A stretch of DNA of 64,000 bases from a virus (lineage: Duplodnaviria > Heunggongvirae > Uroviricota > Caudoviricetes), in the IMG/VR virus record IMGVR_UViG_2861069343_000001. One strand, given 5' to 3'. Position 1 is the first letter of the stretch. The number at the start of each line of letters is the position of its first letter. Shown here one piece after another: positions 1-64,000 of this stretch. The translations under genes and the position numbers were made by a program. The notes under the pieces are model-generated. The model did no database searches and had not been told where the DNA came from. It worked only from the letters and a program-made list of their open reading frames with translations.

Positions 1-575
1 TCAAGGAATTAAAATTAAAACACAATCTAAAACCTGATTTCGAAATCAAGTGGACTAAAGTATCTGCGTCCAAAGTTGAATTTTACTTAGATGTCGTAGA
101 TTACTTCTTCAGCAACCCAGCATTGCGCTTTAGAGGTGTTGTTGTTCCTGATAAAGAGCAACTGGACCATGCTCGATTCCATCAAGATCATAATACTTTC
201 TATTATAAGATGTTTTTTTATGTCTTAAAAAACATAATAGAAAGTAACAACACATACAATATCTACCTAGATATAAAAGATACTTTAGGTATTGAAAAAA
301 TTGAGAAATTAAGAGGGGTTCTTCACAATGATCGCTATGATTACAATCATGAGTCGATAAACAGAATTCAACATATACGATCTCATGAAGTGCAACAATT
401 GCAGCTAACGGATCTTTTCATTGGTGCGTTAGGCTACGTTCATCGAGGAATGAATAGCAACGCGGGAAAAATCCAAGTCATAAACAGGATAAAATCACAT
501 ACAAACAGGGAGTTACTAAAAAGCACTCTTCCAACAGAAAGTAAATTTAATATTTTCGTGTGGGAGGCTCGCTGA
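1..575 (+). CDS. hypothetical protein, 5' end outside window; possibly DUF3800-like
   Basis: Reading frame is open from the window edge to the stop at 573-575; AT-rich; C-terminal QLQLTDLFIGAL segment resembles the DUF3800 C-terminal motif as I recall it (weak, by eye). Confidence 0.4.
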   Translation, partial: KELKLKHNLKPDFEIKWTKVSASKVEFYLDVVDYFFSNPALRFRGVVVPDKEQLDHARFHQDHNTFYYKMFFYVLKNIIESNNTYNIYLDIKDTLGIEKIEKLRGVLHNDRYDYNHESINRIQHIRSHEVQQLQLTDLFIGALGYVHRGMNSNAGKIQVINRIKSHTNRELLKSTLPTESKFNIFVWEAR

Positions 576-1039
576 TGCTTCAAATGCCAGATTTATTGTA
601 CTTCAATGGAAGTTGGCAAGAGTATATAGACGATGTATATGATGTTGTCAGAGAAGACATTTTAATCTCTAATATAACGTTTAAGGGTCTCCCTGTTCGA
701 TTACGTTATTCACCGGAATATGATGGGAAAGAGTTCGGATTTTGGCATTTAGTATCAGAGGGAAAAAAAGAAGAAGAACGTATACCCGATCTTGAACGGT
801 GCAAGCGAATTCGCTGGATCGCGCATATGATAAGGAATTATAACCATTGCGATATATCATGTTGGTCTGAAAGACGAGGACCAACTGAAGAGTGGGTAAT
901 CTGGAATGAGTGTGAAAACTACGTTGTTGTGCTATCCGCACGTAGAGACTATTGGCTTCTCAAAACAGCCTATGTTGTAACCTATGACAGTAAAATCAGA
1001 ACACTCAAACAAAGCAGAAAAAGAGCACTTGGGACATAA
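575..1039 (+). CDS. hypothetical protein
   Basis: ATG at 575 overlaps the upstream stop (ATGA-type coupling); AT-rich ORF; no recognisable motif. Confidence 0.4.
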   Translation: MLQMPDLLYFNGSWQEYIDDVYDVVREDILISNITFKGLPVRLRYSPEYDGKEFGFWHLVSEGKKEEERIPDLERCKRIRWIAHMIRNYNHCDISCWSERRGPTEEWVIWNECENYVVVLSARRDYWLLKTAYVVTYDSKIRTLKQSRKRALGT

Positions 1040-1205
1040 AAAAGCTGAACCCGACACATATTGCTATGTATCGGGTTCGATCGCTCTTTCTACACATGGT
1101 AGATGAGTAAGGCAAATCTAACCGATCTACTTTAGCTTTTCAATAGCTAGCTATAACTTTCCGCATATATTCTTCTGATAATTCCTGGAGAGCGGTTGGG
1201 TTTTC

Positions 1206-1502
1206 TCATGCTTTTCTGCGCAGAGAAGCACACTTATTCAGCAATAATAAATGCAATTCTTTGTTATCACTAAGTATTTCTACACACCAATATCGTAACG
1301 TGTTCACTTCAAGTGTAGCCAGCACCTTATGTCGAAAAGCCCCCTCCCCTACACATAACGATGGCTGACATTCTGCTAAGGCACATAACCATGTATTGGC
1401 ATCATAGAGAACCCAATAATGCTCATCTGAAATAGTTATGCATCCAATTATTTCGAATCTTCTTTCTATCGTCTCAGGAGAGTATGAAAAATCAATTTCC
1501 AT
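1206..1502 (-). CDS. hypothetical protein
   Basis: 98-aa ORF on the opposite strand in the same AT-rich block; no motif recognised. Confidence 0.3.
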   Translation of the reverse strand: MEIDFSYSPETIERRFEIIGCITISDEHYWVLYDANTWLCALAECQPSLCVGEGAFRHKVLATLEVNTLRYWCVEILSDNKELHLLLLNKCASLRRKA

Positions 1503-1540
1503 AACATGCTCAAAATCTATCTATACCGGCATAATTTAAG

Positions 1541-1568
1541 CACAAAAAAGCTCCCGAAGGAGCTTTAA
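1541..1568 (-). terminator. intrinsic terminator downstream of the tail tube gene
   Basis: Hairpin agctccttcgggagct (GC stem, tetraloop-like) followed by a T-run on the minus strand immediately after the 1586 gene end. Confidence 0.6.
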
Positions 1569-1585
1569 AATACAAGGGATGACTC

Positions 1586-2095
1586 TTAATCCCACTCAAT
1601 CCAGTTGTAAACGATACGAAGTGACGGGCGCACAGCGGCAGTCACATCTTCGGTACTAAAGTCGATTGCATCACTGTAGATTTTGCAGTCCAACATTTCA
1701 ATTGTTGTAGCAGCTTTTGTCACAGCGTTAACCCCGGAAGATTTGGATTCAGGGGTCGCAGCCATCGTGATATCAACATAGTCCTTCGCCGCAATGCGAT
1801 CTTTAATGAACTGAAGAATATCGCCTTCGATAGTCTCCACGCACTGGACCTGGATTTCCCCAGAGTTTCGAATTGGACCGTGCTGGTTGAACTTCACACC
1901 ATTCGGACCATAGTCCTCCACATCCTCGCGGGTCATTTCAGGAATTTGCGACGTGCGAACCAGTACGCTGATATCTTCATGGCCTGCAAAAGTGAGCTGG
2001 AATTCAGAAGATACCAGTCGTTCGCCTTTGGCCGCGTTGGCAGTATAGCGGCCCTTAATAAATTTACGGTTTCCCTTAGTGTTATTGTGCCCCAT
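1586..2095 (-). CDS. tail tube protein (T4 gp19-like family)
   Basis: 169 aa; N-terminal FQLTF and C-terminal ...YNWIEWD pattern resemble contractile-tail tube proteins; last gene of a minus-strand structural operon. Confidence 0.5.
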   Translation of the reverse strand: MGHNNTKGNRKFIKGRYTANAAKGERLVSSEFQLTFAGHEDISVLVRTSQIPEMTREDVEDYGPNGVKFNQHGPIRNSGEIQVQCVETIEGDILQFIKDRIAAKDYVDITMAATPESKSSGVNAVTKAATTIEMLDCKIYSDAIDFSTEDVTAAVRPSLRIVYNWIEWD

Positions 2096-2106
2096 ATAAA
2101 ATCCTT

Positions 2107-2688
2107 TTACTGGAACGCCCGAACAATATCGGAGCTGTTATATATCGAAGAACCGGTCAACTGGAGGTTGACGGTGTTTTTCAGGAAATGCCCATTGCTG
2201 TCCCTGGGTGCATCGAGATCGAAACTTATGTCCTGGATAGCGACATCAATGATGTTGATCCGGCGACCAATGTTTAGCGTCACACGCTCCGGGATTCGAC
2301 CACCAATACTGGCATCTTTAAGTTCCGGGCTAATCATCGCTGACAATGCGGCGATAGCTCCTGAAACCTCCGTGAATGGGTCAAACAAAGCGATGAAAGT
2401 TACTGGCAGCGTGAAAGTCGGCGGTGTTCCCCCCTCCCAAACCATTAAGCTGTTCCAACGGGCCACCGACGTTGTTTCAGTACCAACCTGCGCAAAACCA
2501 CTGAAAGCACCAGCAACAGACCCCATGGACATACCGGTAAACGGCGCTTCCCAATTCTGGGCCATGTTCATTGCTGCCCCCTGGCTGATATATCCGGTAA
2601 CCTGGTACTGAGAGTTCGTTAAAGTAACTTTCAGAAATGGCGATACACCATCAGCCTGGCTGTAAACCCCATAAGGTATAGGTGCCAT
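2107..2688 (-). CDS. phage structural protein, unknown role
   Basis: 193-aa ORF tightly packed between tube and upstream structural genes. Confidence 0.45.
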   Translation of the reverse strand: MAPIPYGVYSQADGVSPFLKVTLTNSQYQVTGYISQGAAMNMAQNWEAPFTGMSMGSVAGAFSGFAQVGTETTSVARWNSLMVWEGGTPPTFTLPVTFIALFDPFTEVSGAIAALSAMISPELKDASIGGRIPERVTLNIGRRINIIDVAIQDISFDLDAPRDSNGHFLKNTVNLQLTGSSIYNSSDIVRAFQ

Positions 2689-2723
2689 TCAAGTTAAAGG
2701 CCGGAGTTCTCCGGCCTCCTCCT

Positions 2724-3539
2724 TTAGCCAAGGCGCTTACGGCGCAGTTTCATTGACTTTTTGCGGGCAAGTTTTGCCGCGCCGGTCTGGGCTTTTCGAC
2801 GCGCTTTTTTCAGCGCCGATTTTTGAGCCGCAGTCAGACGTTTTTTCCGCAGGCGTTTACGGATGAGTTTGATCTCACCGTTACGAACAACCTTCTTAAA
2901 TGCTTCAGTCAGCATTTCATCAGAAGTGCCAGCAACAACAAACGCCGCTTCCAGTTCATCACGGTCGTCGCTATCTAAACCAGCGATAGAGGCACCAACA
3001 TCAGCAGCTGCGTCGTCGTCTTCATCGTCAGCCAGTGCTTCGATCAGGTCATCATCTACACCGCATGCTGCGAGGAAGTCAGCAACATTTGCCCATGCTT
3101 CGTTATAGGCATCGTCCTGTTCTTCTGTAACTTCGGAGTCGTCGTCATCAGAGATACCAGCGATAGCCTGAACGAAACCATCAAGGGAGTCGAAAGTCAG
3201 ATCACCGCTATCAGCCCAGGAGAAAACGGCGTCGGCCGCATCACTCAACGCATTCTGCATAGCACTTCGATTTGCAGCTTCCAGAATCATCTGGTGCGCC
3301 TGTTCGACGGTCCATTCTTTACCGTCTTTCCCTTCCAGGATTTGCTCTGGAGCCGGGGCAGATGGAACGTTATCGTTAGTCTGTGCCGCCGGTTCCGGAT
3401 TATTATTAATAACCGGATCTGTTGGCGGTTCGGCGCTTGCTCGGGCAGACTCCATCAGCTGCACAGGATCAGAGTTCAAAGCGAAACGGGACAGTCCATT
3501 CCCCAAAAATGCCCCGGATTGAAAAAAGTTTTTGCTCAT
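2724..3539 (-). CDS. acidic protein with strongly basic C-terminal tail
   Basis: 271 aa; long D/E-rich core followed by a K/R-rich C-terminus (KRLRKKRLTAAQKSALKKARRK...); sits in the structural operon. Confidence 0.5.
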   Translation of the reverse strand: MSKNFFQSGAFLGNGLSRFALNSDPVQLMESARASAEPPTDPVINNNPEPAAQTNDNVPSAPAPEQILEGKDGKEWTVEQAHQMILEAANRSAMQNALSDAADAVFSWADSGDLTFDSLDGFVQAIAGISDDDDSEVTEEQDDAYNEAWANVADFLAACGVDDDLIEALADDEDDDAAADVGASIAGLDSDDRDELEAAFVVAGTSDEMLTEAFKKVVRNGEIKLIRKRLRKKRLTAAQKSALKKARRKAQTGAAKLARKKSMKLRRKRLG

Positions 3540-3548
3540 TGTATTCCC

Positions 3549-5138
3549 TTACTTAATAAGCAGCGGTACGCCCTGGATACGACGGGCTACGCCAGTCGGG
3601 CAGCAGGCCCAGACTACTTCCCATTTATCGAATTCCGCCTGCGTAACTTTCAGCACATACGGTTCTGTACCGTCAGCATCGGGATCACGAGGAGCCACCA
3701 GAGCGCCGGAGGCGACAAAGCGATCTAAAAGTTTGGTCATCCCTTTAGTCAGGCCAGCCGCAGTAATACCGTCCGGGCTATGCTTCATCTGTCGGGCTAA
3801 CTGGACAAAGAAACGGCTGATTGCATTCATCAGGGATGGGACGTGCTGGAAGTGCAGATAGTTATCCTGCGTGCAGCAAGTTAAAGCATCGTCGATGATC
3901 ATCTGGCCAGAGGTGCCAACAGATACTTTATTGAGACGGCCCTTGACCATTGCTTCTTCGTCCGGGGTATCTTCCGGATACAGCGGTTGAATTGACGCAC
4001 GAGCAATGACGGCACGTTCTTCACCAGCCGGTGAGTAATGCCAACCGCCGACATCAGAGTTTTTCTTGACGCCACGAGCTTTCGCCGCATACGCCGCGCC
4101 AGACAGACCGAAGACCACACGGGATTGGGTCCATTTGTCTTTGCAGGAGAACGGGTAGTGATAGACAGAACAGCTTACATAATCGGTACCAAGTAAACCG
4201 GTACCCTCAACAGCTGTTAGTGCTTCTGCGTACCTTAATGTCGGTTTGACATCAAAGAAGCCATCAATCAGGCGATCTGCACAGATTTTACCTAATGCGG
4301 TGATAGCCGCATTGTCATAGCAGCCCAGGCCAAGAACAGCGGTGTACATGTACGGCGCATTGTTCAGCACTTTCACCGCACGCAGGTACGCAGCGGTTGA
4401 GATTTTCGACTGATCACCGTTGGTACCACCAGTGAACGCCAACGATTTTTTGTTTGTTACTTTCGCTGTAGAAATCAGATCTTCATTAACAACCGCGCGC
4501 AGATATTTAGAACGAGCTTCCAGAGCCGTAGGCAGATAACACAAGCGGCCCATGTCATCTTTCGCTTCTTCCGCCAAAGACACAGTGTGTGTCTCCAGGG
4601 TCGTTACCACACCAAGCGAAGTCGTCTGGGTCAGTTTTAAGATGAAGCGTTCATTACTCGCGCTGTCCGCTGTTGCCGTTTCGATGGTTAACTCACGGGT
4701 AGGTGAAATACACGGATCACCATCATCAACGTAGATAGCAAAGGCTTCGCCGCTATCAAGTTCAATTTCAGAACCGTATGGCAACGCACTGTAAGCCGGT
4801 TCGCCTGATTCATCGAACATAATAATCGGGAACTTCGCATCATCCGGAACAGCACGGACAACATAACCAGACGTTTGCTGAATAGCTTCGTACACATGGC
4901 GAATTGGTTCGAACTGTGAGCCGGAAGACGGCTTCAGCGGTTCGCCGAGAACATCTTCGTAATTGGACTCAGTAACCGCAAGAACAGTAAACGGCTTGCC
5001 ACGCGCAAATACGCCAATACCAGCCCATAAGCTGCTATTTAATGCAACACCGGTAGATAACGTCGCATCGGCATTGATCGGGCTAACCGCGACGCTGGAT
5101 GCATTACCTAATGACTGTTGAATTGAATATTGAGACAT
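3549..5138 (-). CDS. contractile tail sheath protein-like
   Basis: 529 aa; N-terminal GVFARGKPF...LGEP and internal GGWHYSP segments resemble sheath proteins of P2/Mu-type myoviruses; tube gene downstream. Confidence 0.5.
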   Translation of the reverse strand: MSQYSIQQSLGNASSVAVSPINADATLSTGVALNSSLWAGIGVFARGKPFTVLAVTESNYEDVLGEPLKPSSGSQFEPIRHVYEAIQQTSGYVVRAVPDDAKFPIIMFDESGEPAYSALPYGSEIELDSGEAFAIYVDDGDPCISPTRELTIETATADSASNERFILKLTQTTSLGVVTTLETHTVSLAEEAKDDMGRLCYLPTALEARSKYLRAVVNEDLISTAKVTNKKSLAFTGGTNGDQSKISTAAYLRAVKVLNNAPYMYTAVLGLGCYDNAAITALGKICADRLIDGFFDVKPTLRYAEALTAVEGTGLLGTDYVSCSVYHYPFSCKDKWTQSRVVFGLSGAAYAAKARGVKKNSDVGGWHYSPAGEERAVIARASIQPLYPEDTPDEEAMVKGRLNKVSVGTSGQMIIDDALTCCTQDNYLHFQHVPSLMNAISRFFVQLARQMKHSPDGITAAGLTKGMTKLLDRFVASGALVAPRDPDADGTEPYVLKVTQAEFDKWEVVWACCPTGVARRIQGVPLLIK

Positions 5139-5198
5139 AACTTTCCCTGTTATGCGCCCCGCACGGGGGCGCTATGTTAAACGGAGAACTTCCCGTGC

Positions 5199-6926
5199 TT
5201 ACTCAGAGTCACCGGCATCAATCATGTTACCGGTCAGGAAGTTAATTCCGCCATTTTTGGCCATAGTCAGAGTTACACGCGTGAAGTAGTCAGCGCCGTT
5301 ACGTGGGTGCATATCGTTGATAGCCGAACCCCACAGAGTGGTTCGGTTGACTAGTGCCGGGGTGGTCGGATGCTGGAATGGGACAGCCGGGACTGCATCA
5401 CCAGTTACGAAGCCCGCTTTGCCCGGATTTTCATCACGGACGTAGCACAGCACATCCATTGGGCTGAACTGGATACCGTCGGCGGTCAGGTTCGTACAAA
5501 TACCTTCTGGTACTTCGAACACTTTGACGTTGCCGAACAGAGTGCCAATGTAGTGGACGTATGGGGTCTGGATGTAATCTTCTGCTGGCTGGAAGAAATC
5601 CTTCGGCAATTGTTTGAAGAAAGATGCCGCATCAGCACCGGCATACATCCCCATCGCACCAGAAGATTTAATACGCTCAATAATACCGCGATATACCGTC
5701 TGGAATTTGCCTCGAATGATGGTTGCCCACACATCAAAGGACTGGTTAGCTGGCAGTGCAATATCAAAGGAGTCGGTCGCAAGAGTTCGCCAAATCATGA
5801 TACGAAGACGAAGCATATCTTGCTCATGGGACAGGTATTCCTTCAGGGTGCGGAACTGTAGGGAGCCAAGATCCAGACCAAATTCACGCTGTGCTTCATA
5901 CGCCGCCTGTACCGTGTGCTCAGCCGCGATGACGAACTGGTTTGGGAACAGGGTGTAACTCTTCATTTCGTGGTTGATAAGTGGGATCAGCTCAGGAGCT
6001 GCTTCTATATTGATCTCCACCTCAATGGCGATCTCAGTGCCTTTATCCGGCGCTTTGGAGAACGACAGGGCAATCTGACCAACGTTGTAATTCAAAGAGC
6101 AAGTAACAGTGATTTGTTCGCCTGCTTTGTTATTGAATGTGTGAAGCAGAGTGCCGGAGCCGTTATCAACAACAGACTTAATACGGTTAACGTAGATGTT
6201 TGTGCGACCTTTGCGAATCGGGACATTCTGACCTTCGACATCTTCCATCTTGAAGGTTGCAGTTTTGCTGGTGCCGTCGGAGCTTGCAACCAGCACATAG
6301 CGGCGGCGCAACTGGCTGTACACGCCAACGGATTGCATGTCCAGAACATCACCAATAGCATAAGAGCCAAAAGAAGAACCCGCTACGTTAAAGATTTCAT
6401 AGATTTCGGACTTGTCACGCGTAACCGGAATGAATGTACACGCATCAGCGGTAGCTGCCCCCAACTGAACAGGCAGGATCATCGCCAGGAATAAAGGCAG
6501 ACGCATAACCCCGTCAGAAACACTCATCATCTCTGCCGCGACTGATTCCAGCATCGCTTTATTGGTGGCATCCATGCTATTGCGGGTGGACTCAATCAGG
6601 CAGTTTTCCAGCGTCTGGTGGCAGGAGGCCAGAATTTCCGGACGTGGCATAGATTTATGTGTTGCGGCGTAGTCAGCCAGTGCACTTGCCCACGCTGTAG
6701 CGATTTGAGCGGTGGCATTATCAGAGATACCCGCAAAAATTGGGTCTTTACGTGCAGCTTCAAGGATAGATGCGGCACGCGCGGCATCATCTTTAATGAA
6801 TTGGTTATCAGTACCGAACTGCGCAGTGCTTGCCCAGCCAAGCACAGCTTTAGAGCGTTTTGCGATATCTGCAATACGATTCTGGTATTCGCGTAAGTTA
6901 CTCAATTTACTCTTCCTTAAACACAA
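5199..6926 (-). CDS. large late structural protein (candidate P1 gp23-like head protein)
   Basis: 575 aa; first gene of the minus-strand structural operon, adjacent to parS as I recall for P1 gene 23; assignment by position and size only. Confidence 0.4.
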   Translation of the reverse strand: MCLRKSKLSNLREYQNRIADIAKRSKAVLGWASTAQFGTDNQFIKDDAARAASILEAARKDPIFAGISDNATAQIATAWASALADYAATHKSMPRPEILASCHQTLENCLIESTRNSMDATNKAMLESVAAEMMSVSDGVMRLPLFLAMILPVQLGAATADACTFIPVTRDKSEIYEIFNVAGSSFGSYAIGDVLDMQSVGVYSQLRRRYVLVASSDGTSKTATFKMEDVEGQNVPIRKGRTNIYVNRIKSVVDNGSGTLLHTFNNKAGEQITVTCSLNYNVGQIALSFSKAPDKGTEIAIEVEINIEAAPELIPLINHEMKSYTLFPNQFVIAAEHTVQAAYEAQREFGLDLGSLQFRTLKEYLSHEQDMLRLRIMIWRTLATDSFDIALPANQSFDVWATIIRGKFQTVYRGIIERIKSSGAMGMYAGADAASFFKQLPKDFFQPAEDYIQTPYVHYIGTLFGNVKVFEVPEGICTNLTADGIQFSPMDVLCYVRDENPGKAGFVTGDAVPAVPFQHPTTPALVNRTTLWGSAINDMHPRNGADYFTRVTLTMAKNGGINFLTGNMIDAGDSE

Positions 6927-6989
6927 GGCACTTGTGTGAATCCCTTTTCGGAAGAGATTTTATTGAAAGTCACTTGTTGACTTTCTCGT

Positions 6990-7130
6990 GACAAGCAATT
7001 TTTTTATTTTTTTCGGGAGTAGGGGAGGAAGGTAAAATCCAAGGTGAAATCGTGGCGATTTCACCTTGAAATTTTAGATGGATTTACTTTAAAAACAGTA
7101 GGTTAATAGTGGAATTTGAATGGCGAAAGT
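6990..7130. other. parS: parS-like partition site (centromere)
   Basis: Perfect inverted repeat gtgaaatcg-tgg-cgatttcac at 7044-7064 containing heptamer ATTTCAC/GTGAAAT and hexamer TCGCCA/TGGCGA boxes, with a further tggcga nearby; immediately downstream of parB. Confidence 0.6.
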
Positions 7131-8132
7131 TTAAGGCTTCGGCTTTTTATCGAGGCTCTTTCTAAGGATATGCCCAATCATCCTGTCGAGTTCTTCCTGT
7201 AGCTCTTTTGAAAGTCGATTAAACTCATAAGAAAATGCACGGCCTTTCACGCGCTTCCTTGCAAAGCGATCCTTGTCCTCAAATTTCCATAATTCAGTAA
7301 CTACGGACTTATCTTTAGAACCTTTATCCGTGAGTAGTGAGGCTTCCTTTGTTATCAAGCGCAGGATTTTATTTTTAACTTCATCTTCGGCCATTTCTTC
7401 AATGGATAAGATGTCGTTTATTTCCGGGGATATGTTTTGAATAAGCTGATCAAACTCTAAATTCTTGTTCCCCATTTCGTCGCCAACAGCACAAAGCGTT
7501 TTGTAGTCCGAAAAGGTTAATTCCGACTGCACAGGGAAAAGGGCGACTAATTCTTCCGGAGCACTCGCTGCCTGGAGAGCACGCGTGACTTTCGCCTGAG
7601 ACAGCCCTTCCTTGGCTGCAATATCCTTCTGACTCATCCCATCATTTTTCATTCGCATCAAACGCAGACCTATTTCTCGAATGCTGTGCTGCAATGCTGT
7701 CTGAACGTCTTTCGCTAAATTTTGCGCTTCCTGAACGTTGATCTCCTGGTCCGTGACTAAAACCCGCAACCCTACGTTCTCTAAGATGGCAGAAGCTCGA
7801 CGCCGGGAACCATCCAAAATTTCAATTTTCCCTGTAGCCCGTCTAACACCTATTGCAGGGTAAAATTGCTGATGCTTAATAGTGCTTCGGATACTTTTTA
7901 ATGATTTTGGCGTAAGAGATGCCTGGTCACGCCCGTTGTTATGCTGATCAACAAAGGTATCGCTTTCTACCTGGTTCGGAGGTATTACCTCTTCAATAAA
8001 TGTGGCCTGGCGACCAGTTGATAACTTGAATACCTGCTCGACTCGATCGCCAGAGGATGAAGAACTATCAAATCCGCTTAATATTGAAGGATTAAGGGTT
8101 CGCCCAATTGTTGGTCTGTTTTTCTTTGACAT
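7131..8132 (-). CDS. parB: partition protein ParB
   Basis: 333 aa, directly downstream of a Walker-type ParA and upstream of the parS-like site; size matches P1 ParB as I recall. Confidence 0.85.
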   Translation of the reverse strand: MSKKNRPTIGRTLNPSILSGFDSSSSSGDRVEQVFKLSTGRQATFIEEVIPPNQVESDTFVDQHNNGRDQASLTPKSLKSIRSTIKHQQFYPAIGVRRATGKIEILDGSRRRASAILENVGLRVLVTDQEINVQEAQNLAKDVQTALQHSIREIGLRLMRMKNDGMSQKDIAAKEGLSQAKVTRALQAASAPEELVALFPVQSELTFSDYKTLCAVGDEMGNKNLEFDQLIQNISPEINDILSIEEMAEDEVKNKILRLITKEASLLTDKGSKDKSVVTELWKFEDKDRFARKRVKGRAFSYEFNRLSKELQEELDRMIGHILRKSLDKKPKP

Positions 8133-8148
8133 GGGGGTTTCTTACTCC

Positions 8149-9345
8149 TCAGTTAGATCTGATAAATTCAATACGGTCAAAAACTGCTTTAGCAAAATCT
8201 TCCGCAGCAATTCGCGCGTTCTTCAATGCATCAGCACTACCAACATACGTTGCCGGGTTAGCTGAAATAACAGTGTCAAAAGACTCGCCGCAGCGTTCAA
8301 AACCGTCAAGGCGAGGGAGGACAACATCAAGCATATCCCCACCGAACACTTCTTTAGCCAGGCTATGGCAATACTTATGGTCTGCCTTGTTACTCAACTT
8401 GGACATAAAACCAATGTTAGTTGCAAGCTGACACTCGCAGCCTTCATCCGAAATGAGTTTCACCAACTCAGGAAGACGGGCAACGTATTTAAGCGATGAG
8501 TGGAAATCAACCGTTGCAGGCGGCAGAGGTGTAAACAATATATTGGCCGAGGCCAAAGCATTTTTCAGGAAGGCGTCAAGGTGAGGACCACTATCAACGA
8601 GGATAAAGTCATAATCGCTCTTCAGCTTATCAATCACATTTTCTTTCAGTACTGCATGGATGTTCTGACCCGGTAGATGCTCATTGCACAGCTCTCTCCA
8701 ATCGGATGCAATAAAGGCATCGTCAATCGACGCAGGCATAACGTCAACCCCAGGTACAACAGAAGGAACAATAAACTCCTCTAACAGCTCTTCACGGCTT
8801 ACATTCTGCAACATAGCCTGTGCAGATGTTGCGTTTACGATACCAATAGAGTGTTTATGGCTTAAAAACATCGTTGCTGAAGATTGCGGATCAAGGTCAA
8901 TAACCAGAATCCTTAAATCTTCCATCAGAAGATGAGGGTGAGCACGCATTGCATGCGCCAGAGAAACCGTCGATACAGTTTTTGACACACCGCCTTTAAG
9001 ATTGGAGATGAAAATCACATACGCTTCGCTGTAGCGATCCCGGTATTTTGGCACTCCGCGATGTTCATATATGTCGATGATGTTCTGAATTGACATCGCA
9101 TATTTCATTGAAGAGCCAGCAGGGCGTTTATCGAAAACATAACCCTTTTCTTCCATTTCACTTACGGCATAGTCAACGTTCGCACGAGTCAGTAGAGGCA
9201 ATTTTGCCAGTGCCGCTTTCGCATAGACCTGGTAAAACTCGTTCGCGTGTAGCTCATCCTTTTGCAACTGTACTTGTTCAGTCAGAACATTGAGCATTCT
9301 GTTTGCTCTTTGAGCAACCTTGTGAAGCTGGCTGGAATCACTCAT
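8149..9345 (-). CDS. parA: partition ATPase ParA
   Basis: 398 aa; deviant Walker A KGGVSKT visible; position between repA/iterons and parB. Confidence 0.9.
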   Translation of the reverse strand: MSDSSQLHKVAQRANRMLNVLTEQVQLQKDELHANEFYQVYAKAALAKLPLLTRANVDYAVSEMEEKGYVFDKRPAGSSMKYAMSIQNIIDIYEHRGVPKYRDRYSEAYVIFISNLKGGVSKTVSTVSLAHAMRAHPHLLMEDLRILVIDLDPQSSATMFLSHKHSIGIVNATSAQAMLQNVSREELLEEFIVPSVVPGVDVMPASIDDAFIASDWRELCNEHLPGQNIHAVLKENVIDKLKSDYDFILVDSGPHLDAFLKNALASANILFTPLPPATVDFHSSLKYVARLPELVKLISDEGCECQLATNIGFMSKLSNKADHKYCHSLAKEVFGGDMLDVVLPRLDGFERCGESFDTVISANPATYVGSADALKNARIAAEDFAKAVFDRIEFIRSN

Positions 9346-9360
9346 CGAAAGTCATCCTTT

Positions 9361-9400
9361 ATGCTGTATTTTTGAATTAAATTAAAAATGCTGCATAAAA
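9361..9400. promoter_or_regulatory. par operon promoter/operator with imperfect inverted repeat
   Basis: tatgctgtatttttgaatt / aaattaaaaatgctgcata imperfect palindrome immediately upstream of the parA start. Confidence 0.45.
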
Positions 9401-9589
9401 TAATAATGTATGCGCAGATGCTTGTACATAGCATTCTCTGCATGTTTACTCCTTTGCCAGGTGTGTCACAACATGCTTTGGCATCCTCCACGCATAAACG
9501 ACGCGGATTTCTTCTACGTTCAGGTTGTAGCCTGAATCATTTTGGTGATTTCCTGCTTCAACGGGCAGCAAGGCTTCACTCTCTATCAA

Positions 9590-9905
9590 CTGGTGAGAAC
9601 GGCTTGCCCGGCAGCATCGATGTGTGCTGGAGGGAGAATAAAAGTCTAAGATGTGCGATAGAGGGAAGTCGCATTGAATTATGTGCTGTGGAGGGATCGC
9701 TGGTATCAAATATGTGTGCTGGAGGGAAAGGCAGATAATTACATGTGCACTGGAGGGAAAAACGGGTGGACAGATGTGTGCTGGAGGGAAAGTCTTGGCA
9801 AACTGCGGGGCATCCCCCTCCAGCGCACATCAAAAACGGGAAATTAGACAAGCCTTCCCGGCAGCACACATTTTTTGAATGCAGCTGCCCTCCAGCGCAC
9901 ACTTA
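9590..9905. repeat. iteron array downstream of repA (incA-like copy-control locus)
   Basis: Repeated 19-bp units gATGTGTGCTGGAGGGAaa in both orientations (e.g. 9619-9635, about 9700, 9740, 9775, and inverted copies near 9820 and 9885). Confidence 0.8.
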
Positions 9906-10763
9906 TTCGGGGAGTTTCAGCTTTGGATTGCGAGAATGGACGATTACAAAACTTTCCCGGCCTTTCTTCTCAATTGAACAGTCGAGATAGCCGATTGTTT
10001 TAAGCTGTTCTATCGCTTTCTTAATGATACGGTTTTGCTCGCCAACAGCTGACTGCAAAGCCAGGCGCTCACGGATTCGCGCGAACGATAGCGGCAACGG
10101 GTTCTGCGGAAGGCTTTCGATGAAAGTGTAAATGGCTTGTGCAGCTTCTTTCTTCGGAAGGGCACGCAAGGCGTGGTGTTGCAACAGAACGCGATAATCA
10201 AGCTGGAACAGCTCCCACAGCTTCGAATCAGCCTCCAGCTCTATCAGATCAAGGTCAGCATCAAAACGCCCGACCTTCAGCAGACCAGTCTGATAGCCGC
10301 CTTTAGCATCTTTTCCGCGCTTAAAAGCGATACCCTTGTTACGCAAGCGTCCAAGTGATTCATGAATGGTTAAACGCAGTTTCGCATCCAGACGTTTTGA
10401 GGGGAAACCACAGGCTTTAGCGAATTCCTGAAACGATAACTGGATGGTGTTTGAAGACAAGCCGTATTTGCTGAACGCGTAGATGACACCGATCCACGTT
10501 TTGAAATCAGTATCCATATCGAGTCGAGGACCGGTGATTTTAATATCATCGTAACCCTCGGCTTTAGCTATCTCCAGCTGGGAAAACGCTTTGGTGGCAT
10601 CAATCTCTTTACTTTCTCCTTTGCTCTTTGATGGCTTCGGAACGAATACCCCCAAGCGCATCAACGCTACAGGCTGCACAGTGTTGTTTGAATTAACTGT
10701 TAGTTCTTTTGCCTTACTTTCAATGTCTGCGTAAAGAATATCGGAGATAAAAGATTGATTCAT
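9903..10763 (-). CDS. repA: plasmid replication initiator RepA
   Basis: 286-aa ORF flanked on both sides by the same iteron family; size matches P1 RepA as I recall. Confidence 0.85.
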   Translation of the reverse strand: MNQSFISDILYADIESKAKELTVNSNNTVQPVALMRLGVFVPKPSKSKGESKEIDATKAFSQLEIAKAEGYDDIKITGPRLDMDTDFKTWIGVIYAFSKYGLSSNTIQLSFQEFAKACGFPSKRLDAKLRLTIHESLGRLRNKGIAFKRGKDAKGGYQTGLLKVGRFDADLDLIELEADSKLWELFQLDYRVLLQHHALRALPKKEAAQAIYTFIESLPQNPLPLSFARIRERLALQSAVGEQNRIIKKAIEQLKTIGYLDCSIEKKGRESFVIVHSRNPKLKLPE

Positions 10764-10779
10764 ATTACTTTTTCCGAAT

Positions 10780-11045
10780 TATGTGGATAGTTTTTATAAG
10801 TGGTGATAACTACCCAGGCTTTCCCGTCAGCACACATCCTATATCCCGCCAGCACACATTAGCAACCCGTCAGCACACATTTTTATCCCTCCAGCACACA
10901 TCGTTTTCCCTCCAGCACACATCGCGATACACTTCTAAGCCAGACGTGGCGCGGCCTGCAACGATCAGGGATCTATATGGATCTAATAGGGATCTGTATG
11001 GACCTAATTATTGGATCTATCCAGTGGATAATGTGGATAAGTGAA
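10780..11045. repeat. plasmid origin region: five direct iterons, GATC cluster, DnaA-box-like sequences
   Basis: Five cagcacacat-containing iterons at 10822-10924; five closely spaced GATC at 10962-11020; tgtggataa (DnaA box reverse complement) at 11032-11040 and tgtggata near 10784. Confidence 0.75.
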
Positions 11046-11081
11046 AAACCGGCCAACAAAGCCGGTTGGAAGGAAGCTGTA

Positions 11082-11474
11082 TTATTCTATGCTTTCGATG
11101 AGAAGACCATGTTCATAACATTTAAGCTCATCGCCTTCGTACAGGAATTGGTATCCAATACCACCATCTTCATGGACATTAGGGAATAACTCATAACTCA
11201 CTGAAGAGCAAATCACACCAATACAGCGATCAACGCCTTCTCGTTCTTCAGTGCTGAAAAAATCCTCTTCGGTAAGGACATGAGTACATTGCTCATCAGC
11301 ATAGGTCGGAAATACATGCTCGATGCAATCCGGGTGTTTTAAACCAAGCTGATCGGCAAGCTCGAAAGCATGACGGTATTGTTCAGAGCCTGGCTTGCCA
11401 ACAGTGATGTGCTCAATTTTGTAGATTGAAGTCGCTTTGTTGATAGTTTGCTTTACTGTTACTTTATCAGACAT
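11082..11474 (-). CDS. hypothetical protein (upfA-position)
   Basis: 130-aa ORF at the end of a minus-strand operon reading towards repA. Confidence 0.45.
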   Translation of the reverse strand: MSDKVTVKQTINKATSIYKIEHITVGKPGSEQYRHAFELADQLGLKHPDCIEHVFPTYADEQCTHVLTEEDFFSTEEREGVDRCIGVICSSVSYELFPNVHEDGGIGYQFLYEGDELKCYEHGLLIESIE

Positions 11475-11485
11475 AAAAATCCCTT

Positions 11486-11818
11486 TTAGTTACCTCTGAT
11501 AGCGCGGTTGTAATCATTAACGTTGCGATTCTTCCTGTTAATCCCCATCAGCATCGTTTCTGTATCGAGGATATACGCTGGCAGATCATCAAAATATTCA
11601 CTGCTAAACTCTGGCATCCTGCACATAAATGCACTTTTGGGGGCAGGGTGGTTAACCTTTGTCGGCGTCGGCGTTAAATTCGCTGATCGACTCCCGGAGC
11701 AACCGCTGAGTATCAGCAGGAATGCGCTGGCGAACATTACCCGCCGCAACCAGTTGTTTCTGAACTTCAGCTTTTCGTTCCATTTGCCTGTCAGCATATT
11801 TGGCTTGTTCTGATTCAT
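11486..11818 (-). CDS. putative lipoprotein
   Basis: N-terminal signal-like hydrophobic stretch followed by LSGCSGS lipobox-like motif; overlaps the next ORF in another frame, so boundaries are uncertain. Confidence 0.45.
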   Translation of the reverse strand: MNQNKPNMLTGKWNEKLKFRNNWLRRVMFASAFLLILSGCSGSRSANLTPTPTKVNHPAPKSAFMCRMPEFSSEYFDDLPAYILDTETMLMGINRKNRNVNDYNRAIRGN

Positions 11819-12101
11819 TTTTCACTTCCTGGCTGTGAAAATGTTGCTCTGCTTTGTTCATCGTCTCAATGGTCTGGTTAAGATCCATTATTGACTTATC
11901 ACGTTCCTTAATAGCCTGATCAAGACTGCCAATTTTCTCCATGGCTTGCTTTAGCTGATGACGTTCCCATGCAAACCCAGCACCAACAAGTGCGCAAATC
12001 AGAACAAGAACACCAGTAGCAGCAAGTTTCTCCTTCAAAGACAAAGCTGTTTTTAACGTAGAAAAGAATGACATGTCTTCCTCCTGAAGAAAAATTATCA
12101 A
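11652..12101 (-). CDS. membrane-anchored coiled-coil protein
   Basis: N-terminal hydrophobic helix then charged coiled-coil-like sequence; overlaps the lipoprotein ORF by about 167 bp in a different frame. Confidence 0.35.
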   Translation of the reverse strand: MIIFLQEEDMSFFSTLKTALSLKEKLAATGVLVLICALVGAGFAWERHQLKQAMEKIGSLDQAIKERDKSIMDLNQTIETMNKAEQHFHSQEVKNESEQAKYADRQMERKAEVQKQLVAAGNVRQRIPADTQRLLRESISEFNADADKG

Positions 12102-12113
12102 TGAAGTCCTTTG

Positions 12114-12959
12114 TTACTGTGCCGCTTTGTTTAATTCATCAAGAACAGAATCAGGAACCAAAGCAGCAACTGCGCTGGCTGTGCTGACCTTATTTGCTGA
12201 TGCTTCCGCAAGCGCGGTACCGATAGCATGGTTATAAGCAGTTATGGCTACGTTGGCGCTTTCATTCGCTCGTTCATACTGCTGTAGTAACGCAGTTGTG
12301 GGCGCTGTTGTCTGGTTGAAAACAACCCCAAACTGTTCAGTTGCTACTTTCAGAGATTCAATTTGCTCTTCTGTTAGTGCTGGTGGGGGAGTGGCAGTGC
12401 CGCCGCCTGAACCAGAGCCTGACGAGCTTCCTGAGCCAGTGTTAAGGGTCTGGTTAATCTCCCCCATAGCAGCGACTAAACTTGATGTATTAAGCGCGTT
12501 AACAGCGTCCTCAAGCGATTTAGTAATATTCACATCACCAATGGCAATAGAGATCGGCAGTTCTGAAACTTCTCGCTCATTAGCACGGCAGTAAACATCC
12601 CAACCAATATCGAGTTGAAGCAGCATTGACAGATCTGCATAACCAGCCAACAGGTCCGCGTGCTTAGTTGTCAGTTCTCCAATGTTCGTTAAGCCGGTTG
12701 TGGTTGTTCTGATCGTTGAAACATAGCTGGTAATAGTGTCGGGATAGACAATTGTATCCAGAATTAATCCGGTCAATTCTTCTGCAAGCAGTTTTGCTGT
12801 GTTAGCACTGTTTCGTGCCGATGTTATGGCACCAGGTGTTTTCATCCCACCGGCGGCGGCCAATTTTTTATATGCGGATAACTGGTAGTCTTTTTCCAGC
12901 ATGATATCTCCTAACTTACCTGAACCAAGCCGTCTCCGGACGCTACGGTAGATCCGCAT
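12114..12959 (-). CDS. hypothetical protein with Gly/Ser-rich linker
   Basis: 281 aa; internal SGSGSSSGSGSGGG linker; no catalytic motif recognised. Confidence 0.45.
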   Translation of the reverse strand: MRIYRSVRRRLGSGKLGDIMLEKDYQLSAYKKLAAAGGMKTPGAITSARNSANTAKLLAEELTGLILDTIVYPDTITSYVSTIRTTTTGLTNIGELTTKHADLLAGYADLSMLLQLDIGWDVYCRANEREVSELPISIAIGDVNITKSLEDAVNALNTSSLVAAMGEINQTLNTGSGSSSGSGSGGGTATPPPALTEEQIESLKVATEQFGVVFNQTTAPTTALLQQYERANESANVAITAYNHAIGTALAEASANKVSTASAVAALVPDSVLDELNKAAQ

Positions 12960-13195
12960 GAAACAGGGTCACCAACGCATACGATCCCTTTACCATTGAC
13001 GGTAAACCATGCCCTGGTTGATATAGCTTGCCCACCGTGCGTACTGTTTCCATCGGTATGCTGTGCATATTGCTTACCATCAACTAACACTTCGACTCCG
13101 TTGACTTTAAGTAGTGGTTCACTCTCTACAGGAGGCCTGGATGGGAATCCTCCGTGCCCCGAACAAATGCTGTCTTTTGTTGCAATACTTGCCAC
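12911..13195 (-). CDS. PAAR-like domain protein
   Basis: 94 aa; CSGHGG ... VNGKGIVCVGDPVSCGS pattern resembles PAAR spike-tip domains; first gene after the divergent operator. Confidence 0.45.
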   Translation of the reverse strand: MASIATKDSICSGHGGFPSRPPVESEPLLKVNGVEVLVDGKQYAQHTDGNSTHGGQAISTRAWFTVNGKGIVCVGDPVSCGSTVASGDGLVQVS

Positions 13196-13275
13196 GTCAT
13201 TACCAATTATTTGCTCTGGTTTTCGTTATTTTAACTTAGGTTACTTGTGGTCTACATGGTGTTAACCATTGCATT

Positions 13276-13292
13276 ATTGCTCTAATAAATAT
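13276..13292. promoter_or_regulatory. C1-operator-like site between divergent operons
   Basis: attgctctaataaatat matches the 17-bp ATTGCTCTAATAAATTT motif I recall as the P1 C1 operator consensus. Confidence 0.55.
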
Positions 13293-13640
13293 TGTTTTTT
13301 ATGTCGTGTTTTCGGTACCATTCAGCCATCGCCCTTCAATGGGTATTTGTTTGGAGTCGTCAGATGCAGATGGAGCTAATAAGCCGCAAAGAGTTCGATA
13401 GCCGTGTAACCAGCGGTGAACTCGACAACTTGCAGGCTATCAAGGTGAAAGAAGGCTTTTGCCTCATTGGGAATCAGAGCGGAACAAATCGCGTTTTTAT
13501 GCTTCGCCGTACGGATTTGAAGCCATTTGTCTGGAAGAACGAAATTGGTCCCAGCTCATACGCTCAAACTAGGGGGTGCCTCAACCTGGCCTTTTTCTAC
13601 AAAAACGAGCTTTCTGTGGTTGATATTCAAGGGTTACAAC

Positions 13641-14546
13641 ATGTTTAAGCACTGGAAAAACATTACTATTTATAAACTTTCTCGTGAGGCGGATCTGACC
13701 GACTTAGAAGATAAAAAGAAAATGATCCTTTTCACGCCATGCGGTAGTCAGGATATGGCCAAGTTCGGTTTTGTATCTCCATTTGGTGATAATTCCGAAG
13801 TTATCGCTATGCATGGAAATGGTTTTATCCTTGTTGAAGCAAAGCGCGAAACAAAAATTCTTCCCCCGCCGGTTATCCAGCGAGCTATTCAAGAAAAAAT
13901 TGAAAAACTCGAGCAAGAACAAGCGCGTAAACTGAAGAAAACAGAGAAGGACTCCCTGAAAGACGAAGTTCTGCATTCTCTTCTGCCACGGGCTTTTTCA
14001 AAGTTTTCTGTTATCCAGGCGATCTACGACGGTTCAACTAAACGTATCTATATCAATGCCAGCGCGCGGCAGGCAGAGGATATGCTCGCGCTTATGCGTA
14101 AATCTCTGGGTTCTCTTCCTGTTGTTCCCCTAAGTGTTGAAAATCCCATTGAATTAACGCTGACCGACTGGGTACGTGATGGTAGTGCTCCACAGGGATT
14201 TCAAATGGGGGATGCGGCAGAACTTAAGGCAGTGCTTGAGGATGGCGGTATTGCCCGAGTGAAAAAGCAGGACTTGGGAAGTGATGAAATATCCACACAC
14301 CTGGAAGCTGGCAAGCTCGTCACTAAGTTGGCACTCGACTGGCAGAACCGCATTAAATTTACACTGGACCATAACTTCAGCCTTACCAGCGTCAAATTTG
14401 CGGATGAATTGCTTGAGCAGAACTCTGATATTGATAGTGAAGATGTTGCGCAGCGACTGGACGCAGATTTCTTCCTGTTGACCAGTGAAATTTCGTGCCT
14501 GGTTGATGCTCTGGTAAATGCCCTTGGTGGAGAGGCTAAGCAGTGA
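13641..14546 (+). CDS. hrdC: RdgC-like recombination-associated protein
   Basis: Translation from [16 protein letters not shown] is near-colinear with E. coli RdgC ([54 protein letters not shown]); the ATG at 13641 is preferred over the longer track ORF. Confidence 0.85.
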
Positions 14547-17500
14547 AAGAGCTGTGCTATGGATCTGTTTGCAGTGGAATTGAAGCCGCGAGTATTGCCT
14601 GGGAACCGTTGGGTATGCGTCCGGTGTGGTTTGCTGAAATCGAGTCTTTTCCATCGGCCGTTCTTGCGCTCCGCTGGCCCCATGTCGCCAACCTTGGCGA
14701 CATGACAAAACTTGCCAAAAAAGTCTTGGCTGGGGAAATCGAATCCCCTGACGTGCTCGTCGGGGGAACACCATGTTTTACCGCGGGGCATATGGTTCTT
14801 TGTAAAAATGGCTATAAACCAATAGAAGATGTTTGCCCTGGCGATTACGTAGTCAGTCATCTCGGGCGGTTACAACAAGTAAAAAGAGTTGGTTCAAAAA
14901 TAGCTAATACGGGGTTACTTAATGCCGTTGGGCAGCCTTTAGATATAAGAACAACCAATGACCATCCCTTCCTGGCTGTTCGGTGGAAAGCCCAAAACAC
15001 CCGGAAAAATGGCACATATTTTAAGAGAGAGTTGTTGTCTGAACCGGAATGGCGAGCAGCATGTGATATGCCGGGGTATCAATGGTGCGCTCTAACTAAT
15101 TTCAATATTGCATCTCCAGATATTTGTTCTCGGTTCTTGTCTGAAGAACAGGCTATGTATCTTGCGGGCGCTTATGTTGGCGATGGATATATTAGGAGAT
15201 GGAGAGGTAAATCTAAGAAGGCGGTTGTTTTTGGCATAAATTGCCAGAAATTGAGAAAGTTTCATTGCCGCATACCAGAAAACATATTTTCCGTGGCAAG
15301 CGAAATCCGAGGGAGCATCAAAGTAACCTTGAATGATACGTGTTATGCCAATTGGCTTAATGAACATTTTGGCGAGTTAAGCCATGCTAAGCGTATCCCT
15401 GCATGGGTGATGTCGCATCCATTGCGTCATGTGTTTTTACAAGGCTATCTTGATACTGATGGGACACCAAGTGGTAAAGCGGGATTTAGAATTAATAGTG
15501 TTAGTCCTGCGCTTGCTTGGGGCGTTGCGGGGTTGTCACAGACTTGTGGTTATGTTTCTTCGGTCAGCTTTATTGAAGTTGAGCCCAAAAAAGTGATCGA
15601 GGATCGCGTGGTAAATCAACGGAATTATTATCAGGTAACAATCTGCCCGCAGAAATTGTCACGTAAATCAAGATTGGCTCATGGAATGCTTTTACGAACA
15701 GTCAAAGAGTTTAAATCGGTAGGCCTAGATACTGTATACAACATAGAAGTCGAAGGTGATCATTCCTATATCCTCAATGGTGCGGTGGTCCATAACTGTC
15801 AGGCATTCAGTATCGCGGGATTACGTGGTGGGCTTGATGATGAGCGTGGCGCGCTAACTTTAAAGTATGTGGAGCTTGCAAATGCAATTGACGACAAACG
15901 GGCTGAGTCATTTCTCAAACCAGCCGTTATCGTCTGGGAAAATGTCCCAGGAGTCTTGTCATCGGCAGATAACGCCTTCGGATGTTTCCTTGCCGGATTG
16001 GCTGGAGAAGATGCGCCATTTGAACCAGGTGATCGACCTGAATCAGGAAAAAGTAACGCGTTCTGGCGGTGGGATGGCAAAACCGGTTGCCATGCTCCAA
16101 AGTGGCCACAGTGTGGTTGTATTTATGGACCGCAGCGAAAGGTGGCCTGGAGAATCCTTGATGCCCAATACTTCGGAGTGGCACAACGACGCCGACGCGT
16201 GTTTGTTGTCGCAAGTGCTCGAACAGACCTCGATCCCGCAACGGTACTTTTTGAGTTCGAAGGCGTGCGCCGGAATATTGCGCCGAGCAGAGGCGAGGGG
16301 AAGGAAACTACCAGATATACTTCAAACATCGCTATCAGATCTTGCGATGATACAAACATAGTTGCCATGGCACATGGGCAAGGAGGGGCTGAGATAAAAA
16401 CCGATAATTCGGCACCAACTTTAACATGTAACCATGAAGCACCAATTGTATTTCTCGGCGACGGTAGAATACGCCGTCTTACCCCTGTCGAATGTGAGAG
16501 ACTTCAAGGTTTTCCTGATGGGCATACGTTGATCCCTACGGAAAAGCGTAAAAAAGTTAATTCAGATGAACTGGCATATCTGCACAATCACTATCCAGAT
16601 TTAAGCGAAGAAGAGGCCGCAATGCTTGCAGCTGACGGACCGCGTTACAAAGCGATCGGCAATAGTATGGCGATACCAGTAATGCGCTGGATTGGCGAGC
16701 GGATAACCAAGGCTGCATGTCGGCAGAATGAAGGGCGTGAAACAAAAGAGCGAAAAGTTAAACCAGCGGCAGAATTCGAACGGTCCATATTCAAATGGGC
16801 TGGTGGAAAATTTGGTGTTCTGGAACAAATCTTTCGCTATTTGCCAGAAGGGAAGCGCCTGATTGAACCTTTCGTCGGTGGTGGAGCTGTCTTCATGAAT
16901 GCCGGATACCAGGAAAATCTGCTAAATGATGTGAATGCTGACCTGATTAACTTTTACAAGACTCTGCAACGCGAGGCGCATTCACTTATCACTCTGGCAC
17001 ATCGTTTCTTCTTGGACTACAACACCCAGGAGGGATTCCTGGCAGTACGGAATGCGTTTAACAAACAAGTCTATGATGATTTACATCGCGCAGCGGCGTT
17101 TTTGTTCCTGAACCGACATTGTTTTAATGGATTGACGCGCTACAACCAGGCCGGTGAGTTCAATGTCGGTTATGGGAAGTATAAAACTCCGTATTTCCCA
17201 TTACAGGAAATGGAAGCCTTCCTCGGTGCGGAAGGGCGGTCTGAGTTTGTATGCGGTGATTTTGCAGCGGTGATTGAAGGTGCCGGAGAAGGAGATGTCA
17301 TCTTTTGCGATCCGCCGTATGAACCGCTCCCCAATACAGAGGGGTTCACGAACTATTCCGGTCATGACTTTAAGTTTGAAGAGCAAAAACGCCTGGTGTC
17401 TCTGTTGACGGATGCCCATCGCCGAGGTGCAAAGGTTCTCATTACTAACAGTGGCGCGCCAAACATCAGAGAGCTTTATCAGGACAGTGGCTTCAGAGTG

Positions 17501-17584
17501 GAACCTCTTTTTGCCAGACGTTCTGTGTCTTGTAAGGGGGACACTCGTGGTGTTGCTCATGACGTTATAGCTATATTGCTCTAA
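14543..17584 (+). CDS. dmt: bifunctional DNA methyltransferase (N-terminal C5-cytosine, C-terminal Dam-like N6-adenine), intein-containing
   Basis: C5-MTase motifs: GGTP|...|CQAFSIAG (PCQ split by the intein) and VIVWENVPG (ENV); C-terminal half aligns by eye to E. coli Dam ([29 protein letters not shown]). Confidence 0.85.
14774..15796 (+). other. intein with LAGLIDADG homing-endonuclease domain inside dmt
   Basis: Starts with Cys (CFTAGHMVL), has T-x-x-H block (TTNDHPF), two LAGLIDADG-type motifs ([22 protein letters not shown]), ends ...NGAVVHN followed by Cys; excising it restores [12 protein letters not shown]. Confidence 0.75.
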
Positions 17585-17591
17585 TAAATTT
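17575..17591. promoter_or_regulatory. C1-operator-like site overlapping the dmt stop
   Basis: attgctctaataaattt is an exact match to the recalled C1 operator consensus. Confidence 0.6.
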
Positions 17592-17766
17592 ATTAGTGTA
17601 ATATCGCCTCAATGAATCGTGATTTATAGAGCGATTTAGCTGTTAGCCGCGACAGGCGCGGCGGTAAGCATGGCTGGGCCTAGTCCTCCCAGACAAACCA
17701 CCGAGTTGCCAGGTTGACCATGCGCCTAAGTGGCAACACCGAAGTGCATTACGAGCTTCCAGTTTG

Positions 17767-17791
17767 CCCATCTTCGGGTGGGTGTTTTTTT
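17767..17791 (+). terminator. intrinsic terminator
   Basis: cccatc-ttcg-ggtggg hairpin (tetraloop) followed by an 8-T run. Confidence 0.6.
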
Positions 17792-18256
17792 CAGGGTTTT
17801 CGTCATGGTTAGCGACTTTGCGGCGGTTTAGAAACTGACCATTAAAGTAAATGCAAACGATGATCTGATGATGGTAGCGGCCTAAGAAGCCTGACGCCAC
17901 GGGGTATGAGTCGTCCCCCGTCAAAAAATCGACCGCAGAGTGTCCCCGTCTGTGTATTAGGGAACGGGGAGGCATAACAGGCAAGGGCGCTGGTGTGATT
18001 AACCAGATGAACGAGAAGGGGCCATCTGTTGGTCAGCGTCCTTTCCTGTTGCGTCTTCTTTTCAGCGTAACAGCGGTGCTTAACAGCACTTTGGGTACAG
18101 TTCCACGAATTTACGGGTATATCCCGTCATGCTGAAAGCGCTAATCACGCTGGAAGCCAGGGTTATGCATCCCCTGTTACCGAATTGCAGCCAGGGCGCG
18201 GTGCGCCGAAAAGCATACGGAGGTGGAAGCCCTCGCCGGAGACGTACCCGGCAAGT

Positions 18257-18332
18257 GATGGTGTAGCTCAGCGGTTAGAGCGGTTGACTGTTAATCAACG
18301 GGTCGATGGTTCAAATCCATCCACCATCGCCA
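18257..18332 (+). tRNA. trnA: tRNA-Asn (anticodon GTT)
   Basis: Manual cloverleaf: 7-bp acceptor gatggtg/caccatc, D arm gctc/gagc, anticodon loop ctGTTaa, T arm gatggTTCAAATccatc, encoded CCA. Confidence 0.85.
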
Positions 18333-18334
18333 AT

Positions 18335-18410
18335 GCCGGTTTAGCTCAGTTGGTAGAGCGCCTGCCTTGTAAGCAGGATGTCAGCGGTTCGAGTCCGTTA
18401 ACCGGCACCA
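18335..18410 (+). tRNA. trnT: tRNA-Thr (anticodon TGT)
   Basis: Manual cloverleaf: acceptor gccggtt/aaccggc, anticodon loop ctTGTaa, T loop TTCGAGT, encoded CCA. Confidence 0.85.
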
Positions 18411-19146
18411 ACACAACAGGTAAGGGTATTTTGCGACGTCGGAGATCGCCGTGCTTGGCAGAGGGTTCGAATCCCTACGAAGTACCCTTACCGTTGTGAT
18501 GAAGTGCAGCTCTTTGAAGCAACCAGAAGATAAGCATCTGGCTTCACAACATAAACCGCAGGAACGACCAATAAACGGTAGTCCGGATGGAGAACACCCC
18601 GTTGAGGAAGAGGCCTGGCCGGAACCGTAACCGGCACTACAACGTTGAGAACACTGGCGTAACGGGGTCATATCCCAATCTACGAATAAATGTTGCGTTG
18701 CAGCGTGACAACCAGTGTTCTCAACATTGTGGTGAATGCACAGGCTGATGTGCCGCAACTACAGTAGTGCGCGCTTTGCGGGGCTTGCTACAACCCTGTG
18801 TCGGAGTTCAGCACCGACCATCACAGTTTGATTCTCTGGCATGAGCATAACGCTGAAATAAGTCCAGTCTGGTGCGGCCCGATCACCCGCCGTTAGCTCC
18901 ACGAAACGGAGCACGTAACAGGTAAGAGCATTCTCCTGTAACGGGTTCATATCCCAATCTACAGGTCCACCAAGAATGCTCTTTCCGTTGCGGTGAATGC
19001 GGCTAAGCGCACGCGGGGAAATGGTTATATCAGTCCATTCATTTCTCCTTGTTTCCCCGTCCACGGTGGATAACCAGCCAAAGGACACCGGGAGGCACCC
19101 GACACCGCAATCTAATAAATATGTCACTTTTATTGAGGGGTAACCA

Positions 19147-19581
19147 ATGTTCGGTAAATTGTTCGGCAAGAAAGTTGCTTCTGCAAAAGTAGAGCTGAAA
19201 AAAGTTGAGAATCGCGATCTGATGGAGGCCATTATCGGTGGCTGTTTGTTGGTGTCTGCCGCTGATGGTGAAATCGAAAAAGAAGAAACAGCGAAACTTG
19301 ATCAGCTTGTCCGCTCTAATCCGCGTCTTAGTCATTTTGGTAACGAAATTACTGCAACAATTACCCGCTTTACCGAGCAACTGGAAGCTGGCTTCCGTGT
19401 TGGTCGCATGAATATCCTTCGCGAAATTGAAGATATCAAAAACGATCCAAAAGAAGCGGAAGAAGTATTCGTTAACATGCTGACAATTGCAGAAGCGGAC
19501 GGTGAAATCGAGCCAGCAGAACACAAAGTACTGGAAGAAGTAGGCCGTCGTTTAGGTCTTCGTGTGGAAGATTATCTGTAA
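19147..19581 (+). CDS. tciA: TerB-like tellurite-resistance domain protein
   Basis: 144 aa; sequence reads as a TerB-domain protein (SAADGEIEKEE ... AEADGEIEPAE repeats); followed by two tiny membrane ORFs. Confidence 0.7.
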   Translation: MFGKLFGKKVASAKVELKKVENRDLMEAIIGGCLLVSAADGEIEKEETAKLDQLVRSNPRLSHFGNEITATITRFTEQLEAGFRVGRMNILREIEDIKNDPKEAEEVFVNMLTIAEADGEIEPAEHKVLEEVGRRLGLRVEDYL

Positions 19582-19745
19582 TGGCAAGCAAGGCACGTAT
19601 CGCAATCGCCATTGGTTTTCTCTTGCTGTCCGTGCTGGTGGATTTCACCAGCACAATCCTGTCAGTTTTATCGGACGGGGCGTTGGTGGCAGTAGCTGTA
19701 ACATTGGTATGGCCGATATTAAAAACAGCTTCTAAGGATCAGTGA
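19581..19745 (+). CDS. tciB: small hydrophobic protein (54 aa)
   Basis: ATG overlaps the tciA stop; hydrophobic membrane-like peptide; below the ORF-track size cutoff, called by hand. Confidence 0.35.
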   Translation: MASKARIAIAIGFLLLSVLVDFTSTILSVLSDGALVAVAVTLVWPILKTASKDQ

Positions 19746-19852
19746 TGGGCTTCTGGGATTTTGCTGACAAGCATCCAATTGTTCTCGTTGTCATTGCTGG
19801 CATAGTTGTAGGCGGTATTGCTGGCGTCATAGAAGCACTCAGGAAACAGTAA
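19745..19852 (+). CDS. tciC: small hydrophobic protein (35 aa)
   Basis: ATG overlaps the previous stop; single hydrophobic helix; hand-called. Confidence 0.3.
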   Translation: MGFWDFADKHPIVLVVIAGIVVGGIAGVIEALRKQ

Positions 19853-19855
19853 TCC

Positions 19856-19931
19856 GGCCCTTTAGCTCAGTGGTTAGAGCTGGCGACTCATAATCGCACG
19901 GTCACCGGTTCAAGTCCGGTAGGGGCCACCA
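19856..19931 (+). tRNA. trnI: tRNA with CAT anticodon (Ile-lysidine type or Met)
   Basis: Manual cloverleaf: acceptor ggccctt/aggggcc (one G-U), anticodon loop ctCATaa, T loop TTCAAGT, encoded CCA. Confidence 0.8.
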
Positions 19932-33299: not shown

Positions 33300-34096
33300 G
33301 GTAGAGCCTCCAATCGGTAGAACATGTATTTTTCAATGAAGGAACCGATGACTTTTTCGTGGATTTCCACGGAGCGCGAGAAGCAGAGTGTTTTACGTGT
33401 CAGCCGCTTAATGCGGGTGGTAGGGTCAGGTTGTTACGTTCAATTCGCTGCGTGAAGATTTTTCCGGTCAGGTGTTTCTTCTTCGGCACTTCTTTGGCGT
33501 AGCTCCCCCAGTCATCGGAGGTCAGCATTCCAATGTTAAAGGGCGCGAGTAACGCCAGTAATTCACGACAGGTTTCATCGGTACGTGGACCAAAAGTGTA
33601 GGCCAGCACGCCCCCCCGTTTTGGTGTTGTACGCATACCAGAGCCAGTGCTGCCGGGCTTTACTGCCAACGAAGCTCCATTGCTCATCAAGTTCGCAGAT
33701 AAGCGCCACATCAGCATGTGCAACGGGTGAGGAGGTTATTCGCTTCGGGGAGAGTTTTTTTAAAGTTCTGATGACGGTGTTGATGCCAACCTTCAGTGTT
33801 CTGGCGGTATCACGGACACCTGCGCCGTTATGAGCCATTTCAACGATCTGCTCCTTCACGCCGGGCCTTCAGGCTTCATAAGAGTAATCGCTCTGGAAAA
33901 CACGTTTACATGAGCGACAACGAAAGCGCTCATGCCTGGAACAACTACGACCATGTAGATAAACTTTATCTGAATTACAACGCGGACAATGAACAGTAAC
34001 GGTAGCCATGGCAAACCTAAAATACCAATAGACTATCAGAAGTTTCTATCTATCGAGAGCATAACCGATTAGATATTAACTTAGGTGCCAACCAAA
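33300..34096 (-). mobile_element. IS1-family insertion sequence, apparently decayed
   Basis: Minus-strand translation gives an InsA-like zinc finger (CPRCNSDKVYLHGRSCSRHERFRCRSCKRVF), an HTH and a colinear InsB-like transposase, interrupted by a stop and at least two frame changes; IS1-like imperfect terminal repeats at both ends; boundaries approximate. Confidence 0.6.
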
Positions 34097-34234
34097 ATAA
34101 GAATACCCTCATATGTAGCTGTCAAAGCTTCAGTTTTCTTGCTGGACAAATCGAGGTGGTTTTGATAAAAAATGATTTTTTTGCTTTGGCCTTTGTGAAT
34201 GATCTTGTGTAGGGCTCACTGGTGAGGGGTTACA

Positions 34235-35869
34235 ATGAGCAATATTAAATATCGTAAAGATATTGATGGTTTGCGTGCGGTAGCAATATTGCCTGTATTG
34301 CTTTTTCATGTTGGGTATTCTGGATTTAGTGGTGGATATGTTGGTGTAGATATATTCTTCGTTATCAGTGGGTATTTAATTACAAAGATTTTAATAAACG
34401 ATATTAATAATGGAACCTACAGCCTGTTAACCTTTTACGAAAGAAGAATTAGGCGGATAATTCCGGCGCTAACCTGCGTTATTTTATTTGTTTTGATTGC
34501 ATCCCCTTTATTCCTTGCCCCGGATAACTATTCCTTTCTACCAAAAGAAATAATAGGGACTCTTCTTTTTGCTTCGAACATTGTCAGTTTCTTAAAGTCT
34601 GGTTATTTTTCGACTGATGCAGAACAAAGACCTCTACTTCATACATGGTCTTTGGGCATAGAAGAACAGTTTTATATTATATCCCCGATCGTATTATTTT
34701 TATCATTTAAATACTTTAAATCAAGAGTGGGTTTAATTCTTTCGCTATTTGCTATTGTATCTTTTGCGTTCAGCGTAATTCTTACAAAGAACCATCCTAC
34801 AGCATCATTCTACCTTATTCCTACAAGGTATTGGGAGCTGTCTTTCGGTGCTCTTGCAGCTGCTGGCGTATTCAAAAAAGCGAAAGGGAGGCGCCAAAAC
34901 GAGGTGCTTTCCATTCTTGGTTTGTTGCTAATATTATTTTCTATATTTACATTTACATCGAAGACTGTTTTCCCAGGTTACGCCGCACTTCTACCAGTGC
35001 TTGGCGCAACCCTTATTATACTGAACGCAGAGGATACCCTCGTTGGGAAAATGCTAGCTTTAAAACCGTTAGTCTTTATCGGTGTGATTTCTTATTCCCT
35101 TTATTTATGGCACTGGCCGCTGGTAGTCTTTTCTCATGATAAATATATAATAGATCTCAACTTATCAAGAGAGATGTTGGTTGTTTTATCGATTTTAATC
35201 GCCTGGTTTTCAACAAGATTTATTGAGGCACCTTTTAGAAACAAGCAGTCATATGATAGAACGAGAATTTTCAAATATTCTAGTGTTGCATATTCATTAC
35301 TATTTTTAACCTCGTTAGCAATATGGCCTCTTAAGGGATGGACAGATAGACTTAGTGATGAAAAAGCATATATTTTATCCTCAACCAAAGACTACAGCCC
35401 TGTAAGAGACAAGTGCCATTTCAGTTCAGGTGTTCCGGAAACTACGCAGTATTGTATTTTAGGTGTAAAAGATATTGAGCCAAGCTTGTTTGTTTGGGGT
35501 GATAGTCATGGGGCCGAGATATCCTATGCGCTGTCTAAATTGACAAGCGTGTATACAGCCACTTACTCAGCGTGTCCGCCAGTAGTCGGATTCACTTCAA
35601 CCGAAAGGCCGGAGTGTCAAGCTCATAATATGCGCGTTCTTGATTTTATTCTAAATAATAAAAAAATTAAAAATGTAGTTCTTGCAGCCAACTACAACAA
35701 GTATGAAGGAGATGAGAAATACAGTGGTTTTGTAAAAGGTTTTGAAAATACAGTAAAGAAACTTACCGACGGTGGTAAGAGAGTAACAGTTTTAGACCAG
35801 ATTCCATCTCCTGGCGTAAACGTACCCAACGATTTAGCAAATGCAAAGTTCATAGTTAATAAGAGTTTC
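34235..35869 (+). pseudogene. acyltransferase-3 (OafA/Oac-like) with SGNH domain, 5' portion interrupted by IS2
   Basis: N-terminal RAVAILPVLLFHVGYSGFSGGYVGVDIFFVISGYL and multiple TM segments typical of AT3 acyltransferases; GDSHG (SGNH block I) present; reading frame ends at the first three bases of IS2. Confidence 0.75.
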
Positions 35870-35960
35870 TAGACTGGCCCCCTGAATCTCCAGACAACCA
35901 GTATCACTTAAATAAGTGATAGTCTTAATACTAGTTTTTAGACTAGTCATTGGAGAACAG

Positions 35961-36290
35961 ATGATTGATGTCTTAGGGCCGGAGAAACGCAGACGGCGTA
36001 CCACACAGGAAAAGATCGCAATTGTTCAGCAGAGCTTTGAACCGGGGATGACGGTCTCCCTCGTTGCCCGGCAACATGGTGTAGCAGCCAGCCAGTTATT
36101 TCTCTGGCGTAAGCAATACCAGGAAGGAAGTCTTACTGCTGTCGCCGCCGGAGAACAGGTTGTTCCTGCCTCTGAACTTGCTGCCGCCATGAAGCAGATT
36201 AAAGAACTCCAGCGCCTGCTCGGCAAGAAAACGATGGAAATGAACTCCTCAAAGAAGCCGTTGAATATGGACGGGCAAAAAAGTGGATAG
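35961..36290 (+). CDS. insC: IS2 transposase OrfA (InsC)
   Basis: [26 protein letters not shown]... matches IS2 InsC; ends just after the A6G slippery site. Confidence 0.85.
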
Positions 36291-37188
36291 CGCACGCGCC
36301 CTTATTGCCCGGGGATGGGGAGTAAGCTTAGTCAGCCGTTGTCTCCGGGTGTCGCGTGCGCAGTTGCACGTCATTCTCAGACGAACCGATGACTGGATGG
36401 ATGGCCGCCGCAGTCGTCACACTGATGATACGGATGTGCTTCTCCGTATACACCATGTTATCGGAGAGCTGCCCACGTATGGTTATCGTCGGGTATGGGC
36501 GCTGCTTCGCAGACAGGCAGAACTTGATGGTATGCCTGCGATCAATGCCAAACGTGTTTACCGGATCATGCGCCAGAATGCGCTGTTGCTTGAGCGAAAA
36601 CCTGCTGTACCGCCATCGAAACGGGCACATACAGGCAGAGTGGCCGTGAAAGAAAGCAATCAGCGATGGTGCTCTGACGGGTTCGAGTTCTGCTGTGATA
36701 ACGGAGAGAGACTGCGTGTCACGTTCGCGCTGGACTGCTGTGATCGTGAGGCACTGCACTGGGCGGTCACTACCGGCGGCTTCAACAGTGAAACAGTACA
36801 GGACGTCATGCTGGGAGCGGTGGAACGCCGCTTCGGCAACGATCTTCCGTCGTCTCCAGTGGAGTGGCTGACGGATAATGGTTCATGCTACCGGGCTAAT
36901 GAAACACGCCAGTTCGCCCGGATGTTGGGACTTGAACCGAAGAACACGGCGGTGCGGAGTCCGGAGAGTAACGGAATAGCAGAGAGCTTCGTGAAAACGA
37001 TAAAGCGTGACTACATCAGTATCATGCCCAAACCAGACGGGTTAACGGCAGCAAAGAACCTTGCAGAGGCGTTCGAGCATTATAACGAATGGCATCCGCA
37101 TAGTGCGCTGGGTTATCGCTCGCCACGGGAATATCTGCGGCAGCGGGCTTGTAATGGGTTAAGTGATAACAGATGTCTGGAAATATAG
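36283..37188 (+). CDS. insD: IS2 transposase OrfB (InsD)
   Basis: DDE integrase-type catalytic domain; expected to be produced as an OrfAB fusion by -1 frameshifting at AAAAAAG (36276-36282). Confidence 0.85.
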
Positions 37189-37199
37189 GGGCAAATCCA

Positions 37200-37426
37200 G
37201 TTTCGCTTATGATGATACAACCTTTAAAAAGATTGAATTTGAGAACGGTGTAAATATATTCCATTTTGAAAAATACTTATGTGACCGTGATTCTTGCTCT
37301 ATGATGTATGAAAATTACCCTGTCTTATTTGACGACAATCATTTATCTTTAACTGTTGCTAAGATTATGGCTCCTCACATATATGAAATGATTAGTGATA
37401 ATAGAAAAGAAAATGAGAGGTTTTAA
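37200..37426 (+). pseudogene. 3' remainder of the IS2-split acyltransferase (SGNH block V)
   Basis: In-frame with the 5' part once IS2 and one target-duplication copy are removed; contains DDNHL (SGNH DxxH block). Confidence 0.7.
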
Positions 37427-37686
37427 ATATTACTAAAAATTAAGTAAAATAGTTAAATCACCCACAGGCCGCGTTTTGGCGCCAGTGGGTGATTGTGAAG
37501 TTTAACATTTATGTATGCAATTAAAATTCTCTTTTATTTTTCCTAAGAAGTTATTCCTAATTTTCTTTAACATATAATCCAGAGTTTCAATGCGTTATGT
37601 TAGGGCGGCAAGTTGATAGGCGCGACCTCTCTTGATCTGCCTCCCAGATAAAACTATTATATTTGCAACCAGTATTAACCAAGAGA

Positions 37687-37986
37687 CTACTGTACTCCTT
37701 TATTCAAATTGATTAGATTGTTACGAAAAGAAATACCATCCTGAACCACTCCATCGAACTCGTGCAAGGGAGTAAAATATGAAACTGTTTCGTTTACATT
37801 CACGGACGAGTTATTAGATTTCACTGTGATGGTTTTCATTCCGAATATTTCGAAATCGATCTCCTGGCCTGCCGTGAGGTTTGTGGTTGGTAGTATAATG
37901 ATAAATTCTGATGTGTTATTGTTTATTAAATATGATGCATAATCTGGTGATGCTTGAGGTGTACTGGCAATAGCAGACACTACCAT
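37687..37986 (-). CDS. hypothetical protein, possibly a gene fragment
   Basis: 99-aa AT-rich ORF starting immediately next to the IS3-family remnant. Confidence 0.3.
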   Translation of the reverse strand: MVVSAIASTPQASPDYASYLINNNTSEFIIILPTTNLTAGQEIDFEIFGMKTITVKSNNSSVNVNETVSYFTPLHEFDGVVQDGISFRNNLINLNKGVQ

Positions 37987-37996
37987 TTGTTCTTTT

Positions 37997-38437
37997 TTAA
38001 GCAGCTATCTGATGATATTTTTCCCTGAAGGCTGCCGGGGAGATATTCCCCAGACGAGAGTGACGACGCTGACGATTGTAGAAAATCTCAATGTATTCCC
38101 GTATTACTGAGATGGCCTCATCCCGGCTATTAAAACGATAGTGGCTCAGGCTCTCATTTTTCAGCGTTCCCCAGAAGCTTTCCATCGGAGCGTTGTCGTA
38201 ACAGTTACCTTTACGCGACATTGATGTTTTCAGACCAAACTGCTCCTGTATGACCCGGTAATCGTATGCGCAGTACTGTGAACCTCGATCGGAGTGGTGG
38301 ATTAGCCCGGCAGGTGGGCGCTGGCTCCTGAGCGCCATAAACAGGGCTTTACCTGTCAGCTCTTTTGTCATGCTCACAGGCTTCATCATAGTTATTTGCC
38401 AAACCAAGCACGGATGGACGGTCCCACGCGCCACCAT
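37997..38437 (-). pseudogene. IS3-family transposase OrfB C-terminal remnant
   Basis: HHSDRGSQY ... KGNCYDNAPMESFWGTLKNE integrase-core motifs; N-terminal part out of frame or absent. Confidence 0.65.
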
Positions 38438-38588
38438 TCAGACAATAAACAACAATTTTCCCGTCATGTTCTGTAACCCCATAGGGATGGTCCCACCAGG
38501 CGTCCAGCTGAGCTTTAGAGCGTTTCTCGTTAGGAGTGCAGTCAAAATTTTTGGGCAATACAGGATCGAGAGGAATGCGGGCAGGCAT
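38349..38588 (-). CDS. hypothetical protein
   Basis: 79-aa ORF partly overlapping the IS3 remnant; may be a truncated backbone gene. Confidence 0.25.
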   Translation of the reverse strand: MPARIPLDPVLPKNFDCTPNEKRSKAQLDAWWDHPYGVTEHDGKIVVYCLNGGAWDRPSVLGLANNYDEACEHDKRADR

Positions 38589-38722
38589 AGCTAATTCCTT
38601 ATTAACTGATTGGCAACGAGGTTACGCTGATCCGTTGGTGATGAATAGTAGCAAAGAGCACAAAATCATCAGCGGTGGTTGATGTACGTAACGCGTTTGC
38701 ACCAAAGGTGTCTCTTTAATGT

Positions 38723-38742
38723 ATACTGTATAAATGAACAGT
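38723..38742. promoter_or_regulatory. LexA (SOS) box upstream of humD
   Basis: tactgtataaatgaacagta fits CTGT-N8-ACAG, about 20 bp upstream of the humD start. Confidence 0.8.
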
Positions 38743-38762
38743 ATTATTGAGGTGAAAACGCT

Positions 38763-39152
38763 ATGGGCTTCCCTTCTCCTGCGGCGGATTATGTTGAAAG
38801 CCGAATTTCTCTTGATCAGCAACTAATCAGGCATCCATCAGCAACCTACTTCATGCGGGCAGCTGATAGCCATCACCGTGAGGGAATATTGCAGGGTGCT
38901 TTGCTGGTGGTTGATTCCTCGCTTACTCCGGTTGATGGTTCTCTGCTTGTGTGCGCTATGGAGGGTGAATATCGCATAAAGAGATACAGGAAGTATCCGC
39001 GCCAGCACCTGGAGGATTTAAGCACCGGGAAGAAAGAGGCGTTACCAGTAGATGACGATGGATACACGGGCAGTAATGCTGTTTTTGGTGTGATCACTCA
39101 TGTCATCAATGATGCCAGAAGTGGGGAGTTTGATGATTGTCCGGTTATTTAA
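38763..39152 (+). CDS. humD: UmuD'-like protein
   Basis: 129 aa; SPAADYVESRISLDQQLIRHPSATYF and C-terminal domain resemble the UmuD/LexA C-terminal fold; LexA box upstream. Confidence 0.75.
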   Translation: MGFPSPAADYVESRISLDQQLIRHPSATYFMRAADSHHREGILQGALLVVDSSLTPVDGSLLVCAMEGEYRIKRYRKYPRQHLEDLSTGKKEALPVDDDGYTGSNAVFGVITHVINDARSGEFDDCPVI

Positions 39153-39189
39153 GCTGCAAAGGGCTGGTGCTTTATGCCTGTGAAGTTTA

Positions 39190-39216
39190 TAATTGTGTAC
39201 ACATAACGAGTACACG
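39190..39216. promoter_or_regulatory. phd-doc operator-like palindromes
   Basis: tgtgtacaca and gagtacac palindromic elements immediately upstream of phd. Confidence 0.55.
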
Positions 39217-39218
39217 AG

Positions 39219-39446
39219 GTGTTTATGCAATCCATTAACTTCCGTACCGCGCGTGGCAACCTTTCTGAAGTGCTCAACAATGTTGAAGCCGGGGAAGAGG
39301 TTGAAATCACCCGCAGAGGCCGTGAGCCAGCAGTAATTGTCAGCAAGGCTACTTTCGAAGCCTACAAAAAAGCGGCGCTGGATGCTGAATTTGCATCCCT
39401 GTTTGACACCCTGGACTCCACCAACAAGGAACTGGTTAACCGATAA
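39219..39446 (+). CDS. phd: antitoxin Phd
   Basis: 75-aa ORF overlapping the doc start by one base; Phd/YefM-type sequence. Confidence 0.9.
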
Positions 39447-39826
39447 TGAGGCATATATCACCGGAAGAACTTATTGCGCTTCATGATGCGAATATAAGCC
39501 GCTACGGCGGCCTGCCGGGAATGTCTGATCCGGGTAGGGCAGAGGCCATTATCGGGAGAGTTCAGGCCAGAGTTGCCTACGAAGAGATCACCGACCTTTT
39601 CGAAGTCTCCGCCACCTACCTGGTGGCTACAGCGAGAGGGCATATATTCAATGATGCCAATAAGCGTACCGCGCTAAACAGTGCGCTGCTATTTCTACGC
39701 CGTAACGGGGTGCAGGTATTTGATTCACCTGAACTGGCAGACCTTACCGTAGGCGCTGCGACTGGCGAGATATCTGTATCTTCTGTCGCCGACACGTTAC
39801 GTAGATTGTATGGTTCTGCGGAGTAG
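39446..39826 (+). CDS. doc: toxin Doc (Fic-fold kinase)
   Basis: 126 aa; Fic-type motif [11 protein letters not shown]. Confidence 0.9.
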
Positions 39827-39830
39827 ATTA

Positions 39831-40010
39831 ATGGCACGCAAATACAACAAGTTGTCCCGTGAAGCGTTAAAGATGCTTCTTGATGGCGTGAGTCGCCGCA
39901 AGGTAAAGCAATACCTGGTTGGTAAGCAAATTGGTGCCAGGACAGCTATTGCTGTGTTATGCCGTCAGGAAATGGTTGTGCTTAAACAGAGAATGCCGGG
40001 CAGCAGATAA
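39831..40010 (+). CDS. small basic protein
   Basis: ATG at 39831 with upstream SD-like sequence; position corresponds to post-doc genes. Confidence 0.35.
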   Translation: MARKYNKLSREALKMLLDGVSRRKVKQYLVGKQIGARTAIAVLCRQEMVVLKQRMPGSR

Positions 40011-40037
40011 AGCCCAATCAGTGATTAAAGGTGTGAT

Positions 40038-41081
40038 GTGAAAGCCGTAATTACTCCATTTGTACAGAAAGAGCTTGGCCTCGCCACGTTCAAAGTGGAT
40101 CAGGAGGTCAGAAAGCTGGTGGAGGCTGGCCGTAAATTTATTATGGAGCCGGTGCCGCGTGAGTTAATCGAGCACATGGAAGACGGCCTCGTTGTTACCG
40201 AGCAAACCATGGCAACAAATGAGGCGTTGCAGCCGTTTTTTAACAGCGATGAACTGTTTCGCCGTATTGGTGGAATTGACGCGCTGGTGGCGTGGTTGCG
40301 TAGGAAAGAGGGTCAATGCCAGGCCGCAGATCGTAGTTGGTGTGACAACCATATTGTCCACGCTGAACGAGACAATAGCGCGGTGTTGTTGTGCTGGCAT
40401 CACGATAACCATTACCGGATGCGTGGTTTTAATGAGCTGAAAGAAACGCTGCACAATAATCGCGTTAACTGGATACTGGATGTCGCCCGTCAGGAAATGG
40501 GCCTTTCAAATAGCCATGATTTAAGTATTCAGGAGCTGTGCTGGTGGGCTTTCATGCGCAACATGATGCACCTGATGCCGGAAGAAGTCTGCCGCATATC
40601 AATAAATAAGATGAAGGCTACTCCGCAGGATAGCGGACCTCTGAAAGAGGCGGATATTCGCCCGTATGACGATCGCGCTACAGCATATGTTCAGATGATG
40701 GAAGAACGCGCCGCGCCGATGCGTGCAAAAGTATGCCCTGTGGATGTTGACTCCGACCCTGGCATGGCGCATTTCAAAATACCAAAACTGCAATCGCTAA
40801 AATTACCTGAGTACATGGACTTTGTTGCTTCCCGTCCATGCTGTGGGTGTGGAGCTGCGGGAGCTGGCGCTCACATTACGCCTTATATCGTTCGTCATAG
40901 TCGATTATGCGCGCATGACATTTACGCAATTCCTCTGTGCCAGTCATGCCAGCGTGATATTGAGCGTGACCGCGATAATTGGGAGAAGACGCACGGTAGG
41001 TTGGCGATGCATCAACGATTGTTCTTTGATTACGCGCTTGGAGTGGGCGTTATCACAAGTCATTCGTCGAGTGTTAGATAA
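40038..41081 (+). CDS. hypothetical Cys-rich protein
   Basis: 347 aa; C-terminal [17 protein letters not shown]...CQSCQ cysteine cluster. Confidence 0.5.
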
Positions 41082-41082
41082 A

Positions 41083-41099
41083 ATTGCTCTAATGTATTG
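41083..41099. promoter_or_regulatory. C1-operator-like site upstream of lpa
   Basis: attgctctaatgtattg. Confidence 0.5.
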
Positions 41100-41169
41100 C
41101 TATTTCTTTAATCTAGGGTATTATATTCCACGTTGATTAGTTGACATGGGCTAATCAGTAGGTGACAGG

Positions 41170-41622
41170 ATGTTACTTAACTGGCAGGGACGCCACTTCA
41201 TGGAAATAAATCACTCACGAATAACATCGTACGAGATTGCGGATTACATGATCCGCACTAAATCTCTTCTATCAGCGAAAGAACTCGCAGCAATTCTTGA
41301 AAAGGAATACCCGCATCTGGATGTCGATAAGCGCGATGTTTATCTGCGCTTAAAGGCTATCGCTGTGTCTAAGTATTCGTCTGTTTTGATAGATGACAGT
41401 ACACGCCCACGTAGATTTCAGATCCACTCTCTGAATCCTGAATTCTTTCGCCGTAGCCGCGCTCCGCGCCGGTTTGATGAAAAACTCCAGAACGAACTCT
41501 ATATGACGCAGGACGAAAAGGAACGCCGGGAGCACCAGCCTTGGGTAATGGCGCGTCAACTTTTCAATAAGGTGGCCCGTCAGCACCGTCATTACGGTAA
41601 TGCCACATCCGCACGTATCTGA
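41170..41622 (+). CDS. lpa: late promoter activator-like protein
   Basis: 150-aa ORF between the operator and pacA; assignment by position and size. Confidence 0.5.
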   Translation: MLLNWQGRHFMEINHSRITSYEIADYMIRTKSLLSAKELAAILEKEYPHLDVDKRDVYLRLKAIAVSKYSSVLIDDSTRPRRFQIHSLNPEFFRRSRAPRRFDEKLQNELYMTQDEKERREHQPWVMARQLFNKVARQHRHYGNATSARI

Positions 41623-41707
41623 TTGATTGCTTGCCCGTTCCGGGCCTTTTGACATGTGACTTTCGTTACCCTCGCGTCAAAAAGAGTTTTTACGAAAGGA
41701 AGCATAA

Positions 41708-42901
41708 GTGACCTGGGACGATCACAAGAAGAATTTTGCTCGCCTGGCGCGAGATGGTGGTTACACCATCGCACAGTATGCCGCCGAGTTTAATCTTAAC
41801 CCTAATACCGCACGTCGTTATCTCCGTGCCTTCAAAGAAGACACCAGGACTACGGACAGCCGCAAGCCAAATAAGCCAGTCAGGAAGCCACTAAAAAGCA
41901 TGATCATTGATCACTCTAATGATCAACATGCAGGTGATCACATTTCGGCTGAAATAGCGGAAAAACAAAGAGTTAATGCCGTTGTCAGTGCCGCAGTCGA
42001 GAATGCGAAGCGCCAAAATAAGCGCATAAATGATCGTTCAGATGATCATGACGTGATCACCCGCGCCCACCGGACCTTACGTGATCGCCTGGAACGCGAC
42101 ACCCTGGATGATGATGGTGAACGCTTTGAATTCGAAGCTGGCGATTACCTGATAGATAACGTTGAAGCGCGGAAGGCCGCGCGCGCTATGTTGCGTCGGT
42201 CCGGGGCCGATGTTCTGGAAACCACTCTTCTGGAAAAGTCTCTTTCTCATCTCCTTATGCTGGAGAACGCCAGGGATACGTGTATTCGCCTAGTGCAGGA
42301 AATGCGCGATCAGCAAAAAGACGATGATGAAGGTACTCCGCCTGAATACCGTATCGCGAGCATGCTAAACAGCTGTTCCGCGCAGATAAGCAGCCTGATC
42401 AACACCATTTACAGCATCCGGAATAACTATCGAAAAGAAAGCCGGGAGGCGGAAAAGCACGCTTTATCTATGGGGCAAGCTGGCATTGTTAAGCTGGCAT
42501 ACGAACGAAAGCGTGAAAATAACTGGTCAGTGCTGGAAGCGGCTGAATTCATCGAGGCGCATGGAGGAAAAGTGCCGCCCCTGATGCTGGAGCAAATCAA
42601 AGCCGATCTGCGTGCTCCTAAGACCAATACCGATGATGAGGAAAACCAAACAGCATCTGGCGCTCCATCACTTGAAGATCTGGATAAAATCGCGCGAGAA
42701 CGGGCCGCCAGCCGCCGCGCTGATGCGGCATTGTGGATTGAGCATCGTAGAGAAGAAATTGCCGATATCGTCGATACAGGTGGTTATGGTGATGTCGATG
42801 CGGAAGGCATATCAAACGAAGCATGGCTTGAACAGGATCTGGACGAAGACGAGGAGGAAGACGAAGAAGTTACCCGCAAACTGTACGGGGATGATGATTA
42901 A
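41708..42901 (+). CDS. pacA: terminase pac-recognition subunit PacA
   Basis: 397 aa; contains the clustered TGATCA hexamers; acidic C-terminus. Confidence 0.8.
41901..42059. other. pac: pac packaging site
   Basis: Four TGATCA hexamers at 41901-41939 and three TGATCA/G at about 42030-42059, each containing a GATC Dam site. Confidence 0.75.
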
Positions 42902-44385
42902 TGGCCAGAAGTTGCGTAACGGACCCACGTTGGCGCGAGCTGGTGGCGCTATATCGTTATGACTGGATTGCGGCCGCTGATGTGTTGTTTGGGAAGACAC
43001 CAACCTGGCAGCAGGATGAGATCATTGAGTCCACGCAGCAGGACGGCAGTTGGACAAGTGTGACCTCCGGCCATGGTACTGGTAAATCGGATATGACGAG
43101 TATCATTGCAATACTCTTCATCATGTTTTTCCCCGGCGCTCGCGTCATTCTGGTCGCTAACAAAAGACAGCAAGTCCTTGATGGTATTTTCAAATACATA
43201 AAGAGCAATTGGGCTACTGCTGTTAGCAGATTCCCGTGGTTGTCGAAGTATTTCATTCTTACAGAAACGTCTTTTTTTGAGGTGACTGGCAAGGGTGTTT
43301 GGACAATATTGATAAAGTCCTGTCGCCCCGGAAATGAGGAGGCGTTGGCTGGTGAACACGCCGATCATCTCTTGTATATCATCGACGAAGCGTCGGGTGT
43401 GAGTGATAAAGCATTCAGTGTGATAACAGGTGCGCTGACCGGTAAGGATAACCGTATTCTGCTTCTTTCCCAGCCTACGCGACCTTCAGGCTATTTCTAC
43501 GATTCACACCACAGACTAGCTATTCGCCCGGGAAATCCTGATGGATTGTTTACTGCGATAATACTGAATAGTGAAGAATCTCCGCTTGTAGATGCAAAAT
43601 TTATACGAGCAAAACTTGCGGAGTATGGCGGTCGTGATAACCCCATGTACATGATCAAAGTACGTGGTGAATTTCCCAAATCTCAAGATGGCTTTCTTCT
43701 TGGTCGTGATGAGGTTGAGCGGGCGACGCGGCGAAAGGTCAAGATTGCCAAAGGATGGGGCTGGGTTGCATGTGTTGACGTTGCTGGTGGCACAGGACGA
43801 GATAAGTCCGTTATTAATATCATGATGGTGTCCGGCCAGCGAAATAAACGCCGTGTAATCAACTATCGTATGCTGGAATACACAGACGTTACAGAAACGC
43901 AGTTAGCCGCCAAGATTTTCGCAGAATGTAACCCAGAACGGTTCCCGAACATAACCATAGCTATTGATGGCGATGGCTTGGGGAAATCGACGGCTGATCT
44001 AATGTACGAACGCTATGGCATTACCGTCCAGCGTATCCGCTGGGGTAAAAAGATGCACAGCCGTGAAGATAAAAGCCTTTATTTCGATATGCGCGCTTTC
44101 GCGAATATTCAGGCGGCAGAAGCTGTAAAATCAGGGCGTATGAGGCTTGATAAGGGGGCTGCGACTATAGAGGAAGCATCAAAGATACCGGTAGGGATAA
44201 ATTCCGCAGGTCAATGGAAGGTGATGTCAAAGGAAGATATGAAGAAAAAACTCAACCTGCACTCACCGGACCATTGGGATACATATTGTTTCGCTATGTT
44301 GGCGAACTATGTTCCCCAAGATGAAGTGCTTAGCGTCGAAGACGAAGCGCAGGTTGATGAAGCTCTGGCATGGCTTAATGAATAA
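42901..44385 (+). CDS. pacB: terminase large subunit PacB
   Basis: 494 aa; Walker A-like SGHGTGKS; start overlaps the pacA stop. Confidence 0.85.
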
Positions 44386-44410
44386 CAATTTGACCATGCC
44401 GGATGGAAAA

Positions 44411-45262
44411 CTATTGCGCGCTTTCGGGGTTGCTGTTTACTGGCTGCCCCTTCTTAGTTTTACGGCTGCGCGTAACTGATGCGGCTGATTTGACCTTTTT
44501 CTCTTCGCGAGTGATGGCAATTTGTTTTTTTACATTTTCAATATCTGCCAGGCGATATATTTTTGCCTGCGGCCAGCGGTCGCAGATGATCGGTTCTATA
44601 GAGTCATAAAGGCTAAATTTTGCTTTCTCGAATTCACCGTTGATGATGATTCCATCACGGAGAGTTTCATCGCAGATAAACACACCACACAGCGGCACAT
44701 GGTAACTAACTGATTTACCATCATTGTAGTTAGGGCTACTGGAAATGTAATGGACGCGCAGCATTGTTTCGCTAAAGCCGTGTACACGCATACGGAATTT
44801 TTCATCCTCCGGGTACTGCTTCATTAGCTCTTTTGTTGCTTCCAGGTTCTCTATGTATTTCGCACTGTGCTCATTGATCCCCGCGCTTTTCTGGATGCGA
44901 ATGTCCTTATCAATCAGATGAATAATGCGGCCAGCGGTCATGTTGACGCTGTTCACAGCTTCTGTCTGATAAGTAGTAACCTTACGCACACCGCGAAGGA
45001 TGTTAGGCACTGGATATAAAATAGTCTTTGGGATATTGAGGTCTGGGTACTGTTCCAGTTCCCGCGCCATTAAAGTCCATTTATCAATTTCAGCCTGAAT
45101 GCTGTCCGTTTCTTTGAACGGCAGAACGACAACCGGGCGAACAGGACGACCGTCGCTGGCGGCATCAACGTGTTGGGCGCGTGCAACAGCTTTTTTTAGA
45201 AAGAGATCCCTGAAGCTGACGAACTCCTGGTACAGTTGTTCGCCGTAGACATAATTTATCAT
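44411..45262 (-). CDS. c1: C1 repressor of lysis
   Basis: 283-aa ORF between pacB and coi, with operator-like sites upstream; size matches P1 C1 as I recall. Confidence 0.85.
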   Translation of the reverse strand: MINYVYGEQLYQEFVSFRDLFLKKAVARAQHVDAASDGRPVRPVVVLPFKETDSIQAEIDKWTLMARELEQYPDLNIPKTILYPVPNILRGVRKVTTYQTEAVNSVNMTAGRIIHLIDKDIRIQKSAGINEHSAKYIENLEATKELMKQYPEDEKFRMRVHGFSETMLRVHYISSSPNYNDGKSVSYHVPLCGVFICDETLRDGIIINGEFEKAKFSLYDSIEPIICDRWPQAKIYRLADIENVKKQIAITREEKKVKSAASVTRSRKTKKGQPVNSNPESAQ

Positions 45263-45372
45263 TGATCCTCCTCCAGAATTGACATGGCCAACAACTCACA
45301 GCGGATTACACTGGGAGTTGTTGGCCACCATTATAGAAGGATCCAACGAAAATAATAGATTTATTAGTGCAT

Positions 45373-45582
45373 TTATTGTGAGTCTGGCTGGTTAGTGGCC
45401 ATGAGATATTCGATTGTGTCAGTGAGATCATCCAGGTCGTCTTGGGTGATGCGGTACTCCTGATTGGATATCTTTGAGTAGTGTTCAGCAATGGCGCGGG
45501 CAGCGTCGGTTTCGGCGGGGTCTACAGATAAAGCGTTAGAGCAATGTCTAACGTCGTCGATGGTTGGTGGAATGAAAGCCAT
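45373..45582 (-). CDS. coi: C1 inactivator Coi
   Basis: 69-aa ORF immediately upstream of c1 on the same strand. Confidence 0.65.
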   Translation of the reverse strand: MAFIPPTIDDVRHCSNALSVDPAETDAARAIAEHYSKISNQEYRITQDDLDDLTDTIEYLMATNQPDSQ

Positions 45583-45963
45583 AATTATGCCTCACTGTAT
45601 TGACAACACAGAGCCTGAAGCTCTGACCTACTGTTTCACCCATGATCCATGCTGGGGTAATCTAACAACATTGCGCTGTGTGTAAGATGAGCAATGCATA
45701 GCTGTAATGCCGTTGTATAAGGTTTCCCTGTTTGCTCATTTCCTTCTGAGCCGCTCTACAACGCTGAAGACACATTAAATAGTGAATCCAAAGTCGTATT
45801 ACGAAACGGCGGCAAAACTATAATTTATTAGAGCAATTGTCAAACAACTATGAAAAACAATCCAGTTTTTGGCTGGTGGAGTGGGATTTTTCTCTCAAAA
45901 TTTATTGCTCTAATAATTATTGATTTTTATGCGCAGCTGGACGTAAACTCCTCTTCAGACCTA

Positions 45964-45997
45964 ATAACTTCGTATAGCATACATTATACGAAGTTAT
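45964..45997. other. loxP: loxP site-specific recombination site
   Basis: Exact ATAACTTCGTATA-GCATACAT-TATACGAAGTTAT (13-bp inverted repeats, 8-bp spacer). Confidence 0.97.
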
Positions 45998-46406
45998 CTA
46001 AAGGGTTATTGAACATGATCAATTTACCTGTAAATCCATACAGTTCAATACCTTACAGGTCAAATAGTGATCATTTGATCAAGGTTGCGCTACGTAAAAT
46101 CTGCGAAATGTTGGCAGTGTTAGTGCTCCAGATTTCGCGTAGCGCACTTAGCACCACCAATCAATCAGAGGTGAAAAATGGGATATTCAGCTGCTAAAGT
46201 GTCCACTCATCTTGAGCTTGAGAAAAACCGTGGTTACTGGCGGGCAAAAGGGTTTGATCGTGATAGTTGTCAACTGTCATTATCGCGCGGTGAAGAGAAA
46301 ATAGAACGCACGCGCGGTCGCTGGCGTTTCTATGACGAGAACCATAAACAGGTAAAGGCAGAGCCGATCCTGTACACTTTACTTAAAACCATTATCTGAG
46401 TGTTAA

Positions 46407-47438
46407 ATGTCCAATTTACTGACCGTACACCAAAATTTGCCTGCATTACCGGTCGATGCAACGAGTGATGAGGTTCGCAAGAACCTGATGGACATGTTCA
46501 GGGATCGCCAGGCGTTTTCTGAGCATACCTGGAAAATGCTTCTGTCCGTTTGCCGGTCGTGGGCGGCATGGTGCAAGTTGAATAACCGGAAATGGTTTCC
46601 CGCAGAACCTGAAGATGTTCGCGATTATCTTCTATATCTTCAGGCGCGCGGTCTGGCAGTAAAAACTATCCAGCAACATTTGGGCCAGCTAAACATGCTT
46701 CATCGTCGGTCCGGGCTGCCACGACCAAGTGACAGCAATGCTGTTTCACTGGTCATGCGGCGGATCCGAAAAGAAAACGTTGATGCCGGTGAACGTGCAA
46801 AACAGGCACTGGCGTTCGAACGCACTGATTTCGACCAGGTTCGTTCACTCATAGAAAATAGCGATCGCTGCCAGGATATACGTAATCTGGCATTTCTGGG
46901 GATTGCTTATAACACCCTGTTACGTATAGCCGAAATTGCCAGGATCAGGGTTAAAGATATCTCACGTACTGACGGTGGGAGAATGTTAATCCATATTGGC
47001 AGAACGAAAACGCTGGTTAGCACCGCAGGTGTAGAGAAGGCACTTAGCCTGGGGGTAACTAAACTGGTCGAGCGATGGATTTCCGTCTCTGGTGTGGCTG
47101 ATGATCCGAATAACTACTTGTTTTGCCGGGTCAGAAAAAATGGTGTTGCCTCGCCATCATCCACCAGCCAGCTATCAACTCGCGCCCTGGAAGGGATTTT
47201 TGAAGCAACTCACCGATTGATTTACGGGGCTAAGGATGACTCTGGTCAGAGGTACCTGGCCTGGTCTGGACACAGTGCCCGTGTCGGAGCCGCGCGAGAT
47301 ATGGCCCGCGCCGGAGTTTCAATACCGGAGATCATGCAAGCTGGTGGCTGGACCAACGTAAATATTGTCATGAACTATATCCGTAACCTGGATAGTGAAA
47401 CAGGGGCAATGGTGCGCCTGCTGGAAGATGGCGATTAG
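46407..47438 (+). CDS. cre: Cre tyrosine recombinase
   Basis: 343 aa; N-terminal MSNLLTVHQNLPALPVDATSDEVRKNLMDMFRDRQAFSEHTWKMLLSVCRSWAAWCKL reads as P1 Cre; catalytic region GHSARVGAARDMARAG...NYIR; adjacent loxP. Confidence 0.97.
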   Translation: MSNLLTVHQNLPALPVDATSDEVRKNLMDMFRDRQAFSEHTWKMLLSVCRSWAAWCKLNNRKWFPAEPEDVRDYLLYLQARGLAVKTIQQHLGQLNMLHRRSGLPRPSDSNAVSLVMRRIRKENVDAGERAKQALAFERTDFDQVRSLIENSDRCQDIRNLAFLGIAYNTLLRIAEIARIRVKDISRTDGGRMLIHIGRTKTLVSTAGVEKALSLGVTKLVERWISVSGVADDPNNYLFCRVRKNGVASPSSTSQLSTRALEGIFEATHRLIYGAKDDSGQRYLAWSGHSARVGAARDMARAGVSIPEIMQAGGWTNVNIVMNYIRNLDSETGAMVRLLEDGD

Positions 47439-47488
47439 CCATTAACGCGTAAATGATTGCTCTAATTCTTTGATATTTATGGCGACAT

Positions 47489-47800
47489 ATGAGAAAGAAT
47501 TTCAACATCGACGGAAAATATGTAGTGCTGTCAGTGAGCACTAATATTCAGTCGCCAGCCGTCATTGTCACTGTAAAGCTGAGCGATAGAATGCCTGATA
47601 TTGACTCAATATCCGTTGCGTTCCCTGTCAGAAGTATGCGTAGTGCTGAACATTTCGTGATGAATGCCACCGAGGAAGAAGCACGGCGCGGTTTTGCTAA
47701 AGTGATGTCTGAGTTTGGCGAATTTTTGGGGCACGTTGACAAAGCCCTCTCAATCAGTTCAGCAAGGTCCAAAGCATTAACAGCTTCCATGATGAAATAA
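47489..47800 (+). CDS. hypothetical protein (cra-position)
   Basis: 103-aa ORF downstream of cre, preceded by an operator-like site at 47456-47472. Confidence 0.4.
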   Translation: MRKNFNIDGKYVVLSVSTNIQSPAVIVTVKLSDRMPDIDSISVAFPVRSMRSAEHFVMNATEEEARRGFAKVMSEFGEFLGHVDKALSISSARSKALTASMMK

Positions 47801-47931
47801 AAAAAGCCTGGCAAGGAGCCAGGCTGCACAAAAGAGCGGGTTTGTATTCCGCATCCAATCAATCAAGAAGGAGTATAGCACACAGGTACTGAAGTGAAAA
47901 AATGTGATTCGCGATAAACAAAATATCTACC

Positions 47932-47948
47932 ATTGCTCTAATTGATTG
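47932..47948. promoter_or_regulatory. C1-operator-like site upstream of ref
   Basis: attgctctaattgattg overlapping a tataat -10-like hexamer. Confidence 0.5.
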
Positions 47949-48015
47949 CTATAATTGAGCCGCAGTTTTTGTCAACTACGAAGACGTTGCCATTACTTAA
48001 CTCCTTGACATCATT

Positions 48016-48041
48016 GGCGGCCATCAGGCCGCCTTTTTTTT
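48016..48041 (+). terminator. intrinsic terminator in the ref leader
   Basis: ggcggcc-atca-ggccgcc hairpin followed by 8 T, 6 bp upstream of the ref ATG. Confidence 0.6.
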
Positions 48042-48046
48042 GCCAT

Positions 48047-48607
48047 ATGAAAACAATCGAACAAAAAATTGAACAGCACCGTAAGTGGCAGAAGGCAGCC
48101 AGAGAACGAGCGATCGCTCGGCAACGGGAGAAGTTGGCTGATCCGGCCTGGCGAGAATCTCAATATCAGAAAATGCGGAATACTATCGACCGCCGTATCG
48201 CTAAACAGAAAGAGCGCCCACCAGCCAGCAAAACGCGGAAAAGCGCGGTAAAAATAAAATCTCGTGGCTTGAAGGGACGAACACCGACGGCGGAGGAGCG
48301 GCGCATAGCCAATGCTCTTGGTGCTCTCCCCTGCATTGCCTGCTATATGCATGGAGTAATATCTGAAGAGGTGTCTCTGCACCATATCTCCGGTCGTACC
48401 GCGCCTGGTTGTCACAAAAAGCAATTGCCACTTTGTAGATGGCACCACCAGCATGCAGCACCGGCTGAAGTAAGAGAAAAATACCCCTGGCTGGTCCCTG
48501 TTCATGCCGATGGTGTGGTTGGAGGCAAGAAAGAATTCACCTTGCTGAACAAGTCAGAGATGGAGTTGCTGGCTGACGCTTATGAGATGGCAAACATCAT
48601 GCACTAA
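48047..48607 (+). CDS. ref: HNH endonuclease-type recombination enhancer Ref
   Basis: 186 aa from MKTIEQ; CIACYMHGV...LHHISG...CRWHHQH HNH/zinc motif; start placed after the terminator, matching the P1 Ref length as I recall. Confidence 0.75.
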   Translation: MKTIEQKIEQHRKWQKAARERAIARQREKLADPAWRESQYQKMRNTIDRRIAKQKERPPASKTRKSAVKIKSRGLKGRTPTAEERRIANALGALPCIACYMHGVISEEVSLHHISGRTAPGCHKKQLPLCRWHHQHAAPAEVREKYPWLVPVHADGVVGGKKEFTLLNKSEMELLADAYEMANIMH

Positions 48608-48796
48608 TAAATATATTATTTTTAATCTGAAATAATTGACAACTGACAAGTGACTTCAGTCAGAATCATCACATGCCCGGTACGGATGGATCCCTTTTCA
48701 AATATTCCATGGACGGCACAGTCTGAGTACCGGGCGCTACCTTCAGTTGTATTGCTAAGCCGCCGCTGGTGGCTTTTCTTTTTTATAAGGGGCGCT

Positions 48797-49438
48797 ATGG
48801 ATAAGAAAATATGCGTTGTTTCGATGAGCGTCGGCAAACCGGCGTCAATGACTGCCGCATGGATCAACAATGAGCTGATAATGGCTGAGCGGACCAGCTA
48901 CCCTGAACGCCGCCGCGATATGGAACTCCAGCTGCTGCGCGAATTGCAAGAAAAAGAGGAAAAGGGTTTTATCGTGCTGGTGGAAGAGGAAAACAGCTTT
49001 ATTACGGGTCGAGTTGGCCAGCGTGTAAGGTTGCGCGATCCCTTCATGAACGGCAGGCCGGTACTAATTGAAGCAATGCAGATTTACAAGGAGCTGGAAC
49101 GCCAGAAAGCGATCAAGTTACCGCGCAAAGAATCCGGCAAATACATCCTCCACCAAAGCATCTTCGATTCCGAACACGACAAAAAAGGCGATGAATTTTT
49201 CAACATCAACTGGAGCGAAATAACGACAGAGCACGTTCTGTCGTTGTTATGCTGCTTCGCAACGGAATATAACAACGTTGCAAGCGCCGACTACATCAGG
49301 GCAATGGCTGGAGAAGTTGAGGCCCGCCAGGAACCATCGTTACTAAGCCCTCTGATTAACATAATTCGCGGAACCCAATGTCTAGCCGACAAGCGAGTTC
49401 CTCAAGGCTTACTTACCGGCAAAGAAAACTATTTATAA
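48797..49438 (+). CDS. hypothetical protein (mat-position)
   Basis: Start moved to ATG 48797 (MDKKICVV) with SD-like aagggg; terminator-like hairpin plus T-run upstream. Confidence 0.5.
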   Translation: MDKKICVVSMSVGKPASMTAAWINNELIMAERTSYPERRRDMELQLLRELQEKEEKGFIVLVEEENSFITGRVGQRVRLRDPFMNGRPVLIEAMQIYKELERQKAIKLPRKESGKYILHQSIFDSEHDKKGDEFFNINWSEITTEHVLSLLCCFATEYNNVASADYIRAMAGEVEARQEPSLLSPLINIIRGTQCLADKRVPQGLLTGKENYL

Positions 49439-49528
49439 TTAATTACGTCAGTAGCCAATAGAGATTTTTGTTGTGGAACAAAAATATATATTTTACAATC
49501 TAGTAACTTTGGGTGGAGGATTATTACA

Positions 49529-50569
49529 ATGATGAATATTAAGCCGCTGAAAATTAGGAACAAGGTCATGAAGCCTCATAAAGCATTATTAAACCCTGAC
49601 CTAACCGCAAGGAATGTACTTACATACAGTCATTGGGATTTTGTCGAACTCTGGTTAAAGCGAAACGAAAAAGATGAGGCTCTTTTTTATTGGGAGCAAG
49701 CAAAAGTATTTAATCAGGCGGCCAATGGTTTACCCAACCAATCAGCCCCACTTTTGCACTATTATTCATTCATGAATGCAGTAAAGGCGTTACTTTCATC
49801 TCGCAATATAAACTTCAAACAGCATCATGGTGTTGCTAGGGGTGAAAATACAGCCCAAATTGATAACTTATCTGATATAAAAGTAAAAATAAAAAATGAG
49901 GGTATACTTCCGTCTTTTTCAAAATATATTGACGGCACCTCTCATGAGGGGGTGTACAATATAAAAAACCTTTTTTCTGGATTGCCATATATTCATCGTA
50001 CATATTGCCTTACTTATGATGTAACTGATGATATATTTATTCCACTGATCGATGCTGAGTTCGTTTTGAATGAGTCAGACAATAGCCTGTTTTTCACTGC
50101 GATTTTATCCAAGGATTTTCGGTTCGACACAGTTTTCGACATTCTACCGCCAGCGTTCGAATTGTTTGAAAGAGAAAAGTACAAAATAAAATCAGTAGAA
50201 TCATTACTTGATTTTAATGAAAATCAATCGTCCAACATGCCGCAATTAACTGAATTTCATCAAAAAATAAGAAGAGATCTTTACTATATCAATGGCGCAG
50301 AGACTCTTTGGTATCTCAAACGTAAAAACAATCAATCTGAGCATACTTCTGTTTCAATATCGCCATTGGTTATAACCCTAGCAGCTATGCATCGATTAAG
50401 TGAGCTATGTCGGTATGACCCACTTAAGCTAAGACAGTTACTAAATGAAAAAGAAAACTGGATTATTGCTGAATTTATTCAACAATCTCCGTCACAGTTT
50501 ATAGATGCAATTTCATCTGAAATTACTGGACACCAATTTCTTATCCCAAACGTAAGGTCTGCTTCTTAA
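49529..50569 (+). CDS. uncharacterised protein A of an AT-rich two-gene cargo module
   Basis: 346 aa; strong SD ggagga; own promoter-like TTGTGG-17bp-TACAAT upstream; AT-rich relative to flanks; no catalytic motif recognised by eye. Confidence 0.6.
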   Translation: MMNIKPLKIRNKVMKPHKALLNPDLTARNVLTYSHWDFVELWLKRNEKDEALFYWEQAKVFNQAANGLPNQSAPLLHYYSFMNAVKALLSSRNINFKQHHGVARGENTAQIDNLSDIKVKIKNEGILPSFSKYIDGTSHEGVYNIKNLFSGLPYIHRTYCLTYDVTDDIFIPLIDAEFVLNESDNSLFFTAILSKDFRFDTVFDILPPAFELFEREKYKIKSVESLLDFNENQSSNMPQLTEFHQKIRRDLYYINGAETLWYLKRKNNQSEHTSVSISPLVITLAAMHRLSELCRYDPLKLRQLLNEKENWIIAEFIQQSPSQFIDAISSEITGHQFLIPNVRSAS

Positions 50570-51078
50570 TGAATATATATATCGCATGCGCTTTAACTCA
50601 TGTTCCAAGGGAAATTTTCCATGAGTACAGTAATTGGATTCACAGCCTTGCAAAAGGTCTATCTCAAAATAACAACGTAAAATATGCTTTGATAAATAGT
50701 GACCCAGAATTATCAAAGCGCCCTGAAAGTAACAAATCTAGACTTTGTTACATTTGGGACAGAGATATGGTTGAGAAATCTGATGTAATAATTGCAGAAT
50801 GTAGTTTTCCATCAACAGGGCTAGGAATAGAGTTGCAGATTGCTGAACAGAAGAACATTCCTGTAATCATCTGTTATAAAGATTATGGGATAAATAAAAC
50901 TAAAACCATTGAATACGTGAATCCAGATGAGACTACCCATAATCTACAAGTTGGCGAGGGTTTCATTTCTCATATGGTATTAGGACTACCAAACATCCTT
51001 GATGTCATATTATGTAAAGATATTGATAACACATGCAGGAAGCTAAAAATACTGTTAGATATGATTAACCATAATTAA
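50569..51078 (+). CDS. nucleoside 2-deoxyribosyltransferase-like (SLOG/NDT-fold) protein B
   Basis: 169 aa; ATG overlaps the stop of gene A; IYIACAL ... DVIIAECSFPSTGLGIELQIAEQKNIPVII matches the NDT-family pattern (kiYlAGp ... D.GTafElGyA.a.gKPv). Confidence 0.6.
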   Translation: MNIYIACALTHVPREIFHEYSNWIHSLAKGLSQNNNVKYALINSDPELSKRPESNKSRLCYIWDRDMVEKSDVIIAECSFPSTGLGIELQIAEQKNIPVIICYKDYGINKTKTIEYVNPDETTHNLQVGEGFISHMVLGLPNILDVILCKDIDNTCRKLKILLDMINHN

Positions 51079-51136
51079 AAATTAACACCCACTTAAGATG
51101 TCTAAACCAGCCCGGTATTAACCGGGCTAGACAAAC

Positions 51137-51385
51137 TTAATCAGCATTCAGGAGCAATGCATTATCTATGATGATTTGCTCCCATTCTTCGAATGCCCGG
51201 TCGCGGACGCCCTGGGGAACGCTGTTAGTTTTGAAATCGACGACCGTACGCCATTTCCCGTCCGGGCGGTACATGCGCAGAGCTTTACTTCCCCCTTCCC
51301 TGCGCACCTCAACGTTATGCTTATCAGCAAACTCTTGTAATGCTCGTAGCGTCCCATGCTTTACTGTGTAGTATCGCTTTTTCAA
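51137..51385 (-). CDS. small protein (lxc-position)
   Basis: 82-aa ORF downstream of the darB operon on the same strand. Confidence 0.5.
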   Translation of the reverse strand: MKKRYYTVKHGTLRALQEFADKHNVEVRREGGSKALRMYRPDGKWRTVVDFKTNSVPQGVRDRAFEEWEQIIIDNALLLNAD

Positions 51386-51822
51386 GTTTTCTCTCCAGCC
51401 TGTGCCAAGGCTTCAACTTCCAAATCGTAAGACTCAAATTCATAGTCCTGGTCGTCAACTTCTTCAGGCACTGGCAGTAAATGCCAGGCTGAGTATATCT
51501 GACCATTATCAAAACGCTCCTGGCTGTAGAGCGTCGCGGCTATGAGTGTTAGAGCCGGGCGGTCATAACGGTAAATTTTGCGAACGTCACGGTCAACGAG
51601 ACGACCGAAATTACCATAACCGCGCTCCAGTAATAATTTTTTAATTTCCGGCCAGTATGGACCATAGCTGCGGTACAGGCGGGGATTTTTCAGTAATCGC
51701 CCGCGTAGCCCTGACAGGAAGAAATCAACGTATTCGTCTTCTGTCTTTCCTAACAACGCTGTACGGAGTACCGCCTCAAGATATGTTTTATTCGGTTTTA
51801 TTGTATCAGATAGTGTGGCCAT
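51382..51822 (-). CDS. hypothetical protein (ulx-position)
   Basis: 146-aa ORF between darB and the 82-aa ORF, overlapping stop/start. Confidence 0.5.
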   Translation of the reverse strand: MATLSDTIKPNKTYLEAVLRTALLGKTEDEYVDFFLSGLRGRLLKNPRLYRSYGPYWPEIKKLLLERGYGNFGRLVDRDVRKIYRYDRPALTLIAATLYSQERFDNGQIYSAWHLLPVPEEVDDQDYEFESYDLEVEALAQAGEKT

Positions 51823-51855
51823 ATTATGCGACGCCCGGCGAACCGGGCGCTCCTG

Positions 51856-54800
51856 TTATGCGTATTGTTGGATGACGGCCAGAACGTCCGCCACGTTGTG
51901 TTTTGTCTCGATAATCCACCAGTTACCCGGGAAATCGCTGTTCTTCGCCTTCGCTGGCAGCCAGCGAGCGCCGAATTTCGCCTTGATTGCGTCTTTCGCA
52001 CGGAAAAGAACGCCTTTCATGCCTGAGGCTTCCTGAAGCCCAAATACCTCGCCAGCGGCGAATTTCGGTGCGTACATCATCTTCAGGTCGGCGGTGGATA
52101 CGCGATAATTCAGACCAAGAGACTGAGCTATGCTGGTGGCATCACCCTGTATTGATGATAACTCTTCTTGTTTCTCGTTTCTGGCGGCAATTTCTTCCTC
52201 CGTGATGTTGCCAAGGGCCAGGTTTATCCGATCAGCGTCGGCCTGTTTCTCTTCATCGGTGCGCCCGGCAAGAACCGTGTTAATTCTCTGCAATATCTCC
52301 ACATGATTCTTGCGCATGCTGAGCAATTCCGGCGTAACCTCGTTAAGATCCACCAGCCCAAGGATGGCAAGGTCGGAAAACATTGATACCAGGTTGTAGG
52401 TCATGCGATAGCTGAGTTGGCCATAGGCTGATGGCAACTGCACCGCATCCATTTGATAGGCATCCATAAATTTAGAGCCGGCGTTTACGACATCCGCAAT
52501 TGCAGGTGTGATTTTCCCTGTGGTGGCGGCCTCCCTGATTGCTGTTACCCACGATTGAGTCAGTGCGGCGACTGCATGATTCAGATTGGCTTCCCGTTCT
52601 GCTGCGATGCGCGCGTTTGCTGCGTCCATTGCCTGCTTGATCTCGGCTTTATTGCTGTAAATGCCAATGGTGCCAAACTGTGCTGTGGTGATCTCATAAT
52701 CTGACGCCCGGAACTCATGGGTACCGAAAATGGCATTGGTGACCTCAAGTTCAGAATCCCCGTTACGAGTAGCCCCCTGGCTTGTTTTCTCCGGCATTTT
52801 TGCGATCGCATCCGCTATTTTCTCCTGAATTGCTTCAGGGGATAGCGTATCTCCGTATGACGCGATTACATCGCCATAATTGGAGCCAAACAATTCAACC
52901 AGGAATGTTTCTGCCGAACGGATCTGGCGGTTATTCCCTTCCGACATCATACCAAGCACCCATTTTGCAATTGACGACTTCAGCGCGCCGTCACGGCGAT
53001 CCGGGTAAACCGCATGCTTCAGTGGGTCCGTATAGGTACCAACAAAATCAATGCTATAGCCTGACTCTGTAGTCTGAACGCCGTATGAGTCAGTGATTTT
53101 GATCATGCCGCGCTGCTGGAAACGGTAGAAATCGTCACAGGAAATGATGTCGTTAATCCCGGCGATGGAGACGCCACCACTGATTTTCTGCATAACAGCA
53201 TCTTCATCGGGAGTTACATCCACCTGTTTATCCAGCGTCTTCACATCCCAGTTACCCGATTTGGTGCCTCTTAAGGTAAAGATGATCTCCACGTCTGCGC
53301 GCTGGCTGTCGAAGTCCAGCGACTTAATGCGAACGATATCACCGGCACAATCGTAGTATTGGCCTACACGCCATGAGCGATCGCCGATAACAAGGAACTC
53401 ATTCGCATGGTTAACCAGATCAGGATCAACATCCAGAATGCCTTTATTTATTGCATCCTCCACCAGCGGGCGCAGGCGTTTGATATCCGTCGCGGCCTTC
53501 TGAGTACGGTTCAATAATTTCTCATAGCGGGAGATGGCCTGAGAGATATTAGCCTTGCGCTGAATGGCGCTTTTCAACGACGCGCGATACTGTGCTAACA
53601 ACATACGGTCTGTGTGATGGACACTCCCCCAGCGGGCCTTCCAGTCTGCGTTATCCGCTGCCTTGGCCATTGCCGCCTGTTTGAATTTAGCTACCTCGGC
53701 GGTGGTCTTTTCAAGTTCCGCTTTGCTTCGCTCTAATTCAGCGGTAAGTACCTCCACATCCTCGCCAGCTGCGTGCTGCGCCTTGATGTAGTTCTGAAGG
53801 TCGATAGTAGCCTGTTCTTTCTGGCGAGCGCGTTTCGCAGCTTTCGCCTTATCCATTTGAACCTGCATCATTGCCAGACGTTCGCCGTCATCCTTCGCGG
53901 TATACATCTGCATTTCGATCATGTCATTGGCGTCGGCGTTCTCCATTTCTGACTTATCTGAACGGAGGATATCGGAGATCCAGCCTGCTTTACGCTTCAG
54001 CGTCTTCAGTCGGTATTCATCGAAAGACCCCTTGCCGCAGTAGTAGTGAACGCGAACGCTTGCACGGTTGGAACCAACTCGGGCACCGCGACCGTTACGC
54101 TGTGCGATACTGGCTGGTGTCCACGGCAACGTCAGGTGGTGGATATCCGTCGTTCCTCGATGCAGGTTGATACCCACCTCTGCCTTTTTGTTGCAGATGA
54201 TGATCGGAGTCCGGCCCTCCTGGAAGTCGGCTGCAATCTTTTCCAGACCGCCCAACGACATTTCATTTTGCTGCGCGATATAGGCGTCATACAGAGCCAT
54301 TTGCTCGTTGTATTTCGCTATCTGTGCATCTGTTGGTTCATCCGGTAGCTCTTTCGGCGGTTTAACCGCTTTCAGTTTCTTACCGGTTTTACCTGCCTCG
54401 GCAACCGTCTGAGCATTCAGGATCCCCACCTTTGAAGGTTCAAGGTTTAGAGCATTGCAGATAATGCGCTTGAGCTTCTGGTGCTGCGTTTTTTCATCGG
54501 TGAAGATGATTTGCTTACCTTCCGGGAAAAACTCCTTCAGCGTGGCGATCAGCTTCGCGTATTTGGGCGTAACGGGGTGAGTTACGGTCTGTTCGTCAAT
54601 GCCAAACCTGGCCAGGCGCTTATTCACTTCCTGCTCGAACGCTTCCGGAACCTGCAACTGAATAAACTCGCCCTTATCTATCAGGGAGTATTGCGATTGC
54701 TGCGTGATTGAATCATCACTGTCGTCGTCTTCGCTGGTGGCTTGTTTAGGCAAACTGTCCGCCAGCTGCTGCACCGCATCGGCGTACTCCGGCAGGAAAC

Positions 54801-57800
54801 GATAGGTGATCCGGCGATAGTACAGGTCCATGTCAGTACATACGCGGTCCATATCCCTGATTATTGAGAAGATCGGACGGGCTTTCTCGTGCTCAATCAC
54901 GCCGTCTTCATTGACCGAGGTCGTTACGCCATTGTTGGCTTTGGCCGCCGCTTCCGCCTGCTGACGCAATTCTTCATACGCCGCCAGTTGTTCTTCAGTA
55001 AGTGGTGCATCCTGCTGGTGTTCGTCCAGCTCCGGGATCTCCACGGTATCCTTAACGTCTTCCGCCGTTTTAAGCGTTACCCAGCGATGGAATATACCGC
55101 GCAGCGCATCAAGGTTTTCAAAGCCCATCAGCGCCATTTTTTCTTCAACTTCACCGCTAATTTTCTGTACCGTTTCCAGCCTGGTCTTGCCGAAGAATTT
55201 AACGAAGTCATCAGGACCGTAGATCCCCATGTTCTGCCAGTATTCCTTCGGCAGAACATGAGAAAGCATGTTGTATGCATCGATCGGGGTGTTAACGACT
55301 GGCGTTGCAGTCAGGAGAACCGGCCCGCGCCCGCCATTCTTTTTCATCAGGTACGCGTTTTTAATTGCCATATCTCGCGCCGATTGCGCCACCGCGCTGG
55401 TGGGCAGATAGGCCAGTTGTGACGCTTCGCGACCATTTTTATAGCTATTGCGGTAGTTGTGACCTTCGTCAGCGATCACACTATCGAAGCCCATATCCTC
55501 AAAGTACGGATACTTCTCTGCTTTTTCGGTGCCGGTATCTGAATACTCCGACAATACCCGGCGACGCGCGGCCTCTTTGCGGTGGGAGTCGGAGTCCATT
55601 GCGCTGGCTACGCGTCCGGCGGCAACGAAGTCATAAAGCATATCCTGTGCATGCTCATCTACGGTGTCATCACGTAGCGGAATGCGGGCGTATTGTTCTT
55701 TGGTAAACACGACTGCACGGTAATTTGAGTGCGGGATCGCGTTCATCCGCGCCGTGATAGTGGCTTCATCTGCCAGTTTTAGGGCATCGCGCATAACTGG
55801 AGTGCCATCAGTACCAAGAACAGGTTTACCGTTCTCATCGAGCACCGGCACCTGGCGAATCTGATCGCCATCCATCAGCACATCAAGACCGACGAACAGG
55901 TAGTTACTGAATGCCTCTTCACTCAGGAATTCTTTTGCTTCGTAATACCAGTTTTCCAGCACTGATTTAGGCACTACATACGCAGTACGGGTGGAGCGAC
56001 CGTTCTCATAGTTGAACGCCTCAAGCGCCAGCGCGGTCGTGGTTTTACCCAGCCCGGTGCCGAAGCCCAGGATGCCGCGCCCATCTTCGGACAGTCGGCG
56101 CACCTCGCTATTCTGGTAATCAAATGGCTGGCGCTTACCGCTTAATCCCTTCAACCCAAGCGGATCGCCAGAGTGTTCATACGGGATATTGCTATTGAAC
56201 ACATCGTTGTATTTGGCAACCAGCTCATCGTAGCGATCGTGCGTCTTGATCCACTTATTGAACTGGTCCTCAAGCAGTGCCATCTGCTCGCGGTAGCCGT
56301 TCGCCGTCGCGCTATCTTTGCCACCGATACGCGCACCATTGAGATACTTTTCCAGCTGTGCCGGGAACCCGGTCGCGTTTTCACCTGATTTACGGTCCCA
56401 CTCGTAGCGGATCTCGCCTGTTTCTTTATCCTTACGCTGGACGACACCGTATCGGTGCCCGACGAACAGACCATCACCACCGTGATAGGTGTCAGAAACC
56501 ATTTCGTCGCCTTCCAGCTGCACTGACTGCACATAGCGCAGATCCGGATAGCCGTTTTCCTGCAAAAATTCCAGAATGACGGAACGGTCGAACCAACGGC
56601 TATTGAGCTTAAACCGGATATTCTCTGCTGGCGTCTTGATGCGCTTCTCTTCGATCGCTGCCAGCTGATTAAGGACGTTGTTCTTTACTGGACCGTCGGG
56701 GAGCGTGGCGAGGAATTCCTGTTTTGGAGCCACTATCTCGTTAATGTCGCCGCTGGTGGCGCGGGCGAACGGAACAATCCCGCCATACGGTGAAACCGCA
56801 ATGCCAGGGGTGCTGGCCAATAAATTAAGCAACTCGTCATCACTGGCTGGCAGTTCGCCGGTAAACGCAAGGCGGAAATCATCGAGCTGGATTGGATCGC
56901 GAGTGAGATCACTGTAGAGATAACGCAGGGTGTCCTGATAGCTGGTAGAGTCATAACTGGCGCTGGAATCATGCGTAACCAGTTTTCCTGTCAGCTCGTC
57001 AGAAATAGTGCCATCCAGCTTAATTGCACCACGGAAAGCAAACCAGGCGCGCGCACCGCTCCCCGATAATTTCGCTATCGGACCGCGACCGGGGTTACCA
57101 AAACGGTCAATCTCTGCCTGCAAACGGGATACCAGAGAAAGGCGCTGCTGTTCGATTTGTTCAGCACTATGCCCGGCGGCCTTCATATCCTGATATTCAA
57201 TTAACATCCGGCCAATCATCGCTCCACGATACAAGCGTTCACGGTATTTTTCAGGCTGGCTGTTAATCCAGTCCACCAGCTGCACCATATCGTCGCTGAT
57301 TGATGTGGTGTACTTATCGCGGACATTTGCCATCTGGGTAAATGTCATACCGAGACGGCCTTCTGTTGTAGTCAGGTTACGCTGAAGAGCCTCCCAGCTA
57401 TCCGCGCCATAACTGGCAACCTCAATCTTCAGCTCCTTCCCGGCATCAGCTTCAATCCAGCGACCACCAGCATATTTTTGCCATACGCCATTAATCAGGC
57501 GCATTTCCCCTTCATCAACAACATCTGCGGTCGGTGACGGTTCAGCCATATCGAGCAAAGACCAGTCGATACGGCTTTCGAAACGATGAATCAGCTTCGC
57601 TTTAAGAGCCTGGTTATCAATCTGACCGTCGGCACGAACCTCAATACGCCCCTGGAAGCCCTTTTCCTGGGTGCCATGAACAAACCGGCGGCCATCCTTT
57701 TCAAACCACTTGCCAGAAATAAACGTTGGCCAAAGCACATTTGCCGATTCAAGAGTGCTCTCATCCACCAGGGGGATTTTCTCAGCCATCTCCGCCGGAT

Positions 57801-58623
57801 GTTTGCGCATCAGCACCACGTCAACGACCGTACTGGTCCCGTTTGCGTCAAAAGTACCGGTAGGCAAGCGGTGGGCACCAAGAAATTCAGCTTTACGGGA
57901 TAGGCGCAGGCGTAACCGCTTCATGTTTGAACCTGAAACAATGGACGGCGGCACAATCACGCACATGAATCCGCCAGGCTTTATCTTGTCCAACATGCGG
58001 AGCATGAAGTAAGACCCCATGTCCGTTTCTTCTGCGTAAGGCTTATCGATGTTGCGTGTGTTATCACGACCGCCGAACGGAACGTTACCCACAACATGGT
58101 CGAATGAATCGTTAGGCGTGCTTACAGCCAGTTGTTCGAACGGGGAAATTTGTACGCTGTCTTCCGGATGTAACAGCTGGTTTATACGACCGGAAACACT
58201 GCTGATCTCAGTCGCGGTCATCACCGTACCAACCGGTTTTGTCTCATTAAAAACGCCGGTTCCCGCCGATGGTTCCAGAGTGTTACCTACGTCCGCGCCG
58301 TAGAGCTTCATGATCTCCCAGACACCTTCAGCGATCGGCTTTGGTGTGTAATATTCGGAGACGGACCCGCCAATGCCGCCTTCACCGGTGTACCCAGCCA
58401 GGATCTGGCGCTGTTCATCTGTCAGTGTCGCGCCGTCCACCAGCGAATTAAGCAAATCTATCGCCTTCTGATTCGCCTCACGGCGCAGTCGGTCATAGCT
58501 TTTGCCTTCCACCTTTTCCACGCCGTATTTAATCGGCGCTCGGTGAGATGTTATTGCCCTAATGTATTTCAATATTTCGCTGACACTTGAACAGCGAAAC
58601 ACTCCCATAGATAGCTTGTTCAT
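51856..58623 (-). CDS. darB: DarB-like antirestriction protein (methyltransferase plus helicase domains)
   Basis: 2255 aa; N-terminal MTase-like VGNVPFGG, helicase motifs (GFGTGLGKT, DEGHNYRN); size matches P1 DarB as I recall. Confidence 0.85.
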   Translation of the reverse strand: MNKLSMGVFRCSSVSEILKYIRAITSHRAPIKYGVEKVEGKSYDRLRREANQKAIDLLNSLVDGATLTDEQRQILAGYTGEGGIGGSVSEYYTPKPIAEGVWEIMKLYGADVGNTLEPSAGTGVFNETKPVGTVMTATEISSVSGRINQLLHPEDSVQISPFEQLAVSTPNDSFDHVVGNVPFGGRDNTRNIDKPYAEETDMGSYFMLRMLDKIKPGGFMCVIVPPSIVSGSNMKRLRLRLSRKAEFLGAHRLPTGTFDANGTSTVVDVVLMRKHPAEMAEKIPLVDESTLESANVLWPTFISGKWFEKDGRRFVHGTQEKGFQGRIEVRADGQIDNQALKAKLIHRFESRIDWSLLDMAEPSPTADVVDEGEMRLINGVWQKYAGGRWIEADAGKELKIEVASYGADSWEALQRNLTTTEGRLGMTFTQMANVRDKYTTSISDDMVQLVDWINSQPEKYRERLYRGAMIGRMLIEYQDMKAAGHSAEQIEQQRLSLVSRLQAEIDRFGNPGRGPIAKLSGSGARAWFAFRGAIKLDGTISDELTGKLVTHDSSASYDSTSYQDTLRYLYSDLTRDPIQLDDFRLAFTGELPASDDELLNLLASTPGIAVSPYGGIVPFARATSGDINEIVAPKQEFLATLPDGPVKNNVLNQLAAIEEKRIKTPAENIRFKLNSRWFDRSVILEFLQENGYPDLRYVQSVQLEGDEMVSDTYHGGDGLFVGHRYGVVQRKDKETGEIRYEWDRKSGENATGFPAQLEKYLNGARIGGKDSATANGYREQMALLEDQFNKWIKTHDRYDELVAKYNDVFNSNIPYEHSGDPLGLKGLSGKRQPFDYQNSEVRRLSEDGRGILGFGTGLGKTTTALALEAFNYENGRSTRTAYVVPKSVLENWYYEAKEFLSEEAFSNYLFVGLDVLMDGDQIRQVPVLDENGKPVLGTDGTPVMRDALKLADEATITARMNAIPHSNYRAVVFTKEQYARIPLRDDTVDEHAQDMLYDFVAAGRVASAMDSDSHRKEAARRRVLSEYSDTGTEKAEKYPYFEDMGFDSVIADEGHNYRNSYKNGREASQLAYLPTSAVAQSARDMAIKNAYLMKKNGGRGPVLLTATPVVNTPIDAYNMLSHVLPKEYWQNMGIYGPDDFVKFFGKTRLETVQKISGEVEEKMALMGFENLDALRGIFHRWVTLKTAEDVKDTVEIPELDEHQQDAPLTEEQLAAYEELRQQAEAAAKANNGVTTSVNEDGVIEHEKARPIFSIIRDMDRVCTDMDLYYRRITYRFLPEYADAVQQLADSLPKQATSEDDDSDDSITQQSQYSLIDKGEFIQLQVPEAFEQEVNKRLARFGIDEQTVTHPVTPKYAKLIATLKEFFPEGKQIIFTDEKTQHQKLKRIICNALNLEPSKVGILNAQTVAEAGKTGKKLKAVKPPKELPDEPTDAQIAKYNEQMALYDAYIAQQNEMSLGGLEKIAADFQEGRTPIIICNKKAEVGINLHRGTTDIHHLTLPWTPASIAQRNGRGARVGSNRASVRVHYYCGKGSFDEYRLKTLKRKAGWISDILRSDKSEMENADANDMIEMQMYTAKDDGERLAMMQVQMDKAKAAKRARQKEQATIDLQNYIKAQHAAGEDVEVLTAELERSKAELEKTTAEVAKFKQAAMAKAADNADWKARWGSVHHTDRMLLAQYRASLKSAIQRKANISQAISRYEKLLNRTQKAATDIKRLRPLVEDAINKGILDVDPDLVNHANEFLVIGDRSWRVGQYYDCAGDIVRIKSLDFDSQRADVEIIFTLRGTKSGNWDVKTLDKQVDVTPDEDAVMQKISGGVSIAGINDIISCDDFYRFQQRGMIKITDSYGVQTTESGYSIDFVGTYTDPLKHAVYPDRRDGALKSSIAKWVLGMMSEGNNRQIRSAETFLVELFGSNYGDVIASYGDTLSPEAIQEKIADAIAKMPEKTSQGATRNGDSELEVTNAIFGTHEFRASDYEITTAQFGTIGIYSNKAEIKQAMDAANARIAAEREANLNHAVAALTQSWVTAIREAATTGKITPAIADVVNAGSKFMDAYQMDAVQLPSAYGQLSYRMTYNLVSMFSDLAILGLVDLNEVTPELLSMRKNHVEILQRINTVLAGRTDEEKQADADRINLALGNITEEEIAARNEKQEELSSIQGDATSIAQSLGLNYRVSTADLKMMYAPKFAAGEVFGLQEASGMKGVLFRAKDAIKAKFGARWLPAKAKNSDFPGNWWIIETKHNVADVLAVIQQYA

Positions 58624-58690
58624 TGGTAATCCTTAACAAGTGACTAGTGTTAAATTTCCGTTCAAACACGATACGAATTATTCTAATTAA

Positions 58691-61421
<2,731 letters not shown>

Positions 61422-61465
61422 CCACCAAAAATAACCCCGGCGAGTGCCGGGGTTCTCGTTAACTA

Positions 61466-61720
61466 TTATCGACTTCGCCTGCGTGCCATATATTTGCGCA
61501 CCGCGCGGCGTGGACAATCTGAAGCGGTTTCTTTCTGCTGCATCAATCTCGCGGCCATGCTCAAAAATGTCAGGCACAGCCGAAGCCCGGCATACAATAG
61601 CGGTTCCAGTGGCCACGTTTCATTAAGCACATATACCGCCATGAAAATCGAGTCGAAAACTATCGCTGCCAGCGATAACTTCATTGTCGAAAGTCTGCGG
61701 AGCTGCCGGAGTTTATTCAT
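61466..61720 (-). CDS. small membrane protein downstream of lysozyme
   Basis: 84 aa with a hydrophobic segment and basic C-terminus; overlaps the lysozyme gene end. Confidence 0.35.
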   Translation of the reverse strand: MNKLRQLRRLSTMKLSLAAIVFDSIFMAVYVLNETWPLEPLLYAGLRLCLTFLSMAARLMQQKETASDCPRRAVRKYMARRRSR

Positions 61721-62270
61721 TGACCAGTCCCGTCAGGCAAAGCTGGCGTTCTTTTTCACGGCGAATCTTTAAACCTCGCAGGGGCACGCCGTTACTGTTC
61801 ACAAAATCAGGGAGATGGTTACACATATTCACCCATTCCCCTTTCTGCGCCCACTTGTGGATGGACGTTTCGACTCGCATGCCTCGCGCTTTGCTGTAGT
61901 AGGTCCGTAAGCTATTGCATCCCATATTGAATGCCGCGCTTGTCATTGCACTAAAGGCATTATCGGGCATGTCTTTGCCCCGGAAGTGCTGATTAATACA
62001 GCGTTCAGCGATCAGGATATTCTTTTCCCAATCAGCGGCGATTTGCTGGTCGGTTTTTCGCACACCCGGCGTTACCCCGTGTGTATTACCGATCCCGTCA
62101 GTCCATACCCCCGCCGGGCACATGTATGGATCACGTCGGCAACCTTCAGCGTTACCAATCAGCTCAAGCCCCGCCTGGTTGGTTCGCACATTGCCATTAC
62201 CCATTACGATGGTAATCATCACCGCGATAGCGCAAATTGCACCGCCTCCTGCGGCTGTTTTTCCCTTCAT
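61713..62270 (-). CDS. lyz: phage lysozyme
   Basis: 185 aa; N-terminal hydrophobic signal-anchor-like segment followed by GLELIGNAEGCRRDPY...GVWTDGIGNTHG lysozyme motifs. Confidence 0.8.
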   Translation of the reverse strand: MKGKTAAGGGAICAIAVMITIVMGNGNVRTNQAGLELIGNAEGCRRDPYMCPAGVWTDGIGNTHGVTPGVRKTDQQIAADWEKNILIAERCINQHFRGKDMPDNAFSAMTSAAFNMGCNSLRTYYSKARGMRVETSIHKWAQKGEWVNMCNHLPDFVNSNGVPLRGLKIRREKERQLCLTGLVNE

Positions 62271-62402
62271 AAAGACCTCATAAGCGAATTTTTACGCTCC
62301 AGGACAAACACCCATTCACAGCCAATACCGACTGACTCGATCCCTTTAGAAGGCACAGGATAATGCAAATCACTTGTTAGCTACGTTTCAAAGATATACA
62401 TT

Positions 62403-62419
62403 ATTGCTCTAATCATTTT
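62403..62419. promoter_or_regulatory. C1-operator-like site upstream of ssb
   Basis: attgctctaatcatttt. Confidence 0.5.
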
Positions 62420-62438
62420 ATTTTATTAGGTAAGATAA

Positions 62439-62927
62439 GTGGCACAACGCGGTGTAAACAAAGTCATCCTGATTGGTACCCTGGGGCAAGACCCGGAGAT
62501 CAGGTATATACCAAATGGCGGAGCGGTCGGAAGACTAAGCATCGCAACAAATGAATCATGGCGCGACAAGCAAACGGGCCAACAGAAAGAGCAAACAGAA
62601 TGGCATAGAGTCGTTTTGTTCGGGAAACTTGCTGAAATTGCGAGTGAGTATTTACGAAAAGGTTCTCAGGTCTACATCGAAGGGAAACTTAAAACCCGTA
62701 AGTGGACAGATGACGCCGGTGTAGAACGTTACACGACGGAAATTATCGTCAGCCAGGGCGGCACCATGCAAATGATCGGCGCTCGCCGTGACGATTCACA
62801 GTCCTCAAATGGCTGGGGGCAATCGAACCAACCTCAAAACCACCAGCAATACAGTGGTGGCGGTAAACCTCAGAGCAACGCCAATAACGAACCTCCAATG
62901 GACTTTGACGACGATATTCCGTTTTAG
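62439..62927 (+). CDS. ssb: single-stranded DNA-binding protein
   Basis: 162 aa; OB-fold N-terminus ([15 protein letters not shown]...[12 protein letters not shown]), Gly/Gln-rich tail, acidic C-terminal DFDDDIPF. Confidence 0.9.
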
Positions 62928-63129
62928 AGTTTATGAGTAAAAAACGACTGAAAGAAAAGCGGTGGTCAAGACGCCGACAAAAGCACGAACTCGCAAACAA
63001 ACGCCAAAGTTGGCAATGGCACGCGCTTTTAACGAATAGAACACCCCGAGATATTGCTTTCGCTGGTGGGAAAACATTCCTAACCAACCTGAAGGCGCAA
63101 TACATCAGTTTTTAAGCAGAGAAAAGACT

Positions 63130-63924
63130 ATGACAGCACAAAATACTAAAACCATTCAATACCGCCTGCGTAATGGCCAGAGTGTAGAAGTGACCATCAA
63201 TAATGATGGTGTACCTGGCGAAAAGGTTTCTATCTCTGATCTGGCTATCGAAAAAACCATCATGTGCCACCTTGGCTTTACTGAAGAAGTGAGCAAAAAG
63301 CATGGTGTAGCTATCTGGCGCACAATGGATACTGGCATGCGCAGATTCATTACTGCTCGTACCCCTGGTATGACCATGATGGACCTCATACAGATTGCGC
63401 CGCTGTTTGAGTGTGAACCTTTGGATGTATTCAGCAATCCAGCTATCTGCCAGCAGTTATATGGTGAGATGAAACTCGCGGTTACCCCCATTGTGCTGCA
63501 TGAAGGATCGCTTGCTGGCGTATGGAAAGTAGAGCGAATTTCAAGCTACATGCCATTCCACATCCATGTCAACGGCGTAATCACAGGTGAAAATCAACCT
63601 GTTTCAGTTACAAAGTCAGACCTCAATCGCGCAATTCTTGAAGCAAGTTGTCGAGTTATCGGCCTGGGCAAACAGTCTTATGTTTCCTTCCCGGCTGGTC
63701 CTGAAGGCCCGGCAGAAATTCTGATTATGGATGCTGATCTGCTCTGGCAAATACAGTTTCTGATTGGCAAAAGCATCATCCGCGCTGAAGAACTCGATCA
63801 GTACATTACCTGCACGATGACGGATGAAGTCAAAAGTGTGGCTATAGCCAATGCCCGGAACCTGTGTCGTGCTGCATTAACAGAACTGCAAGAAAACACT
63901 ACGGAAGAAGTGGAAAGCGATTAA
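63130..63924 (+). CDS. hypothetical protein (isaA-position)
   Basis: 264-aa ORF followed by a strong terminator. Confidence 0.45.
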   Translation: MTAQNTKTIQYRLRNGQSVEVTINNDGVPGEKVSISDLAIEKTIMCHLGFTEEVSKKHGVAIWRTMDTGMRRFITARTPGMTMMDLIQIAPLFECEPLDVFSNPAICQQLYGEMKLAVTPIVLHEGSLAGVWKVERISSYMPFHIHVNGVITGENQPVSVTKSDLNRAILEASCRVIGLGKQSYVSFPAGPEGPAEILIMDADLLWQIQFLIGKSIIRAEELDQYITCTMTDEVKSVAIANARNLCRAALTELQENTTEEVESD

Positions 63925-63929
63925 AAAAA

Positions 63930-63955
63930 ATCCCGCCGATTGGCGGGATTTCTTC
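63930..63955 (+). terminator. intrinsic terminator
   Basis: atcccgcc-gat-tggcgggat hairpin followed by ttcttc. Confidence 0.6.
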
Positions 63956-64000
63956 AATATACGATCTGGTCTACATGATCCCCAAAATCATCGTCGTCAT

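Follow-up and report, generated by a model that had tools for sequence, protein, structure and literature searches.

Genes at the left edge of the window

The window, that is, the whole stretch of 64,000 nucleotides analysed here, began with an AT-rich block. The G+C content of positions 1-1543 was 37.3%; it was 47.6% over the whole window and 50.4% in the neighbouring stretch from bplB to gene 22. Only 9 of 625 segments of the same size had a G+C content as low as that of the block. Two other low-GC islands, at approximately 33,700-35,500 and 48,800-51,500, were equally extreme (35-39% G+C) and probably represented further variable cargo of the P1-type genome.

A comparison of 1,600 nt of the block revealed 99.8% identity to rapA-rapB-upf52.1 of P7 and 98% identity to rlfA-rlfB-pmgF of P1, and the block matched many IncY P1-like plasmids from E. 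coli and Salmonella with 100% identity. Moreover, both flanks were arranged as in P1 and P7, with kilA-repL upstream and bplB-pmgG-21-22-23 downstream. Judged by its sequence, the block is rlfA-rlfB-pmgF of a phage-plasmid of the P1/P7 type, and its three open reading frames are real genes with homologues for each (Table 1). An earlier note on this DNA had recognized both the compositional break at the left edge and the same three frames (one crossing the edge, a coupled one of 154 aa and an opposite-strand one of 98 aa), and it was right on both counts. Its description of the block as one of unknown function has to be amended, since the genes had already been named in P1 and P7. The comparison with the equivalent position of P1 that the note had proposed returned the same genes because P1 and P7 themselves carry rlfA, rlfB and pmgF. 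The upstream extension that it had also proposed was possible with a 100%-identical plasmid, which supplied the full rlfA gene of 234 codons and placed the window start at codon 45.

Table 1. Genes and hairpins of the block, with positions in the window.
Feature	Position	Strand	Description
rlfA (P7 rapA)	1-575	+	190 codons in the window, 45-234, and stop; frame 3, entering at the left edge; TGA at 573-575
rlfB (P7 rapB)	575-1039	+	154 aa; start overlaps the rlfA stop (TGATG)
Hairpin, 14-bp stem	1047-1078		between the convergent rlfB and pmgF; T run on the minus strand
pmgF (P7 upf52.1)	1206-1502	-	98 aa
bplB terminator hairpin, right edge of the slot	1544-1566 (hairpin 1547-1566)	-	G+C-rich hairpin followed by a T run

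Both hairpins were detected by a terminator scan. The one between the convergent genes corresponded to positions 3027-3058 of locus L011, which came from an identical plasmid, and it read as the terminator of pmgF because its T run sits on the minus strand. The other was located immediately past the stop of the gene at 1586-2095. It had previously been taken for the terminator of a tail tube gene. The hairpin was found as described, and the gene proved to be bplB, which is a baseplate gene according to the P1 authors and a tail tube gene according to RefSeq.

A variable slot of P1-like elements

The slot occupied by the block was bounded on one side by the late tail operon and on the other by the lytic replication gene repL, which is located shortly before the window starts. 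Homology to the backbone of RCS47, SJ46 and most P1-like plasmids extended 11 bases into the C1 operator behind repL, broke off there, and resumed at window position 1544, at the bplB terminator. The left junction was thus inside the C1 operator Op55 (L011 1686-1702), 150 nt upstream of rlfA. Op55 was ATTGCTCTAATTATAAC in P1, P7 and the present element, and RCS47 and the hokD-type plasmids kept only ATTGCTCTAAT of it before the sequences diverged. In the GenBank records of P1 and P7, an operator of the C1 repressor (Op55/Orlf) is annotated ahead of rlfA. It preceded the predicted promoter of rlfA by ~95 nt and did not overlap it.

Among the records sharing the bplB end, rlfA-rlfB-pmgF was present in 98 of 658 P1-type plasmid records and in 8 of 19 phage records. 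Other elements carried different cargo at the same place. Namely, RCS47 had an IS and a 198-aa gene, SJ46 had a Lom-like outer-membrane protein together with 83-aa and 210-aa genes, and many IncY plasmids had hokD, which encodes a type I toxin, together with an 81-aa gene and no pmgF. One example of the hokD-type slot was found at L047 2867-3449 (NZ_CP117721.1), a record that also had mcr-1.1 beside the kilA region. The cassette was present in 120 of 5,426 complete E. coli genomes and was almost always plasmid-borne there. The patchy presence and the different cargo of the slot supported the earlier proposal that the block had been acquired horizontally. It has previously been reported that eight regions of P1-like phage-plasmids are variable and low in GC, rlfA-rlfB-pmgF among them (PMC9603915), and that the block is replaced in pSvP1 and pTZ20_1P (PMC6906374).

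The only profile matched by PmgF was phrog_7349, of unknown function, and its relatives formed two protein clusters, all of them P1-like. Its N-terminal 65 aa were 45% identical to the N-terminus of the 198-210-aa protein that RCS47 and SJ46 encode at this place. The match was confined to these residues, and a search downstream of pmgF for remnants of the longer SJ46/RCS47 protein, as would be expected of a truncated pseudogene, found none. According to CRISPRi data for P1, knockdown of rlfA, rlfB and pmgF resulted in EOPs of 1.3, 0.88 and 1.2, so that all three genes were non-essential for plaques, and knockdown of repL was likewise tolerated (PMC10695390). A morphogenetic role of pmgF in P1 was rejected because of this EOP, the absence of the gene from hokD-type P1-like plasmids and its replacement in RCS47 and SJ46, where a longer and divergent gene is found. 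This agreed with the view of the earlier note that the block was not morphogenetic, and the block was not part of a conserved structural backbone. Membership of pmgF in a defence cassette was rejected as well, since the gene was missing from the chromosomal rlfAB loci, occurred in no non-P1 rlfAB locus examined and was located beyond the end of the cassette homology. Thus, pmgF is a small, dispensable gene that shares the slot with rlfAB but is separate from the cassette.

Properties of RlfA and RlfB

The fragment of RlfA encoded in the window matched the Pfam family DUF3800 (PF12686) with an E-value of 8.8e-8 and 33.4 bits (cut-off 21), and its full-length homologues all belonged to PF12686, which turned a weak DUF3800 call made in the earlier note into a firm one. 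RlfA had more than 5,000 homologues and further matched PADLOC PDC-M04A (E 1.1e-75) and phrog_3732. Its D12-E13 motif was in the first 44 codons, upstream of the window, and was read from the identical plasmid copy; the C-terminal QxxD motif was present as QLTD at window positions 402-413. The protein had a type-2 RNase H-like fold (RNase HII/H2/HIII superfamily) with four conserved active-site carboxylates, and this apparently catalytic acidic set was invariant across phyla. No HTH, RHH or AbrB domain was matched in RlfA.

RlfB matched PADLOC PDC-M04B (E 4.1e-52) and phrog_16230, had ~1,800 cluster representatives, and matched no Pfam or NCBIfam model. There was no NCBIfam match for RlfA or PmgF either, and a PDB sequence search with RlfA and RlfB profiles revealed no solved relative. 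In a structure model, RlfB was a small alpha/beta protein whose nearest solved folds were, weakly, RNase toxins of the RelE/colicin D type. The best structural matches were BECR-fold RNase toxins, namely RelE/YoeB/YafQ/HigB and colicin D/CdiA, over ~75-80 residues with modest scores, and Foldseek returned nothing significant. Therefore, the description of RlfB as RNase toxin-like was a lead and not a result. Among 150 representatives at <=50% identity, residues F56-W57-H58, R69, R75, R78, W81 and W97 were 92-99% conserved, a pattern compatible with a nucleic-acid-directed active site. Homologues of RlfB were labelled 'oxidoreductase' in NCBI and 'replication protein' in RefSeq and PHROGs. Since there was no NCBIfam match, these names had no model support, and they look like propagated guesses.

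A mobile two-gene cassette

In 65 of 66 loci, rlfB was immediately preceded by an rlfA gene of the same orientation. The GTDB species-representative loci found with RlfB had this order in 34 of 35 cases, the 35th being cut by a contig end, and the IMG/VR viral contigs in 31 of 31. The pair occurred in Gammaproteobacteria, Saccharibacteria, Planctomycetota, Verrucomicrobiota, Chloroflexota and Acidobacteriota, and in one case the RlfA C-terminus was fused in frame to RlfB. In Enterobacter, Biostraticola and Scandinavium, the chromosomal copies of rlfAB shared 69-73% nucleotide identity with the P1-type copy. The homology extended from 10 nt before the rlfA ATG to 69 nt past the rlfB stop, included the hairpin, and ended on the right at L011 3088, which is window position 1108. 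Thus, rlfA, rlfB and the downstream hairpin form a self-contained, horizontally mobile two-gene cassette, and the presence of this 1.25-kb unit in chromosomes of other genera further supported horizontal acquisition.

The neighbourhoods were counted in 38 distinct non-P1 loci, where type I restriction-modification (RM) genes were considered if they were on the same strand and within about 5 kb. Such genes were found beside the pair in 13 of the loci, usually in the order hsdM-hsdS-[A-B]-hsdR, and the other 25 had no adjacent restriction genes. In Methylomonas and Algoriphagus the pair was flanked by hsdS and hsdR within a type I RM operon. Other neighbours included reverse transcriptase, pAgo, KwaB, SIR2, SymE, MmeI and integrases. 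In Enterobacter ludwigii the pair was the last cargo of a lambdoid prophage, adjoining its integrase, and in the distant viral contigs (~13) it was mostly no more than a few kb away from the contig end.

Several individual loci deserve mention. The type I RM operon of Algoriphagus pacificus contained a reverse transcriptase gene directly upstream of the DUF3800 gene (L007 8470-9975), and a Piwi-domain (pAgo) gene followed hsdR (L007 15557-17614) in what was a dense defence island. Decayed cassettes were also observed, with an in-frame stop in rlfB in Methylomonas and a split rlfA in a deltaproteobacterial MAG, and truncated copies of rlfA or rlfB were found elsewhere, including two P1-like viral contigs (sites of decay: L005 10633-11175; L023 9261-9993; L036 293-763; L045 8516-8791; L064/L065 5977-6273).

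The PADLOC entry matched by both proteins, PDC-M04, belongs to a set of 145 phage defence candidates. These were predicted by 'guilt by embedding' from genes lying inside BREX, DISARM or type I RM systems, and PDC-M04 is listed in the supplementary table under cassette CAS_00034 with the remark 'assign as candidate' (Payne et al. 2024, bioRxiv 10.1101/2024.01.29.577857). The embedding behind this call was reproduced independently by the neighbourhoods described above. The HMM searches and defence-system annotation that the earlier note had recommended thus yielded DUF3800 as well as both PDC-M04 components.

Possible functions of the pair

We lean towards the view that rlfAB is an accessory conflict module, acting in defence, exclusion or abortive infection, in which an RNase H-like nuclease is combined with a small RNase-toxin-like partner. 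The matches to PDC-M04 A and B, the rlfA-rlfB pairing, the type I RM embedding and the accessory status of the pair all supported this view. The accessory status followed from the low G+C content, the presence in a minority of elements, the alternative cargo of the slot and plaque formation that was unaffected by knockdown. The suggestion of a defence or exclusion locus in the earlier note thereby gained support as a hypothesis, with defence itself staying a prediction.

If this is the case, the lysogen, or else the phage during its replication, would be protected by rlfAB, and the targets would be other phages or mobile elements. Abortive infection would be a plausible route: RlfA and RlfB would form a complex, and an infection cue would unleash its nuclease activity, possibly including a putative RNase activity of RlfB. 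A candidate cue might be an RNA-DNA hybrid or another phage nucleic-acid intermediate recognized by the RNase H-like subunit. We found no experiment on anti-phage activity of PDC-M04 or rlfAB in the searchable literature, where rlfA/rlfB, PDC-M04 and DUF3800 received annotation-level mentions alone and no activity had been demonstrated for any DUF3800 protein. It also speaks against defence that at least two other PADLOC candidates had no defence phenotype when tested, and that restriction genes did not adjoin the pair in 25 of the 38 non-P1 loci. Moreover, rlfAB may be repressed in the lysogen and expressed with the lytic functions, because the C1 operator is annotated upstream of rlfA, and lytic-phase expression fits a prophage-protective role less well.

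Another argument against a conflict module is that an RNase H-like enzyme beside a transcription-activated origin makes a role in replication plausible. RlfA would then process R-loops or RNA primers at oriL, inside repL, as an accessory factor of P1 lytic replication, with RlfB as its cofactor. The pair was indeed located immediately downstream of repL/oriL on the same strand, it was preceded by a C1 operator as in other early lytic operons, the type-2 RNase H fold of RlfA was genuine, and a transcriptome study placed rlfA/B among the early replication genes. However, the annotation 'replication-linked function' rests on position alone. Approximately 85% of the P1-type plasmids with the flanking backbone did not have rlfAB, and those examined kept repL. 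Conversely, the cassette was found across phyla in chromosomes, in restriction operons and in unrelated prophages where repL was missing. The replication label was disfavoured for these two reasons, and we regard such a function as unlikely. The EOP of 0.9-1.3 upon knockdown also spoke against it, although this argument is weak because knockdown of repL was tolerated too.

The gene arrangement could also be that of an addiction module, in which a RelE/colicin D-like RlfB would be neutralized by RlfA and loss of the plasmid would kill the segregants. The genes overlapped and the small toxin-like protein came second, as in relBE and yefM-yoeB. RlfB itself was small, was encoded second in the overlapping pair and had a conserved His/Arg cluster, and its fold weakly resembled those of the RelE/YoeB/YafQ/HigB and colicin D/CdiA toxins. 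Additionally, the element was a low-copy plasmid prophage, and another common allele of the slot carried hokD, a type I toxin. On the other hand, RlfA was larger than RlfB and resembled neither a DNA-binding nor an intrinsically disordered antitoxin, it kept its apparently catalytic acidic set, and neither Pfam nor NCBIfam gave a match to a toxin-antitoxin family. P1 already has phd-doc, and the chromosomal copies in restriction operons need no addiction. Toxin-antitoxin addiction therefore appeared improbable, although its mechanism overlaps with that of abortive-infection defence. A canonical type II toxin-antitoxin pair was rejected, RlfA being a protein of 234 aa with an RNase H-like fold and no HTH, RHH or AbrB domain.

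Comparison with known systems

The conflict-module reading can be set beside systems that have already been described. The closest was the locus of P1 and P7 themselves, which had the same genes, order and neighbours (repL upstream, bplB downstream) and differed in nothing of substance; the copy in the window was closest to that of P7. The pair was like PDC-M04 in that rlfA and rlfB matched its A and B profiles in the defining order, with genes overlapping by one base. Unlike the defining cases, the P1 pair was found in the cargo slot of a phage-plasmid and was not embedded in another defence system. PDC-M04 itself is a predicted system.

A works-like analogy can be drawn with PrrC, a single ATPase-nuclease protein that serves as the anticodon nuclease in the EcoprrI type I RM operon. 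Many rlfAB homologues shared the position of prrC between hsdS and hsdR on the same strand, and the nearest folds of RlfB included the tRNA anticodon nuclease colicin D, as a weak match. In contrast to PrrC, rlfAB encodes two proteins, one of them RNase H-like, and the P1 copy had no adjacent type I RM genes. There was no sequence relationship between them, and the PADLOC scans matched PDC-M04 alone.

DUF3800 proteins are also found with type VII retrons, Cas12a2/Cas12a3 and Cas13 (Csx32). They share with RlfA the Pfam domain, the RNase H2-like fold and the N-terminal DE and C-terminal QxxD motifs, and they all occur in immune contexts. The present locus differed from theirs in that a reverse transcriptase, a TPR domain and a CRISPR effector were missing and RlfB was the partner. 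An Rfam search around rlfA-pmgF (L001 5500-7700) returned no DUF3800-associated motif or other RNA at E <=1. We rejected a type VII retron or CRISPR accessory as an explanation for the copy in the window, since there was no RT, Cas gene or ncRNA and the neighbours were repL and rlfB.

A more specific version of abortive infection can be formulated, which we consider a long shot. The DUF3800 subunit would sense RNA-DNA hybrids or cleaved-tRNA products and control RlfB, which would be a BECR-type nuclease of tRNA or mRNA. If true, this would provide the first mechanism for the whole DUF3800 superfamily and would link the P1 pair to the DUF3800 partners of the tRNA-cleaving Cas12a3 and Cas13 systems and of type VII retrons, as well as to eleven DUF3800-associated RNA motifs.

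The same co-occurrence of DUF3800 domains with retron reverse transcriptases and RNA-targeting CRISPR effectors could be taken as a sign of counter-defence. In that case, RlfA would be an early RNase H-like enzyme that destroys an immune nucleic acid of the host, e.g., the msDNA of a retron or an RNA-DNA hybrid signal, and the phage-borne location and apparent C1 control together with early genes would fit. However, most homologues were in cellular chromosomes, inside RM operons and beside other defence genes, and such a chromosomal restriction-operon context is a signature of host defence and not of anti-defence. In retrons, moreover, DUF3800 belongs to the host system. We consider counter-defence very unlikely.

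Significance for P1 and DUF3800 proteins

Few phages have been used in genetics as much as P1, and in Enterobacteriaceae P1-like phage-plasmids are vehicles for the spread of resistance genes. The locus, its variability and its candidate-defence status were all on record beforehand. What was added here is the pairing in 65 of 66 loci, the share of about one third of non-P1 copies in type I operons, and the mobile unit formed by rlfA, rlfB and the hairpin. For twenty years, rlfA and rlfB have carried a positional guess ('replication-linked'), which spread as 'replication protein' and 'oxidoreductase'. The evidence points instead to a mobile conflict module distributed across bacterial phyla. 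If confirmed, this would correct a widely copied annotation and add a prophage-encoded defence to the biology of P1. It would also offer a genetically easy entry to the biochemistry of DUF3800 proteins.

Follow-up and report, generated by a model that had tools for sequence, protein, structure and literature searches.

The dmt gene and its in-frame insert

The window, which is the whole stretch of 64,000 nucleotides of viral DNA analysed here, contains the dmt ORF at positions 14543-17584 on the + strand. Translation begins at a GTG codon that overlaps the stop codon of hrdC/rdgC (GTGA), and the 1013 codons encode a precursor of 1013 amino acids with a mass of 112.9 kDa. P1-like plasmids of E. 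coli, for instance NZ_CP029103.1, have an ORF that is 100% identical to it. Three segments can be distinguished. The N-extein (14543-14773, + strand) has 77 codons, covers the motif I region of a C5-methyltransferase (C5-MTase), and ends with VLVGGTP. It is followed by the insert (14774-15796, + strand), a run of 341 codons in frame with dmt that contains no stop and reads CFTAGHMVL...NGAVVHN; the strand opposite the insert has many stops. The insert corresponds to a polypeptide of 38.3 kDa with a pI of 9.3, and its GC content is 43.1%, compared with 49.6% for the exteins. The C-extein (15797-17581, + strand) resumes with CQAFSIAG and comprises the remainder of the C5-MTase, a variable target-recognition segment, and a Dam-type N6-adenine MTase domain at about 16796-17497 (+ strand). 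It matches PF00145, PF02086, and TIGR00571.

An earlier note on this DNA had read positions 14774-15796 as a 341-codon intein in dmt. This placement is borne out to the single base: alignment with P7 Dam and P1 Dmt, at both the protein and the DNA level, leaves a clean indel of 341 residues or 1023 nt at exactly these coordinates, and the insert is precisely absent from reference P1 and from P7. The note suggested, with reserve, that P1 dmt has no intein, which is right for reference P1 and wrong for a laboratory P1vir stock (OP279344) and for RCS47, both of which have the insert. Splicing is predicted to lower the mass from 112.9 to 74.5 kDa, a loss of 38.3 kDa that is close to the roughly 37 kDa anticipated. 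The host is the dmt gene of a P1-like phage-plasmid, and the intein sits directly 5' of the codon for the catalytic Cys of motif IV.

The interrupted C5-methyltransferase

Cys81 is the catalytic cysteine of the C5-MTase M.HhaI. The first residue of the C-extein, Cys+1 (15797-15799, + strand), aligns with it (GFPCQAFSISG in M.HhaI). Cys+1 is at once the nucleophile of the splice junction and the catalytic Cys of motif IV (PCQ), and it is Cys in 132 of the 136 family representatives. Removal of the insert had been expected to recreate a canonical motif IV. It does so, giving an M.HhaI-like GGTPCQAFS and raising the PF00145 match from 107 bits in fragments to 128 contiguous bits. In the protein spliced in silico, motifs I, IV (PCQ), VI (ENV), VIII (QRR), and X (GNS) follow one another in order when aligned to M.HhaI. 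The ENV, QRRRR, and GNS motifs are located in the C-extein. The dmt product also scores above the cut-off of TIGR00675.

The splicing domain

The insert has the architecture proposed for it, with Cys1, TTNDHPF, and a terminal HN followed by Cys+1. The N-terminal nucleophile of block A, Cys1 (14774-14776, + strand), is a cysteine in every one of the 136 representatives of the family. Block B (14954-14965, + strand) is the TxxH signature T61-N-D-H64 within TTNDHPF, where Thr is found in 132 and His in all 136. Blocks F and G (15731-15796, + strand) contribute D329 (127/136), H340 (123/136), and the terminal N341 (136/136). Every splicing and endonuclease catalytic position of the dmt intein carries the consensus residue, and these positions are 90-100% conserved among the 136 diverged relatives.

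Profile searches gave a graded picture. The intein_Cterm model (TIGR01443) was passed at 26-29 bits against a cut-off of 15.6 and Hint_2 marginally at 28.7 against 28.4, while Pfam Intein_splicing reached 22.4 bits, below its threshold of 35.8. A sequence-only search of the PDB returned weak partial matches only, to the C-terminal end of the Spl DnaX mini-intein, with which the corresponding region of the insert aligns, and to the endonuclease domain of PI-PkoII. Since these matches were too weak, the fold was settled by structure search. The AlphaFold2 model of the intein (pLDDT 90.9, pTM 0.88) has beta-rich termini, and its 16 best Foldseek matches among solved structures are all endonuclease-bearing inteins (E = 3e-17 to 5e-9). 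PI-SceI (E = 3e-17), the Tli and Pho VMA inteins, PI-PfuI, and PI-PkoII are at the top. PI-SceI and the VMA inteins are matched over the full length, and mini-inteins and the Prp8 intein are also recovered. Taken with the profile scores above the cut-offs, these matches go well past what chance would give. In the model, the HINT fold is built from the N- and C-terminal segments of the insert.

The endonuclease domain

Both of the LAGLIDADG-type motifs reported earlier are found. The first, LAGAYVGDG (15161-15187, + strand), spans residues 130-138 with the acidic residue D137. G132 and G138 are kept in 136 of 136 representatives and D137 in 127. The second, LQGYLDTDG (15437-15463, + strand), spans residues 222-230 with the acidic D229, which is kept in 134 of 136. 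The corresponding helices of the model comprise residues 124-137 and 218-229, and strands follow each of them, in keeping with the alpha-beta-beta-alpha-beta-beta-alpha core of double-motif LAGLIDADG endonucleases. LAGLIDADG_3 (PF14528) matches residues 221-284 at 35 bits against a cut-off of 22.5. By comparison with other LAGLIDADG enzymes, Lys206 (15389-15391, + strand), which is Lys in 134 of 136, is a candidate active-site residue. Foldseek matches of the insert model also include I-SceI, I-DmoI, I-AniI, and I-OnuI. On the model, the insert carries a LAGLIDADG endonuclease domain, a predicted homing endonuclease, and its candidate cleavage target is the empty junction between ...GTCGGGGGTACGCCT and TGTCAGGCATTC....

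In fold, architecture, and site, the insert is a class 1 intein carrying a double-motif LAGLIDADG homing endonuclease. The bacterial intein-like (BIL) domains are HINT domains without an endonuclease, reside in variable, non-conserved proteins, and usually have no conserved +1 nucleophile. A BIL domain is ruled out here by the endonuclease domain, by the location within a catalytic motif of an enzyme that is itself conserved, and by the conserved +1 Cys; the solved BIL domain 2lwy matches the insert only weakly and partially.

Distribution among P1-like elements

Among the P1-like plasmids of PLSDB, about 130 have a filled site and 361 an empty one, corresponding to 26% and about 74% of alleles. 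The full-length insert is present at 98.7% identity or more in 125 PLSDB records. Filled and empty alleles are otherwise about 97-99% identical. All 9 sampled alleles have an intact intein ORF, with neither stops nor frameshifts. These alleles differ at 13 synonymous and 14 non-synonymous sites within the intein (pN/pS about 0.31), and by this measure the variation is under purifying selection. Identity of the intein across alleles is 98.7-100%, which is not above that of the surrounding genes. In one record the intein stops after its first 76 nt. Intein decay was considered as the cause and rejected: the truncation is IS1-mediated. The intein is annotated in none of the deposited records examined, and a literature search covering P1, RCS47, punaviruses, phage-plasmids, and C5-MTases found no description of a dmt intein in P1-like elements.

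Extein tracts linked to the intein

The extein sequences next to the intein differ from those of the common empty allele. The upstream intein-linked tract (14750-14773, + strand) has synonymous third-position differences. Relative to the common empty allele it diverges by 0.17-0.25, compared with at most 0.03 farther out. The last base of this tract, A at 14773 (CCA, position -1), is a fixed difference between 9 filled and 13 empty alleles and occurs only next to the intein, which points to a single origin of the intein within the P1 group. The downstream tract (15797-15926, + strand), linked in most alleles, has differences at +24, 48, 51, 66, 106, 114, 117, 126, and 127. Divergence is 6-10% over +1 to +130 and at most 2% beyond, and nearly all differences are synonymous. 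The end-points of the downstream tract are nested, lying at or before +24 in the allele L028, at +117 to +126 in RCS47, and at about +130 in most alleles. The intein is found on backgrounds with short and with long target-recognition segments and on two upstream haplotypes, and its downstream flanks come in at least three lengths.

Some empty alleles complicate this picture. Those of the L006 type (158 records) already have most of the "intein-linked" flank, so part of the tract may be the recipient's own haplotype. Their empty site reads GGA ACA CCT/TGT, compared with GGT ACG CCT/TGT for the P1 type. As a simple explanation, the reading of these alleles as precise deletions of the intein was rejected, since the A at -1 (CCA) that goes with the intein is missing from all 155 L006-type empty sites in PLSDB. 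L024 is a mosaic empty allele with its crossover right at the site and no intein. The flank codons of a Mannheimia phage and of a metagenomic contig (48% identity) were compared with those of hapA and hapB in search of a donor and gave no signal. This comparison is uninformative because both distant relatives use their own codons.

The sharp rise in divergence next to the intein and the nested end-points are what homing with co-conversion should leave behind. Linked flanks and nested ends could likewise arise from one ancient insertion and later recombination of the ordinary kind. The description of the insert as a mobile selfish element is supported by its presence/absence polymorphism, its low GC content, the co-conversion-like flanks, and same-site relatives in unrelated phage C5-MTases.

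Proposed splicing and homing

It is probable that the dmt insert is a self-splicing class 1 intein that homes with co-conversion through its nested LAGLIDADG endonuclease; we infer splicing, cleavage, and homing from sequence. The precursor would splice itself to yield a 74.5-kDa Dmt, in which the GGTPCQAFS loop is restored, and the free 38.3-kDa intein. The earlier note had MTase activity as a whole depend on splicing. We would confine this dependence to the C5 domain: C5 methylation would require splicing, whereas the separate C-terminal Dam domain may work within the unspliced precursor. In a cell that comes to harbour both a filled and an empty P1-like genome, the empty dmt would be cut by the free intein at or near the junction of GGTACGCCT and TGTCAGGC. 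Repair off the filled copy would then carry over the intein plus adjoining extein sequence of variable length.

It is unlikely that the intein still splices but is no longer mobile, with an endonuclease that is inactive or lacks accessible targets. Its distribution would then reflect one old insertion, vertical descent, and frequent homologous recombination among P1-like plasmids. The strict linkage of the A at -1 to the intein fits such a single origin, as do intein identities across alleles that do not exceed those of neighbouring genes, the crossover at the site in the intein-free L024, and the majority of empty alleles. However, D137, D229, and Lys206 are all retained, and family-wide their conservation matches that of the splicing residues. 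Purifying selection on the variation inside the intein also argues against immobility. Furthermore, the excess divergence is confined to about 25 nt upstream and about 130 nt downstream, and the intein is carried by several flank lengths and by both upstream haplotypes.

A functional role beyond homing is rather improbable. Here, the endonuclease would cut the intein-less dmt of other P1-like elements, and would in this way serve in exclusion or competition among otherwise incompatible phage-plasmids, and/or conditional splicing would switch C5 methylation. Such conditional splicing, for example through a disulfide between Cys1 and Cys+1, would turn C5 methylation on post-translationally and independently of Dam in the same polypeptide.

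There is very little probability that the insertion is dead, that is, that splicing does not occur and the C5-MTase domain is inactivated but dispensable, with the Dam domain alone mattering to the phage. The reported essential role of P1 dmt is limited to Dam methylation of the pac sites when the host is dam- (PMC12707154). In keeping with a dispensable domain, the C5 activity of Dmt is annotated merely as "perhaps", reference P1 Dmt has an odd G-to-W change (VWGTPCQ), and related MTases of Mannheimia are frameshifted 3' of the intein. Against this, Cys1, T61, H64, D329, H340, N341, and Cys+1 are all present, and the exteins keep all of the C5-MTase motifs. Decay should also bring lesions, whereas the sampled alleles have none and their pN/pS is low.

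That the insert is an intron of group I or II, an insertion sequence, or an additional, permanent domain of the MTase has next to no probability: the bare presence of an insertion is all that favours these readings, and they are refuted by the lack of any Rfam family match (E up to 1, both strands), by the lack of terminal inverted repeats and of a target-site duplication beyond the two Cys codons, by an in-frame, stop-free insert with protein-level homology along its whole length, and by the absence of the insert from P1, P7, and 361 plasmids with an otherwise collinear Dmt, which shows that it is not a conserved domain.

A natural system in P1

E. coli genetics relies heavily on P1, and its phage-plasmid relatives are now monitored because they carry resistance genes. 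About a quarter of the P1-like plasmids, and at least one laboratory P1vir stock, have an apparently intact homing intein in dmt, which is unflagged in the annotations examined. The self-splicing, homing intein proposed here reveals no new kind of mechanism. Since near-identical filled and empty alleles exist in a tractable phage, dmt provides a convenient natural system for intein homing. Homing itself, the lengths of co-conversion tracts, and what an intein costs a plasmid prophage in fitness are measurable in the P1 system. The two kinds of P1 dmt allele also permit a test of whether the long-uncertain C5 activity of Dmt is real and dependent on splicing.

Related inteins and known systems

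This kind of intein is already known, and what is found here is its presence in P1-like dmt. PI-SceI (Sce VMA1), the archaeal VMA inteins, PI-PfuI, and PI-PkoII have the same HINT domain split by a double-motif LAGLIDADG endonuclease and the same catalytic set of Cys1, TxxH, terminal HN, and Cys+1, and their hosts too are conserved enzymes that they interrupt at a catalytic motif. The dmt intein shares 11-17% sequence identity with them and is smaller (341 versus 454-537 amino acids). Judged from this smaller size, it probably has no counterpart of the additional DNA-recognition region in PI-SceI. The hosts also differ, being a V-ATPase, a ribonucleotide reductase, or a polymerase for the PI-SceI-type inteins and a phage-plasmid DNA methyltransferase for the dmt intein.

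LAGLIDADG inteins of the mycobacteriophage methylases DNMT-1/2 show a patchy distribution and evidence of horizontal transfer (PMC5050341, PMC9957025). The DNA-methylase inteins of mycobacteriophages are weak sequence matches to the dmt intein, with about 27% identity. These inteins interrupt N6/N4 methylases (PF01555) at another site, namely MHV/CLARGS...VVKN/CPLQFD in phage Doug, where the slashes mark the splice points. A C-5 methylase has already been named as an intein host in a survey of actinobacteriophages (bioRxiv 10.1101/2025.01.02.630785).

The closest parallels lie at the same site, and they document a large intein lineage bound to the catalytic Cys of C5-MTases. The P/C junction is found in 125 of the 136 diverged representatives. 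Inteins at the site P/C(F or S)xAG...HN/CQ, with 27-57% identity to the dmt intein, occur in C5-MTases of Mannheimia phage vB_MhS_587AP2, Escherichia jumbo phage A4 and its relatives, Lactobacillus phage Nyseid, and Propionibacterium phage B22. Because the insertion site is shared, the +1 residue is the catalytic Cys in those phage enzymes too. The P1-group intein differs from these in that its host is a bifunctional C5 and Dam fusion on a plasmid prophage and in that it is polymorphic within one closely related population, with empty and filled alleles side by side.

In the Mannheimia phage, a gene of 906 nt is located directly upstream of the MTase gene. It is equal in length to hrdC.

The insert in dmt and its identity

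The window belongs to a P1-like phage-plasmid. Over the 4 kb surrounding the intein, identity is 100% to E. coli plasmids such as NZ_CP029103.1 and 97-98% to phages P1, P7, and RCS47. The dmt gene (14543-17584, plus strand) is a single ORF of 1013 codons. Its GTG start overlaps the TGA stop of the upstream hrdC/rdgC gene (GTGA, 14543-14546), an arrangement that points to translational coupling between them. Read on the plus strand, 14774-15796 encodes 341 residues with no internal stop (CFTAGHMVL...NGAVVHN); ...VLVGGTP lies immediately before them and CQAFSIAG... immediately after. This agrees exactly with the 341-codon insert read between GGTP and CQAFSIAG in the earlier note. The opposite strand of this region is closed by many stops. 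The protein was aligned with Dam of P7 (672 aa) and with Dmt of reference P1 (754 aa), the P1vir OP279344 (1013 aa), and RCS47 (1095 aa). In P1 and P7, exactly 341 residues are missing between P77 and the Cys of PCQ. At the DNA level, alleles with the intein (filled) read GGA ACA CCA/TGT TTT...CAT AAC/TGT CAG (slashes mark junctions), and those lacking it (empty) read GGT ACG CCT/TGT CAG. The insert size is 0 or exactly 1023 nt in all 19 fetched alleles. The GC content is 43.1% in the intein versus 49.6% in the exteins, the flanking parts of dmt.

Inside the N-extein coding region, approximately 70 nt 5' of the intein, is a perfect inverted repeat with 11-nt arms separated by 2 nt (CATGTCGCCAA / TTGGCGACATG, 14681-14704). 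Genes for tRNA-Asn(GTT), tRNA-Thr(TGT), and tRNA-Met(CAT) lie downstream of dmt (18257-18410 and 19856-19931); those for Asn and Thr are also present here in P1 and P7.

No Rfam family matched the intein region, and neither terminal repeats nor a target duplication were found at the insert; an intron and a transposon are therefore excluded, respectively. Instead, the insert exceeds the curated cut-offs of Pfam LAGLIDADG_3 (35 bits against 22.5), Hint_2 (28.7 against 28.4), and NCBIfam intein_Cterm (26-29 against 15.6), with a Pfam Intein_splicing match under threshold. An AlphaFold2 model built on an alignment with ten homologues is confident (pLDDT 90.9, pTM 0.88). The 16 top matches of this model among solved structures are all LAGLIDADG-endonuclease-bearing inteins (E = 3e-17 to 5e-9), including PI-SceI, Tli and Pho VMA, PI-PfuI, and PI-PkoII, and free-standing LAGLIDADG enzymes rank below them. 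The class 1 residues are complete: Cys1, T61..H64 (block B), D329 (block F), H340-N341 (block G), and Cys+1, the first C-extein residue. Both LAGLIDADG motifs retain their acidic residue (D137, D229), and the conserved Lys (K206) is present. Splicing and endonuclease positions are 90-100% conserved among 136 diverged family representatives.

Insertion site and Dmt function

In-silico splicing yields a Dmt of 672 aa. The PF00145 match rises from 107 bits in four fragments of the precursor to 128 bits in one stretch through motifs I to VI. The spliced junction aligns with GFPCQAFSISG of M.HhaI, whose Cys81 has an established catalytic role, so that Cys+1 of the intein is, by sequence, the equivalent of this residue. 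It follows that the C5 domain would be inactive until splicing. The Dam-type domain (PF02086, precursor residues 752-985) is a separate C-terminal module and might already be active in the unspliced precursor. By predicted mass, a 112.9-kDa precursor would give a 74.5-kDa spliced Dmt and a 38.3-kDa intein. The insert is confirmed, and the earlier note's reading of it as an intein carrying a LAGLIDADG endonuclease at PCQ is supported, with splicing, cleavage, and homing as predicted activities.

The reference P1 (c1-100 mod749::IS5; L002:1263-1265) has VWGTPCQ versus VGGTPCQ in every other examined allele. This Gly-to-Trp change lies three residues N-terminal to the catalytic Cys and might alter C5 activity in that strain.

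Distribution

A 500-nt empty-site query against PLSDB found the uninterrupted site in 361 plasmids and a split pattern in about 130. The insert DNA occurs in 132 plasmid records (125 full length), with identity never below 98.7%. The plasmids are those of E. coli, E. albertii, E. fergusonii, Salmonella, and Shigella. Among 5426 complete E. coli genomes, 151 have the insert. Five of the 152 copies in these genomes are in records labelled chromosome (e.g., NZ_CP007393.1:2210227-2211249), and may represent integrated P1-like elements or reflect problems of assembly or labelling. In E. fergusonii pTB91P2 (L005:4001-4829), IS1 truncates the intein after its first 76 nt, and dmt of pLH50-c-C (L019:5454-7023) is cut short at its 3' end by an IS200/IS605 tnpA-tnpB element.

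The deposited phages RCS47, vB_EcoM-Ro157c2YLVW, and OP279344 carry the intein; reference P1 and P7 do not. OP279344 (L003:1275-2297) comes from a P1vir laboratory stock whose sequencing was part of an Argonaute study, and its intein is in a short-type dmt, unlike reference P1. Laboratory P1 lineages therefore differ at dmt, and intein-bearing P1 is already in routine use.

Maintenance and possible mobility

The nine filled alleles contain no stops or frameshifts in the intein. Their 27 variable sites (13 synonymous, 14 non-synonymous) give a pN/pS of approximately 0.31, which indicates purifying selection. For the flanks, these nine were compared with ten empty alleles and, over the junction 60-mer alone, with three more. 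Measured against the common empty allele, divergence is 17-25% over the last 24 nt of the N-extein, 6-10% over +1 to +130 from the junction, and at most 2% farther out, almost entirely synonymous. Position -1 is a fixed difference, CCA in filled versus CCT in empty alleles, and CCA next to an empty L006-type site (the common empty class closest to the filled flanks) was found in 0 of 155 cases across the whole plasmid collection. Filled alleles have two upstream haplotypes. In HapB (46 plasmids), six consecutive codons adjoining the intein have third-position changes, some of them absent from all sampled empty alleles. On the downstream side, the tract linked to the intein stops at or before +24 in about nine plasmids (e.g., NZ_CP016549.1), between +117 and +126 in RCS47, and near +130 in most filled alleles.

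Together with the presence of the intein on both short and long target-recognition backgrounds, this pattern is consistent with the trace expected of homing with variable co-conversion tracts, although it is not proof. One ancestral insertion followed by ordinary recombination is a possible explanation as well, since the L006 type (158 records) already has most of the intein-linked flank and empty mosaics with a crossover at the insertion site exist. One of these, CP099272.1, combines an intein-associated type of upstream flank (GGA ACA CCT) with a P1-type downstream flank, and its crossover falls between -4 and +24, right at the insertion point.

The wider intein family

Class 1 inteins with an endonuclease at catalytic motifs are textbook elements. 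Most of the published phage methylase inteins are in mycobacteriophage N6/N4 enzymes (PMC5050341, PMC9957025), and a 2025 actinobacteriophage survey lists C-5 methylase among the hosts (10.1101/2025.01.02.630785). No report of an intein in P1, P7, RCS47, punaviruses, or P1-like phage-plasmids was found in the literature. Deposited annotations name the protein Dmt, Dam-family methyltransferase, or DNA cytosine methyltransferase, and fragments 'Hint domain-containing protein'. The dmt intein is apparently undescribed, though of a known type, and its presence in a model phage family makes it easily testable there.

Relatives with 47-57% identity are in other Dmt-like C5-MTases (metagenomes, Mannheimia, Rodentibacter), and those with approximately 30% in quite different C5-MTases, all directly 5' of the catalytic Cys. 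By tblastn, the same site is occupied in Mannheimia phage vB_MhS_587AP2 (GGTP/CFTAGH...VVHN/CQ), E. coli jumbo phage A4 (GGFP/CFPAGT...VVHN/CQAWSVAGK), and Lactobacillus phage Nyseid (FGFP/CSPAGT...IVHN/CQDISVAGK). An exhaustive search of 1.84 billion cluster representatives gave 181 matches at E ≤1e-30. Among its 136 full-length matches, the P/C N-junction is found in 125, HN/CQ in 106, and an ENV motif just downstream in 114. Judged by these site-specific junctions, the dmt intein is a member of one large lineage dedicated to C5-methyltransferase motif IV.

At the Mannheimia phage locus (L020:1264-3584), the intein is 48% identical and lies 3' of a 906-nt gene that equals hrdC in length. Directly after this intein the methyltransferase reading frame is broken, and what remains of the MTase region contains a free-standing HNH homing endonuclease ORF. 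This gene looks multiply invaded and decaying.

Target-recognition polymorphism

The four lengths of the aligned Dmt proteins arise because dmt has a second polymorphism, independent of the intein, in the target-recognition region (16289-16470). At least three alternative variable segments are found between conserved C5-MTase motifs (L002, L004, L006, and L010), giving intein-less Dmt proteins of 672, 754, and 807 aa. These segments suggest that P1-like elements differ in their C5 target specificity. The intein is found on at least two of the target-recognition backgrounds, short and long.

Follow-up and report, generated by a model that had tools for sequence, protein, structure and literature searches.

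The P1-like IncY phage-plasmid NZ_CP023896.1 of E. coli, the source of the 64,000-nucleotide stretch analysed here (the window), raises the question of what has been placed where P1 carries its type III res/mod genes, and what this cargo does. The site is anchored on the left by mat (maturation control; 48797-49438, + strand), as annotated in RefSeq and matched by PHROG 1837 (E = 2e-111), and on the right by lxc (modulator of C1; 51137-51385, - strand), as annotated in relatives and assigned to PHROG 2160. Between the two lies a cassette of ~1.7 kb and 35% GC, compared with ~50% for the backbone, which comprises two translationally coupled genes, referred to here as A and B. An earlier note on this DNA had described an AT-rich cassette with no res/mod at the P1 position, and both parts of this description are borne out, with a GC fraction of 0.34-0.37 over 49400-51199 against 0.46-0.53 in both flanks, and with A and B the only open reading frames between mat and lxc, neither containing a ResIII or N6_Mtase domain. 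The flanks match P1-type phages, whilst the cassette does not. Alignment to P1-like genomes shows homology stopping at 49306, 49378, or 49438, the 3' end of mat being polymorphic among P1 relatives, and picking up again at 51133-51139; these breakpoints confirm cargo at the res/mod site, and the comparison of sequences supports the cassette being foreign to the P1 backbone.

Cargo between mat and lxc varies among P1 relatives, from the type III restriction-modification (R-M) system of P1 itself to a RelA/SpoT pair, other small genes, or nothing, and AT-rich cargo replacing res/mod at this locus has already been published as 'RD-1' (PMC6906374, PMC9603915, PMC10865808). The A-B cassette resembles both EcoP1I res-mod and relAP1 with its partner in that it occupies the same insertion site, is compact and AT-rich, and is unrelated to phage morphogenesis, however its gene content is unrelated to theirs, and it is absent from the papers describing RD-1 cargo. 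The P1 record OP279344, which holds other genes at mat-lxc, is an engineered res/mod deletion and was not counted as natural cargo. As the res-mod genes of P1 at RD-1 double as a plasmid-addiction module (PMC6906374), maintenance could be the selected function of the cassette instead of defence. On balance, we favour the cassette being an uncharacterised module of two enzymes that serves in defence or abortive infection, a reading in which we infer the defence function, the enzymatic activities, their substrates, the complex, and the identity of the infection sensor alike.

Gene A (49529-50569, + strand; 346 aa), in which the earlier note could place no motif, is in fact a full-length member of the YaaC family, matching Pfam PF14175 (E = 6e-46, 157.6 bits; gathering cut-off 27), with residues 34-332 covering profile positions 18-307 of 307, and is named 'YaaC family protein' in RefSeq. 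The models of both proteins are of high confidence, and the structure prediction and fold comparison that had been proposed for A recover a HEPN four-helix core (~residues 35-91 and 279-333) interrupted by an alpha/beta insert of ~185 residues, in keeping with the HEPN definition of an up-and-down bundle built from a pair of alpha-hairpins, in which helices 2 and 3 may be separated by an insert. Matches of this core in the fold comparison include 5yep, 7ae2, and 8xdj, with Foldseek finding no whole-chain analogue of A in the PDB, and with no sequence-level matches of A to PDB HEPN chains. Over 111 homologues of 42-60% identity, 36 positions of A are invariant, including H100, H156, R157, H288, and R295, and G101, Y296, E315, E331, N341, and R343 are likewise invariant.

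The RNase activity of A is uncertain, as the canonical HEPN Rx4-6H motif is absent, with helix 3 ending in MHRLSELCRYDP and no His found 4-6 residues past R289 or R295. Helix 3 of the HEPN core has an invariant Arg, R295, at its end, and the insert residues H100 and H156 are likewise invariant. HEPN domains of the AF0298 and AbiV type also have no His at the motif, and employ in its place one supplied by the insert that separates helices 2 and 3 (PMC3710099). In this variant, the substitute His lies close in space to a basic residue kept at the motif position; A may be of the same kind, with R295 the candidate basic residue and H100 and H156 the candidate histidines. In contrast to these domains, for which inserts of <= ~60 residues are given (Anantharaman et al. 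2013, PMC3710099), the ~185-residue insert of A forms an entire alpha/beta domain that has invariant residues of its own (H156, R157, and R248). The cassette also departs from HEPN-MNT toxin-antitoxin systems such as SO_3166/SO_3165, with a HEPN protein that is three times larger and is without the canonical motif, and with no MNT partner, the sole partner of A being B, which has a DNPH1-like glycosidase (DNPH1/NDT) fold rather than that of a minimal nucleotidyltransferase.

Gene B (50569-51078, + strand; 169 aa) has the fold of a DNPH1 / nucleoside 2-deoxyribosyltransferase-like N-glycosidase, as assigned by HMM, AF2, and Foldseek. The match of B to PF05014 (E = 1.8e-4, 22.1 bits) falls under the gathering score of 28.8, with PF05014 matches precomputed for many of its homologues. 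Foldseek comparison of the AF2 model (pLDDT 96.9) with DNPH1, BcmB, and NDTs gives a probability of 1.00 and E = 6e-6, and D64 and E88 of B align with D80 and the GYE Glu of DNPH1 in the HMMER alignment, upholding the deoxyribosyltransferase-type fold proposed in the earlier note and placing the Glu of the GIELQ motif at the position of the DNPH1 nucleophile. B shows both the flavodoxin-like fold and the catalytic residues of the DNPH1/NDT family, namely the Glu nucleophile with an Asp in register. Residues Y4, D64, and E88 are kept in 40 of 40 A-B pairs, and S82 is also conserved. The Asp and Glu in register and the invariant N-terminal Tyr (Y4) are shared with DNPH1 (Rcl), BcmB/MilB, and NDTs, and S82, posed six residues before the Glu, is shared with DNPH1. 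This Ser contacts the 5'-phosphate in DNPH1/Rcl.

Despite this likeness, B is only 12-18% identical to DNPH1, BcmB, MilB, and the NDTs, with the sub-threshold PF05014 score given above, and its N-terminal motif IYIACALTHVPR replaces the phosphate loop of DNPH1. B further differs from DNPH1 and the NDTs in an extra conserved C-terminal hairpin (Y116, N118-P119-D120, L126-Q127-x-G-x-G), and in being always encoded beside a YaaC gene. The clade is tiny, a search of 1.84 billion representatives yielding 34 clusters at E <= 1e-30, and the longer proteins with a B-like domain have no Pfam domain in their extensions. An apparent truncation of B in some E. coli contigs (a 103-aa call), considered as a natural test of an antitoxin role, is a gene-calling artefact, the DNA being identical and B intact. 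Given the 36 invariant positions of A, and the retention of Y4, D64, and E88 of B in all pairs, both proteins look catalytic.

The final base of the TAA stop of A (50567-50569) is also the first base of the ATG of B (50569-50571), so that the translational coupling claimed from the overlap at 50567-50571 holds, and the arrangement is conserved, with B following A immediately in 42 of the 48 genome loci with a full-length A, and with a gap of -1 to 19 nt in all but one of the 40 measured pairs. These loci span the Gamma-, Beta-, and Alphaproteobacteria, Bacteroidota, Planctomycetota, Nitrospirota, Spirochaetota, Campylobacterota, and Myxococcota in a patchy distribution with 40-60% identity between distant taxa, and the pairwise distances of A are correlated with those of B (r = 0.64, Mantel p <= 0.0005). 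Such co-variation, as well as the order of a toxin-like gene followed by a small partner with overlapping stop and start codons, would also suit a toxin-antitoxin or plasmid-addiction module, the main rival explanation and one we consider possible but unlikely. A would then be a HEPN-type toxin and B its antidote, as for PsyrA, ShosA, and RqlI, with stable inheritance of the P1-like plasmid the main gain, in place of res-mod addiction, and phage defence secondary. HEPN domains are classic type II and type VII toxins, including the 5yep, 7ae2, and 8xdj matches of A (PMC3710099), DprA/NDT-like antitoxins have been reported in shosTA, psyrTA, and rqlHI (PMC9122126), and the res-mod genes of the mat-lxc site have themselves been described as an addiction system (PMC6906374). 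However, solo relatives of A (34-38% identity), which keep the same invariant core residues and are located in R-M/integrase islands and within prophages, have neither B nor another partner, with no conserved third gene or alternative partner found in the loci without B, and are hard to square with an obligately neutralised toxin. The invariant catalytic set of B is complete, more than an antidote acting by binding alone would require, and most A-B pairs are chromosomal rather than plasmid-borne.

In the defence reading that we prefer, the cassette would be a self-contained, horizontally mobile module, carried as cargo that is expressed in lysogens, and would most likely shield the host and its P1-like prophage from other phages, through abortive infection or nucleotide starvation of the invader. 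The core component would be A, as an RNA- or nucleotide-directed sensor-effector with a YaaC-type HEPN of the AF0298/AbiV kind, a role that fits the occurrence of close relatives of A alone. B would be a DNPH1-like N-glycosidase with its Tyr/Asp/Glu set intact, plus the Ser, and is predicted to release the base of (deoxy)nucleoside 5'-phosphates, perhaps of modified ones, or of another N-ribosyl substrate such as NAD+. Translational coupling would set a fixed A:B ratio, with the two proteins probably acting as a complex. A more specific proposal, which we put forward tentatively and regard as rather doubtful, is a new nucleotide-targeting immunity, in which the YaaC split-HEPN sensor gates the DNPH1-like glycosidase against deoxynucleoside monophosphates required by the phage, possibly hypermodified ones such as hm-dCMP or hm-dUMP, with phage DNA synthesis halted as a result. 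Abi-type proteins have deoxyribosyltransferase and HEPN domains as interchangeable effectors (PMC3710099), and deoxyribosyltransferase-like domains serve as effector or antidote in type II retrons (Ec86/Sen2), PsyrTA, ShosTA, and AbiJ-NTD1-NDT (PMC3710099, PMC9122126), which the cassette resembles in this domain and from which it differs in being without a reverse transcriptase, a RecQ-like/PRTase partner, or an AbiJ N-terminal domain.

The leader of the cassette (49439-49528, + strand) contains a promoter-like sequence, comprising TTGTGG (49471-49476), a 17-nt spacer, and TACAAT (49494-49499), an SD, GGAGG (49515-49519), 9 nt ahead of the ATG of A, and an imperfect 16-nt inverted repeat (49457-49492) that straddles the -35, and is weakly conserved with the regions upstream of the E. 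coli and Yersinia homologues. The promoter and SD described in the earlier note are present as sequences; the promoter, with 3 of 6 consensus bases in the -35, is plausible but not above chance, with the consensus promoter scan leaving it unreported and yielding 4 promoter-like sites compared with 7.4 in shuffles, and with the terminator and promoter scans together giving nothing above chance. A search for the P1 C1 operator found none at the cassette and 14 operator-like sites elsewhere in the window, so that the cassette need not be repressed in lysogens.

This expression context also bears on the view of the cassette as counter-defence or host-takeover cargo of benefit to the phage-plasmid, with B destroying immune signalling nucleotides or NAD-derived messengers, or A cleaving host RNAs, which we consider very unlikely. 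Whilst the cassette adjoins the darB/ulx anti-restriction operon, and signals based on ADP-ribose or nucleotides might in principle be inactivated by an N-glycosidase, the cassette has its own promoter-like leader, no C1 operator, and no obvious link to the lytic programme. Furthermore, tblastn of 50,697 deposited phage genomes returned zero homologues, neither A nor B is matched in PHROG, and members of the family are mostly chromosomal, beside R-M, Hachiman, and dGTPase genes.

The cassette is separated from the convergent lxc-ulx-darB operon by a GC-rich hairpin (51109-51128, no strand assigned) with an 8-bp stem, AGCCCGGT/ACCGGGCT, and a 4-nt loop. The 51-nt stretch around it (51095-51145), in which a 5-bp outer stem also pairs beside the 8-bp stem, folds with -19 kcal/mol (z = -5.5), with none of 200 shuffles folding as well, and no T-run follows the hairpin on the + strand. 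The 8-bp stem noted earlier is therefore real. The hairpin resembles one carried by the empty site of phage RCS47 (GCCCGG...CCGGGC), and the mat/lxc inter-operon terminator is a likelier identity for it than an element of the cassette.

Homologous pairs occupy similarly variable sites, with the Yersinia pair (60% identical) carried between gpS and gpV as cargo of a P2-like prophage, where a HigBA-like pair adjoins it, the E. coli pair (59% identical) between integrase/BrxR and a Dpd cluster, and the Kangiella pair adjoining an AbiTii gene. The 139 nearest-neighbour ORFs of 38 loci include type I R-M (3), Hachiman HamB (2), and dGTPase (2), as well as MADS, PDC-M19, Mrr, integrases, and transposases, an association with variable prophage cargo sites and defence neighbours that is qualitative and without a background control. 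Some loci are plain chromosomal islets, as in Aeromonas, where the pair lies among metabolic genes. Together with the origin of the family name in yaaC, a chromosomal gene of B. subtilis, and the metabolic nature of DNPH1 and the deoxyribosyltransferases, this would suit an ordinary role in nucleotide salvage or RNA metabolism without genetic conflict, the pair being in variable regions by chance. We hold this to be the least probable explanation, as the pair is patchy across phyla, with distant taxa still sharing 40-60% identity, the clade of B is tiny, the pair is found in cargo sites of prophages and in defence islands, and just 2% of E. coli genomes carry it. The cassette is found in 109 of 5,426 complete E. 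coli genomes (~2%), almost always on P1-like plasmids, with carriers including clinical ST131-type and carbapenemase-bearing isolates.

The profile-HMM searches suggested by the earlier note identify A as PF14175 and B as sub-threshold PF05014, with PADLOC 2.0 (PADLOC-DB 2.0.0), whose library presumably includes AbiV models, matching neither protein to any model, even at E <= 1, and with no NCBIfam match for either. A literature search for the A-B pair, or for YaaC in defence, found no paper on the pair, the lone 'YaaC' match in the Rousset 2022 supplements being a substring of a protein sequence. The comparative evidence fits the candidacy of the cassette for defence, as first proposed in that note, with defence itself the function that we infer.

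If the cassette is a defence module, HEPN and deoxyribosyltransferase-like folds, both known in conflict systems, would be joined in a combination not yet described. The analysis also points to the P1 mat-lxc site (RD-1) as a hot-spot of the defence type, on a par with those of P2 and P4. The candidate is tractable, with two genes in ~1.6 kb and high-confidence models for both proteins. P1-like phage-plasmids with the cassette also spread resistance genes, and phage-therapy host range and plasmid stability could be affected. A defence role would provide the first functional handle on the widespread YaaC family (PF14175), and a nucleotide N-glycosidase might emerge as an immune effector, with the nucleotide-targeting proposal, if true, giving this large family its first function and making B a bacterial counterpart of human DNPH1 working in immunity.

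We consider the ~1.7-kb AT-rich cassette between mat and lxc to be, on a slight balance of probability, a so far uncharacterised module of two enzymes for phage defence or abortive infection, in which a YaaC-type HEPN sensor-effector (gene A) would be combined with a DNPH1-like nucleotide N-glycosidase (gene B). HEPN and deoxyribosyltransferase-like folds are both established effector folds of conflict systems (PMC3710099). We infer each step that leads from fold through activity and substrate to phenotype, and the mechanism is a conjecture.

The sequence-level observations of the earlier note hold, with ORF A (49529-50569, + strand, 346 aa) and ORF B (50569-51078, + strand, 169 aa) sharing a TAATG stop/start overlap, and a GC content of 0.34-0.37 over 49400-51199 set against 0.46-0.53 in both flanks. 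The 8-bp hairpin at 51109-51128 is likewise present, with the 51-nt stretch that includes it (51095-51145) far stabler than shuffled sequences (-19 kcal/mol, z = -5.5). The proposed TTGTGG-17-TACAAT promoter and GGAGG are also found, but the promoter matches at just 3/6 and 5/6 positions and a consensus scan returned nothing above chance. An imperfect 16-nt inverted repeat (49457-49492; 88% complementary, 4-nt spacer) spans the putative -35 hexamer, and could be an operator or a chance product of AT-richness. The P1 C1 operator consensus has 14 matches in the window (≤3 mismatches; 0.37 expected by chance), at 13276, 17575, 27726, 45821, 45904, 47932, 62403, and others, one of them directly upstream of ref, and these mark the immunity-controlled promoters of this P1-like element. 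The same scan placed none near the cassette, and silence of the cassette in lysogens need not be obligatory.

The flanks are 92-98% identical to P1-type phage genomes, with the cassette itself unmatched there, and this alignment to P1 relatives substantiates the suggestion that the cassette occupies the res/mod position. The right homology breakpoint (51133-51139) falls at the lxc stop codon, whilst the left lies within or at the end of mat, at 49306, 49378, or 49438, and because it varies by relative, cargo-swapping recombination extends into the mat coding sequence. The mat 3' end (49306-49438) is polymorphic among P1 relatives over its final 60-130 nt. The interval has been published as the low-GC hot-spot "RD-1" or "variable region 1" (PMC6906374, PMC9603915, PMC10865808), so that the exchange of res/mod for other cargo is already known in general terms; YaaC/glycosidase cargo is not discussed in these three papers. 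P1 carries res-mod here, vB_EcoM-673R5 and SJ46 a RelA/SpoT-family gene and one further, small gene (2132-3231 of locus L068 in vB_EcoM-673R5), JL22 one reverse-strand gene, Ro157c2YLVW two genes of which one encodes an HTH protein, and RCS47 only 39 bp, which include a similar GC hairpin but no gene. At this site in a P1-like element, relAP1 makes a beta-lactamase costly (PMC10865808), and it seems possible that relAP1 is a toxSAS-type TA or defence gene.

Gene A, in which no motif had previously been placed, instead matches Pfam YaaC (PF14175) over its full length at 157.6 bits (cut-off 27), and is named "YaaC family protein" in RefSeq, where gene B is a "hypothetical protein". Helix 3 of the split HEPN-fold core ends in MHRLSELCRYDP, and therefore lacks the canonical Rx4-6H motif. 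HEPN domains of the AF0298 and AbiV types typically lack the Rx4-6H His while keeping the basic residue, and substitute a conserved His from an insert between helices 2 and 3 (Anantharaman et al., PMC3710099). Gene A similarly keeps R295 and has H100 at the start of its insert, and at the level of sequence it fits this pattern. Its insert, which spans ~185 residues and contributes the invariant H156-R157 and R248, far exceeds the inserts of ≤60 residues in that survey. We found 772 homologues, the best 120 of which span many phyla at 41-60% identity, with 36 positions invariant across 111 sequences, including H100-G101, H156-R157, M287-H288, R295-Y296, N310-W311, E315-F316, T333-G334, and P340-N341-x-R343. 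Gene A has no match in PADLOC, NCBIfam, or PHROG.

The deoxyribosyltransferase fold foreseen for gene B in the earlier note is supported by its model (pLDDT 96.9), which Foldseek matches with probability 1.00 to DNPH1, to several deoxyribosyltransferases, and to BcmB, a CMP N-glycosidase; the match to PF05014 is sub-threshold (E = 1.8e-4). The nucleophile of DNPH1 and NDT is a Glu, and in DNPH1 a Ser six residues before it contacts the 5'-phosphate, where nucleoside-specific NDTs have Asp instead. HMMER aligns residues 54-101 of gene B with human DNPH1, placing D64 on D80 and E88 on the GYE Glu, with Y24 and D80 of DNPH1 being mutational targets (PDB titles). Among 40 paired homologues there is no variation at Y4, T10-H11, D64, G84, G86, or E88, and S82, six residues before E88, is nearly invariant (≥90% of 70 aligned homologues); its placement, like that of the DNPH1 Ser, suggests by analogy that the substrate may be phosphorylated. 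The clade is small: when 1.84 billion representatives were searched exhaustively with a profile, 34 proteins reached E ≤ 1e-30 and 107 reached E ≤ 1e-10. A B-like glycosidase domain that shares the ITHVP and PSTGxGxE motifs of gene B also occurs at the N-terminus of 300-565-aa proteins (P0296, P0297, P0301, P0305, P0315, P0333), whose K/E-rich C-terminal extensions matched no family in a Pfam search.

Genes A and B form one unit, with B directly downstream on the same strand at 42 of 48 genome loci with full-length A, a gap of -1 to 19 nt in 39 of 40 measured pairs, correlated pairwise distances (r = 0.64, Mantel p ≤ 0.0005), and no third conserved gene at the loci examined. The proteins of a clade sister to A (34-38% identity; genome loci L037, L038, L042, L044-L046, and L049, and viral contigs L088-L090) retain the invariant core but end in ...PDAF or PG(I/V)... 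where paired A has the invariant PNVR. They stand without B, adjoining type I R-M, integrase, caspase-like, and HD-GHKL genes, or as the single cargo gene of prophage tail/structural modules. A can therefore be read as a self-sufficient core to which B may add an activity, with the PNVR tail a candidate contact with B. The solitary clade, together with the intact catalytic set of B, also weighs against the main rival, a toxin-antitoxin or addiction module, which we regard as a minority possibility despite the A-B gene order, the antidote role reported for NDT/DprA-like proteins (PMC9122126), and the part that res-mod plays in addiction at RD-1 (PMC6906374).

E. coli FDAARGOS_433 plasmid unnamed3 (NZ_CP023896.1), an 84-kb IncY replicon whose P1 genes include c1, cre, ref, mat, lxc, ulx, and darB, carries the cassette at matching coordinates and with 100% identity. 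The cassette occurs in 85 PLSDB plasmids (Escherichia 78, Salmonella 6, Cronobacter 1) and, among complete E. coli genomes, in 109 of 5,426 (109 plasmid and 3 chromosomal places), with the exact gene A protein on 813 contigs and that of gene B on at least 1,000. In IMG/VR there are the P1-like copies and, beyond these, a small number of prophage contigs; tblastn found no homologues in 50,697 deposited phage genomes.

Homologous pairs show a clear but qualitative association with defence and mobile genes. An E. coli chromosomal-island pair (59% identical; L059-L062) has a phage-type integrase with a BrxR-type WYL regulator on one side and a QueD-DpdD-PLD-DEAD helicase cluster (7-deazaguanine Dpd-type) on the other, the Kangiella pair follows an AbiTii gene near alaS-csrA, and the Aeromonas pair forms an islet amid metabolic genes. 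The Yersinia pair (60% identical) belongs to a P2-like prophage, where tail-completion gpS and baseplate gpV flank it and its neighbours are a membrane protein and a HigBA-like (Gp49/HTH_37) pair. In this prophage (L065 9641-11879) the YaaC pair, the 8xMP membrane protein, and the HigBA-like pair occupy the gpS-gpV and adjacent gpV-gpW intervals, which suggests that several genes share a cargo region other than the cos-proximal P2 hot-spot of Rousset et al. Among the 139 nearest ORFs at 38 loci (Pfam and PADLOC) are type I R-M (3 loci), Hachiman HamB (2), dGTPase (2), MADS components, PDC-M19, Mrr, DUF488, integrases, and transposases. Such a distribution fits poorly with counter-defence cargo and with a role in ordinary metabolism, both of which we consider improbable.

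We found no paper, PADLOC or NCBIfam model, or source name in which the A-B pair is treated as a system. Phage hot-spots with small defence or TA cassettes that include HEPN and use an N-glycosidase effector are a familiar kind, whilst this combination and the split-HEPN architecture are not. The cassette is one of many such candidates, yet is well defined and cheaply testable, and a defence role for it would at the same time provide a function for the YaaC family.
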